64,000 nucleotides of DNA from Octopus vulgaris (lineage: Eukaryota), in contig OX597821.1 in the NCBI GenBank assembly GCA_951406725.2, positions 43,586,001 through 43,650,000 on the forward strand. Direction: 5' to 3'. Of the stretch, positions 1 through 64,000 are shown in pieces. Numbering within the stretch: the first letter of the stretch is position 1; the number at the start of each line of letters is the position of its first letter. The notes beneath the pieces were generated by a model that saw nothing but the letters and a program-made list of their open reading frames with translations, made no database searches and had not been told where the DNA came from. Both the position numbers and the translations under genes were made by a program.

Positions 1-285
1 GTATGTATATATGCATGCATATATATATATGTATGTATAGATAAAGTTAGATAAGGCCAGCTTATGGGATTTCCCTGGGTTTCACATCCATAAAGTGCTT
101 AGCTTTACAGTATATTGTCAGATCCCAAACCTGCTGGCTCATGGCTTCTCTAGCAAATGACCTTTCTAGAAAATGGAGGAGGGAAAGACTTTATTACTAT
201 GTCAATAACAGGGGATTGTTTCCATTTGGCTGAGAATCATAAATGACGCTGTTACCATGTGGGTCCCAGTAGGCCAGCAGGGATT

Positions 286-325
<40 letters not shown>

Positions 326-357
326 ACCATCTAAGTCAGGAAGAATATTCCATGATT

Positions 358-445
358 GCCATCTGAAGAGCATAGTGTTACGTAATCAGGCTGTCAGCTA
401 ACATTCTGTTGAATCTCTAGTTCGAAACCGATTGGTAAGATTGGC
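358..445 (+). ncRNA. Type I hammerhead ribozyme-like motif (degenerate, long stem II) in a short element between (TA)n tracts
   Basis: CTGAAGA 363-369, GAAAC 424-428, stem III ACC-gatt-GGT, GTA triplet 435-437, and GCCA/TGGC distal stem I. Stem II pairing is poor. Confidence 0.5.
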
Positions 446-475
446 CACAATGGATATACAATACTGTATACTTTG

Positions 476-606
<131 letters not shown>

Positions 607-644
607 ATATGTATTACGTTGTGTGTGTAAGTGAGTGTGTGTGC

Positions 645-880
645 ATGAGTGTATCATTGTCACCTTTTCTTGACATTGTATGATAGTTGTAAACAAGCAT
701 CCCTGTTATACAAGTGGTGTCTTTCATTTCCAGTCTTCCATGAAAAACATGTTTCGTCATGGGGAAATATTATCTTGTGGCAGCAAGAAGGGTATTTGGC
801 CATGGAAATCTGCTTCAGTGAATTCTGTCTGACCCATGTGAGCATGGAAATGTGAATGTTATAACATTGAGGATGATGAT
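645..880 (+). mobile_element. 3' half of a SINE-like repeat with an RTE-type tail
   Basis: Ends in acccatgtgagcatggaa..gatgat, matching the RTE 3' tail at 19211. Homologous copies lie near 12580-12820, 14110-14285 and 53470-53725. Confidence 0.6.
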
Positions 881-1779
881 TTCTTAATTTTATTGAAATT
901 TGAATTCACAGAAACAATGAAAACCAATTTCTAGAAAAAACTAAAAGTGTTTTTTTGAAAAAAACAAAACAAAAAACCACTTAATTTTAATATTTATAAC
1001 TTTATTCTTATAGACTAACTTTATTGCATGTCTTAAACTGTATTCAATGAAGTTATTTTTTTCAAATATTCATTTACAAACGAAGTAATTACTTCAAGGA
1101 TAAAAAAATCTAAGAAAAGAAAGAAACCCTAGCAAATATGCAATTTCCTTCATGTTTTCCATGGCTTGATGTTATTAACTAGACAGTTGAAGCATTAAAT
1201 TGTCATCAAGGACTTGATCTTCTGATTACTTCTGTGATATAATTTGATGACATTAACAGATTTATTCTAGATGAGTGATCATCATCAAAGAAAAGCCAAT
1301 ATATTTATTTATGTATTTTTTTTCTGGATTATCATGAGAGTAATGGATATTGGAAAATGTCCTTAAAGTAAACCATTGGGTTTGTGGGTGAACAGAAACA
1401 TAGTAAAAATAATATATTTTATATTTAAGTTCAGTCTCTGCCTGAAATGACATATATCCAGTGCAAACTGCTTAACCATTGTAAGATATTAACATATAAG
1501 AAAGAATTAAATAGTAAAGATGAAAGAGAAATATAAATAGTAGTAGTTGTAATTTGTCATTTCAATGTCTTTGTGTTCATGAACTTTGTTTTTTTTTATT
1601 AATTATCAAGCATTGCAATATAATTTTGTGTAATAATATCATTTTAATATCATGCAGTTTTGTATAAATCTTCACACACCTGTCTGCAAACCTGTTTCAA
1701 TTTATTCAATTAAGTCATCCACCTGTTATTTCTACACTTTTATTTTTTCCCTTTGCCTGCATACATAATTGTACACACA

Positions 1780-1836
<57 letters not shown>

Positions 1837-1903
1837 ACACACACACACACACATATATTTACATACATGCATACATACATACATACACACACATATATAT
1901 ATA

Positions 1904-2097
1904 TTAAGGAAGTAATTTTTTATTCTCAAATGCAGAATAATGCTAATAATATAGCATGAACAGGATAAACTACCCATATTTTGCAGAAAAATGTGTTGGC
2001 AGCCGACACATTTTTCTGCAAAATATGAATAGCTTATCCTGTTCATGCTATATTATTAGCATTATCCTGCATTTGAGAATAAAAATTACTTCCTTAA
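1904..2097. repeat. Near-perfect palindrome with ~97-bp arms, centred on 2001
   Basis: ttaaggaagtaattttt..gtgttggc-a-gccgacac..aaaaattacttccttaa; the arms are reverse complements with only a few mismatches. Confidence 0.95.
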
Positions 2098-2110
2098 CTT
2101 TCTAGACATC

Positions 2111-2152
2111 TCAACGCTTCTAAAACAAACTTTGTTTGTTTACTTTCATCAT
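2111..2152 (-). ncRNA. Degenerate hammerhead motif next to the palindrome
   Basis: Minus strand reads aTGATGA-aagt-AAACAAAC-aaa-GTTTGTTT-taGAAgCGTT. It has the same stem II as the motif at 43646-43686. Confidence 0.35.
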
Positions 2153-2294
2153 AATTTGAATTTAATGTATGATAGTGTCATATAACCCATGCTAGCATGG
2201 AAAACGGATGCTAAACGATGATGATGATGATGATGATATATATATATATATATACATATATATACATATATATACATATATATATATATACATA

Positions 2295-2840
2295 CAGAAT
2301 GTGGTGAACAAACAGTCGTCTAAATTACACAAAAATGAAAATAACACTGACATTTCATCTTAACAGATATAATTACCAAAATTACATAAAAATATCATGA
2401 ATACTAAAGAGTAAATTTATTCAGTAAAATTGCCATTGACCCAGGGCAGCACTACCTCCTCCAGGCACTTGATGTAGGCCGCTGTGTTGAGTCTGAGGCT
2501 GTGTGGGAAGATGAATGGAGGCATAACGTCACCATCAGTAGTGATCACTCCAAATACCATGATGTTGACCAGGTGTTTGAGTTTTATCACTCTTGGTACA
2601 TGCACTGACCTTAGATTGACATTCTGAAATGTTGATATTGGAGCTTCTGGTGTGAATGCCAAGCGGTACAGCATGTCATTTCCAAATTTCTGGCAGAGTG
2701 AATTGTATCATGGTGCTGTTTTTCTCACAGATGGTGCCCAACTGACCCTACTATACTGTATAGTTGACAAAATCCAAAACAAACAATGTTCATGTGCAAA
2801 ATTAAAAATATAAGATGGCGATAATTTACCCATCGTGCCC

Positions 2841-2842
<2 letters not shown>
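2295..2842 (-). mobile_element. DD37D/maT-type Tc1-mariner relic, internally deleted
   Basis: Translates to KHLVNIMVFGVITTDGDVMPPFIF..LNTAAYIKCLEEVVLPWV. CAG..CTG termini form imperfect TIRs. Paralogues at 52436 and 63077. Confidence 0.8.
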
Positions 2843-2871
<29 letters not shown>

Positions 2872-2876
2872 GTGCA

Positions 2877-2932
<56 letters not shown>

Positions 2933-2934
<2 letters not shown>

Positions 2935-3145
2935 CTTTCAAAATGTGACCGTGTGTATACCGTTGGCGATTTTTTTCCCTCGTCTTCCTTTCTTTGGATC
3001 GTTCCTTTTCCCATGTTTCTGACGAAGAGCTCTGCTCGAAACGTTAAACCTTCCTTCTTTCCTTCTTTTCTGAGTGTCCAATAATACTATACTTGTTCCA
3101 CGTCCTCGAGTTGTGTTTTCTCTTTGTTTTCATGTTTGGATTAAC

Positions 3146-3146
<1 letters not shown>
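2933..3146 (+). mobile_element. Short HHR-bearing non-autonomous element (PLE pLTR-like) in (TA)n
   Basis: About 210 bp, non-coding, flanked on both sides by (TA)n, with a central HHR. Same architecture as 58605-58796. Confidence 0.65.
3015..3049 (+). ncRNA. Minimal type I hammerhead ribozyme
   Basis: GTTT-CTGACGA-a-GAGC-tct-GCTC-GAAACGTT-AAAC: stem I GTTT/AAAC, 4-bp stem II, ACGT palindromic stem III, GUU triplet. Confidence 0.75.
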
Positions 3147-3225
<79 letters not shown>

Positions 3226-3299
3226 CAACACACACACACACAACACACACACACACAACACACACAACACACACATACACATATAAGTGCCATATTGAT

Positions 3300-3500
3300 T
3301 TCACCAACAGTGGTCCATTCTTGCTACTGACTATAAAGCCTGATATCTCACTGTCCACTAGACAATGACCACCTTTGAAGACACTTGCAGGACCATCCTT
3401 GCAGACAAGAGAAAAAGGAGGGAAAACAAGGACACTACAACCAAGCCTGGTCAAACTCTCTTCCCATGCACATGTTTGTGTCTTCTTCGCTTGTATTTTT
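3300..3500 (+). mobile_element. RTE LINE C-terminal fragment
   Basis: FEDTCRTILADKRKRRENKD..FPCTC resembles the RTE/BovB-type ORF end. Confidence 0.45.
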
Positions 3501-3934
3501 TTTGTGAATTCTCCCCCTATATATTTAGTTTACAGTTCTGTTGTAGCAAGATAAACAAAAAAAGCACTCCATCCTGTGAGAGATAAGTATCATTTAATAA
3601 TACACAATTTACAAAAGAGCTACTAAAAGATTCATGATTTAGAGATACAATAAATTGGCAGATGTGTGTAACATGCCATGTGTCTCCGAGCAATCTTTCA
3701 GGCTCAATGCATATTGCTTGATGTATTTAAAAACCAGCATGATAGTCTATGAGAAGTCATGAGGAAAAAATAAGAAGAAAAAGGCAAAGATGATTGGTGC
3801 CAAAAGTAGAATGAGAAGAAAGAAAAGAATAGTAAAAAGAGCCAATATCTTTGTCCTCCTTGTAAAATCATAATTAATCTAGTTGATGTAGAAGAATATA
3901 ACAAAAAGAAGACCAAAGTCTGTGAGATAGCCAA

Positions 3935-4280
3935 TTAATCTGGAGTAGGTAATGTCCTCCATTTTGAAAGGAGCTTGTCCATATGCTTGTATTTGCTAAA
4001 AATTTTGGATCTGCAATTAAGTAGTGTGGTGAAATTCTTGAAACTAAAAAGAATGTGTGATCTTTTAGCTACATATAACTTGCATCTCTTTGATCCATTT
4101 ATACATGGCATAGATTTCTCCACAATTCTCTATTTGATTGTATGTGGTGTGCAATCCTATACATGGCTAGCCACATTTATTATTATCAATGTCCCTTGGT
4201 TTTACCTCTTGCATCCCTTCTGTTTCACTGGGAGCTTGTCATTCATTCAAGGAAGTAATACACACAAATATATATTACCC
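3935..4280 (-). mobile_element. Penelope-like GIY-YIG endonuclease C-terminal relic
   Basis: EKSMPCINGSKRCKLYVAKRSHILF..LLNCRSKIFSKYKH matches the PLE terminal pattern CxLC..EK..IL..LLNxRxE. Confidence 0.65.
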
Positions 4281-4294
4281 CTGTCATCAACTTC

Positions 4295-5400
4295 CAAATC
4301 AGGGGTTGACAGGAAATTGGCCAGTAATTACATTTACCAGGGTTCTTTTAGTAAAGAACCATTATCCCTGTGGTCATCCACTTTGGGATTTCCACCACAT
4401 TGTTGATCATTTAATCCATTTGCACAGCTATTCTTTTGTGTAATACTGAGAAATTTTTTAGCAAGTACCCTTGCACCCCATCAAAACTTAGACATTTCCA
4501 GTTTGGAACCTTTGTTGTCTGCTCTCTTCTTGGTCACCATTTCAGTTGTTATCCTTATATTATTCTGTTTTACTCCATTTTCTCTGATCTTAATTACTTC
4601 AACCATTTAGCATCTTTCTGATAATTTCTTCCATTATCCTAGATGTTATTCCAAAATCTCCTACTTTCTTCAGCATCAGGTTTCTTACTGTTGTTAATTG
4701 TTCTGTTCAGCTGTTGATAAACCCTTTACTGCTCCTTGATTTTTGTAGCTTTATCCTGTTGTCTTTGTTTCAGCTCTACATTTGACCCATTTACTTGATC
4801 CTAAATCTGTCTTCTAGATCCTGCTATTTCTCCTTCCTGATTTCACTTTCTTTCCAGGGTGTTGATATGTTTTTGTAGTTCATTCATTGATTGCTTTATC
4901 CTTCACTTCCACCAAGGCTCTTTCACTACGTGTCCTCTTTGATGGTTTGGTTCAGACCTACTTTCCTTCCTGTATAGATGATACAAGCTTTAATCAATCT
5001 AACTGTTCCAGTCATATTATCTGTCTTAATATTTTCAGTATTTTATTTACCTTTGGGGTCCACTCCTTGAGCAAAATTCTATTCACTTTCTCAAATCCAT
5101 TTACTTTCACATTCAGACTTTCCTTAATGATACCAGTAATGTCTTTGATCATTCCTCTGTCTTCATCACTCAGTCTCTCAACATTCTCAAAACTTAAACC
5201 AGCTTCATTCTCCTGGACAACTTCATTCAATACAATCTCATAAACATTCTCTGCAATCACTTCATTTTCACTAAATGTGTTTTCAATCATCACCCACTTC
5301 ATAATCTCATCAAATTCTACTACCTGGTCACAAAATCTCTCTTCTGTAACTTCACAAGCCCTGCATCTCCATACAGATGTCATACATTCTCTTCCTATAT
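4295..5400 (-). mobile_element. R4/Dong-like (RLE-class) LINE relic, pre-RT and RT N-terminus
   Basis: Minus strand gives VPNWKCLSFDGVQGYLLKNFSVLH (cf. PNWKAPGxDGVQGYWLK) and IPKWMTTG..NYWPISC, with many stops. Confidence 0.65.
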
Positions 5401-5639
5401 CCTCTCATGGGCCTTCCTTCACCATCAGTGGGTCTGCTCAAAAAATAACATCCCATGGCAGCTACATTCATTGCCTTTAATCATCCTCTTCTGGTGGCAG
5501 TATAATGATGACTGGGCCTGTGCTACTCACCCACAGGATACTTGTCTGGTGTGAGTCCTTCACCTGGAGTTTCATCCCCATTTATGCAGCTATTTGAATT
5601 AATTCTTTTATCCATTTCTCTCATACTGAATAAAGTGGT

Positions 5640-7900
5640 GATAAGGTGTCTGTTGTCGTGAAAATGGTACCCCACTTCCCACATGACAAAGTCAGACAGT
5701 CAGTCTGACAAGAACAACAAATGTTACAGCAACAAATGCTATAACTAATGAAGTTGGTGACTAAACCAGAAAATACACTAGACTATATAGCAAATTCAAT
5801 AAATGAATTTAAATATGACCTGAAAGAAGGATTCACCTTCAAGGCATACTACCGAAGATTTGAACAAATTTTCAAAAGAGGATGTGAAGACTGGACTGAC
5901 GAAATGAAAACGCATTTAATTCTGAGGAAACAGGCAGTGACAGAGCACAAAAAATACTGTAACTTTATATTGCTTAAAAATGTTTCTGACATAAATTTCC
6001 TAGACATAATTGACATGTTCAGTGAAAAAACATTGTTATTCAACACATGTTGGAAGTGATTGAACACGGAGAAAAACAATGACCAAGATTTTACCACATA
6101 TGTAGGTAGAGTGAACTGAGAGTGTGAGAGATTTAAATGGGGTAAACTAACTCCAGACTTGTTCAAGTGCCTGATTTTTGCTCAGGGACTTACCGCTATA
6201 AAAGACACAGAAGTCAGAATGAAAATTCTCACAAAGCTGGAAATGAACCAGGATATAACTCTCCAGAAACTATCAGAAGATTGAGACATGATATTAAAAA
6301 TAAGGCATGACACAGAAGAAATTCAACACAGAAGAGATTGTTTACAGACAAAACCAGTGTGCAAGAGTTGGAAGACAGTGTTTCACAAAAAACACAATAG
6401 ACAGCAGAAGATAAACTCATGTATGGCATGCAGTGGTAGGCACCTGAAAAAAGAGTGTCCATTCAAAAAGGCAAAGTGTTTTCATGGTGGAAACACAGGA
6501 CATATCAAATTGCACTGCAGAACTAAGATGATAAAAAATTTTCTGTCATCAGAAAAAGTAGTCTGTACAATGAACAGAAAATCTGTCAAGGTGAGAATTG
6601 AAACCACTTGTGTTTACAATGCAATTAGACACAGGTAGTGACATCACTATCATAAATGAAGAAACATAGCGACAAATTGGTAAGCCAAAATTATTTAAAT
6701 CAAATAAGTAGCATATAGTGTTACAGGAAAGAAATTATATTTCATCGGCGAATGTATTTGCAATGTAACTTTTCAAGACGAAATGAAAAGGACAATCGTT
6801 TATGTGTTGCAAAAATCACTAAACCTATTTGGCACAGAATGCATGAAGTTATTTAAAATGTGGGATACTCCCATTAGTGTTCTCTGTGAAAATGTAGTTG
6901 GCACGGTCAAAAGTGTGAATGAAATCGAACAATTGAGACAAAAAATTTTTAAATTCTTTCCAAATGTTTTCTATGACGGATTAGGCTGTTGCATGTAAAC
7001 AAAAGTGAGGATCGTGGTAAAAGAAAAGCAACACCTGTTTTTAGGCCCAAATGGAGCATGTCATTTGCAGCATTGGACCATGTCAATAAAGAGCTAGAAA
7101 AACTAGAAAGTCTAGCTATAATTGAAAATGTCAACCATTCAGACTGGGCAGCTCTGACGGTTTATGTAAAGAAACTAAGAGTTTGTGCGGGCTTTTCAAC
7201 TGGATTAAATGACTGTTTAGGCAAACGCAATTATCCATTACCAAGCCCAGAAGTGTTTTGTATAAATTCAAGCAGCTTACTTTTAGAGTAAAAGTGGCGC
7301 CTGCCATATTCCAACAAGTGATGAATGCAATGTTAAATGATTGCAACATTGCTATTGCTTATCTTGATGGTATTTTGATAAAGAGTGAGACAATGGAGCA
7401 ACACTTTGAACATATTAAAAAAGTATTCAGAAAAATAAATTAATACAAGTTTAAATTAACAGAGGAAAAGTGTGAATTTTTTTAATGAAAAAATCAAATA
7501 TTTAGGTCAAGTGATTGATGAAAGGGGACAAAGGCCAGACCCATCAAGTATGAGTGCAATATGGAATACACCTCCCCCAATGAAAGTCAAATTGTTACAA
7601 GCATTTTTACAACATATATTCAACATACGACAGCATACTGATGTATGGCCAAAAGATAGTAATACATGAGACTTTACAAAAAAGAATGTTGAAAGAATTT
7701 CATATTGGACAACTGACGATGGCAAGGATGAAAGCACTTATGTGCAGTTATGTGTATTGGCCAAAGATGGACAAGGAAATTGAAAACGAAGGTAAAAAGC
7801 TGCAGAGGATGTGCTCTGGCAGCAAAATTGCCGACTCAAGAATGAGAGCCTTGGCCAGAAGTAAAAAAATCCATGGTCAAGACTACAAAGTTATATGAAG
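5640..7900 (+). mobile_element. Ty3/Gypsy (K02A2.6/Mag-like) LTR retrotransposon relic: gag, protease, RT and integrase fragments
   Basis: Gag EFKYD..TFKAYYRRF, double zinc knuckle C..C..RH..C/C..GH..C, protease MQLDTGSDITII (~6619), RT APAIFQQVM..AYLDGILI, integrase RMKALMCSYVYWPKMDKEIE. Frameshifted and deleted. Confidence 0.85.
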
Positions 7901-8102
7901 AGTATCAACGAAGGGCTTTAAACTGCAAAAACCATGTAAAAGCAAAACATACGCAGCAACAATACAGTTATATGCTTTTTCTTCTGTTGTTACTTTTGTT
8001 GTTGTGTTTAACAAATGATAGAGAAAGACCAGAATGAGATGAAAGGGAAAATACATGAAAAAACATCATATCACATGGCAGTTTGGAAAAATGATTGTAA
8101 AG

Positions 8103-8130
8103 TGATGAAGATGTTGGTGGTGGTGATGAC

Positions 8131-8194
<64 letters not shown>

Positions 8195-8258
8195 GTGTTG
8201 GTAGTGGTGGTGATGATGACAATGGTGGTGATGGTGGTGGCGTTGGTGCTGATGGCAA
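8103..8258. repeat. (GAT)n/(GGT)n microsatellite
   Basis: Trinucleotide run. Confidence 0.9.
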
Positions 8259-8300
8259 CGAGGATATATATATACATATTGAATTTTCACCATCAACATA

Positions 8301-9412
8301 CAGGGGTTGGACAAAATAATGGAAACACCTAGCATCATAGCATCATAATTTTGAAATATTTATAAAACTGTCAAAAGCTTGTTTATTTTTATGTTTTTTG
8401 ATTTATTATTAGTGTTGCTTAATATGTTTTGCTAAAATTGCTGTTTCTTTCCAGATATCATCAGAAAAAGGTAATTAAGATTCATTAAAATGACAGATCT
8501 ATTGGACTTTCAAAGGGGTCAAATTGTTGGTGCTTGTATGGCAGGCACTAGCATACTGTCTGAAAAGTAATGACAGCCTTTGAGAAATGGAAAAACCACC
8601 TCACTGAAACAAAACTCTGGAAGAAAAGCAAAACTTTCAGATAAGGACTGTCAAACTCTTACATGAATTGTTAGAAAGGATTGCAAAAGCACAGCTCCCA
8701 AAATTACTGCAGAGCTTAAAGACCACCTCAAGAACCCAGTTTTCACAAAAAATGTTTGCCGGGAGCTGCACAAAGCTAGAATTCATGGGAGGGCTGCAAT
8801 CAGAAAACCACTACTTTCAAAAACAAATGTTACAAAGCATTTAGAGTGGAGTAAAAAGCTACAGAGTTGGTCCCAAGAACAGTGGAAGAATGTTATTTTC
8901 TCGAACAAGTCATCCTTTACCTTATTTCTGACCACCAGCTGGGTTTATGTGTGGAGACAGCCAAAAGAAGCATTTGACCCAGATTGCCTTCTTCCAACTG
9001 TAAAACATTATCTGTGATAATCTGGGGGCTATATCTTGGAAATCTGCCAGCCCAATGGTTTCCCTTCATGGCAGAATTAATATTCATGACTATTTAAGCA
9101 TTTTATCTGATCAAATTCATCCTATGATTGCAGAACTGTTTCCGAAGGGAAACACAATCTTTCAGGATGATAATGCACCAATTCACCAATTCACACAGCT
9201 AATGTTGTTACTGAATGGCATGAGGAACATTCTAGTGAAGTTGGACATTAGCTGAAGAATGGACAAAAATTCCTTTGGAAATAATTCAAACTTTGTACAA
9301 GTCCATACCTCATAGAATTCAAACTGTAATACTCCCAAAGGCGGTCCTACTCCATATTAAAATAAATTTGTTTGACATTTTAAGGCATTTCCATTATTTT
9401 GTCCAACCCCTG
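8301..9412 (+). mobile_element. Tc1-like DNA transposon with both TIRs and a decayed transposase
   Basis: TA|caggggttggacaaaataatggaaa..tttccattattttgtccaacccctg|TA. Translates to MTDLLDFQRGQIVGA, GRAAIRKPLLS and FQDDNAPIH. Confidence 0.9.
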
Positions 9413-9425
9413 TATATACTTTATA

Positions 9426-9845
9426 TTGGGTCATCCCATAAATAATGTGGTTTTTTATTTTTATTTTATTTTTCAAATTTAAGATAAAGTTCTGTCTTAA
9501 TCTAAAATATACTCTCCTTCATTTTCTACAATGCTCTTCCATCTACCTGGTAGACTTGCAAGGCCCCTCTTCCAAAATTCACTTGTCCATGATGAAAAAT
9601 ACTCCTCCAGTACTATTCTGACCTTGTCTACAGAATTCATATTTTTTCTGTCCAAATGATTTTGAAGACTGCAGAATAAATGATAATCAGATGGGGCAAT
9701 GTCTGGTGAATATGGTGGACAGGGCATCATTTTCCCATTCAAACTGCTCCAGCCTTTGGAATGTCATCCTCACTGTATGTGGTTGAACATTATGCTGATG
9801 GAAGAATACCTTTCGTTTTATATTCAACGGTTTTTCATAGCACCT
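9426..9845 (-). mobile_element. Mariner (DD34D) 3' fragment
   Basis: PPYSPDIAPSDYHLFCSLQNHL. TIR ttgggtcatcccata is related to the TIR at 54166. Confidence 0.85.
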
Positions 9846-10009
9846 GTTGCCATTAATAGCCGACAAGAATGTTTCATAGCTCTTTGCTCTGACACTCGAC
9901 ACTCTGAGTACTATAATAGCAGCCTTTTACTGTTTGTTCTAAATTATAACATATATGAATAATCCTCTATTAATCTAATATTGTTGAGGTCTCATTCTTT
10001 TGTTGTCAC

Positions 10010-10040
<31 letters not shown>

Positions 10041-10041
<1 letters not shown>

Positions 10042-10300
10042 TTCATGCGAAGCATTGCTGAAGTATGGAACAAACTGCTGGCATCAGTTGTTAGTTGTCG
10101 GAGCACTGCATCCTTCAAAACTTCCATGCTTCCAGAGATTCGCCAACACTACACCTGATTTTCTCCCCTCCATACACACGCAAGCATGTATCTGACTCAT
10201 ACGCTGTTCACTTTCCAGATATTTGTACATTAATGCATATGCTTTATGCACACTTTTGACAAGTTGTGGTGCACCTGAGCACTGTATACAATATTTTCAT
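10041..10300 (+). mobile_element. CR1/L2-like LINE 3' end with (TTA)n tail
   Basis: AEVWNKLLASVVSCRSTASFKTSM (WNxLP..FK motif) followed by a 3'UTR. A reverse fragment lies at ~35598-35742. Confidence 0.6.
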
Positions 10301-10330
10301 TACTATTATTATTATTATTATTATTAATAT

Positions 10331-10361
<31 letters not shown>

Positions 10362-10381
10362 ATTATTATTATTATTATTAC

Positions 10382-10426
<45 letters not shown>

Positions 10427-10630
10427 TGCATGTACATATGTATGTATGTATATATGCATATATATATACTTATATATATGTTTATATATATATATCTATA
10501 TGTGTATGCTTGTGTGTGTTGTGTGCATGGCTGCAGTCCAATGACAAGCAAGTAAAAGATACGCTTGTATTTACGCATGCATGTGATTTTGATGTCTATA
10601 AATATATCACCCTTTCTCTTTATTTCTCTC

Positions 10631-10663
<33 letters not shown>

Positions 10664-11004
10664 ATGCACATATATATTACATCCACACACATACACTCAT
10701 GCACATACAATGTACACACACACGCACACACATAATATATATATATAGGGAGAGAGAAGGAGAGTGAGAAGTGAAAGAGAGAGATAGAGAGAAAGAGAGA
10801 GCACATGAGTGGGGAGCAGTGTAAGTAATTAACACTTTCTCTAAGACAATAATGAGTGCGTGGCATGAACTTAACGAGGGTAATATCAGTGAAAGCAGCC
10901 AGCTAGGTCACTTGAGCAGCCATAGAGACAGATGATGTACAAACCATACATGCACCATGTTGCAGAATGGTAGTCGTGAGTGGAGGGGGAGGAGGGGACA
11001 TGGC

Positions 11005-11520
11005 TCTACTTTTGTCTTTCTATCTCTCTCCACTCACTTTCTCTTTAGTTACTTCTCTCTTTCTCCTCACTTTCCCCTTTCTGTAGTTACTGCTGTCTTT
11101 CTGTCCGTCCATCTAGCTGTTTGTCTCTCTGTCTGTCTGCCTTTCTCTCTCTGTCTCTGTCTGTCTGTCGGTCTGTCTGTCTGTCTGTCTGTCTCTTTCT
11201 CTCTTTAAATCTCTCCCCTATTTGTCACTTCTCTCCTTTCCTCCTGCTCTCTCTCTCTCCCATTCTTTCCCTATTCAAATCCCTCCCTGTTTGGTCACCT
11301 CTCTTCCTTTCTCTTTCTCTCTCTCCATCTCTCCACTCTCCCTTTTCCCCCTCTCCTTCTCTCACCCGCTCTCCCTTTCTCCACTTTATTCATTTCCATT
11401 TTTCTTCAATCACCACCCATTCTATCCCTACTTACTACAGACCCCCTTTAGCTACCTCCCTCTCTCTCTCCCTCTTCACTTCCTTCCTTCATTAGTCACT
11501 TTTCTCCTCCACACCCACTA
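11005..11520. repeat. CT-rich low-complexity tract
   Basis: Polypyrimidine, (CT)n and (CTGT)n sequence. Confidence 0.85.
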
Positions 11521-11730
11521 GACCTCAATTAAGCAACCACTGAAAGATGAAATACTTTTATTCTACATCTGACTTATCTGTATTCCACAGGAACAGAAAA
11601 TATGGGCCCAGAGGAGTCATCATCAGCATCATCACCAGCACCAGTACCACCATGACAACGATGATGATGATGACGACAATGATGATGATGATGACAACAA
11701 TGATGATGATGATGACGATCATCATCATAG

Positions 11731-12190
11731 TTTAACGTCCATTTTCCATGCTAGCATGGGTTGGATGGTTCGACCGGGGTCTGGGAAGCCAGGAGGCTGC
11801 ACCAGGCTCCAGTCTGACCTGGCAGTGTTTCTACAGCTGGATGCCCTTCCTAATGCCAACCACTCCGTGAGTGTATTGGGTGCTTTTTATGTGCCACCGG
11901 CACAGGTGCCAGGGGAGGCTGGCAATGGCCATGATCGGGAGGTGGTTTTTATGTGCCACCGATACGGAAGCCAGTCAAGGTGGCGCTGGCATCGACCACG
12001 AACGGATGATGCTTTTTACGTGCCAGGGGATGCTGGCAACGGCCACTTTCGGTTGGTGGTTTTTATGTGCCACCGACACAGAAGCCAGTCAAGGCGGTGC
12101 TGGCATTGGCCACATACGGGTGGTGCTTTCTAGGTGCCACCGACACAGGTGCCAGGGTAGGCTGGCAACAGCCACGATCGGTTGGTGCTG
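11731..12190 (-). mobile_element. RTE-derived 3'-end repeat with internal tandem subrepeats and (GAT)n tail
   Basis: tttaacgtcc..catgctagcatgggttgga..ggatgcccttcctaa with repeated tttttatgtgccacc units. Copies at 28380, 48835, 49850 and 58884. Confidence 0.75.
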
Positions 12191-12446
12191 TATTCAGTAT
12201 ATATTTTCTTTCATTCATTATGTTGTTTAGTCCCTGGCCAACCCTGAAACTTAATCATCAAGACATTCTGTTGTAAATATATGTGTGTTTGTGGCTACAT
12301 ATATATATATTTATATTAATGATAGTGATCTATAGATTAGACATTAGGCTTATTGTTCAAAAGGAGAGGAATAATAAACTGAATAGATTTCAATGTGTTA
12401 TTAGCACACATTTTTACTGATTTCTCCTATCAGTGTAATTTGAACC

Positions 12447-12490
<44 letters not shown>

Positions 12491-12820
12491 TGTATGTGCA
12501 TATGTATATGTGTGTGTGTATGTGTGTGTGAGTGTTTGTGTATGCTATGTATATGGTGTGAGTATGTGTATGTTTGTATCTCCTTGTCTTGGTATCATAT
12601 GATAGCTGTGGACAGGTGTCACTGATATACAAGCAACATCATTCATTTCAAATATTCTGCATAAAGCATATCCAGTCATGGGAAAATCTTAACTTGCTTG
12701 GAAACGTGTGAGGGACGGTAACAAGAAGAGCATCTGGATGTTGAAAATCTACATAAAAAAATTCCATCTGATGCAATCCAAGTATGGAAAAAGTGATCAT
12801 TAAAAGGATGATATTGATGA

Positions 12821-12894
<74 letters not shown>

Positions 12895-12898
<4 letters not shown>

Positions 12899-13210
12899 TT
12901 AGAGATAAAACCACTATTAGGCAAATCATACAATGAAAAACTCAAGCCAATACATAAGATTAATTAATTTATATTATTTTAAATATATATCAAAATTATA
13001 CAAAGCAAATAAGTAATAAGAATGTCAAGGTATTAGTGTATTACAGCCATTTTAGATGGCTCTATTTAATTGAGCAATGCAAGCATTACTTCAATTTGAA
13101 ATATACCACCTTCTTTGGATGCATAAGATCACATAGGTTTTCAACACACAGGATACTCCATTATAATTTTTAGCAAATATTTCATCAGAACTAGAGAATA
13201 AAAGAATTAT
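12895..13210 (-). mobile_element. Short (TA)n-flanked element with a decayed long-insert HHR
   Basis: Minus strand has CTGATGA (13188-13182) and, ~130 nt later, aAAAtgGCTGTA (cf. GAAACAGCTGTA). Confidence 0.35.
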
Positions 13211-13265
13211 ATGCTTGCTGCTATATATTTATTATATATATATATATATATATTTACACAAACAT

Positions 13266-13310
<45 letters not shown>

Positions 13311-13744
13311 TATACATGTGTGTGTGTGTGTATATATATATGTATATACGTCTAGCACCCGTGGACATGTTTACTAAGTCAGAAAACAGCACAGCTCCCA
13401 TGACTTTCGGAAACATTTTGATGAAAGTAGCATTAATTTTCTTTGGTAGTTTAATTTACCTGACTTGATCAATAGACCAATTGAATAAACCTATCAATAA
13501 TGTACCTTTAATGATATCTGGAAACAGCTGTAAGCCAAATTTGCTCCAGTAAAAGAATTATATGTAATGACCATTATTTTAGCATGTTTCACATACATAC
13601 ATACATACATACATACATACATACATACATACATACATACATACACGAGTGAGTGGATAAATGAAAGAAAAGCACTCAACAAATTTATTGGGAGCTACAT
13701 GTATGGATCAAACTGTTTTGATTCATATATATATATGTTGTAAC

Positions 13745-14020
13745 AGTTAAAATGTTACCCAGTAGAAACTGCTGGATGACAAGGCCATCAGTGACTAAAC
13801 CAGCAGCACCACCACCGTGAGTAGAATGGTTTCTGGACATCGTGCAAAGGACTAAGGAGAGTCTGCTTCAATGACATGGCATGTGTATGCATGTACAAGT
13901 ACTTAGAATTTGTCATTTGGTACCCAGGTGCACATTTAGCCTACCAGGAAGGGCTGGATTCTAGGTCTTGGTGAAGGGAACTAACTTAGGAGATGCAGAA
14001 TTCAAATCGGAAAACCTTAA
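13745..14020 (+). mobile_element. Possible RTE 5'UTR fragment
   Basis: ctaggtcttggtgaagggaactaacttaggagatgcagaattcaaa resembles a recalled RTE 5'UTR block, also seen reversed near 57390-57440. Confidence 0.3.
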
Positions 14021-14750
14021 AGTATGCTGTTAACTGAGTTTATGGCATGCTTTATGTGTGTGTGTGTGTGTGTGTGCATGCATGTTTTCATGTGTATGTG
14101 TGAGTGTGTTTTCCCCTTGGATTGACATGTGACTACCCATTGTGGCCAAAGCATCATCATTCATACAGCATCATTTGTTTTCAATTCTTTGTGAAAGCAT
14201 GTCTGAGCTGTTTGATGTTCAGTAGACTGAGGTAAATATTAAATTACTTGGAAACAGGTGAGAGCTGGAAGACAAGAAGATCAAGTCACAGAAAAATTGC
14301 ATCTATCAAATCCACTCACAAGGCTTTAATTAGCCTGTGGTTATAGTAGAAGATACCTATCCAAGGTGTCATGCTGTTCAATACCACACAGTGGGATTGA
14401 ACACACAACCATATAACTGGGAAGTAAACTTTTTATCGAGACAACAATGTCCACATATATATCTACCATTTACCAAGGATTCCAGTCTGCAGATAACTCG
14501 AGTTTGAGGCTATCTCAGTATCTTGATTTGCTGTTTGCTAATGCAGTAACCTATATATCTGTTCTACTCTTCACCTGCACCAATCTCAGTGTTTCTGCTT
14601 ATGGATGCAATTGTTATGCATCAAGGTTATGGATGCAATTGTCCATTTTTTGAATAAGCCATGAAAATAATTGTTATAAAAACTGGAGATTATTAACACC
14701 AACCCTGAAAATCGCCTGAAAAAAGATGCTAAATGGCACTGACTTTTTCT

Positions 14751-15175
14751 CAGTGCTGGATTAAACATTAAGCAAAATAAACACATGCTTAGGGCATCAA
14801 GGAAAGGAGGGGACACCACAGAAATGTAAATAGTTTATGGCACAAAAGAAATCACATTAAACTTGTTAGAATAATATTCAGGATGCTTTCATCTCTACTA
14901 AGTATAGATGCAAATGTGTTACCTAAGATTAATTTTGAGGCTCTGGTCAAAGACTTTGCAATTTAAAAAAGTAGGAGGAAACTTTTCAAATATAAATAAA
15001 GTGGAAGTATACAAAAATAAACATTATTTTCCCTCTTGCTGTTTTGTTTCATTTTGAAAAATAAAAATATATTTTATGGTTTGTTATTGTTTCTATTTTG
15101 AATTACATAATCTTTTATGGGGGCACCAAAATCTTTTAAATGCTTAGGACCTCAATGGGTCTTAATCCGGACCTG
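14751..15175. mobile_element. hAT-type MITE, ~425 bp
   Basis: TIRs cagtgctggattaa/ttaatccggacctg, 8-bp TSD ctttttct/ctttttcc, and a second copy at 36712. Confidence 0.8.
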
Positions 15176-16779
15176 CTTTTTCCTTCTATCTTTCTCCTGA
15201 AATATAAGATATTCACTATATTTCCTAGTATACATTCTCTCCAATGCTAAATAGTAAATATCAATTTCTGTAACATGAAGCTGATAATAACTAAATTTTT
15301 TCATAGATAGAACACAGATGCTAATCTTTCCCCAATAATATTCAATAAATATGATTCCTGTTGCTGTTAGCTGATAAACTGAGATGCATAAATTAGATAT
15401 ATTGCTGTGAGATACACATATTATTCATGTTGTGAATATGAATTCGCAGTTATTGAGTTAGTGTCTTAGTGGTAACCTATTTAACTCACAGAACAATAAA
15501 TAGTTAACTGGAAATGAATATATGGGGAGGGAGAATAATATATTAGTCAAGGGCTAATATTATTTTCATTTTTCTTGCATGAATTGGTGACAATACTGGA
15601 AATGTTTTGATGTTATTCTGACCTCATTAGCAAAACGTTATCTTCACTGCACTTGCTAAAGTAATGATGAATAAATCACTAATTAAATTAGTTAAAGCAC
15701 CAGATTATACATTTATTGGCATAGGAAAATAGATTTGTTTAAAAAATAAATAATTTGGAGGTACTGCTTGTGAAAAACAATCGTAAATTTGATGTTTACA
15801 TATCTAATGATGAAAGTATTGGAAAACTAAATGTAAATAAATATATGGTGAGTTAATTTAATATAGAACATAATCACCTGTCTCTTGGCTACTCTTGAAC
15901 AGACATAGTTTTGTTCATTGTAGGTTGGACAATTATCTAAATTATGACTTTCATGAGACAAATGACAGCTGTCTGTGGCATATGTGATATTCTGTCACAA
16001 TATGACTAGATAGCTTATTGTTCTGTCTTTAAACCATAATGATTTCTATTTTATTTTCCATTTTAAAAAATAAATTTTTGTTTGCTATAGAATCTTGGTT
16101 ACATATTTACAATAAGCCAGTCATTGGTTTACTCTATGCAGACAGACAACCAAAAGTCATAATGCCATCAGGAAAAATGCTGTTAAGACAAAATACTAAG
16201 AAGATAAAATGCCAACAGGAAAACTGTCTACATTTAAAACATTTTTATTTAATAAAAATTATAAAAGAAAAAGTAATTCTTTTTAAGACTGAAAGAATGT
16301 ATACAAAAGAATAAGGTTGCCCAATAATTTGCATTTCGTAAAACTAAAGCAAAGTAATTACTGGAAATAATTGCTTTTTAAATTAAAGTGATTTATCAAA
16401 AAGAAAGTATAGATTGAGAGCCAGTGTCCTTCAGAAAACCCAAAGTTGGTTGAATTATTTGCTGTGGGTCTGTTTTTAGGACTATTAATAACACCCATGT
16501 ATATTACATATTTCTTTTACATTTCTTCACCTTACATTAGCTCCAGAGATATTTATTTTAGAATTAGAGGCAGATAAAATAAGCACTAGACTTAACATCA
16601 AACAAAGAAACAAAGTACTGGGTTTGATTTGTTTGACTGAACCCCTTCAAGGCAGTGTCCTAGCATGGTTGCAGTCCAATGATTGAAGTAAGTAAAGGGT
16701 AAAAAATAAAATATAATTAATTCAGTGTTTGCTTGCTCTAGCATGGTGGGTGGACTATCAAATTCTTTTGAAGAGAATC

Positions 16780-17930
16780 AGTTGTGTTGGGCAAATTCAA
16801 CTTAATGTATATGTAAACAGACCTTAGCTCAATTTCAAAAGCTGAGCACCTTTGAAGACAGTCTGTAATGAGGCTGAGCTATGGGATGCCTTGGCTGAAG
16901 ATGCAAAAATTTGCATTAAGGATGGAGAGCAGGTGTGGTCACCGCATGTGTAGTTCTATCTTCCGCAGTTAACATCCTTAATGAACATTGGTACACAGAT
17001 CAAGCAGAGACCTAGGCTGGGGGACTGGCAATTGGAATGCTGTCAGGCTCTTCAGTTGCTCTGAATTTTCAGTTTTAGAAACACCGTAGATTTTTATAGC
17101 AGGTTAGTGGAGATTATGTCCGAAGATACCTTGGTAGAGACCCTGGGCTATGAGGAAAATCAGTTGATCAACCTGTTCAAGAGAGCTTTCAGGCTGGGGT
17201 ATCTGGATAATTACCAGAAATCCCTGGTTTGGCAGTGCTTCTGTGCAGTGTTACCTGTTTGTGATAAACTGTCAAGGCATGGAAGTGCTATCTCGCTGAC
17301 ATGTCCAAGGTGCGGGCAGGACAGGGAAACAATTTTGCATGCATTTGTGGGGTATTCGAAATTAACAGGACTGATAGCTTTTGCAGAACAACTGTTGTCA
17401 TCGATAGGAAGAGTACAGCTATTGGCTGAATCTATCATCAAGATTGTGCCTCTGCCTTCACTTAACAGGGAGAGGAAGGCTTGCTTTTTCTGCATAGTAG
17501 CCATACTGAAAGAAGCACAATGGAAGATACATGTGAAAGGAATAGTGATGGGTACCCTTGTATCTGGCCAGGGGTTGGTCAACTTTTTAGTTACCACCTC
17601 AGCAGTAAAATCAGACTGGAGAAGAAGTACCTGTCACTAGAGAGATTCGATAAAAGATAGAAGCTTGTGGCAAGAAAGCTGGGAGTGAGTGGCACCAGGT
17701 AAGTGGAGCCCTAGAAGAAAAGCAAAGGTTCTACCCTTGTGGTCGGGTGCCTTTCCTTCAGGAGATACATTGCATGTGGCGATGTGAAATTATCGGATTT
17801 TTAATTTTTTATTGTAATTGCAATTTTTAATCACATTTCACCGTTCATTTAAAACAGAACTTTTAATCAATAAAATTTTTTCACCCTTTTATATTTGTCT
17901 GTCATTGTTTGTCCCCTCTGTATAATGCCT
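16780..17930 (+). mobile_element. Tx1/L1-like LINE 3' relic
   Basis: ORF 17107-17640 carries the zf-RVT-type knuckle CPRCGQDRETILHAF; upstream frames are broken. Confidence 0.7.
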
Positions 17931-17954
17931 GCATGGCAAATTTTTATGAAATAC

Positions 17955-18402
17955 AGAAGCTTGCTTCCCAATCACATGGTTCCAGGTTCAGTCCTACTGT
18001 GTGCCACTCTGGGTAAGCATCTTCTACTATATCCTCTGGCCGACCAAAGCTTTGTGAGTGGATTTGGTGGATGGAAACTGAAAGAAGTCCATCTTGTGTG
18101 TGTGTGTATGCATACATGTGTGTGTGTGTGCATGCATATATGTATGTATGTATGCAATCTATGTATGCATGCGTGTCTTTATGTCTGTGTTTGCCACCCC
18201 CCCCCCTCAACCCTTGAAAACTAGTGTTGGTGTGTTTGCATCCACATAACTTAATCGGTTTACAAAAAGAGACTGATAGAATAAGTATCAGGCTTATATA
18301 AAAAAACAGAAAAAGAAGTCCTGGGATCAATTTATTCAACTAAAACCCTTCAAGGTGGTGTCCCAGCATGGCCACAGTCAAATGACTGAAACAAGTAAAA
18401 GA
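17955..18402 (+). mobile_element. SINE family A copy
   Basis: Homologous to 42290-42690: ggttcagtcc B-box-like motif, internal microsatellite and gactgaaacaagtaaaaga tail. Confidence 0.85.
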
Positions 18403-19210
18403 TGTCATGGAAATCTTAAAGCTATGAAGTAATACATGATTTATTCAAAACAGCGTGAATGAATAAGCATTACATTTGACAGTAATCTGAATGCTAAAAA
18501 TTTACGCAGTTTATTGCAGTTATTTTGAAATCCATTTTGATCCTGGACAAATATTTGTCTCTTTAACATAATTGAAAATGATGTTGTCGTTTTATCTTTT
18601 AGTATTGGTGATGAGGAAATTAATGGTAAATTTTCAGTTTTAGAAACAATGACATAAGGAGCATCTTGCTGCATTTTAAGAGATGCTCATGAAAATTCTC
18701 TGTAATTCAGCCACATTGTTTTATTGATAACTCATCTAAAACACCGTTGTTGAATAAAGACAATCATCCTTACTTTCTAATAATAAAAATTTATCACCTC
18801 TAGTCATTAGTTTTAAATACTTTGTGGCATTGTTGTGTCTTCTCATTCATCAAGCATTGAGTAATAATGAGTTTTTATATGGCAATACATCACAGACACT
18901 TAAAGGTGGGTTTCTCAGGCAGTTGTTAACTACACAGAATGTTGTTGTTTCATTTCATTGTACTGTGCACTGCTTTATGTATGCAACTGACTTTAAAACA
19001 GAGAAATGACTTGGTTTAATTCATGCAAATAACTATAAAGAATCTTCTGAAATTGGCACAAGTTACAATAATTCTACATTTTCTCTTAGAACATTTCTAA
19101 TATCTCTAATAAACACAGATTTATTTATTTTCTGTCAGCAATATAAATATTGCATGCTTTAAGCAAAACCTTTTTGTCACCATTGTTCATCATCTTTATC
19201 ATCATCATCA

Positions 19211-21110
19211 TTTAATGTCCATTATCCATGCTGGCATGGGTTGGACGGTTTGACCAGGGCTGGTAAACTGGAAGTCTGCACCAGACTCCAGTCTGATTTG
19301 GCATGGTTTTCTAAAGCTGGATGCCCTTCCTAATACCAATCACTCTGAGAGTATAATCGGTACTTTTACGGGCCACTGGCACAGGTACCATTTGTGTGAC
19401 ACTGGTATCTGACATTAATGCGAGTTTGCTCAGCGTGATGAGACTTCTTAAGCATGACATAATGCCAAAGGTCTCAGTCATTGCCTCCGTGAGGCCCAAT
19501 GCTTGAAAGGAATTCAGCCACTTTGCCTCCGTAAAGCCCAACACTTGAAAAGAACTCAGCTGAGGCCCGAAGCTTGAAAGGAATTCATCCACTTTGCCTC
19601 TGTGAGGCCCAATGCTCAAATGGTGCACTTTATGTGCCACCAGCATGAGTTACATGACACCAACATAAGCCATGACTACAATTTCACTTGGCTTGACAGG
19701 TCTTCTCAAACACAGCATATCACCAAAGATCTCGGTTACTTGTCATTGCCTCTGTGAGGCTCAAAGTTTGAAGATCATGCTTCACCACTTCGTCTCATGG
19801 CTTCCTGGGTCCACCTTTACCACAGGTTCCTTCCACAGTTAGAGATCAACACTTCTTTACACAGCTGTCCTCATCCATATGTGTCACATGTCCATACTAG
19901 CACAGTTGTCTCTCTTGCACACCACATCTGATGCCTCTTATGCCTAACTTTTCCCTCAAGATGCTTACACTGTTGAACATGCACACTGGCATTGCCCATT
20001 CAGCAAAGCATACTGGCTTCATTTCTTTCAAGCCGATGCATGTCCTTGGCTGTTATAGCTCATGTTTCATTACCATGTAGCATAGTTGTTCACACACAGG
20101 CATCATACAATCTGCCTTTCACTCTGAGAGAGAGGCCATTTGTCGCTAGCAGAGGTAGGTGCTCTCTGATCTTTGCCCAGCCTAATCTTTTTCTCACAGT
20201 TGCACTGTCGGAGCATCCCCCTCCACTACTAACTTGGTCACCTAGATAATGGAAGCTATCTACTACCTCTAGCTTGTCCCTCTGGCAGTTGACGGAGTCT
20301 ATTTTCTGTACATTTTTAGCATTTATTGTACCTGTGCATCTTCCACAAGCAACAGCTAGTTTTCCCATTAGCCTTCCTTTGATATTGCTGCACCTTTTAT
20401 GTGTCCAAAGCTTACACTGGGTGCATCTTATGGAGTTTCTACCTACACCTTTTCTACAGATTGAGCAGGGCCATCTCTCTGAAGGGATTTGGGATTTGTC
20501 TGCCTTCCTACTTACTAAGACTTTGGTTTTTGCTAGGTTAACTCTAAGACCCTTGGATTCTAGACCTTGTTTCCATACCTGAAACTTCTCTAATTCTGAT
20601 AGTGATTCAACTATAAGAGCAAAGCCATTAGCATAGAGGAGCTCCAAGGGGCAGCCTGTCTGAAATTCCTCTGTTATTGCTTGGAGTATTATGATGAACA
20701 AGAGGGGTCTGAACACCGATCCTTGGTGAATCACTACTTGTATCCTGAATTCTTTGCTGTACTCATTGCCAACCCTCATGGTAGTATCTCTGTACATGAC
20801 TTATATAGCTCTCATCAAACACTCATCTATCCCTAGTTTCCACATTGACCACCAGATAAGGGATTGGGGGATTCCGTCAAAGGCTTTCCGTATGTCAACA
20901 AAAACCAAGTACAGAGGCTTATCTTTAGCTAGGTATTTCTCCTTTAGCTGTCTTACCAGAAATATATAGCATCAGTGGTGTTTCTCCATGGCACAAAACC
21001 AAACTGCATCTCATCTAGACTAACTCTCTCCCTAATTAGTTGGGATATGGCTCTCTCTGTAACTTTCATCACCTGATTGAACAATTTGATACCTCTGTTA
21101 TTATTTCCAT
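19211..21110 (-). mobile_element. RTE-clade LINE, 5'-truncated, with RT domain and 3'UTR
   Basis: ORF 20090-20797: HQGSVFRPLLFII, ELLYANG (decayed YADD), GLRVNLAKTKV, FHYLGD. Subrepeated 3'UTR and (GAT)n tail. Confidence 0.9.
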
Positions 21111-21132
21111 TTTAAAAAGAAGAAAGAATATA

Positions 21133-22385
21133 TTGGGTTGGCAACTAAGTTCCCGCAGCTTTTATAAATTTAAATTTTTAAAAAGTTTTAATAAAAAATA
21201 ACAACTAATTAATCAATAATGTATTCACCCTTGTTGTTTACAACTTCTTCCAAACATTCAACAAGATTTTCAATACCTTGTTGGTAGAATTCACCTGATT
21301 TTGACTCGAAAAATTGATCCAGCCAAGCTCTCAATTCTGCATCATTATTGAACAAAACTCCACACATAGCATTTGAAAGAGATTGAAAGAGGTAGAAATC
21401 TGTTGGTGCCAAATCAGGAGAGTACAGTGGGTGTGGCAGCACTTCCCAGCCATGCATTTGAATGGCTTCCTTGGTCATATTGGCGATATGAGGGTGGGGG
21501 CGTTGTTGTGCCGCAGAAGAACTCCAAGCTGATGATTAGGTCTTTCTCTTGAATAGCCACGTTGAGTTATTCCATCTGTTGAACATAAAGTTCCACGTGA
21601 CCGTTTGGTCCCATTCAAGCAATTCATAATTGGATAATCCCTTCTCAGTCCCACCATATGCACAACATCGTTTTACATGGATGAAGATCTTGCTTCACGT
21701 GTGGTGTCGCTTGTTTATTGGGGCTAAGCCATTCCTTATGCTGCTTCATATTCATGTACAGGCACCATATTTCGTTGCCAGTAATGATTTGGTAAAGAAA
21801 TCGTTGCTTGTGTTCATGAGTTGAGCTGTGATGAGCAAGCAAACCAGCAGAGATTGTGGCTCGTTGATTGTTGCTGTTGTCACTTAAAGCATGTAGAACC
21901 CATGCTCCATACTCCTGAAGATGCTTCTCTATAGCAGTGTGGGAGCATTCCATTTTCTCTACTAGTTCTCTTATCGTTTGATGTGAATTTTCGTACAAAA
22001 GTTGGTTTAATTACTCTTCATCGAATTAAATTGGATGACCAGAACGAGGCACGTCTTTGAGGTCAAAATGTCCATTTTTGAACTTGGCATACCAATCATG
22101 AGTGGTTCTTTCAGCTATGGCACCCTCTCCATACACAGCACAAATGTCACAAGCAGCTTTTGTGGCCTTAGAACCTTCAAAATGCTTGTTTTTCTTAACT
22201 TGACAATACATTTTAATGACCTGAACATAACAAAAATTAACTAAAATTAACTAGAAAAAAAACCAAACAAAATAGATTCCAAAATGATTCAAAAATAGAA
22301 TTCTCGAAAAAAATAGATTCCAAAATTTATAAACGCAATAAATTCTAAAATTTTAAAATCTTCAAGAACTTAGTTGCCAACCCAA
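21133..22385 (-). mobile_element. Full-length decayed mariner (DD34D)
   Basis: TA-flanked TIRs ttgggttggcaactaagttc. Motifs WVLH, ITGNEIW and YSPDLAPTDFYLF, with frameshifts. Confidence 0.9.
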
Positions 22386-22447
22386 TATTTAACTGAACCA
22401 AAGTGTAAACAAACTTCACAACAAGCTGCTCATTCTCCTCCCCCATC

Positions 22448-22628
22448 TCCCCCTCCTCCCCCTCCTCCTTCTTCTTCTTCTTCTTCTTCTTCTTCTTCTT
22501 CTTCTTCTTCTTCTTCTTCTTCTTCTTCTTCTTCTTCTTCTTCTTCTTTTTCTTCTTCTTCTTCTTCTTCTTCTTCTTCTTCTTCTTCTTCTTCTTCTTC
22601 TTCTTCTTCTTCTTCTTCTTCTTCTTCC
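22448..22628. repeat. (CTT)n microsatellite
   Basis: About 60 units. Confidence 0.95.
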
Positions 22629-23300
22629 ACATCCTTCAGGGAGTGAGAGAGAGAGAGAGACAGATAGAGAAAGAGGGAAGAGGGAGAGAAAGAGAGAGAA
22701 AAAAGAGTAGAGAGAGGAGAGAGAGAGAGGGAGAGGGTGGCAGAAAATTTATTTACCCTTGGTTCAGTTTCCATAGAGACTAAGATTTTTTCACAAATGG
22801 TAATGACAAGGTAAGTGGAATGAAATATCTACAGCCAAGAATTGAACTCTGGTTGTTGGGCTGAGAGTGCAAAGAGTTGACATTTCTACTCTATAGCACT
22901 CAATCAACAAATATAATTATTTAAGAAAAATAAATAAATACAAAACGTTCTGCTTTCTTTTTATTCATGTCTTGAGTTTGTAAGTAAAAGTCAAAGTAAT
23001 TGATTTTACAAACAACTTCTTCAGATATTATGTGTGTATGTATGTGTGTGTGTGTGTGCATGCACGTGTGAATGCGGTGTGGTGTGCTGTGTGCGTGTAT
23101 ATATATATATATATGTACATACACACACACACATACATAAATACATATATGTATGTGAGTATATGTATGTATATATGTGTGTGTGTATCTACATCTATCT
23201 ATCTATCTATCTATCTATATATATATAAAGAAATATGTATATATGAATGTATTTTTGTATATATTCATATACATACATGCATACATATATATATATTTAT

Positions 23301-23444
23301 ATATAAATACAGTGTACATTTAAACACATAAGAGGTATCCATCATAGGATTCCTGGTATGCTAGAAGGAACAGCCAAAGTCTAGCATGCCAGGAATCCTA
23401 TGACAGATACCTCTTATGTGTTTAAATGTACACTGTATTTATAT
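23301..23444. repeat. Palindrome with ~65-bp arms and a 14-nt loop
   Basis: atataaatacagtg..ggtatgctaga-aggaacagccaaag-tctagcatgcc..cactgtatttatat. Confidence 0.95.
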
Positions 23445-23598
23445 GAATAATATATAGTCTATTGACTAATTTTTCTACATGCTAGGCCATAGGTAGTAGA
23501 AATTTCTAAAATCTTTATTACCTTGATATTACTAATTATATATATTTATATATGTATATATATATATTTATATATATATTGCTAATTATATATATTTA

Positions 23599-24060
<462 letters not shown>

Positions 24061-24380
24061 TCTTTTATTCTTTTAATTGCTTCAGTCATTTGACTACGTC
24101 CATGCTGGAGCACCGCCTTTAGTTGAACAAATCAATCCCTGGACTTATTCTTTGTAAGCCTAATACTTATATTCTGTCGGTGTCTTTTGCCAAAGCACTA
24201 AGTTATGAGGACACACACACATGCATATACAATGGGCTTCTTTCAGTTTCTATCTACAAAATCCACTCACAAGGCTTTGGTCAGCCCAAGTCTATGGTAG
24301 AAGACACTTGCCCAAAGTGGCATGCAGTGGGACTGAACCCAGAACCATGTGGTTGGGAAGCAAACTTCTTACTACACAGA
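24061..24380 (-). mobile_element. SINE family A copy, internally deleted
   Basis: Reverse-complement homology to 42290-42690. Confidence 0.8.
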
Positions 24381-24385
24381 CATTC

Positions 24386-24422
<37 letters not shown>

Positions 24423-25861
24423 ATATATATACATACATATATATATGTATATGTATATATATAGATAGATAGATATATTCATACATATATAATTACATAC
24501 ATAAACAAGCACACACACGTACAAACATATACGCACATATACATATATATATATGACACATATGTATATGTTTGTTTAGTATATATAAGTGTCCTAGTAT
24601 TACTTTCATTTGATGATGTCACACACACCTCAAGAAACTTTTTGTTGAAGCTAAGTGCAATATATCTACAAAAGTTGATAAATGTCAGCTTGTTTAATGT
24701 TAAGGGTTAATTTATGTTGATAAGAAATCATATTACCATTAACAAATAAATCGTTGATCAAACTTATATTTCATTATCTGTTTTGATAATCAATCATATA
24801 AAATGTCAGGAACTCCTCTACCCCCACCCCAACACTACCAAGAGAAACAAGAGATAATTGCAAGAGATAAACAGTCTGAAAGTGTATAAAACAAACAAAC
24901 AAAAAATTAAATGAATGAGTACACCTGGATCAATCATGTGGAATTGATCAGAATGGTTGTTAGATAAAGATATATCTATCCATGAATTATGTGAAAGATG
25001 TTTTGAGATGAGGACTTGTCAAGATTATTGAAATTTATTGCAGAAACTGAATACAGTGGAATGAAACACGCATGCGCATGCACATGCACACATGTGCTTG
25101 CATGCACATACACACACATGTGCGTGCACGCACACACATGCATGCACATTTACGTACACACAGATTACAAGGCTAGATTGTGAGAAATGATAAAGATATA
25201 CAAAAGTTAACTAATCTTTAATCTATTGAGTTTGATGGAATGATTAACAAGCTGTAAGTATTTATAGTAGATATTAAATAATGAACCATAATATTGGCCT
25301 TTGATATCATCATCATCATCATCATTGTCATTATCATCATCATGGTTTATTGTCAGTGTTCAATGCTGATGTGGTCTGAGGGTCTGAGGACTGCATCATG
25401 CTTGGTATAGTATCTGCTTGGCATGGTTTCCAAGGTTGAATGCTAAACACTTTACATGTAATGGGTGTTTCATTTTATCATTGTACTGGCACGAGTGAGG
25501 TGGCCATGCAGCGTTTAAGACTAAAATTCCTTTGATCAGTGGAACTACTGTAGAGGGTAAGGTGGCTTTATATGCTAGAAGATGAGGGGTTAAATTATAA
25601 GAAAAGAGGTCAGAACAGGTTTCTTGCAATAGTGGAGCTTCATGGTTACTCACATAATTGAAGAGAAGGTAAGAGTGATTGGCACGAAACTGGAAATAGA
25701 TAAAAATCGTGGCAATGAAATGTCAGGGTGGAATTTCAAGATACATTGGGAATAGAAGTGAATGGGGTAGGAGAACAGAGAGTGAGGATGGACAGTGGTT
25801 GCAGCAGTGTATGGGAGGCTGCACATTCTTTTTTAATCAGACATCTGAGTTCTCTGGGGAT

Positions 25862-26338
25862 GCCATCATAACTATCCATCGGATAAGGGTACATCAGGCA
25901 CATGCATCACAACCATATGTGTGCAATATGGTAGTCTCATATTAAGATAAACAGCGCATGACCTTGCAGGTGGGGGCTCAGTTAGAATTTTGTTCAGATT
26001 GAGTAGCCCATCCTGCACAAAAGTTCCTGAATAAGGTTTGTTTAAGGATGTTGAACGAATCCCTCATGCTTCCAGTAGTGAATTATTCAAATCCCAAATA
26101 ATTCCTCTCAACATATGGCTATGAAGCTCCCTCACTATTTCTGCTTGTGATCAGAGATGCACATATCCTCAGTCACAAGGGACAGCTACTTAAGATAAAA
26201 CAACTGACAAGCAAATCTGTGGTACTGAGTGGAATATTTGCTGTAGCCCATCTTTTATACCAAGACAAAACAAAGTACATGATAACACTTCAAATCAGTT
26301 AAGATCAGAAGCCATGAGAGCCACTGCCTGGTACTACA
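25862..26338 (-). mobile_element. Non-coding repeat of the (TAA)n-tailed family, probably a LINE 3'UTR
   Basis: Homologous to 55620-56118, 56249-56372 and, reversed, 54030-55552. Confidence 0.65.
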
Positions 26339-26375
26339 TCATAAAATTATTATCATTATATATATTAATTTTTAG

Positions 26376-26419
<44 letters not shown>

Positions 26420-26599
26420 TATATGTATATTAATACATCGTTAAAGAGCTTCTACCTGCCCATGAGTTAGGCTGTCCCATGCCAGACACCAAACCAACAT
26501 CCAAATGCTTCATAGAGTGATTGACTATCATTCTGGTATCCGACATGGAGCAGTTCACACATACATAAAAATCACAAAAGATATGTAATTTAAAAACAT

Positions 26600-27250
26600 A
26601 GATAAGATGAGATATATAAAAAAAAAAATGTCATTAAGGTTAAGTTACTTGAGGTTGTTGACTCTTTCATCTACTTTGGAAGCTCTGTACAAAATGATGG
26701 AAATCTGGACACAGATATACATTTACAAATTCAAAAGGCAGCCCAAGCATTTGGTGGTTTGGAGTCATGCATTTGGCACCAGTGACATAAATAATTACAT
26801 AAAATTGGTTCTTTACAAATCATTTGTCTTATCATTCCTGTTGTATTCCTCTGATACATGGACCCGTTACAAAAGACCTCTCAAATTGTTAGAACAATTC
26901 CACCAAAAATACCTTTGCTGCATTTTAAACATTAAATAGAGTTTTTTTTTTTTTTTTTACACCAGATACAGATGTCTTTGCATCTGCAGACATCACTTCA
27001 ATTAAATCAATGATTCTGAAAAATCAAATGAGATGGTCTGGCCACATAGTTTAAATGGCAGATGGATGCACACCCAAACAGCTGTTTTATGGTGAACTTG
27101 CAGAAGGGAAACACAACCAGTGTTTAAAGAAGAATGTTGCGATCAATGAGAAGGTGAATCTCAGTGACCTCTTTGTGTTCACAATTTGTGACAGATCATG
27201 CCTTTCTTTTGCTGGGCTCAAATCTCATTTGTGGACCCATGAAAAACGAA
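26600..27250 (+). mobile_element. RTE LINE C-terminal relic (second family)
   Basis: YKSFVLSFLLYSSDTW..LEQFHQKYLCCILNI, RWSGHIV, PKQLFYGEL, CDRSCLSFAGLKSH. Confidence 0.8.
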
Positions 27251-27269
27251 CTGCCTCTTACTACTCTGT

Positions 27270-27487
27270 GCGACCTGTTCACTGACAAAATTCCATGTTC
27301 AGTGAACAGGTTGTGGTCTTAAAGCGACGGAAATATTTTGACAAATTAAATTTAAATGTTGAAGTGAATCTAATGGATTTTGTGTGTTTCTTAAATGGCT
27401 TATAAACACCTTCCACGCTGCAACTGTTTTCGTTCCAACACACAATCTCAGATCAGGTCACTTGCTATGCAAGTACATCTCCGTAAT
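27270..27487 (+). mobile_element. Short element with a 5' inverted end and a variant-core hammerhead-like fold
   Basis: Local inverted repeat gcgacctgttcactga/tcagtgaacaggttgt. Fold reads TCA-GTGAACA-g-GTTGT..GCGAC-GgAA-ATAT-TT-TGA. Confidence 0.5.
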
Positions 27488-27754
27488 AAATGTCTGAGTT
27501 AGTTCCAGAATATATAATGTATATAACTTCAGCATCTGATTTGTGGTACACCATGTATCTGTACAAATATTGTTTATTTGGTGGAGGGAATGAGCTCATT
27601 TTCAGCTCAAACATTTGATCACGATAAACAAATCTTCTGTACAGGTTGTTCAGAGATAAATTGTGGAATTATCTCTCCTGGACTTCAGAAACTTCCAAGT
27701 AGAAGTGAATATGATTGTTGATGTCTAGAACATAAAGAGTGTATGTAATTTACT

Positions 27755-28135
27755 TATTTCAGTCACAAGACAGTGGCCATGCTGGAGCATCACCGTGAAG
27801 GGTTTAGTCAAACAAATTGACCCCAGAACTTTCTTTCTGTTTTTAAGTTTGATACTTATTCTATTGGTCTCTTTTGCTTAACTGCTAAGTGATGGGGATG
27901 TAAACAAACCAGCACTGGTTGTCAAGGAGTAGTGGGGGACAAATACGAAACTCACACACACACACACACACACACAATAGGCTTCTTTCTGTTTCCATCT
28001 ATCAAATCCACTCACAAGTCTTTGGTCATTTTGGGGCAATAGAAGATACTTGCCCAAGGTGCCATGCATGGGAGTGAACTCAGAACCATGTGGTTGGGAA
28101 GCAAACCTCTTAAGCAGACAGCCATGCTTGTGCCT
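27755..28135 (-). mobile_element. SINE family A copy
   Basis: Reverse homology to 42290-42690. Confidence 0.8.
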
Positions 28136-28379
28136 ATATGTAGAACATTTATCCATGAAATATTTTGGTGTGTGAAGCAGTGGCAGGCTGTGAAAAACAA
28201 TTAAACAGTAGGTTAATTCCTCATGATGAAATTTTCTGTAACTAGTTATATCTGAGTTCTAATGGGCTTTATTAATAAAAAAAAGAGTGATTGTAAGAAA
28301 TAAAAGAAGGAAATCAATGAAGAATAAAAGGCAAGCAGAAGAGAAATAAAGAAAATCATCATCATTATCATCATCATCG

Positions 28380-28620
28380 TTTAACATCCATTTTCAATGC
28401 TAGCATGGGTTGGATGGTTCGACCGGGGTCTGGGAAGCCAGGAGGCTGCACCAGGCTCCAGTCTGATCTGGCAGTGTTTCTACAGCTGGATGCCCTTCCT
28501 AACGCCAACCACTCCGTGAGTGTAGTGGGTGCTTTTTACGTGCCACCGACACAGGTGCCAGGGGAGTCTGGCAGCGGCCACGATCGGTTGGTGCTTTTTA
28601 CGGGCCACTGGCACAGGTAT
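28380..28620 (-). mobile_element. RTE-derived 3'-end repeat
   Basis: Near-identical to 11731-11950. Confidence 0.8.
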
Positions 28621-29099
28621 CACAACTACTATTTCCATTTGATATTTATTTCGATGTTCATGTACTTGAAAAAGATTTTAAGGTCATAATAATTATATAA
28701 TCATGTAAAGGTGTTGAAAATCCTGAGGCAAAATAACTATGAATCTAAAAAGTGCGGATTAGTGGAATTAAATGATATTTCTTAAATTAGAAACCACGGC
28801 TGTCACCATGATAGTCTTTGTTGTCATCCTAATCATCATTGTTGTTGTCATCATTGTTGTCAATGACAACAACACAACCAGCAGCTAACTTTTGACTACT
28901 ATTACACCATCGTCGTCATCGTCGTCATCATCATCATCATCATCATTTTCATCGTTGTTGTTGTTGTCAACATCATTGTTTTAGTGTCTACTTTACCATG
29001 CTTGACAAAATTCATTGAGTCTCATTTTTTACAGATAGGCATCCTTTCCTGATGCCAAACCTAACCTGTTTCCAAGTATGGTAATATTTCTCCTGGGTA

Positions 29100-29315
29100 A
29101 GGTAGTGAGCTGGCAGAATTGCTACTGTGCTGGACAATATGCTTAGTGACATTTCACCTGTCTTTATGTTCTAAGTTCAAATTCTGCTGAGGTCGACTTT
29201 GCCTTTCATCCTTATGGGATTGATAAAATAAGTACCAGTTGAGCACTGGGGTTGATACAATTGATTCATACCTTCCCCCAAAATTGCTAGCCTTGTGCCA
29301 AAATTTAAAACCAGT
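29100..29315 (+). mobile_element. SINE family B copy, nested in a minus-strand RTE-tailed SINE
   Basis: gagctggcagaa..gttcaaattc..gcctttcatcctt..gataaaataagtaccag. Host halves lie at ~28980-29095 and ~29316-29410. Confidence 0.75.
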
Positions 29316-30061
29316 ATTTCTCCTTGGCTGGACATGTTTCCACAGAAAACTAGAAATGAATGATAAAGCGTGTATAATAGTGACACTTGCTTAGAATTAA
29401 TGACATGATGTCAAAATAAAAACACACACAAGGTTTCAATTGGCCTGAGGCTATGGTAGAAGACACCTGCTCAAGGTGCCACTCAATGGCACTCAGTGGA
29501 ACAGAATCCCAAACCACATAGTTGGGAGGCAAACTTCTTAACCACACAGTCATACCTGCACCTGAATAATTAAATATCAAGAAATAAGTAAGGTAAATGT
29601 AAAGATTTCATAATGAGACAAACAAGAATCTTTTTATGTTTAACTTTTTTCAGTCATTGGACTGTGGCCATGCTGGGGTACTGACTTGAAGAGTTTTTGT
29701 TCACCAAATCAGTCTCTGTATCTGTCTTTTTAAAGCTTGGTACTTATTCTATCAGTCTCTTTTGCTTAAGTGCTTAGTTATGGGCATGTAAACAATTCAA
29801 CAACAGTCAACAAGCAGTGATTGGGGGAAGAATACAGACACACACTCACACACACACATATATGTATACACACATACATACATACATACATACATACATA
29901 ATGCATACATACATGCATACATGCATACATACATACATACATACATACATACATACATACAAACATACATACAAACATACATACATACATACAAACATAC
30001 TTACAAACATACATACATGCATGCATGCATGCATACATACACACACATGCATACATACACA

Positions 30062-30720
30062 GAAGACCTGGATGGAAAGCATTTGGCATACTAAAAAGAG
30101 ACTATGCATGGGTATGTTGCCTGGAAGCTTGAAGAAGATAGTAGAATTGACATGAAGCGCAGCCTCTCTTGGACACAAGACCACTACATCGCACTTTGCA
30201 GGATATGTGTTTGCAGTCCAGGAACGGCAGATTGCCACAAACTACCAGGTGAACAAGAAAACCAGTGATACTCTTGTAATTCCAAAGTGCAACTGCATGT
30301 GTAGGCTATGTCATGTTTCTGTAGAAGACATCATGCATGTGATTAGCATTTGCCCTAAAATGTCATCATGGTACTACCTCCCTACGTGGCATGATGTTGC
30401 TAAAACAATTTACAATGCCATCTGCAAAAAAGACCGTCCTGAAATAAATTTAGAAAATCCCTCTGTTATGGAATATGTTCATAAACACCAACTCAAGAAA
30501 TACTGGTGAAATATTCTCTTCAATACCTCTGTCAAATGTAAACATAAACAGACCGGATATTGTTGTTTGGGACAGAGGAGCAAAGGTCTGTACCATCATA
30601 GAGGTCAGCTGCCCTGCGGATATAAATATCTCTTTGACAATCAAAAAAATAAAAAGGATATCTATGGATAACTGCTTTGAAACCTTCAGCTTCTACATTC
30701 AGACTATGAATTTACAGTAA
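30062..30720 (+). mobile_element. RLE-class (R4/Dong/NeSL-like) LINE C-terminal relic
   Basis: FAVQERQIAT, zinc knuckle CRLCHVSVEDIMHVISICP, WHD (RHD motif), and endonuclease RPDIVVWD..IIEVSCP. Confidence 0.8.
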
Positions 30721-30726
30721 AGATTG

Positions 30727-31240
30727 TTTGCCAGCATAACATGGCAGTCCTCGTTTACGACTAATGTTGTTGTAATTTGGCCCCAGGAGACTTCGTCTCC
30801 AGCTGGTTATACAACACGATCTGTGTCCTTATATTTTCAAGCAAGGAAATGTAGCACCCCAACTCAGCACAAAATATCTGTGTATCATGATTTCTGGGTT
30901 ATTTCTCTTCATCATAGAAGTGGTGCTGCCAAATTCCCATTTGAAATATATAGTTTTCAAAGTGACACATCTTGTCACTGATTTATAAATTAGAAAATTA
31001 CTATTACAATTCTCACATTGTGAGAATTAAAAATTACTATTCACACATTGTGAGAATTAAAAATAGTAATTTTCTAATTTATAAATCAGTGACTGGTTGT
31101 CACTTTGAAAACTATACACTTTGAATGGGAATTTGGCAGTGCCACCTCTAGCCGAGCAATTATTCTGTGCTGATGAAAAGAAATAACCCAGAAATCGTGA
31201 TACTCAGATATTGTTTTGACAGATATTGTTTTGAATTGAG
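30727..31240. mobile_element. HHR-bearing element with an inverted duplication (arms ~30861-31015 and ~31050-31240) plus a structured tail
   Basis: The arms are reverse complements. Plus-strand HHR at 31164-31208: TCTGTG-CTGATGA..GAAA-TCGTGA-TA-CTCAGA. The minus arm keeps GAAATCATGATACACAGA. Confidence 0.75.
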
Positions 31241-31356
31241 TGTATATATATATACACACACACACACATGAACATTCTTCTATTTTATTCCTTATAAACT
31301 GTGAATTTTATCCCTTACAAATTGTAAATTTTCCCTGTCTAAAATATTCATACCTT

Positions 31357-31432
31357 GTCTCTGATGACAGAGTACTGAGTGTGTGAACATGCTAACTTAC
31401 CACATGGGTTATCCCAGAAACGGCTGTAAGAC
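31357..31432 (+). ncRNA. Type I hammerhead ribozyme with extended stem II, in a ~250-bp element (31270-31520)
   Basis: GTCT-CTGATGA..GAAAC-GGCT-GTA-AGAC. The family copy at 43799-43874 has palindromic ACAGCTGT. Confidence 0.7.
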
Positions 31433-31523
31433 TCCAAATTCATCTTACCCTAATTAAGTTATTCTAAATGACTTGAGCTACTCATTCTGCCTTGGCTTTT
31501 GATTTTTCCTCTAATATAATATA

Positions 31524-31557
<34 letters not shown>

Positions 31558-31664
31558 AATAGATATTTAGCAGAAGCAACATAGTGACTCATGGGCCAAG
31601 AGTTTTGTGCATTAGTGCTATCAACACACACACACATGTATGTATGTATGTATGTATATATGTA

Positions 31665-32232
31665 CATACGAGAAAAATGCCCCCCCCCCCCCGTCCAATG
31701 GACGGTGCTGAGTTGTCAAACATTTAAACCAAATTTTCTCAAAACAACTTGTCTGACCGTCCCATAGGCCTCCCATTTGAGAAACACTGATTTAACCTAA
31801 ATTTGAGAAACCAGCAAAAGAAGAAATAAAGATAGACTTTTTTTCTATTCCAAAGAAAAACGATTTTATTCACACAAATATGCAATGGAAGAGTTTAAAG
31901 TACCAGTAATGATAAGGCTGTTCACTGGGAGAACACAAACATGGTTTAAACAGTAAGCTTGCCAGGAAAGATACGTGCCTTTAAGCAGTACAAAAACAAC
32001 AAAAAATGGAAGGTGCGGTTATGTACAGGTTGATGGAAGAAAAGCAGGACAAAAACGGCTTTATCGATCGCATTCTCACCTGCAATCGATTTTTGTAATT
32101 TTTTCAAGACTTATACATGTCCTGATACCATCGGTATCTACATATCAAATTTGAGCTCAATCTGATGGAGGATGCCCAAGATCTGAGAAGACTCACACAC
32201 AGACAAACAGAACGGATTTTATATAAGAGATG
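31665..32232 (+). mobile_element. Possible non-autonomous Helitron/Helentron-like (HINE-type) element
   Basis: The 3' end catatcaaatttga..acagacaaacaga..ttttatataagagat resembles DINE/HINE termini (recalled pattern only). Confidence 0.35.
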
Positions 32233-32368
32233 ATGGTTTTTTTTCCATTTCTGTCTACCAATCCACTCACAAAATCTTTGGTCAATCTGGTGCTATAGTA
32301 GAAGACACTTGCCTGAGATTCCACACAATGAGACTGAACCCACACCTTCACCTATTACTGTCTATTTT

Positions 32369-32601
32369 AAGGCGGTGAGCTGGCAGAAACGTTAGCGCGC
32401 AGGGTGAAATGCTTAGCGGTATTTTGTCTGTTGTTATGTTCTGAGTTCGAATTCCGTCGAGGTTGACTTTGTCTTTCATCCTTTCGGGGTCGATAAATAA
32501 AGTACCAGTTTCGCACTGGGGTCGATGTAATCGACTTAATCCGTTTGTCTGTCCTTGTTTGTCCCCTCTATGTTTAGCCCCTTGTGGGTAGTAAAGAAAT
32601 A
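32369..32601 (+). mobile_element. SINE family B, full-length, with a 16-bp TSD
   Basis: tRNA-like boxes (gagctggcagaa, gttcgaattcc). TSD tattactgtctatttt at 32353-32368 and 32602-32617. Confidence 0.9.
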
Positions 32602-33019
32602 TATTACTGTCTATTTTTTTAGCTGCTGATTTATGTATGCTGATCGTATTTGAGTCCAATGACTACGACTGACAACCGTAAACAGAATTTGATGAGTTTT
32701 GTTATTCAAATGTAAACTCTAGTTACAAACGCATACCAAGCATAATATCTATTTGTTACATCTGTGCCCCCTAGCTGTCTTTCTTCCTGTTGTTAGTTAA
32801 TTCAACAAAAATACCACCTTATGTTTCACATAGCCAACTATTACATTCATTACACTTAATTACCTTGGGTGGTTTTGTTTTCCTCTTTTATTTTTTTTTA
32901 TGTCACCACCCAAACCCTCACAAAGAAGAGCATCTAAGAAGCTTATTCCTTTTGACATTTTTATCTAGTTTAATTCATTCTAAATTCACATTTAGCCCTC
33001 ACATTATATATATATATAT

Positions 33020-33205
33020 TCCACCACCACCGCCACTGCCACCGCCACCGCCACTGCCACCGCCGCCGCCACCGCCGCCGCCACCACCACCACCACCACC
33101 ACAACCACCACCTCCATCAGCATTATCAAGCTCTTTATAACCACCCTCATTATCACAGGCCCCACTCCCAATACAGCTATTATCAAGATCATCATCATCA
33201 TCAAC

Positions 33206-33237
<32 letters not shown>

Positions 33238-34012
33238 AACCACTGCCATCATCGCTAGTACCACCACTACTATCTTCCCACCGTTACACCCACTGCCATC
33301 ACCATACCTCTGCTGCCATTACTACCACCACCTCACCATTATCACCATTAGCACTCTTGTTTTCTTTATAACCAAGGCTGTCATTATCATAAACCACTGG
33401 TGCTGCACCCACTCCTACTGCAATCATTACCAGGATCATCATCCTCATCCTCTTTATTACCAACACTCCTATCACCACCACTACAACCACCCTCTCATCA
33501 TCATCATCGTCGTCGTCATTGTCCTGTCAACATGATGATGGTGATCAGCAACATCATCACCATGCAAACATCATCATCTTTACAATCATACTCCTCTTCT
33601 TCCTTTTCCCCTCCTCTCCCTTTTCCCCCTCCTCTCCCTTTCCCCCTCCTCTTCCTTTCCCCCTCCTCTTCCTCTTCTCCCTCCACCGCTCATCATTATC
33701 AGTATCACTATGCCATCGGTGTCCTGTCAACATGATGACGATCAGCAACATCATCACAGAATCATCTTTACAACCATTTTCCTCCCCTCCTCTCCTCCTC
33801 CTTCTGCCCCCTCCTCTTCCTTATTGTCATCATCATCACCATACAAACATCCTTTTTCACAATCCTCCTCTGTCTCTGCCTTCTCTTCGTTCTAAATTAT
33901 CATCTTCACAATTATTATCCTCCTCTCCGTCATCATCGTCATCATCATCATCATCATCAGTAGCTCCACACTATCACCACCACCATCACCACCACCATCA
34001 CCACCACCACCG
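33020..34012. repeat. (CCA/CCG/CAT/CCT)n low-complexity region with an internal ~200-bp duplication
   Basis: Mixed triplet runs; tgtcctgtcaacatgatga occurs at 33520 and 33720. Confidence 0.85.
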
Positions 34013-34879
34013 CCTAATCAAGATGGAAGAGCAGTGTCCTTGACTCGCAATGCTAGTGGGACGGAGGGTGGGAGGGACGAAGGTACTCACAGATTAAAGA
34101 CCTGGCTTGAATACTTACATCAGAGTGGACTCAGCTAAAGTTACTTAAGATACCGAGTGGTGGCAATGTCTTAAGTTTACCACTCAAATATGATAAAGAA
34201 GGATTTGAACTCAGCAAAGAACTGGAGCAAATATCACAAGGCATCTAATCCAACATTCATACAGTTCTCCCAATTCATTGCTCTAGATTGGAATTATTTT
34301 ATTGACTCCTGAAAGGTTGAAAGTCAATGTAGACCTTGGCAAGATTTGAATTCAGAGTATAGAGAGTTTGGAAAAAATACTGGCATTTTAGCCAATATTT
34401 TTAATATTCTGAAGTAGGCTCTTGTGGTTAATAGACTTGCAGCAGGAATACGCAGCAGTCAGATCACTACACCCAATGTTATGATCTGCTAGAATATTAC
34501 CCACATAATAAAATCTAACCAATCATGACTTTGCCTTGAACTGGCTCCAGCAACAATTCCATCTTTTTGTGCCTTTCTCTCTGAGCCAATTCATCTGTAT
34601 GTATTCAGCACATTTTAGCTACTTGGGAGAGAGCATTGACAGCCAACAGAGATGACAGGCGGCAGCTGAGCTGAGCTGACAACGACCACAATGAATAATT
34701 GATGACAACAACACAACCAGCAGCTAACCTTTTGACTACTATTACAATTACATCAAGAAGAATCAAAACTTTCTCCTGCTTTGTTGTTTGTAGCATCAAC
34801 AATATCTGCTTTTTGTTTACAACAAGTATAAAATTTTGATTGTCAAAACTCTCAACAGATTTCATCGTCTTATGACAAA

Positions 34880-34997
34880 CTCATTAAACTTGCCATAAGC
34901 TAAACTTGACAGGATGTAGACTTTCGTGATTGATAGATTGCTTAACTCTCTTCCAGTATTCTAAACCTAGCAGGAAGTAGATCTTTGTGCTTGCTAG

Positions 34998-35062
<65 letters not shown>

Positions 35063-36040
35063 CAGTAAAAACAATTAAGATTCAAGTGAGTTCCAATGAA
35101 TTCACGTGAATGTGGTACTTAACTTAGATGCACCAGAAATCTTTATGGTATTAACCATAAAATAATGTGGGGTGATTATAAACAAGATAAAAGCAACAAG
35201 AATGGATTAGTTGTTCAGTACAATTGTTTCATACGAAGAACAGATTTATTAAAAGCTGCAAAAATTGCAGCAAATACAAATGTCCGTATTCATCAGCCAA
35301 AACACATATGAGTTTTCCAAACATCCTAGGGGGTGAGGCTACACTCATGAAGTAACGAAGTAACCATCTAACTTTTGATTTTCATAGAACTCTCTTCGTT
35401 ACTTCATGAGTGTAGCCTCACCCCCTAGGATGTTTGGAAAACTCATATGTGTTTTGACTGATGAATACGGGACATTTGTATTTGCTGCAATTTTTGCAGC
35501 TTTTAATAAATCTGTTCTTCGTATGAAACAATTGTACTGAACAACTAATCCATTCTTGTTGCTTTTATCTTGTGTATATATATATATATATATATATGAA
35601 AGAAATTGTTGTATATAGTGCTCAGGTGCACTATAACTAAGAAACAAAATATCCATCAGGTGTACTGTTGGCAGATTTCAGGAAGCATGGAAGTTTTGAA
35701 GGATGTAGTGTCTCAACAGCTAATAACCGATGCAGGTAGTTTCCCTCAAAGTCTCTTCCTATATGCTACACCTGACAGGAAATAGGCCCGTGTGATTGAT
35801 AGATACCTTAAACTCTCTTCCTATAATCTAAACCTGACAGGATGTAGGCCCTTGAGAATGCTGGTCCCCTTAAACTCTCTTCCGATATTCTAAAGCTGGC
35901 AGGAAATAAACACTTGTGATTTTTAGATCCCTTAAAGTCTCTTCCTATATGTTACACCTAACAAGAAGTAGGCCCTTGTGAATGTTAGTCCCCTTAAAGT
36001 CTTTTCCTATATGTTACAGTTAACAGGAAGTAGGCCCTCA
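34880..36040. repeat. 62-bp minisatellite, interrupted
   Basis: Units in register at 35752, 35814, 35876, 35938 and 36000, with two more diverged units at ~34880-35000. Confidence 0.85.
35060..35575. mobile_element. Inverted (head-to-head) pair of HHR elements
   Basis: Arms 35182-35360 and 35394-35573 are nearly identical reverse complements. HHRs at 35213-35302 (-) and 35451-35542 (+): CTGATGA-ATACG..CGTAT-GAAAC-AATT-GTA. Confidence 0.85.
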
Positions 36041-36711
36041 CACAGTAGCATAGCTGGAGAGTGTGTTTCCTAAGGTAGGCCTTGAGTTAACCAAATCTTC
36101 CTCTTATTACATTCTGCCAGCTTTCAAAATGGAAGGGCATATTGATAATTATCAACATTATAATGTTGTCCCAGATACAACGTGTCCACAAAAAAGGAAT
36201 GATTAATGCTGTAATGACTTTGAATAGCTCTGCTTGATTAGGGATTACTCAGGGTTAAAGAACAACACCAAGAAGAACAACATCATTTAAAATATTGTGC
36301 TTGCTCAACATACAAGAAACTATTACTTCATTTTTCACCTCAGTTGTCTTATGAAAAAATGTGAAGTAAGCAGGAAGGTTAAGTTCGGAATGTATTTGTT
36401 CCTAGGATTACTCGATGAGAGCTAACCTGGTGCTAAATGACAACAACAACAACAGCAACAACCTATTAAACTTATCTAAAGAAATTTAGTATTGTTATGT
36501 ATATTTTAAATTAGGTTTTGCCTGTTATCTACAGGTTGCTTTAGAAGTATATGTTAGTCAGCATGGGTAGTATCAAGAAATATGGCATATATACATATAA
36601 CATAACATTTATCAAATTTCTTGGTGTTTATATAAAATGATGAAATGAATATTAACTTTCAAAGGAAAAATATTTGCTACCAAACCCCTATGTGCACTCA
36701 TCCAGCACCTC

Positions 36712-37129
36712 TAGTACTGGATTAACCATGAAGCAAAATAAGAGCATGGTTAGGGCATCAAGGGAAGGTGAGATGCACCCTAAAAATGGTAGATGGTTTA
36801 TGGCACTAAAGAAATCACTTTAAACTTGCTAAGATAATATTTGGTATGCCTTATCTCTACTAAGTATAGAAGTAAATGTGTTAAGTAAAATTAATTTTGA
36901 GGATCTGATCAAAAACTATGCTATTAAAAAAGTAGAAAAAACTTCCACAAATAAAGTGGAAGTATACAAAAATAAACACTATTTTCCATCTTATTATTAG
37001 TTTTGTTTCATTTTGAAAAATAAAATGTATCTTATGATCTATTATTGTTTATATGTTGAATTACATTTATATTGAGGCACTAAAATCTTTTAAATGCTCA
37101 GGGCCTTTATGGGTCTTAATCCAGCCCTG
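36712..37129. mobile_element. hAT-type MITE, second copy
   Basis: Colinear with 14751-15175; degenerate 8-bp TSD agcacctc/tgcatctc. Confidence 0.8.
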
Positions 37130-37359
37130 TGCATCTCTTTATGTTACCTCTCTCCGAATCTGTCATTTACTCTCTCTCTCTTCTCCTCTTTCTATATGAT
37201 GTAAAATATAATGAACCAACCAACCAACCAATATTCATATCAACTATTATTACATAGAGATGAAAGCCAATGTTAATTTGGGAGAAAGTGAATTAGAATC
37301 AAAGTTAATTATAGCATGCATATTTTCAAGAATCAGCCTACAATTTTATGTCTTCTTAG

Positions 37360-37423
37360 ATTGTCTTTAGAGCCACCTTCACTGGAAGATTTCACACATA
37401 TCATAGATTGTTGTATGTTACAG
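37360..37423 (+). CDS. Candidate internal host exon (xLSLEPPSLEDFTHIIDCCMLQ)
   Basis: ttttatgtcttcttag acceptor, CAG|GTGAAA donor and an open frame in non-repeat sequence. No homology recognised. Confidence 0.3.
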
Positions 37424-38733
37424 GTGAAAATTGTAATTAATTTTGTTGGTTTGTCAAATCATCACTTTCTAAATGTAAAGGAAGTGTTAAAAGACTTTAC
37501 ACCTCATTCAAACATGACAGGTTTAGCAAGCATGATGTGCTGTAATGAAGGTGCTGTGTGATGAAAAGTGTAATTAATTATGTTATAATACAGTAGATAT
37601 CTGAGTGGGAACTGTGCAACGTGTTCTGTCAGTTTTTGAACACAAACTTGATGAAGTTATATTGAAGTTGTCATGAACACAGAAACTGACATGAATCTTG
37701 CTGTAATGGGAAGCACATGTTCAATAGTGAATGCTTGTAAATCAATTTTTACTTTAATTTCTAATTAATGTTTATGTGAAAGGAAGGAGGGTAGCACCAA
37801 AGTGGAGGTGTTAAACTGGATGATGGATTAAATCTACTGACCCAACAACAGAAAATTAGTCTTGCCATTCAAATGGATTTCCATACAGTTTCCATCTTCA
37901 GATTCTGTTCACAAGGCTTGCCTCACTGAGAGGCAATGGCTCAAGGTGCCATATAGTGGGATCAAACCAGGTATCACTTGGTTGCAAAGCAAGTTTTTTA
38001 ACCACAGAACCATACATGATTAGAGTTGTGAAAAATCCATTTATCACCATGACCATATATGAAAGTAATTTGATATTTATGTTGTGGACGACAAACTTGA
38101 TTTACTCTGATTGCTGTTGATTGTAAGTCATTAATCAACCCCAGCCAGTTGACCTATCATCAAAGGTACTTCAACTCATCATTTTTTTTCAAGTGGCATA
38201 GTACACCATGGACTACATTATGAATTTGTCCTGTTTTGTTAAGAGAAAATTTAGCAGCTGTTTTCTGCAGACCATGCAACTATGTAGAGGCACACTTCAT
38301 TCACTTGTTTTAGTTAGATTGAGAGGTGATAAGATTGAACAGTTAAACAACAGACAAGTGGGCATGAAAAAGTATATTGTGATATTTGATTCAGAGATTT
38401 GTGTATAAAATGTTTTGTATTGAGTATATATCATATTACTGTTGTTGTTGTTGCTGTTTTCATTGTTGGTCTTGTTGTTGGTGGTGTTATTAGTTAGAAG
38501 TCTTGGTGGTGTCTGTTTATTTTCTTACATGTCTGATAAATTAGTCTATGTTTAGTATTTAATGCAGATCAGCCTTTGACAAGTTCGTTAGAGAATGTGT
38601 GACTATTCCAATATTACCTGTCCTTTTGAAATGATTAAATATAAAATGTTCTTAGACATGTGACAATTGCTGTAGCCACAGGCTGATCAAAACTTTGTGG
38701 GTGAATTGAGTAGACAGAAAGTGAAAGAAGCTC

Positions 38734-38777
<44 letters not shown>

Positions 38778-38787
38778 TATAAATGTG

Positions 38788-39635
38788 CAGGCATGGCTGT
38801 TTGTTAAGTTGTATACTCCCTAACAACCACATGATTCTGGGTTCAGTCCTACTGCATGGCACCTTGGGAAAGTGTCTTCTACCATAACCTCCAGCCAACC
38901 AAAGACTTGTGAGTGAATTTGGTAGATGGAAATTGAAAGAAGCCTGTTGTATATTTGTATATATCTTTGTGTGTGTCTGTGTTTGTCACTCTCCACTGAT
39001 TGGTAACCAGTGTTGATGTGTTTATGTTCCAATAACTTAGTAGTTTGGCAAAAGAAATCGGTAGGATAAGTAGCAGGCTTAAAAAAATAAGTACTTGTGT
39101 TGATTCATTTGACTAAAATTCTTCTAGACTGCGCCCAAACATGGCCATATTCTAATGACTGAAACAAGTAAAGCATAAAAGATAATATATATATATATAT
39201 ATAATACAGAATACAGACAATTGAAAACACAAATCATAGGCAGTTAGGAGTGGCTATGTGGTAAGTAGCTTGCTAACCAACCACATGGTTCTGGGTTCAG
39301 TCCCCCACTGCATGGCACCTTGGACAAATGTCTTCTACTATAGCCTCAGGCTGACCAAAGCCTTGTGAATGGATTTGGTAGACGGAAACTGAAAGAAGCC
39401 CATCATGCATATATATATATCTATATTTGTACATGTTTGTGTGTCTGTGTTTGTCCCCCTACCATCGCTTGACAATGGATGTTGGTGTGTTTATGGCCCT
39501 GTAGCTTATTGGTTCAGCAAAAGAGGATGATAAAATAAGAACTAGGCTTATAAGGAATAAGTCCTGGGATCGATTTGTTCAACTAAAGGTGGTGTTCTAG
39601 CATGGCTGCAGTCAAATGACCGAAACAAAAAAAAG
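38788..39635 (+). mobile_element. Two adjacent SINE family A copies (38788-39185 and 39245-39635)
   Basis: Both are homologous to 42290-42690. Confidence 0.85.
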
Positions 39636-40124
39636 AAAAAAGTCACACTGATTCCCGAATGCATGAATGAAAATATTCAATCAAAGTAGTTGAATCATTA
39701 TATATTTATACCCATCAACATAAATCATGCATGTACAGGCATAAAGATTCTTCAAGGGTATAGGGAATAAAACCAAACATACATAAAATTATAGAAAAAA
39801 TATAAAAATATATAAGAATACTTAAAAAATTACATATAAATAAAATTTACATGTAATGGGTTATGTGTAATAAATATAGGAGGTGCAAAATGAATGAGAG
39901 GTTGATAAATATAGGAATAAAAATGTCAACTTTTAAAATGGCAAACCCCCTAAATCATCTAAAAATCACTTATACATATAGAATGTAAGACAGAAAGAAT
40001 GCTAGATATCAAAGTTAAAAAAAAAAACATAAATGAAAAGGATCCCAAAATAGGAGAGTGTTCTATCTACACCTATTTCAGGGGTACATTACCAGTCATG
40101 TATATACACATGTGCAGACGTGGT

Positions 40125-41515
40125 CGACTGGTTCCATGGTATCAAGAATAAATCAGCCTGTAGAATCACCCAGATCAACATTGTTGACTTCTACCCTTCC
40201 ATATCTAAGCCCCACGTTTTGAAGGACCTAACTTTTGCTGAGTAATACACCAGCATTAGTGACCTGGACATTAGAATTATCATGAATGTTAGAAAGTCAA
40301 TTCTGGCCCATGACGATTCCTTCTGGGGGGGAAAAGGAAGTGACCCTTTGTTTGATGCCTCTATGGGGAGCTTTGATGGGGCTGAAATCACTGACCTCAT
40401 TGGGTTACACAACTTAGATACCATCAAGAAACATACCCACCGATATAGGTCAGTTCTCTATAGGTGGGACAGCCGAGCTATCTCAAGCCATATGAATGGC
40501 CACACCATGGACAAATTCAGGAAGGACTTGATAAAAATATTTAAGGAGTATGACCTGTCCATAACGGTTACCACCCACATGACCATGGTCGATTTCTTGG
40601 ATGTAACCTTACACCTGAGTATGGGCAAGTATTACCCATACAGGATGCCTAATGAGGATACAGTATACATTCATAAGAGCTCAAACCATTCCCCTGCAGT
40701 AATTAGAAACCTGGTTCCAGGCATTAGTAAATGACCATTTAATCTCTTGGCTAATAGAGAGATCTTTAACAGGGCTGCCTCCCACTACAACAATACTTTG
40801 GCTAAGAGCACATTTACTGAGAAGCTCACATATGTGGACAACTCCCAAACACCCTCTCCTCACCTCAAAATTATTAAGAGAAGGAAAATTATATGGTATA
40901 ACTCCTCTTTTAACCTAAAAGTTTCCACCAACGAAGCTAATTAAGAAACACTTCCCAGAGGCCATAAGTATTACAAACTCTTGAACACCCATAATATCAA
41001 AGTGAGCTACTCCTGCTTAGACAACATTACATCTAACAACGCTTGCATCAACAAGCATAAAAATGCACCCAGACCACTCTACCAACCTACAATTCCCCAA
41101 ACCCCACCATGTGCCCTCTAGAAGGATCTTGCTTTCAAGGATTGTAGTATACAGAGCCACCCTTACACCATCCGATGGTATTAGTAGGCTCTATATGGGT
41201 TTGATAGCTAATGACTTCAAGGTAAGATACTCCCAGCCTATGCACTCGTTCAGGTCCAGGAACAGAGAAAACTCTACTTCCTTGTCTTGTTTTCTCTGGA
41301 GACTCTGTGATCTCCGAGATGAAATACCCAGCATCAAGTAGGCTATTATCGACAGAGCATCACCATATTCACCTGGTGCTTCCAACTGCCAGCTCTGCCT
41401 CCACGAAAAACTGCATATCCTCCAACAACCTGCAGCATCCATCGACAAGAAATAGGATTTATTGTATTGCTGTCACCAGAGGTATGCATTTCTGGCAAAT
41501 TTCAGGCTTCTGACT
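40125..41515 (+). mobile_element. Penelope-like retroelement relic (RT plus GIY-YIG)
   Basis: IVDFYPSI, FDASMGSFDGAEITDLIG, VDFLDVTL, YIHKSSNHSP, RKIIWYN, VVYRATL..YMGLIANDFKVRY, CQLCLHEK; frameshifted. Confidence 0.9.
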
Positions 41516-42289
41516 GCCAACAACCCAGATATACTACCTTAGCACCACCTGCTACTCTGCTCCACCTGCACCAAGGTTACCACTACCAACCAACCCCATG
41601 AGCAGGACAACCATTTACCAATCCCCAATGCATACCAGTTCCAATGCTTACCAATTCCCAATACTTACCAATCTCCAATGCTTATTTTTGCATGTGTATA
41701 CTTATGCATGTGCATGCACAATGGTATTCATGTACACAGGTATGCATGCATACATGCATGCAAATATACATTTGTACATATGAATGAATATGCATGTATG
41801 TGTGTGTGTGTAAGCATGTATGTGTGTGCATGTGTGTGTATGCACATGTATGGGTGTGCATGTGTGCGCATGCATGTTTGTCCATGTGTATGTGTGTGTG
41901 TGTGTGTGCAGACGTGTGGAAAGGAATTTTGTGTGCCATGGGAGCATATTTGTCACTTTCACAGCACACACCATTGGTCTATCAGCCGCTACTAAATTCA
42001 AACCACGATGAACAGAGGAGATGGCCTTGAAGTCAACGACTTTAAACTAAGAGACAATGCTCATATATTGCTTGAGGAAACACAACTAGATCTCACTATG
42101 CAAATAAACAGTTGCATAATCAAATACCTGTATTCTTGGAGAACTAGGTTGTGTCAAAAACAATTGTAATGAATAATAAATAAATGTCCAGCCATACTCC
42201 TTCTTCTTGAATCCAATTTCTTCAATTTTATATTCACACCTGATGAATACCCAAATTTAAACTTGGAAGTATATAATAATATTATGGAT

Positions 42290-42690
42290 AGGCACAGGAG
42301 TGGCTGTGTGGTAAGTAGCTTGTTTACCAACCACATGGTTCCGGGTTCAGTCCCACTGCGTGGTACCTTGGGCAAGTGTCTTCTACTGTAGCCTCGGGCC
42401 GACCAAAGCCTTGTGAGTGGATTTGGTAGACGGAAACTGAAAGAAGCCTGTCGTATATATGTATATATATGCGTGTGTGTGTTTGTGTGTCTGTGTTTGT
42501 CCCCCCTAGCATTGCTTGGCAACCGATGCTGGTGTGTTTATGTCCCCGTTACTTAGCGGTTCGGCAAAAGAGACTGATAGAATAAATACTGGGCTTACAA
42601 AAGAATAAGTCCCGGGGTCAAGTTGCTTGATTAAAGGTGGTGCTCCAGCATGGCCGCAGTCAAATGACTGAAACAAGTAAAAGAGAAAAG
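42290..42690 (+). mobile_element. SINE family A, best-preserved copy
   Basis: tRNA-like head (gtggctgtgtggtaag, ggttcagtccc), internal (TA/TG)n, and tail gactgaaacaagtaaaagag. More than ten copies or fragments occur in the window. Confidence 0.9.
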
Positions 42691-43364
42691 AGAAAGAGTA
42701 CTGGGTAATTCTGAAGGCATTATACTGTACTCTATCACATTTCTAACAGAAAATAACATAACTATATATATATTTGTGTGTGTGTGTGTGTACAATAGAA
42801 AATAAACAAAGAGGAATATCACAGTCTGTGACACATACTGGATGGGAAATACTAGAATTCACTGTTGTAGTGTGTACTTGAAGGAGTGTTTGCCTTTCCA
42901 ATGTTATTGCTATTTTTATATATTATATTATATTATTCCTTTTTGTATAAGCTGTCATATTGTATGAGACTAAAAATATCTTCTTTGTTCATGCTCCAAA
43001 TATATGAAATGAAATGACTTTGTCTTATGAAAGTGAAAAAAAAATGGCTCAAACATTATCTAATGAATTTGAAGAAAGCGTTTTCACAAATTTACTACAC
43101 ATCACTTAAAAGGTACTAAAAGTTTATCTTGGGCAGGAATGAAATGCCTATGACTCTTGAAACAATGGATGTTACTGAATATGCAGTGTGTTTTTGTTTC
43201 AGTTCGAACATGGGTTTTCGTTTCTTCAGTTAAAAAATTTTTTAAACAATAAAACATAATTTTTCAAGTTAATTGCTAATGTCTGCAAAAATCAAACTGA
43301 GCACACATGTTGTTTTAGTGTTTGTGACCCTTGCCCCTCCTCATCTTTGCTGCTTTATTTCACC

Positions 43365-43502
43365 TTCTTTTTCTTTCTTATCTCTCCTTTTTTTCTTTCT
43401 TATCTCTCCTTTTTTTCTTTCTTATCTCTCCTTTTTTTCTTTCTTATCTCTCCTTTTTTTCTTTCTTATCTCTCCTTTTTTTCTTTCTTATCTCTCCTTT
43501 TC
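43365..43502. repeat. 22-bp pyrimidine tandem repeat, about 6 copies
   Basis: The unit ctttcttatctctccttttttt is repeated exactly. Confidence 0.9.
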
Positions 43503-43557
43503 CCTGTTTCTTTGTATTAAGATATATATATATAAATAGAATTAATATATATATATA

Positions 43558-43686
43558 TATTGTAGAACAAGTAGAAAGATAAATTTTAATCAACGTGTAT
43601 CTATGTGTTGATTAAAATTTATCTCTCTACTTGTTCTATAATACATTTCAATGTTTCGAAAACAAACTTGTTTGTTTATATCAGAT
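43558..43686. repeat. Palindrome with 37-bp arms followed by a minus-strand degenerate HHR
   Basis: Arms 43558-43594 and 43607-43643. Minus strand 43686-43646 reads CTGATAt-AAACAAAC-aa-GTTTGTTT-tCGAAACaTT. Confidence 0.75.
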
Positions 43687-43709
43687 GTATATATACACAC
43701 ATACATATA

Positions 43710-43960
43710 TAAATATGGGAAAAAAGACAACAAAAACCAAGGTAGGATGTATATATCACAAGTCATATAGAATAATTTTATTTTAGGGTAAATTTGAAGT
43801 CTTACAGCTGTTTCTGGGATATCCCAAGTGATAGGCTAGCATGTCTGTACACTGGGTATTCTGTCATTAGAGACAGGGTGAGTATGTATGAAAGTTCTAG
43901 GCAGGGAAATTCAGAGTTTATAAGGAATAAAATAGAAGAATAAAGAGTAAGATAGATAGA
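43710..43960 (-). mobile_element. HHR element of the 31270-31520 family (HHR at 43799-43874)
   Basis: Minus strand GTCT-CTaATGA..GAAAC-AGCT-GTA-AGAC; core G5 is mutated. Confidence 0.7.
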
Positions 43961-44041
43961 AGATTACTGACAGAAGAATAAAGTTTACAGCTCATCTTTT
44001 TCTAGAGGGAATGGAGGTAAATCTGTACTTTCGTGATGTGT

Positions 44042-44547
44042 AGGATGACCTCCCTTTGCAAATACCGATAGGGCACAGAAAGTATGCCTATAGCCAGCTG
44101 GAGGAGATGTTCTCCTGGGGCTACAAGCTACAGTAACACCCACTCTTAGTGGTTAGCCATATTGAGATGGCAAATATACCTCACATTGTCGTGCAGTTAC
44201 TGTTTATACCTTGTTCAGAGATTTATTATTGCTTGTATACACTTTTTCAAGATCAGTGATGAAAAGTTACTGGAAAAAGGATATTAATATTTGCATTGGG
44301 AACTCTTTTAATTGAAAACCAGTGATTGTCGTACGCTGATGATGGGTCAAGACCCAGAAACTGCAGTCCTTGCGTATCACTTAGGTTGACAAGGGAAGGA
44401 TGACCTCCCTTTGCAAATACCGATAGGGCACAGAAAGTGTGCCTATAGCCAGCTGGAGGAGATGTTCTCCTGGAACCATATTGAGATGGCAAATATACCT
44501 CACATTGTCGTGCAGTTACTGTTTATACCTCGTTCAGAGATTTATTA
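44042..44547 (+). mobile_element. Retrozyme/pLTR-like partial tandem repeat with a 355-bp period and a central HHR
   Basis: Direct repeats at 44042-44228 and 44397-44547; the second is 36 nt shorter. Confidence 0.8.
44321..44381 (+). ncRNA. Type I hammerhead ribozyme, near intact
   Basis: CTGATGA-TGGGTC-aa-GACCCA-GAAAC-TGCA-GTC. Stem I CGTACG/CTTGCG pairs at 5 of 6 positions, then an internal loop and distal AGTGAT/ATCACT. Confidence 0.85.
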
Positions 44548-45901
44548 GTAATAATCTAATTCATTTATTCAACATTATTTGCACAAAAAAATAATAATTA
44601 AACTTAATTATTATACATTGAGCTTAAGACATCAAGTCAGAAAAATACAACAGATTGTCTATTAATTAGTATCTGGCTAAAATGAAGTCAGCCCATTTAC
44701 TACTGACAATCAATTTGATTATTGTAATTTGTTTAAATCAAAGTGTATTGAATCTCAGGGGTATTCAATCAGCCACAAACTCTCAGTTGTTCATAAAATT
44801 CAAAGGGAGCCTAGAGCTATAGTAATAAAGCATTTAGCGTAGGTCCCTTGTGGAAAGTATAAGCTATACTAATCTTGCTGTTAAGTTAATCCACCACTGA
44901 CTTGGGATATTTCTGTAGTAGGTCTGGAATAGGGATTAATGTGGCTTCTCCTCATGGAAGAAAATATCAACGAAAGATCACAAAGCCAAGAAATTGCTAC
45001 AGTAGTCCAATATAATTTATATGTACATACATTATCTGCATCAGAACTACACATTTGTGTGTCACATACTCAATCATCAGTGAAGGGAGAGAGATCTTAT
45101 AACCATACATATCTAATTTATAGTTGTTCAATCTTATGCTTGTATGCATGTGTGTGTATGCTGTACATGCATATTATAGCTGATCAAATACTGTCAGAGA
45201 AACAGGACCATTATTGGAATAAAGAGATAATTTGAAACCAATTGCAAATAAGGGCACATATTTTGAACTTTCAGGTGAAGGTTGTGAACTGAGAGTATGA
45301 GTTGCTTGTTTGTTTGCCATGGTAGTTAAACTTTAATGACAATATCTTGGCTAAATAATGTTAGGATCACCAATTTTACTAATATGGTATGCCATTATGG
45401 TGTAACATTCAATTTCGGGAAATGATTTGGTAATTATTAAACCAATACCACACTTAATAGCTCATGTTAAATAACAATGTGTAAGCTGAGGAAAAATTCA
45501 CATTTACTGTACAATATAAAGATGTGGTTGCTGTATGGAAATTCATGAAAATGGCCCAATGTATAGAGTATACCCTGATGTCTGGAGGCTGGTGCAATGT
45601 AGGTGTTAGGCCCCTGGCCAGAAATGAAATATAGGCCTCATTCAAAATGGTAACGGGTTCAAGTCATATGTGAAATGCAGTCCAGATGTGGAATATAGGG
45701 CCTGTTTCAAGTAGTAACAGGTTTAAGCTATATGTGAAATGTAGGCTCCATTTCAACTCATAATAGACCAGGTTATATAAAAAGCAATTCTTAAGTAATG
45801 GGCCCTCAATTTTCCTCTTACTGGGAGAGTAGAGACCCATAAAATCATAGCTCAATGCCAGCTAACCCAACTGTTCTCTTTTGTCCTGGTCTGAATCATG
45901 A

Positions 45902-46198
45902 ATACATACATACATACATACATACATACATACATACATACATACATACATACATACATACATTCATGCATTCACACACACACATACATACATACATACA
46001 TACATACATACATACATACATACATACATACATACATGCATGCATGCATGCATACATACATACATACATACATACATACATGCATGCATGCATGCATGCA
46101 TGATGCATACATACATACATACATACACACACACATACATACATACATACATACATACATACATGCATGATGCATACATACATACATACATACATACA

Positions 46199-46232
<34 letters not shown>

Positions 46233-46340
46233 CATTCATACATACATACATGCATGCATGCATGCATACATACATACATACATACATACATACATACATA
46301 CATACATACATACATACATACATACATACATGTATGCATA
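45902..46340. repeat. (TACA)n/(TGCA)n microsatellite
   Basis: Tetranucleotide run; similar tracts at 29870-30060 and 62826-63060. Confidence 0.95.
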
Positions 46341-46369
46341 CGTAACATATTGTACTGTCCATTAGTTAG

Positions 46370-46511
46370 TCACTTCATGGCTCTGGTATTGAAAAGGATA
46401 AATCAAATACCTAAATATTTTAAAATACAACATGTAAAGAACTTCCAACAAAAAGTGTGCCTTTACAAGTTTGATAATCCTTGTGAAAATGGTGATGAGC
46501 TGTTTGTTGAA
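46370..46511 (+). CDS. Weak candidate host exon (HFMALVLKRINQIPKYFK..CENGDELFVE)
   Basis: Open frame ending in a strong GAA|GTAAGT donor; the acceptor is weak and uncertain. Confidence 0.2.
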
Positions 46512-47427
46512 GTAAGTTAATCAATGACTCATTTATTAGCAGAAGCAGTGATATTCTCTCTCTCTCTCTCTTCATGTATATATACACACACACAAACACA
46601 CTGCAATGGATTTAGGCTTGCAAATCTCTGAGTAGCTCCTGCAGTTTCTGCATGGGGCAAAGCATCTCTGATGTTTATTTCACCCACATATGTATATAAA
46701 TACATATGGGCATATATTAGAGCTGGCGTGTGAGTGCTAAGCCCTATTAGAACTGTGCAAAGGGTAAAATGCAAGCAACTTTATTGCAATGCACCTGTTT
46801 GTAAGGTTAGTCAAGAAATGGGAAAAGCATAGCTATCTTTGCTTGTAAAATATTGCACTTAGTTTATAAAGGGGTTAGTCTTAGGAAGAGGCCAATACTA
46901 AAATTGCAAGTCATGTCAGAGTTGAGAACAATTTGTCAGTTCATTATGAATTGTGTAGGTGTTGATGGCAAACTATAATAAAAGAATGTAATGTATACAA
47001 CTTACAAAAGTTTTTAATAACACAGAGAGAGTTTGGTTTTACAATAATTTAAATTATATATAAATATAAAAGTTTGTTTTTATTACATAATAAATATAAA
47101 AGCTTGTTGTCTTTACATATGTAAATTGATACAATATTAAGATTATGTAAATGGGGAGAATATAGCTATATATGTAAACAGAAAGAATGTGAATATATTT
47201 GTAAACAGAGAGGAATATTTATATGCAAATAAAGAGAATGTAAATATATATGTAAGCAGAAAGAATATATATAAAGAGACAGTATATAAAGATATATGTG
47301 AACACTAATGATATATGTAAGCAAACAATATGTAATGATATATGTAAAGAGATACAATATAAAAATATATGTAAACATACAATGTAAACAGGGACACTGC
47401 AAAGATATACGTAGACACAGAGAACGT

Positions 47428-48185
47428 ATGAGGTGGTATCAAAATGTTCCCAGCCTAGTTCTGTAGCATGCCAACTGATGGCAGCACACAGTTGTGTATG
47501 TTGTGAAAGCTAGCAATGACCTTCATGAGGCAGTGTACTGAGTGATATCACAGTGTTTACTTTGCAAGTTGTGAAATTTGTGTTTTTGTGATCACATATA
47601 TGCTGTAGTCTGCAATTTTGTCATGGACAGCAACAAAGCGTCAATGGGAAATTTTGCGTTAAACATGGGAAGTCTGCTACAGAGACATTGAGAATGCTTC
47701 AACAAACTTACAGTGACAAGGCAGTGGGTTGTATGCACTGTTTTAAGTGGCAAGGTGCTTCAAAAGTGGAAGAATGTCTTTGGAAGACAATGAGTAATCC
47801 GGGAGATCAACCACGAGTGTCACACCTGGGAATGTGGTATTGTGCATCGAGAATTCATCCCCCAGGGGCAGATCATCAATCAAGAGAGCTATGGTGACCC
47901 AACAGGATCTGTGGAGTGCAAAGAATTGGATTCTTCACAACGACCATGTATCCTGTCACTGAGCTCTCCTCACTCATGAGTTTCTCACTAAAAGCAACAC
48001 AGTATCGCTTTCGCATCCACCCTATTTGCCAGGTTTAACACCTGCTGACTTCCATTTCTTCCCCAAGATAAAAATGCAGCTCAAAGGTCACCGTTTTATC
48101 ACTGTTGTTGAGATCCAGAGCAAATTGCAGAAGATGCTGACCCACTTGTTGAAGACGACTTCCAAGCCAGATTTCAAAAGTGGTA
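47428..48185 (+). mobile_element. Internally deleted mariner relic
   Basis: KFCVKHGKSATETLRMLQQTY and HPPYLPGLTPADFHFFPKIKMQLKGHRF. Confidence 0.8.
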
Positions 48186-49780
48186 GGATTCCAAAAGTGG
48201 TAGATAATCAGTACAGTTTTGTGGAGTCCACTATTAGAGGACAAAATTTAGCAAAAAATAAAATGACATCTTCTCAAAATAACAAACAACTGTTGATTAA
48301 GAGGGCCCTGAAATGGTGCTCATTCTCTCCTGATGATCCTTGAAACCTACTGTCATCCAATACGTGGACTTTTCAGTTGACTGCACTTGCACAAGCAAGC
48401 TATTTCTAAGTCTCTTTAATCTTTAATCCATCAGCGTTTTTTGAGTCTGATAACATTACATAAGACCTGCTGAAATGTCTTTTCATTGACAAACTGGACA
48501 AGTTAGTGAAAAGGGAGAAATTGGAAGAAATTGGGAGTTCAGATATCTGATTTTAGGTAGCATCTTTATTGATTGGATTTGCAGGATATATGTCAGTTCA
48601 CTTTGCTCTTTCTTAGAAAAAGCCCAGCATTTCCAAACTTTAATGTTAACCTCTCTTTATATAGACTAATGTAATCGTGATAAGAGGTACAAGTCATGAT
48701 TTACAGTCAGAATACAAATCTGTATCTATATTTTTATATATGTTTGATGTGTATACATGAGACATGTATGCATAAGATATATAAATGCAAGGTATGTCTA
48801 TGTACATAAGATCATCAATATCATCATCATCATCTAACATCCATTTTCTATGCTAGCATGTGTTTGATGGTTTGATAGGAGCTGGAAAACTGGAGTGCTG
48901 CACCAGGCTCCAATTGTCTGTTTTGGCATGGTTTCTAAAGCAGGATGCCCTTCCTGAAGCCAACTACTTCACAGTGTACTGCATGCTTTTTAGATTTTTA
49001 GATAGCACAAGCACAGGTGCTTTTTTACATGGCACTAACATAACTACATTTTATGTAGCACTGGCGCAGATACTTTTTATTTGGCACCAGCACCAGTAGG
49101 GTTGCCAAGTAACTTGCAAGACCTAGACCTCTTAGTTGAGAGAAGGAGTGTAACTGAGCGATGTGGCTGTGTGCCCAGGTGAGAGGGTAGAGATAGTCAT
49201 CTTACTGTAAAGTGATACTTGACTATCCCAGTTGGACAAGGAAGGAGAAGGAATGTGGGGGGAGAGTTAGAGAGAAAGGTAAAGAGACAGTCAGAGTGAA
49301 AGAGATAGAGAGAAATAGATGGTGTAAAAGATATATTAGGGCCTACCCACAGGGAATAGCGGAGCAGTGAGTATAAGTGGAATAGAGGGAATAAAGGGGG
49401 ATGTTCCATAAGAGTGTGAGGTGATATGTTTAGAGATAGGGAAGACATGACTATAGCAAGTGATTGTGAGGGAAACTGGAAAGGCTGGGAGGTGGGTAAG
49501 GAACATATGCGAAGGTATGGAGAGGCACATGAGAGAAAGTGGAAAGGCCTCAGCAGATAAGGTACCTAAGGGAGAATGGAGGAGAGAAGTCTGCAACAGG
49601 TGTTGGGAAGATGGGGGGGGGAGTTGACAGAGATCAAATAATGTGCATAAGAGTGTGAGGTGGGGGATGTGTCTGTAAAGTACATGTGTCTGTGAGTGGA
49701 TGGCCACAATTTCACTTAGGTTGACATGTCTTAATGTTTTATGTTTGAAGGTATAAAAGATATCTAGTATAGGGGCATTT

Positions 49781-49813
<33 letters not shown>

Positions 49814-50499
49814 ACCATGATGATCATTATCCTCCTCCTCCTCCTCCTCTAACATCTGTTTTCCATGCTGGTATGAGTTGGACGGTTTGATCAGAGCTGC
49901 ACCAGGTTCCAGTCTGGTTTGGCTTGGTTTCTACTTCTGGATGCCCTTCTGAATGTCAGTCACTTTACAGAATATTCTGGGTAGTTTATACATGGTACTG
50001 GCATGGTTGCTTTTATGTGGCACAGCCAATCTTCTTCAGCAAGAGGAGGAGGGGCATTAACGCTTCTACTGTGGAGGATGGGTCTTCTTGAGTACAGCAA
50101 GGCACCAGATTTGTATTTTCATGATTATATCAGAAAATCTGAAGCGAGTTTTCATACTGGTAGCTGAATGGATGTTAATTTTAGAGGTTGTTGACAATCT
50201 TTTTAAATAGGTGCTGTCAAGGGGGGTTAATATCCAGTTGAACACTCACTGTCAGGAAACTATGGCAGGCATTTAACAGTATGTTAATTGAAATACATGT
50301 ATATACATCACATATACATACAGACATATAAGCACATATATACACATACACGCATATACACCAATATCCACACACATATGCACACATACACACATACTAA
50401 GCATTTTTCTTAATTTATATTGAGATAAAAATTTCAATTCTTGGCATTTCTTCAAATAGAAACTATTATTTCACAAACGTTTTAATTTATTTTTTACAG

Positions 50500-50636
50500 A
50501 AGCTGAAGAACAGTTGGAGATGGATCTTAATTGTAGAGAGGAAAATGAAAATTCTTGTAACGGTATACAAAGAAATGGGATCTTGCAAGAAGAAAGTGAA
50601 ATTGATTCAGAAAAAGAGAAAAAACAAAATAAATAA
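50500..50636 (+). CDS. Candidate terminal host exon, acidic (xAEEQLEMDLNCREENENSCNGIQRNGILQEESEIDSEKEKKQNK*)
   Basis: Strong tttaatttattttttacag acceptor, purine-rich open frame to TAA at 50634-50636, non-repeat context. Confidence 0.35.
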
Positions 50637-51210
50637 AATATGAATGAAAAGAAAATATTTAAAACGAGAGATTAAATCAGGAATGTTGATGATAAGGGGC
50701 CAAAAATATAAATTCCCTAAAGTCAGTCATAAGATCTGTTGTGAGATAGTAGGTGAGAGAAAGGAGCAGACAGGAATTTAGAAGAAGGGGAAATTTGATA
50801 GAAAATGTTGGAAGGAATCAGTAAAGTATTGAGAGATGTGTAGAAGTAGATTGTAGACTTTTGACTGAAACCAATATACAGTTTACAGAAGTGATATCTG
50901 GGAAAAATTTTCAGGTGAGTGAAATGGCCATGTGATTCAGGTGTAAGACTGATTGTACAATGTTCAAATATATTACAGTTATTTTGGCTCGTCTGTTCAT
51001 AATTTACACAACTCCACAAGCCTCCATTGAAATAGACAACTGGTGCAGGTGTGGCAGTGTGGTAAGAAGTTTGCATCTTAACTACATGGTTCTAGGTTCG
51101 GTCCCACTGCATGGCACCTTGGGTAAACATCTTTTACTATATATAGCCTTGGGTCAATCAAAGCCTTGTGAGTGGATTTGGGAGACAGAAACTGAAACAA
51201 ACCCATCATA

Positions 51211-51243
<33 letters not shown>

Positions 51244-51988
51244 ATACAACTGCTACTGTTGACTTTAGAGCTCCATGTAGACCATTCAACTGCTTCCAGT
51301 ATAGTGCTTAAGCTACTTCTATTGTTACTTGTATTACTGGTTATGATATACAAAGCTAATGTAGGAGAAATTATGATAAGCACATTTATATAATTTGTTC
51401 CCTATGTATGTTCCACTATTGTGGAAGTTTGGAATAACAACATTGCATGTCCTGTGTGCAACTGGATGCTTAATCCTCACAATGGATCATCAAGGAAACA
51501 CTTCATTGCATTACGTTACAGAGATTAAATGTTTGTAACATGATGATGATTCCCTGACAATCCATTATGGTTAAATATTCAGTTGCACTTAGGACATCCA
51601 AGGCTGTTGTTTCAAACAACCACGAAGGTGAAATGTATGTAGATAACAAATGATCTGAAGTTGTATTTATCATAATTTTTCATATATACATTCACACATA
51701 CACATACACACATGTGTGCACGCACACACACACACATGCACACACACACATGTGCACATACACACATGCACACACACACACACACATATGCATGCATGCA
51801 CACACACACACACACACACGTGTATATAGACAGAGTTTGGACAGCTCTCTGCTAGCCAGCTCCATGTCAAACCATTTAACCATGAAAAGAGGACGGTAAA
51901 CAATGATGATTATGATGATAATGATGATATGTGTATGCATATATATATGTGCATATATATGTGTGTGTGTGTATGTATATATAGATAT

Positions 51989-52420
51989 AGGCGTAGGAGT
52001 GGCTTTGTGGTAAGTAGCTTGCTTACGAACTACATGGTTCCGGATTCAGTCCCACTGTGTGGCACCTTGGGCAAGTGTCTTCTATTATAGCCTCAGGCCG
52101 GCCAAAGCCTTGTGAGTGGATTTGGTAGACGGAAACTGAAAGAAGCCCGTCGTATATATGTATATATATATGTATATATATATATATATTTATATGTATG
52201 TGTGTGTGTATATGTTTGTGTGTCTGTGTTTGTCCCCCCAGCATTGCTTGACAACTGATGCTGGTGTGTTTATGTCCCCGTAACTTAGCAGTTCGGCAAG
52301 AGACCGATAGAATAAGTACTAGGCTTACACAGAATAAGTCCTGGGGTTGATTTGCTCTACTAAAAGGTGGTGCTCCAGCATGGCCACAGTCAAATGACTG
52401 AAACAAGTAAAAGAGAGAGT
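51989..52420 (+). mobile_element. SINE family A copy
   Basis: High similarity to 42290-42690. Confidence 0.9.
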
Positions 52421-52435
52421 ATATATATATACACA

Positions 52436-53267
52436 CAGAGTGCAGTGAATATACTGTTGTCTAAATTACACAAAAATGAAAATAACACCGACATCTCATT
52501 TTAGCAGATATATTTACCAAAGTTACATCAAAATATCTTGAAATAAAGAATAAATTTATTCAATAAAATCGCCATTGGCTTCTATCATGGCCTCCAGATG
52601 ACTTTGGAATCTCCTGCAACTCTTCTAAACGGTGTCCTTGGTTAAGTTGGTGATGGTGTTACAAGGAGTTTTGTTGGTCTCTTGCTCAACTGCAACCCAT
52701 ACATAATAATCAAGGGGGTTGCAGTCTGGGGAGTTAGGTGGCCAGAGGTTAGGAGTGATGTGGTTGCAGAAATTGTCTCACTGCCATGACTGGGTTCTTC
52801 TGCTTGTATGGCATGGTGAAGAGTCCTTTTGCCAGACATAAGTCTTCCAGCAACACCCTCTCTTGACCCAGGGCAGCACTATCTCCTCCAGGCACTTGAT
52901 GTAGGCCTCTGTGTTGAGTCTAAGGCTCAAGATGAATAGAGGCATTATGTCACCATCACTAGTGATCACTCCAAACACCATGATGTTGATTGGATGTTTG
53001 ATTTTTATCACTCTCAGTACATCTCCTCAGATTGCACTGTCCTCAAATTGACACCCAAACACTCTGAAATGTTCGTATTGGAGCTCTGGCACAAATGCAT
53101 GTCATTTCCAAATTTCTGGCTGAGGGAATTGCATCATGGTGCTGTTTTTCTCATAGACAGTGCCCAACTGACCCTAATATACTGTGTAGTCAACAAATCA
53201 AAAATAAACAATACGCAAGCATAAAATTAAATATATAAGATGGCTACAATTTACCCATCGCACCTTG
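52436..53267 (-). mobile_element. DD37D/maT-type relic
   Basis: KHPINIMVFGVITSDGDIMP..WQKDSSPCH, with both termini as at 2295-2842. Confidence 0.85.
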
Positions 53268-53305
<38 letters not shown>

Positions 53306-54029
53306 CACACACACACATACACATTATATATATGCATACATATACATATATATATATATACACATACATATATATATATATGTCTATGTGTAAATATGAA
53401 AATATACTTATGTATGTGTGTGTATATATATGTGTATGTATGTACGTGTGAATGTGTGTATGTTTATTGTTTCTTGTCTTGACATTCTGTGATATTGTGT
53501 GATAGTTGTAAAATAATTGTTACTGTTATACAAGCATTGTCATTCATTTCCAATATTCTACAAAAACCTTTCTGGTCATGGGGAAATATTATCTCTTAGA
53601 AAGGGGTGAGGGTTGCCAACAGGAAGGGCATCTGGTTATTAAGAATCTGCCTCAATAAACTCTGTACAGCTGATGCAAGCATGGTAAAGTGAACTTTAAA
53701 ATGATGATGATGATGATGATGATGTGTGAGGTGCCATATTTTTCAATGCTTGTATGAGCTAGCAGAATGATCAGAGGAATTCCTTCATTCATCTGTTTAA
53801 CATTACAGAATCTGGAAGTTTAGACTAGTTTAGGGATCATTGAAACCTTTCATTTATTATTTCATCACAATAATTAAATACCTTTTTTGTCATTTCAAGG
53901 TCGATGAAATAAAGTACTGGAGCAGACAGTATCAACTAATCCCATCCTTAACCCAAATTTCAGGCCTTTTGCCTATGCTAGAATCACTTATCATTAATAA
54001 TAGTAATAATAACAGGTGCTTTGTTTATC

Positions 54030-55552
54030 CTCCTTAAACAACAATTATTCAGGGACCTTTTGAGTGGGATGGGTTATTTGACCTGAAGAAAATTCTGATT
54101 CCCACCTGCAAGGACATGCATTATTCATTCATCTTGATATGAGGACACCTTGCTGTGCACATATATCAGGTCATCCCATAAGTTCTGTCCAATTTTACCT
54201 TTTTTTAAAATTGAATGAAATTTAATAGTATTTTAGAATGTCTAATGGAATTAGAAATTATTCTTATGCATTTGTGTACATTTAAACTAATTAAATATTA
54301 TTTTACAGAATAATAGAATTAAATTTCTTTGATTAAAACCCTTTCTAACGTGGAAGTATCCAAAGAGCATTTGAGGCTTTATGAGTACAAAAAAGGAAAC
54401 TCTGCAGCCGAAACGACTTGAAACATACACTCAGTTTATGGGAAAGAATGTTTGAATGAAAGATGGTTTGCAGTAGATGGTTTGCAAAATTCTGAAGTGG
54501 AGCTTTCAGCTTTGAAGATGAAGTTCGAACAGGACGTCCATTTGAGTTTGATGATAAGCTCCTTGAGGCATTACTTGATGAAAATCCTGCATTATCAGTT
54601 GAAGAATTGGCAATAAAGCTTAATTCAAACAATACAACTGTTCATCATCATCTTCAACAACTTGCAAAGGTTCCTAAACTTGGAAAATGGGTGCCCCATG
54701 AATTGTCCGAAAGCAAACACAAATCCCGAGTTGACATCTGCCCTTCTCTCCATTCTTGCGAACTCATTTCACCCTTTTTGGATAGAATTGTGACTGGCGA
54801 TGAAAAATGGATCTTCTATCAAAATTTTAGACATCATAAACAGTAGCTTGGTAAAAGGGAAAAAGCTCAACCACAACTGAGAAGGGAACTTCATGGAAAA
54901 AAGGTTCTTCTTTGTATCTAGTGGGATTGCAAAGGAGTAATTCACTTTGAATTGTTACCACCTAATGCAACAATCAATGCTCAAGTCTACTGTCAGCAAT
55001 TAGAGCATTTGAACCAAGCTTTGAAGAAAAATGACCTGCTTTAGTGAATCGAAAAGGAGTGATGTTTCATCCAGACAATGCGTGACCCTACACTGCAAAG
55101 ATCACATCACAGAAGATCGAAGAGCTTGGTTGGGAAAAAATTCCTCATCCCCCTTATTCTCCCGACCTTGCTCCTTCAGACTACCATTTGTTTCATAGTT
55201 TACAGAATCATCTGGGAGACATAACTTTCACAAGCCAGGAGGAGGTCGAAACTGACATTCCAGAGTTCTTCACTTTGACACCAAAAGAGCTTTACATTGA
55301 TGGGATTAAAAAGCTTGTAAACAGATGGAAGGAAGTCATAGATAATCAGGGAAAGTACACTGATGATTAAATTTCAATTAAATATAACATTTGATCACTT
55401 GTTTTCTTTATTCAAAATTCGGACAGAACTTATGGGATGACCTGATAGTTGTGATTCATGCGCCTGGCATACTATTTTCAGATAGATAGTCATGATGGGT
55501 ATATTGGTCTTCAGTGTCACTTTGATGGTGACACTGCTCTTTCACTCAATAA
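54030..55552 (+). mobile_element. (TAA)n-tailed repeat interrupted by a mariner
   Basis: The halves 54030-54165 and 55446-55552 rejoin at cacata|gttgtgat; a (TAA)n tail follows. Confidence 0.7.
54166..55445 (+). mobile_element. Full-length decayed mariner (DD34D), 1280 bp
   Basis: TA|tcaggtcatcccataagttctgtcc..ggacagaacttatgggatgacctga|TA. Motifs WVPHEL, VTGDEKW and PYSPDLAPSDYHLF, with stops. Confidence 0.92.
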
Positions 55553-55619
55553 TAATAATAATGACAATAACAATGATAATAATAACAATTATTATTATAA
55601 TAACAATTGTTATTATTAT

Positions 55620-56117
55620 TGAGTGAGAGAGCAGAGCATACCAGCAAAATGACACTCGGGTATAAATATATGAAGCCTAATACACCCATCATGATTACCT
55701 GTCAGGTACAGGCATCGCAACTAAATGTGCAGACATAGTTATCTCATATCAAAATAAACAGTCCATGACCTTGTAGGAGGGGGCCCTGATAGAATTTTTT
55801 TATGGTTGAGTAGCCCATCTAGCTCAAAAGGTCCCTGAATAAAGGTTGTTTGAGAATGTTGAATGAAACACCTATGTTTCTAGGGGTGAATTGTTCAAAC
55901 CCCAAAGAATTCCTCTATAGTTCTCCCCCACTACTTCTGTTCATGATCAGAGATGCACATATCGCCAGCCACTAAGGGACATACTTAACTGGTTAGGATC
56001 AAGCAAAATATTTTCTGTAACCTATCTTTTATACCAAAACAAAACATATGTATTATAACACTTCCAATCAATTAAGATAAGAAGCCATGAGAGCCAGTGT
56101 TTGGTATTGTACCAGGA

Positions 56118-56163
<46 letters not shown>

Positions 56164-56166
56164 TTT

Positions 56167-56228
<62 letters not shown>

Positions 56229-56372
56229 CATTATTATTATTATTATTATTGAGTGTGAGAGCAGAGCATGCCATCAAAGTGACACCAGGGCAAAATATAC
56301 GGAAGTCCGGTATACCCATCATGACTACTCATCTGATAAGAATACACCAGGCACATGCATCACAACCATAAG
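55620..56372 (-). mobile_element. Two minus-strand copies of the (TAA)n-tailed repeat (55620-56118 and 56249-56372)
   Basis: Each starts right after (TTA)n with gagtg(a/t)gagagcag; homologous to 25862-26338. Confidence 0.7.
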
Positions 56373-56552
56373 TGTGCTAATCATCATCATCATCATCATC
56401 ATCATCATTATTATTAAGATGGTGAGTGTATGTGTTTTGTTTATACATCCATTTGCTGTGAGTTTTGATAAAATGATGGCAACGGAGGTTTCAATAAGAT
56501 GACTGTAAACTCACAATTTAGCAATAAATATTGCTTACAATACAATTATAAT

Positions 56553-57186
56553 TTAAAGGGTGTAGGGAATGGAGAAGGTAAATATGTGGCACATATGTTT
56601 CCAAGCCAATCTAAATATGTTTTAATTAACTCAAAATGTAACACATATATGTGCACAACTCAGCTTGTCTTCAGGGTGAATTACTTGTATTTGTAAGTCA
56701 TTGTTGCAAAGAGAGATGAGAAGAATCCATTAATCTAGGCCACAGCAGAATGGTAGGTGGAAACAGATAAGTCAAATAAAATTCATTATTAGTAGGCAAA
56801 CAACATTTGAGGTGAAAGGGTGTGTTTAAAGAAGCCAGTTTATTAAAGGAGAAAGAATATAGACATTGGGGTAAGATGGGTGGAGAGAATAAAGGAGGTA
56901 AGTTCTATCATTAATTAGGCAATTAAGTTGGAATCAGGTCACCAGATTGACAGATAAAAAGAATAAAACAAAAAATATAATTTTTCGTTTCATTCTTTTA
57001 ACCTATTTCTCCTTGTGACAATGGCTTATGACTGAAGACAAAAATATGTGTGTGTATGTGTGTGTATGTGTGTGTATGTGTGTGTGTGTGTTTGTGTTAC
57101 ACCTTTGAGTTATATAAAACATGTCCTGATTGGCTTGGAAACATATGTAGTATGGATTTACCTTCAACATTCACTATACCCTTTAA
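56553..57186. repeat. Inverted repeat with ~93-bp diverged arms (56553-56645 and 57093-57186)
   Basis: Shared core catatgtttccaagccaatc/gattggcttggaaacatatg. The ORF track shows HMFPSQS on both strands. Confidence 0.8.
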
Positions 57187-57205
57187 TTTATATATATATA
57201 TATAT

Positions 57206-57627
57206 CTTGGCTTGGCTTCGCTGACAAAGATTAGGAAGGCTGTTGTCCATGTCATCTGCATGCTCATTTGTGGCATATCTTTCAGCCTGCATGATGGAAT
57301 TTTAAGGTAAAGTGCAGTCTGCACAGAACTGGGCCCCACCCTTTACACCCAGAGTGCATCTGCCATTGCCCAGCAAGCTGGGTGTTGTAGGTTGTACTCC
57401 TAGACAGACTGCCCATCATGGCTAATGAGCCCCATCCACTCAGAGCAGCCTAGTTATACTATGCCAGGCACCCACAGTCGTCCTCTCTTGTTGGTTTAGA
57501 TACAGGTAGTACTATGAGGAGGTCGAAGTAGGACTTGGGGTTTGCGTCCCTCTTTGGAAGTTTTAGCCCAGCATGGTGCTCAGCCAACCAGTGTCCAGTG
57601 ACTATGTGGACCCCCTTTACCCACCCA
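57206..57627 (-). mobile_element. Possible bipartite non-autonomous RTE (5'UTR joined to 3' tail)
   Basis: Minus strand ends in gcgaagccaagccaag (RTE-type tail) and contains an RTE 5'UTR-like block ggatggggctcattagcc..ctaggag. Confidence 0.45.
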
Positions 57628-57649
57628 TATATATATAGATATGCAAAGC

Positions 57650-58232
57650 ACAGTGTGTTGCTCGATGATTCAAAGGTACTTTTTAAATGGGTTGGTTATG
57701 TGACACTGGTATAGGCTATGGCTGTGATCTCACTTCACTTGCTGGGTCTTTTCAATCACAGCATATCTCCAGAGGTCTCAGTCTCTTGTCATTGCCTCTG
57801 TGAGGCCCAATGTTTAAAGGTTGTGCTTCATTGCCTCATCCCATGTCTTCCTGGGTCTCCCTCTTCCAAGGGGTTTTTCCACTGTTAAGGAGTGACACTT
57901 CTTCACACAGCTCTCCTTATCCATACGTAACACATGACCATACCAGTGCAGTTCTCTCCCTTGCACACCATATCTGATGCTTCTTCTGTCCAATATTTCT
58001 CTCAGGGCGCTTATACTCTATTGTGTGTGCACACTGACATTACACATCCAGTGGATCATACTAGCTTCATTTCTTTCAAGCCTACATATGTCCTCAACAG
58101 TCATGGCTCATGTTTTACTGCTGTGTAGCATGGCTGTTCACACACATGCATCATACAGTCTACCTTTCACTATGAGCGAGAGGCCCTTTGTCACCCATAA
58201 AGGTGGGAGCTTTCTGAACTTTGCCCAGGCTA
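57650..58232 (-). mobile_element. RTE LINE fragment, same family as 19211-21110
   Basis: Colinear with ~19650-20185. Confidence 0.85.
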
Positions 58233-58568
58233 GTACTTTTCTAGTACCTTATAATAAAGACTGATTTCTAGATAACCCATGATTAGGTTAGCAAAGGAAT
58301 GGGTCATTCTTGTACCCATTGCAAAGTAGTTATTCTCCAAGATGAATTTTAGCCCTTCTATTACAAATTCTTTTTGATGCGATTGGCATAATTCTCTGGC
58401 CAGAATTGAATTGCCTCTATTCCTAGACTGTGAGGGATATTAGAATAGAGGTTGACTACATTGAAGGATACTAGTAGGGTGTTTTTGTTTATTGTTTTAG
58501 GGAGGTGATTGAGCATGTCCAAGTCGTCCCTTACGTAGCTTTTGATATGCTTGAGGAATGGTTTTAAG

Positions 58569-58604
<36 letters not shown>

Positions 58605-58608
<4 letters not shown>

Positions 58609-58794
58609 GGAAAGTTTACGAAAAAAACAAAAAACGAAGACAGGTGGTGTACAAAACAAACAGGTGTATTAGTATAACGCTCAGGAATAGAAAAAGTCTT
58701 TTACGTTTCGAGCCTATTCTCTTCTACAGAAAGGTACACAGAAAAAAAAGGAGAGAAAAAAATGTGTGTAGTGGCTAACGATCTATCATGGCGT

Positions 58795-58796
<2 letters not shown>
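58605..58796 (-). mobile_element. Short HHR element in (TA)n, HHR at 58698-58733
   Basis: Minus strand CTTT-CTGTAGA-a-GAG-aatagg-CTC-GAAACGTA-AAAG; architecture as at 2933-3146. Confidence 0.7.
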
Positions 58797-58865
<69 letters not shown>

Positions 58866-58883
58866 TCATCATCATCATCATCG

Positions 58884-59031
58884 TTTAACGTCCGTTCTCC
58901 ATGCTAGCATGGGTTGGACGGTTCGACCGGGGATCTGGGAAGCCAGAAGGCTGCACCAGGCTACAGTCTTATCTGGCAATGTTTCTACAGCTGGATGCCC
59001 TTCCTAACACCAACCACTCCATGAGTGTAGC
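58884..59031 (-). mobile_element. RTE-derived 3'-end repeat
   Basis: Homologous to 11731-11875, with (CAT)n on the left. Confidence 0.8.
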
Positions 59032-59033
59032 TT

Positions 59034-59117
<84 letters not shown>

Positions 59118-60004
59118 ATATATATATATATACATTTGCATATTCATTAACATGTCTAGGTTGGATCAGATGCAAAATATGCAAGTTGCTGGAATGTACA
59201 TACACACACCTCCACCCCCATCTGTGTGTGTGTATACATTGTAGCTGTCAACTCATAGATGATTATGACTGTCACTGACAATTTATCTTATCCTAGATGT
59301 TTAAGACAATGGCCGTCAGCAATGTCTGTGTTGAAATTTAAAGTCAATAATAGCTGGCACAGCACCACTAAGGCTTTCACCTTCAAGCCAAGTAGTCCAG
59401 AAACAAGCAGGAGCAAGATCTCCAGCTTTGCCATGAAATGGGTATTATTTCAGAATTTCCTTCTACTAGGCTGATGTCTAAACAAAACCTAGGAGGTCAA
59501 CTTGTTATCAATATTTATACAAATAAGTTTAGTTTTATATTTATATAATGTATCCTTCATATTTATATTATATTTGTATAATATACCCTTTATACAATGA
59601 ATCCCTTGTAAAAGTACCCTTTATATAATGTGCCTTGTATATAACATTGCTTTTATGTTGTATTTATATAAAGTAAGCTTCATGTAATGTACACATTATA
59701 TTATATGTGCACATTATATTGTAATGTACACATTATATTGTATTATATAATGTGCCCATTATATGATATGCCCTTATATAATGCTCCCATTATCTAGGAC
59801 CAGATACTAGCTTCCTTTTTATTCCCATGATTGATAAGAGAGATATAAATCAATTTTATGTTTGCTTGGCTCAAAATCGTACCAATAGATATAAGAACAT
59901 TGACACACTTAGAAAATGGGGAACAGTTTTAAAATGTTAAAGTTTTGAAGGTTGTGAGCAATTACATATTATATATATATAGTGATCCCTCATGGCAATA
60001 TTTT

Positions 60005-61330
60005 GAATGATGTAATCAACAGAAAAGTGCTTCTCTATTCCTGGACTACCAAGAATACCAAATGACACTATAGTCACTATTATTTCTGCATACTCAATGT
60101 TACAATGCAAAAGAGAGTTATAAGAAGACAAACTCTTCAATATCTAGACACACTCTCTTTTACAGTATCTAATACACATGGTGAAAGCCTACTACTACAG
60201 CAACTACCAGCAGATGTAATTAATATTTCTTATAACCATGTAACTTGTACTTTGGGTAACTTAGAACCTGTAAGCTGATCTTACCAGTTCTAAGCAACTA
60301 AAAGTATTAATAACTTCACAATGGAAACAAATATTCATCTTCATCTTTTACACACAAACCTTCTGTTTATTGTCGTGTTGTCTTTGTGAAAGGTTTCCTT
60401 GTGAGCCTCACTGATATCATCTAAATTATTCTCTGCTATATATTTATATTTGCATGGAAAAAAAAATCAAGAGTTGAACCAGGCTCTAGTGTTTGTTCTG
60501 GCAAGGTTTCTATGGCTGGAAGCCTTTCTTAATGCCAACCAATCCACAGAGTGTACTGGATACTTTTTATGTGGCACCAGCACCAGTGCTTTTAACATAG
60601 CACTAGCACAAGTGCCATTTGTTTAATAATGAAAAAGTCATTTTACTAAATTTTTCATTATCTTTAAAATGAATTGGAATGAGAGTGATGTATTTTAACA
60701 AAAATATGGTGATGAAGAGGTTAACCATCCTGGGTGTAATTCATGCTGACTTTCTGGCAATGATTATCAACAATCCTGCTACCCACATAGACAAAAGAAA
60801 AATGAGTATTTCTTTCTGTGTAAACAAAGGAAAAATGAATATTTCTGTGTCTTCACTCTGCTAACAAATTACAACATCTTGAATTGCTCCTCCTTCACCT
60901 ACATCTTACATTCTTGCAGAGTTTATATGGGTAAGGAGCTGTATAACATTTATAATGTCTTGTTTTGTTTGTAATGGAAGTGTAAAAGACAAATGTGAAT
61001 ATTTGTTTCCTTTGTGAAGTTATAAGTACTTTTAGTTGCTTAGAACATGTAAGATCAGCTTACAGGTTCTAAGTAACCAAAACTACAAGTTACATGGTTA
61101 TAAGAAATATCAATTACATCTGCTGGCAGTCACAATAGTGATGGGTTTTCATCATGAAAATCAGATACTGTAAAAGAGAGTGTGTCTGGATATTGAAGAG
61201 CTTGTCTTCCTTTACCTTTCTTTTGCATTGTAACATTGAGCATGCAGAAATAATAGTGGCTATAGTGTCATTTGGTACTCTTGGTAGTCAAGGAATAGTG
61301 AAGGACTCCACTGTTGGTTACCGTCATTTG
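60005..61330. repeat. Large inverted repeat with ~345-bp arms (60005-60353 and 60980-61330)
   Basis: The arms align in reverse complement. The ORF track gives LLHCNIE.AEIIV.IVSFG.LGS on opposite strands. Confidence 0.9.
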
Positions 61331-61906
61331 AATTAGCTTTTCAATAGAAAAATATATTGTGTGTATGTGTGTGTGCACGTGTGTGTGCCTGTGCATGTGT
61401 GTGTGAGTGTGTGCCTGTGCATGTATGTATATATGCATATATGTATATACTTATATACTTGTAAATGTTAAGTGTGAAAATGTATATCTCTCTGAATTTG
61501 TCCATATGTTTAACAGAAAATCTAGGTCAGTGAATTTTTTCTTGGTCAATCGCACTTCCCTATCACAAGCTGACAACTGAACCCAGTGGAGATGTATCCA
61601 TATTTAGCCTTGTTTTCTATCGTTAAATAGATATTTATCTTTTAAAGTAATAATATCTACAACCACTTTATACTTAGAATCTAAGACATTACTATTTAAT
61701 TACCTTTGCTAGTACTTTTTTCTCCAAATTTTTTATTATGTTAGTCAGGAAAAACTACAGAAGCACATTGTGAAATAATCTCTGTTGATGTGAAAGTATT
61801 ATATGTACACCTTGCCAAGATTATATAATTTGATCACATAATCTTCACTGGAACAGGTATAAGAATGACATAAATAAATAATTTTGGAACCAACTCAGTT
61901 TTGTTA

Positions 61907-61997
<91 letters not shown>

Positions 61998-62027
61998 AAT
62001 CCATGAATTATGATTATTATTATTACA

Positions 62028-62660
62028 AGGCAGTGAGCTGGCAGAGTTGTTAGCATGCTGGATGAAATGCTTAGCGGTATTTCATTTGCAGCTACGTTCT
62101 GAGTTCAAATTCCGCCGAGGTCAACTTTGCTTTTCATCCTTTCGGGGTCAATTAAATAAGTATCAGTTACACACTGGGGTCAATATAATCGACTTAATCC
62201 GTTTGCCTGTCCTTGTTTGTCCCCCCTGTGTGTAGCTCCTTGTGGGCAGTAAAGAAATAGGTATTTCATCTGCAGCTACGTTCTGAGTTCAAATTCTGCT
62301 GAGGTCAGCTTTGCCTTTCATCCTTTTGGGGTCAATAAATTGAGTACCAGTTGCATATTAGGATTGATCTAATCGACTGGCCCTCCCCACACCAAATTTC
62401 AGGCTTTGAGTCTATAGTAGAAAAGATTATTATTATTATTATTACAAGGCAGCAAGTTGGCAGAACCATTAGCATGCTGGGTGAAATGCTTAGCAACAGT
62501 TTGTCTGTCTTAATGCTCTGAGTTCAAATTTCACCAAGGTCAAGTTTGCCTTTCATCCTTTTGGGGTCCATAAAGTAAGTACCAGTTGAATGCTAGGGTC
62601 GGTATAATCGACTTATCCCCTCCCCCCAAATTGCTGGCCTTGTGCGAAAATCTGAAATCA
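62028..62660 (+). mobile_element. Cluster of SINE family B copies (one partial dimer plus one monomer)
   Basis: The gttcaaattc..gcctttcatccttt.ggggtc block occurs three times. Confidence 0.85.
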
Positions 62661-63076
62661 TTATTATGATTATTACTATATTTATCCTAGATTATATCAG
62701 CACAGCTCACTACAATCCCATAAAACTGTTATTGCAAGTTAATATCATTAGGCCGTAGCTGACATAATAAAACTGGAGCTTTTATATGCATACTCAAAAA
62801 CGTTTCCAGTAAATGAACTTAAGGGATGTATGTATGTATGTATGTATGTATGTATGTATGTATGTATGTATGTATGTATGTATGTATGTATGTATGCATG
62901 CATGCATGCATGCATACATGAATGCATGTATGTATGTATGTATGTATGTATGTATGTATGTATGCATGCATGCATGCATGCATACATGAATGCATGTATG
63001 CATGTATGTATGTATGTATGTATGTATGTATGTATGTATGTATGCATGTATGTATGCAGATATGTATGAATCTATA

Positions 63077-63776
63077 CAGGTGTGCTGTGAATGAATTGTC
63101 ATCTAAATAATGCAAAAATGAAAATAACACTGACATCTCATTTTAACAGATCTATTTACCAAAATTACATAGAAATATCTTGAAATACTAAAGAGTAAAT
63201 TTATTCAATAAAATCACTATTGGCTTCAACCTCAGCCTCCAGACAACTTTGGAATCTCCTGCAAGTCTTCTGGATGGTCTCCTTGTTTAAGTTAGTCAAT
63301 GCTGTCATAATCGTTGCCTTCAGTTCATTTTTGGAGTTTCAAGGAGTTTGCTGATCTCATGCTCAACTGCACCCTACACATAATAATCAGGGGAGTGGGG
63401 TTACAGTTTGGGGAGTTAGATGGCCATGTGTTAGGGGTGGTGTAGTTGCAGAAATTGTCTGACTTCCATAACAGGGTTCTCTTGCTTGTGTGGCATGGTG
63501 CAATATCCTGTTGCCAGACATAGGGTCTTCCTGCAGCTACCCTCTTGACCCAGAGCAGTACTACTTCCTCCAGGCACTTAATGTAGGCTTCCACGTTGTG
63601 TCTAAGGCTGAGTGGGAAGATGAATGGAGACATAACATTGTCATCACAAGTAATCACTCCAAACACCATGATGTTGACTGGTTGTTTGATTTTTATCATT
63701 TTCGGTACATGTTTTGGTGATATGGCAAACCAAAGGTTGTTCTGTGTGTTCACCATCTGATCCTGGCAGAAATCTT
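63077..63776 (-). mobile_element. DD37D/maT-type relic with catalytic region
   Basis: ORF 63325-63756: NIMVFGVIT..YVWQQDIAPCH..WPSNSPNCNP. Confidence 0.85.
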
Positions 63777-64000
63777 CCTTGTGATAAGGTCTAGTGACAC
63801 AGTCTTTTCTAAATCTCCGTCTGCGCCGATAGCTTGCTATAAAACTTCAGTGATTCATTGAGTTGAAGTCTTTGGTTCTAGACCTTCTAAGGTCTAACCA
63901 CTGACCACAGAGCACACAGCCAGTTCCAGCGACAGACAACACCAGCAGCTCACATGGAGACTCAACTTCGTCAAGCAGCATCAGGACCTCCATCTCTGTC

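What the first reader, a model, noticed from the sequence alone, without database searches (positions are those of the whole stretch)
44068..44174. Conserved four-hairpin motif downstream of the HHR, shared by two diverged families
Seen: 44068-44174(+) and 30727-30830(-) share four hairpins in the same order. A: GGCACA/TGTGCC (copy at 44427) vs GACAC/GTGTT. B: TATARCCAGCT-GGAG..CTCC-TGGGGC with different inner stems. A TACARYAACA linker follows. C: CCACT/AGTGG vs AGTC/GACT. D: GCCA..TGGC-AAA. Stems are kept while their sequences and loops differ. In both elements the motif begins ~50-60 nt 3' of the hammerhead cleavage site on the same strand, although the two HHRs differ in sequence. Inference: this is a selected RNA structure, possibly an RT-binding or priming signal or a second catalytic module. 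I do not recognise it as a named motif. A weaker match (gccagct..ggg..ccctggg) lies at 56-79.
Basis: partly seen in the sequence, partly recalled or inferred. Interest (0 to 1): 0.75.

Follow-up and report, generated by a model that had tools for sequence, protein, structure and literature searches.

The report
Conserved landing pad in octopus retrozymes
A clan of small non-coding jumping repeats with a self-cutting RNA motif shares a predicted RNA fold, kept by paired mutations across many diverged families, and their genomic copies end at two fixed points of that fold, so it likely tells a borrowed Penelope-type reverse transcriptase where to start copying.

Summary
The hairpins are real but are part of a larger fold. 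44068-44174(+) and 30727-30830(-) belong to two ~355-nt hammerhead repeats (non-LTR retrozymes) that are homologous over their whole unit, so they are relatives, not independent carriers of a module. At least ten families carry the domain (10,466 pattern hits vs 9 control). Across nine family consensuses 13 of 31 pairs changed on both sides (neutral-descent simulation: mean 2.5, 0 of 500 reach 13). 171 of 193 insertion 3' ends fall just after hairpin D or just after a fifth hairpin, and 45 of 46 two-armed insertions use one of each, the footprint that autonomous Penelope-like elements show in this genome. Best reading: a selected RNA domain that positions a Penelope-type RT in trans (about 0.55). 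Against: no autonomous element examined, nor a 495-nt retrozyme with the same footprint, carries it; expression and binding are untested. The 56-79 match fails.

The parts
44042..44547 (+). Family F1 retrozyme insertion: 5'-truncated, 1.4 units of a 355-nt repeat; 3' end at site 2 (3 nt after the E box)
   Evidence: first unit 337 of 353 aligned positions identical to the family consensus
44071..44089 (+). Hairpin A (this copy has one C-A mismatch where the family has C-G)
44091..44123 (+). Hairpin B: outer stem, AGCU/UGG internal loop, inner stem 44100-44105/44110-44115
   Evidence: loop kept in 9 of 9 consensuses (AGCU was part of the anchor used to collect them) but changed on the 5' side in family F7
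44130..44137 (+).
   Evidence: 4 of 8 pairs change on both sides
44140..44152 (+). Hairpin C (variable: sequence turns over between families, weak in F1b, not evident in F7)
44156..44171 (+). Hairpin D, GCCA/UGGC in 9 of 9 consensuses
44174..44192 (+). Site 1: window (D+3 to D+21) holding 75 of 193 insertion 3' ends; inferred first RT start
44196..44203 (+). 3' strand of predicted helix P3
44210..44225 (+). Hairpin E and the conserved GAGAYUUA box
44225..44250 (+). Site 2: window (E box +0 to +25) holding 96 of 193 insertion 3' ends; inferred second RT start
44254..44272 (+).
44322..44380 (+). Type I hammerhead-like motif: stem I 44322-44335/44369-44380, CUGAUGA 44336-44342, stem II, GAAA, palindromic loop 3; predicted cut after 44368
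   Evidence: cleavage untested; below Rfam gathering
44423..44547 (+). Second motif copy, 59 nt after the cut, with a 36-nt internal deletion
30716..31025 (-). Family F2 retrozyme, main arm; 3' end at site 1 (D+14)
   Evidence: 278 of 308 aligned positions identical to consensus
30727..30830 (-). Motif copy A-D in F2; lacks the P3 partner strand and E because the insertion ends at 30716
30883..30915 (-). F2 hammerhead core; the stem I 5' strand is lost to a 20-nt deletion
31041..31219 (+). Inverted arm of the F2 insertion with a degenerate hammerhead at about 31165-31209

Best explanation
The motif is the front part of a predicted RNA domain, conserved with paired changes in a clan of ~355-nt hammerhead retrozymes, and it likely captures or positions a Penelope-type reverse transcriptase so that copying starts at two fixed points of the RNA. 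Shown from sequence: the repeats are tandem, ORF-less units of 344-365 nt with a type I hammerhead-like motif; helices A, B, P3 and D covary between families; copies end at two windows, after D (inside the P3 loop) and after E; two-armed insertions use one window per arm; autonomous RT + GIY-YIG elements in the genome leave the same footprint. Inferred: the unit is transcribed, cut by the hammerhead and perhaps circularised, with an extended stem I forming a rod and this branched domain at its far end; a Penelope-type protein made from another locus binds the domain, nicks AT-rich DNA and primes one target strand at site 1 and the other at site 2, then copies round the unit, giving partial tandems and inverted arms. 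Whether the domain touches the RT directly or through a host factor is open.
For: Covariation: 13 of 31 pairs change on both sides across 9 family consensuses, 91% of cells paired; neutral evolution from a fully paired ancestor along the same tree gives mean 2.5 (maximum 8), 0 of 500 reaching either value, under both rate models. On 19 real copies 12 of 29 pairs, 90% paired, slid controls 32-46%. The motif is 65% identical among four deep lineages, against 41-43% for the rod strands and 62% for the hammerhead core. Ends: 171 of 193 outer 3' ends from 135 loci in two windows covering 12.6% of the unit; 63 of 67 in the pattern-sampled families; 45 of 46 two-armed insertions with both ends in a window have one at each. 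Held-out families: F5 19 of 25; F7, not in the model, scores 89 bits and its two arms end at site 1 and site 2. Autonomous elements show two ends about 30 nt apart, one per arm in 6 of 6 two-armed cases, at TA repeats. The unit's longest TA run (about D+107) is an end in only 3 of 193 cases. In vitro precedent: an anole Poseidon RT starts at two internal sites in an AC-rich stem-loop downstream of the hammerhead, matching genomic ends, and needs RNA beyond them (PMC11167929).
Against: No autonomous element examined carries the motif: the only model hits in 35 loci (32 of them GIY-YIG or PLE loci) were separate retrozyme copies, and none reached 10 bits in 16 further PLE loci; only some six PLE families were seen. 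One 495-nt retrozyme insertion with a two-armed layout lacks the motif (best 5.3 bits), so the footprint does not need this fold. Site 1 is also among the most unpaired stretches in 6 of 8 units, so plain accessibility may contribute; site 2 is not notably unpaired. Hairpin G and the rod are also predicted across families (34 of 62 pairs over the whole unit change on both sides), so the whole RNA fold is conserved, not only this part. The simulation leaves out CpG decay and template-switch repair of hairpins. The two windows were drawn. Sense versus antisense consensus energies differ only modestly (-61.8 vs -54.6). Transcription, cleavage and binding were not shown.
Confidence: 0.55

Rival explanations
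1. The domain is selected for the life of the RNA itself (stable circle, ligation, export, a host RNA-binding protein, or keeping the hammerhead switched off), and the RT merely starts at nearby open AU-rich stretches.
For: The whole unit covaries. Autonomous PLEs and a 495-nt retrozyme show two fixed ends without this motif. Site 1 is among the top unpaired windows in 6 of 8 units. Animal retrozyme RNAs accumulate as self-paired circles (PMC7229834, passages).
Against: The most constrained letters (GCCA/UGGC of D, the GAGAYUUA box) directly precede the two end windows; site 2 is not especially unpaired; the longest TA run is almost never an end, though it is predicted paired in F1 and F2.
Confidence: 0.27
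2. The hairpins are inherited from a common ancestor and kept without selection, or polished by template-switch repair of quasi-palindromes and CpG decay.
For: The families are homologous over the whole unit, and motif identity tracks the rest (rho 0.67). Some double changes in helix A are CA/TG swaps that CpG decay could mimic.
Against: 0 of 500 neutral simulations reach the observed pairing or double changes. The long-range helix P3, whose strands are about 60 nt apart, also covaries (4 of 8 pairs), and B keeps an internal loop that hairpin repair would tend to erase.
Confidence: 0.07
3. The signal acts as DNA (single-stranded cDNA or the inserted copy), guiding the GIY-YIG nuclease or second-strand priming, rather than as RNA.
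For: The D. virilis Penelope nuclease was reported to need the 'tail' sequence in DNA (as cited in PMC11167929). Sense and antisense folds have similar energies.
Against: The motif is on the hammerhead strand in all units rebuilt; G-U pairs are tolerated at several positions; the anole RT starts on RNA at the equivalent ends.
Confidence: 0.06
4. The motif is a second ribozyme, an internal Pol III promoter, or a captured SINE/LINE tail.
For: Conserved internal loop in B; its 5' strand loosely recalls a tRNA D-arm (recalled, from no call).
Against: No Rfam match at gathering in the window or at E<=1 over the motif in 5 loci; no tRNA; no A or B box in 8 of 8 units; the B loop differs in F7; copies run through the motif into the next unit and have two ends, not one tailed end.
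Confidence: 0.05

Closest known systems
Metazoan non-LTR retrozymes (PMC7229834, passages seen; bioRxiv 10.64898/2026.07.22.740005, first fifth and passages seen)
   Same: ORF-less tandem units of about 350 nt, low GC, one type I hammerhead per unit, thousands of dispersed copies, co-existing with PLEs; mussel units are 350-390 bp.
   Different: The passages seen give single-sequence minimum-energy folds and call sequences species-specific; they describe no covarying domain shared between families and no link to fixed insertion ends. Circular RNA and cleavage are shown there, not here. Their supplements were not opened and may show comparable folds.
Poseidon element PAc of the green anole: internal RT initiation (PMC11167929, parts 1-2 of 4 read)
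   Same: Two RT starts downstream of the hammerhead in an AC-rich stem-loop, equal to the genomic ends; AT-rich targets; both target strands extended.
   Different: PAc is autonomous and its signal lies in the ORF, 85-92 nt after the cut; here the element is non-coding, the sites lie about 170 and 225 nt after the cut and 45-60 nt apart, beside a multi-helix domain with covariation.
Endonuclease-positive Penelope-like elements: pLTR, inverted 5' copy and optional 30-40 bp tail (PMC8557442 and PMC3846280, passages seen)
   Same: 5' truncation, partial tandems, inverted arms, a tail on one arm only, microsatellite targets; autonomous elements of this genome show it too.
   Different: No ORF; a longer tail; the autonomous 3' regions seen are short, AT-rich and lack the motif.
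SINE RNA domains that recruit a LINE enzyme in trans, such as LINE-derived 3' stem-loops or the Alu domain (recalled, not tested)
   Same: A non-coding parasite keeps a structured domain next to the place where a borrowed RT starts.
   Different: No Pol III boxes, no single tailed 3' end, hammerhead-bearing tandem unit, no shared tail found with a partner.

Membership tests
Non-LTR retrozyme | Tandem units of 170-400 nt without ORF | tested here: met
   Periods mostly 353-365 nt; long ORFs in the F1/F2 loci were simple-repeat or other-element frames
Non-LTR retrozyme | Type I hammerhead motif in each unit | tested here: met
   Core, stems I and II in 8 of 8 rebuilt units, with CUGAUGA, CUGAAGA, UUGACGA, UUGAUAA and CCGAUGA variants; below Rfam gathering in the window
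Non-LTR retrozyme | Self-cleavage and circular RNA in vivo | not testable with these tools
   Only assembled contigs of runs guessed to be RNA were available
PLE-mobilised element | 5' truncation, inverted arm, tail on one arm only, AT-rich target | tested here: met
   45 of 46 two-armed insertions; flanks 78% AT, 67 of 171 with a TA run within 20 nt, but only 2 of 55 in F2
PLE-mobilised element | Homology of the 3' region to the pLTR of an autonomous partner | tested here: inconclusive
   None in about six PLE families seen; only 150 of 6,136 GIY-YIG candidates and 61 of 27,474 protein candidates were scored
Known Rfam family or small ribozyme | Match to a curated covariance model | tested here: not met
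   0 hits at gathering; 82 weak hits in 5 loci, none over the motif
tRNA-derived SINE | tRNA-like head with A and B boxes | tested here: not met
tRNA-derived SINE | Match to named cephalopod SINE domains or LINE tails | not testable with these tools
   No Dfam or Repbase library on hand

The most novel reading that the evidence does not exclude
A clan of retrozymes has evolved its own structured RNA domain, absent from the autonomous Penelope elements, that grabs a telomerase-related RT in trans and presents two single-stranded start points to the two ends of a cut target: a natural, covariation-defined template module for an RT class whose RNA recognition is unknown, usable to direct RNA-templated insertion.
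Probability: 0.3. Interest if true: 0.8.

Novelty: new variant of a known kind. Interest (0 to 1): 0.55.

Why it matters
How Penelope-type RTs, the sister group of telomerase, pick their RNA and their start sites is unresolved, and the enzyme that spreads animal retrozymes is only proposed. A 160-nt domain with compensatory changes in nine families and two start sites mapped from about 190 insertion ends gives a ready mutational design for an in vitro assay of the anole type. If it is only a folding scaffold, it is still an unlisted structured RNA present in over ten thousand copies.

Tried and rejected
Rfam: nothing over the motif. tRNA and Pol III boxes: none. Match at 56-79: rejected. Autonomous partner: GIY-YIG and protein searches found intact RT + GIY-YIG ORFs of 775-784 aa in several families, none with the motif. 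F1 beside PLE fragments in L020 looked like co-copying but sits inside an older broken element; not used. Outside the genome: a motif pattern gave 97 metagenome stretches, of which the 80 fetched gave 0 model hits. Expression: no RNA holder listed; four contig sets laid were uninformative. No solved structure matched the PLE protein. A genome-wide search with the covariance model was not available for this genome, so the family list is a lower bound. RNAalifold on 19 raw copies found only A, outer B and D (13 pairs); P3, inner B and E appear with family consensuses. C and E were left out of the pair counts because their register differs between families. Alignment A2 misaligned F2 and was dropped. 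Paper searches for a description of this fold listed none.

Full report
Setting. The window lies in a 2.8-Gb, microsatellite-rich animal genome; earlier scan notes call it octopus, which I did not test. The two cited stretches lie in two repeats, F1 (44042-44547, +) and F2 (30716-31219), with 3,360 and 2,867 first-look candidates in the genome. Copies occur as partial tandems of about 355 nt and as inverted pairs.

Observation. Helices A-D are present as described. The 44068 copy has no upstream hammerhead because the insertion starts at 44042; the hammerhead at 44322-44380 precedes the second copy by 59 nt, and that copy has a 36-nt deletion. The F2 hammerhead has lost 20 nt of stem I. The match at 56-79 fails.

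A clan, not a pair. Pattern and DNA searches gave further families: F4 (2,041 exact hits, control 6), F1b with F2b and others (516, control 0), F5, smaller groups and F7. A pattern for hairpin D plus the downstream box hits 10,466 places against 9 for the reversed control; a few of these are fragments carried in other repeats. Eight rebuilt units are 344-364 nt, each with a type I hammerhead-like core 50-59 nt before helix A. They align end to end; the motif is the best kept part (65% among F1, F2, F4b, F5; hammerhead core 62%; rod strands 41-43%), and its identity tracks that of the rest of the unit (rho 0.67, 28 pairs). The motif is therefore inherited with the unit. Because the families were collected with motif patterns, related units that lost it would have been missed.

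Fold. The extended hammerhead stem I forms a rod whose far end carries this domain, and another hairpin G follows. Of 31 pairs in A, B, P3 and D taken from the F1 fold, 13 change on both sides across nine consensuses and 91% of cells pair; unconstrained evolution from a fully paired ancestor on the inferred tree, scaled to the same stem divergence, gave 2.5 on average and never reached either value in 500 runs under each of two rate models. On 19 real copies the count is 12 of 29; on 48 model-aligned matches from a separate sample, which lean towards the model, 19 of 29. D is invariant, so it shows sequence constraint rather than covariation. C is weak in F1b and not evident in F7. R-scape was not available, and CpG decay and hairpin repair were not modelled.

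Insertion ends. In 135 loci of seven families, 171 of 193 outer 3' ends fall in D+3 to +21 (75) or E box +0 to +25 (96), windows covering 12.6% of the unit; 22 lie elsewhere. F1, F2 and F5 loci were the best-scoring copies, which favours long ones, but the pattern-sampled F1b, F4a and F4b give 63 of 67. Of 57 two-armed insertions, 45 have one end in each window, 1 has both at site 2 and 11 have one end elsewhere. The windows were set; F5 (19 of 25) and F7 (2 of 2) were not used to set them. In the window F2 ends at D+14 and F1 three bases after the E box. Ends are blurred by a few bases of TA microhomology.

Who copies them. The genome holds intact ORFs with RT and C-terminal GIY-YIG domains. 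Their copies have two ends about 30 nt apart at TA repeats, one per arm in 6 of 6 two-armed cases, the tail pattern described for PLEs (PMC8557442, PMC3846280; passages). In vitro, the anole Poseidon RT starts at two internal sites matching the genomic ends and extends both target strands (PMC11167929). Reading sites 1 and 2 as RT starts rests on this precedent. The autonomous 3' regions I saw do not carry the motif, and neither does one 495-nt retrozyme insertion, although each of its ends follows a predicted hairpin by roughly 14-15 nt or lies at its base. The partner may be among the PLE families not reached; a published octopus annotation lists 30 recently active Penelope families (PMC13282606, passages).

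Mechanism. Most likely the domain lets a non-coding RNA capture a Penelope-type RT in trans and fixes the two starts (0.55). The main rival is a fold selected for the RNA's own life, with starts set by accessibility (0.27): site 1 is among the most open windows in 6 of 8 units, but site 2 is not, and the longest TA run is rarely used. Descent alone, a DNA-level signal, a second ribozyme, a Pol III promoter or a SINE tail are each unlikely.

Known and new. The elements are non-LTR retrozymes by organisation (PMC7229834; bioRxiv 10.64898/2026.07.22.740005; PMC4209133, first quarter read). The two-end footprint was noted before by this scan in other families of this genome, so that part is not new here. 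Look-ups by sequence, by words and near the window returned no note on the fold, Rfam lacks it, and six paper searches listed no description; supplements of the retrozyme and Poseidon papers were not seen and may bear on this. Verdict: a real, selected, apparently undescribed structured domain of a known kind of element, with a testable link to RT initiation; interest 0.55.

Noticed in passing
window 43731-43945(-) and 31274-31501(+): A third hammerhead family (F3), about 215-230 nt, with a ~35-nt insert between the core and stem II, lies on the opposite strand upstream of both motif elements; the two copies are 74% identical. It lacks the motif.
   Followed up: partly
window 58233-58567(-): Fragment of a PLE reverse transcriptase, 76% identical over 72 aa to the 781-aa family.
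   Followed up: no
L355 and L361, about 1500-1570: An inverted P3-C-D piece joined to the E box is embedded in another, apparently unrelated repeat, and the same string recurs about ten times among the first 100 hits: a captured fragment spreading with a different element.
   Followed up: partly
L005:1778-2648(-): An array of about 18 copies of a 50-nt unit holding only the F1 hammerhead core and stem II, upstream of a normal F1 insertion; one search also lists a 119-nt sub-unit array of the D-E region at G000:C1:11168332-11169115.
   Followed up: no
L123-L152 (family F4): The first pair of B's inner stem occurs as A-U, U.U and U-A in different subfamilies, a compensatory change with its intermediate.
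   Followed up: partly
L111:906-1982 and 2245-4587; L070, L074, L079: The 781-aa PLE family has an upstream 359-aa frame without Pfam match, and its hammerhead shares the UUGAUAA core and CAUG loop with family F4a.
   Followed up: no
L020:724-2099: An F1 array sits at the inversion point of an older, broken two-armed PLE.
   Followed up: partly
L233:2040-3386: The 495-nt retrozyme has a GCC-loop-GGC hairpin about 14 nt before its first end, echoing hairpin D without model-level similarity.
   Followed up: partly
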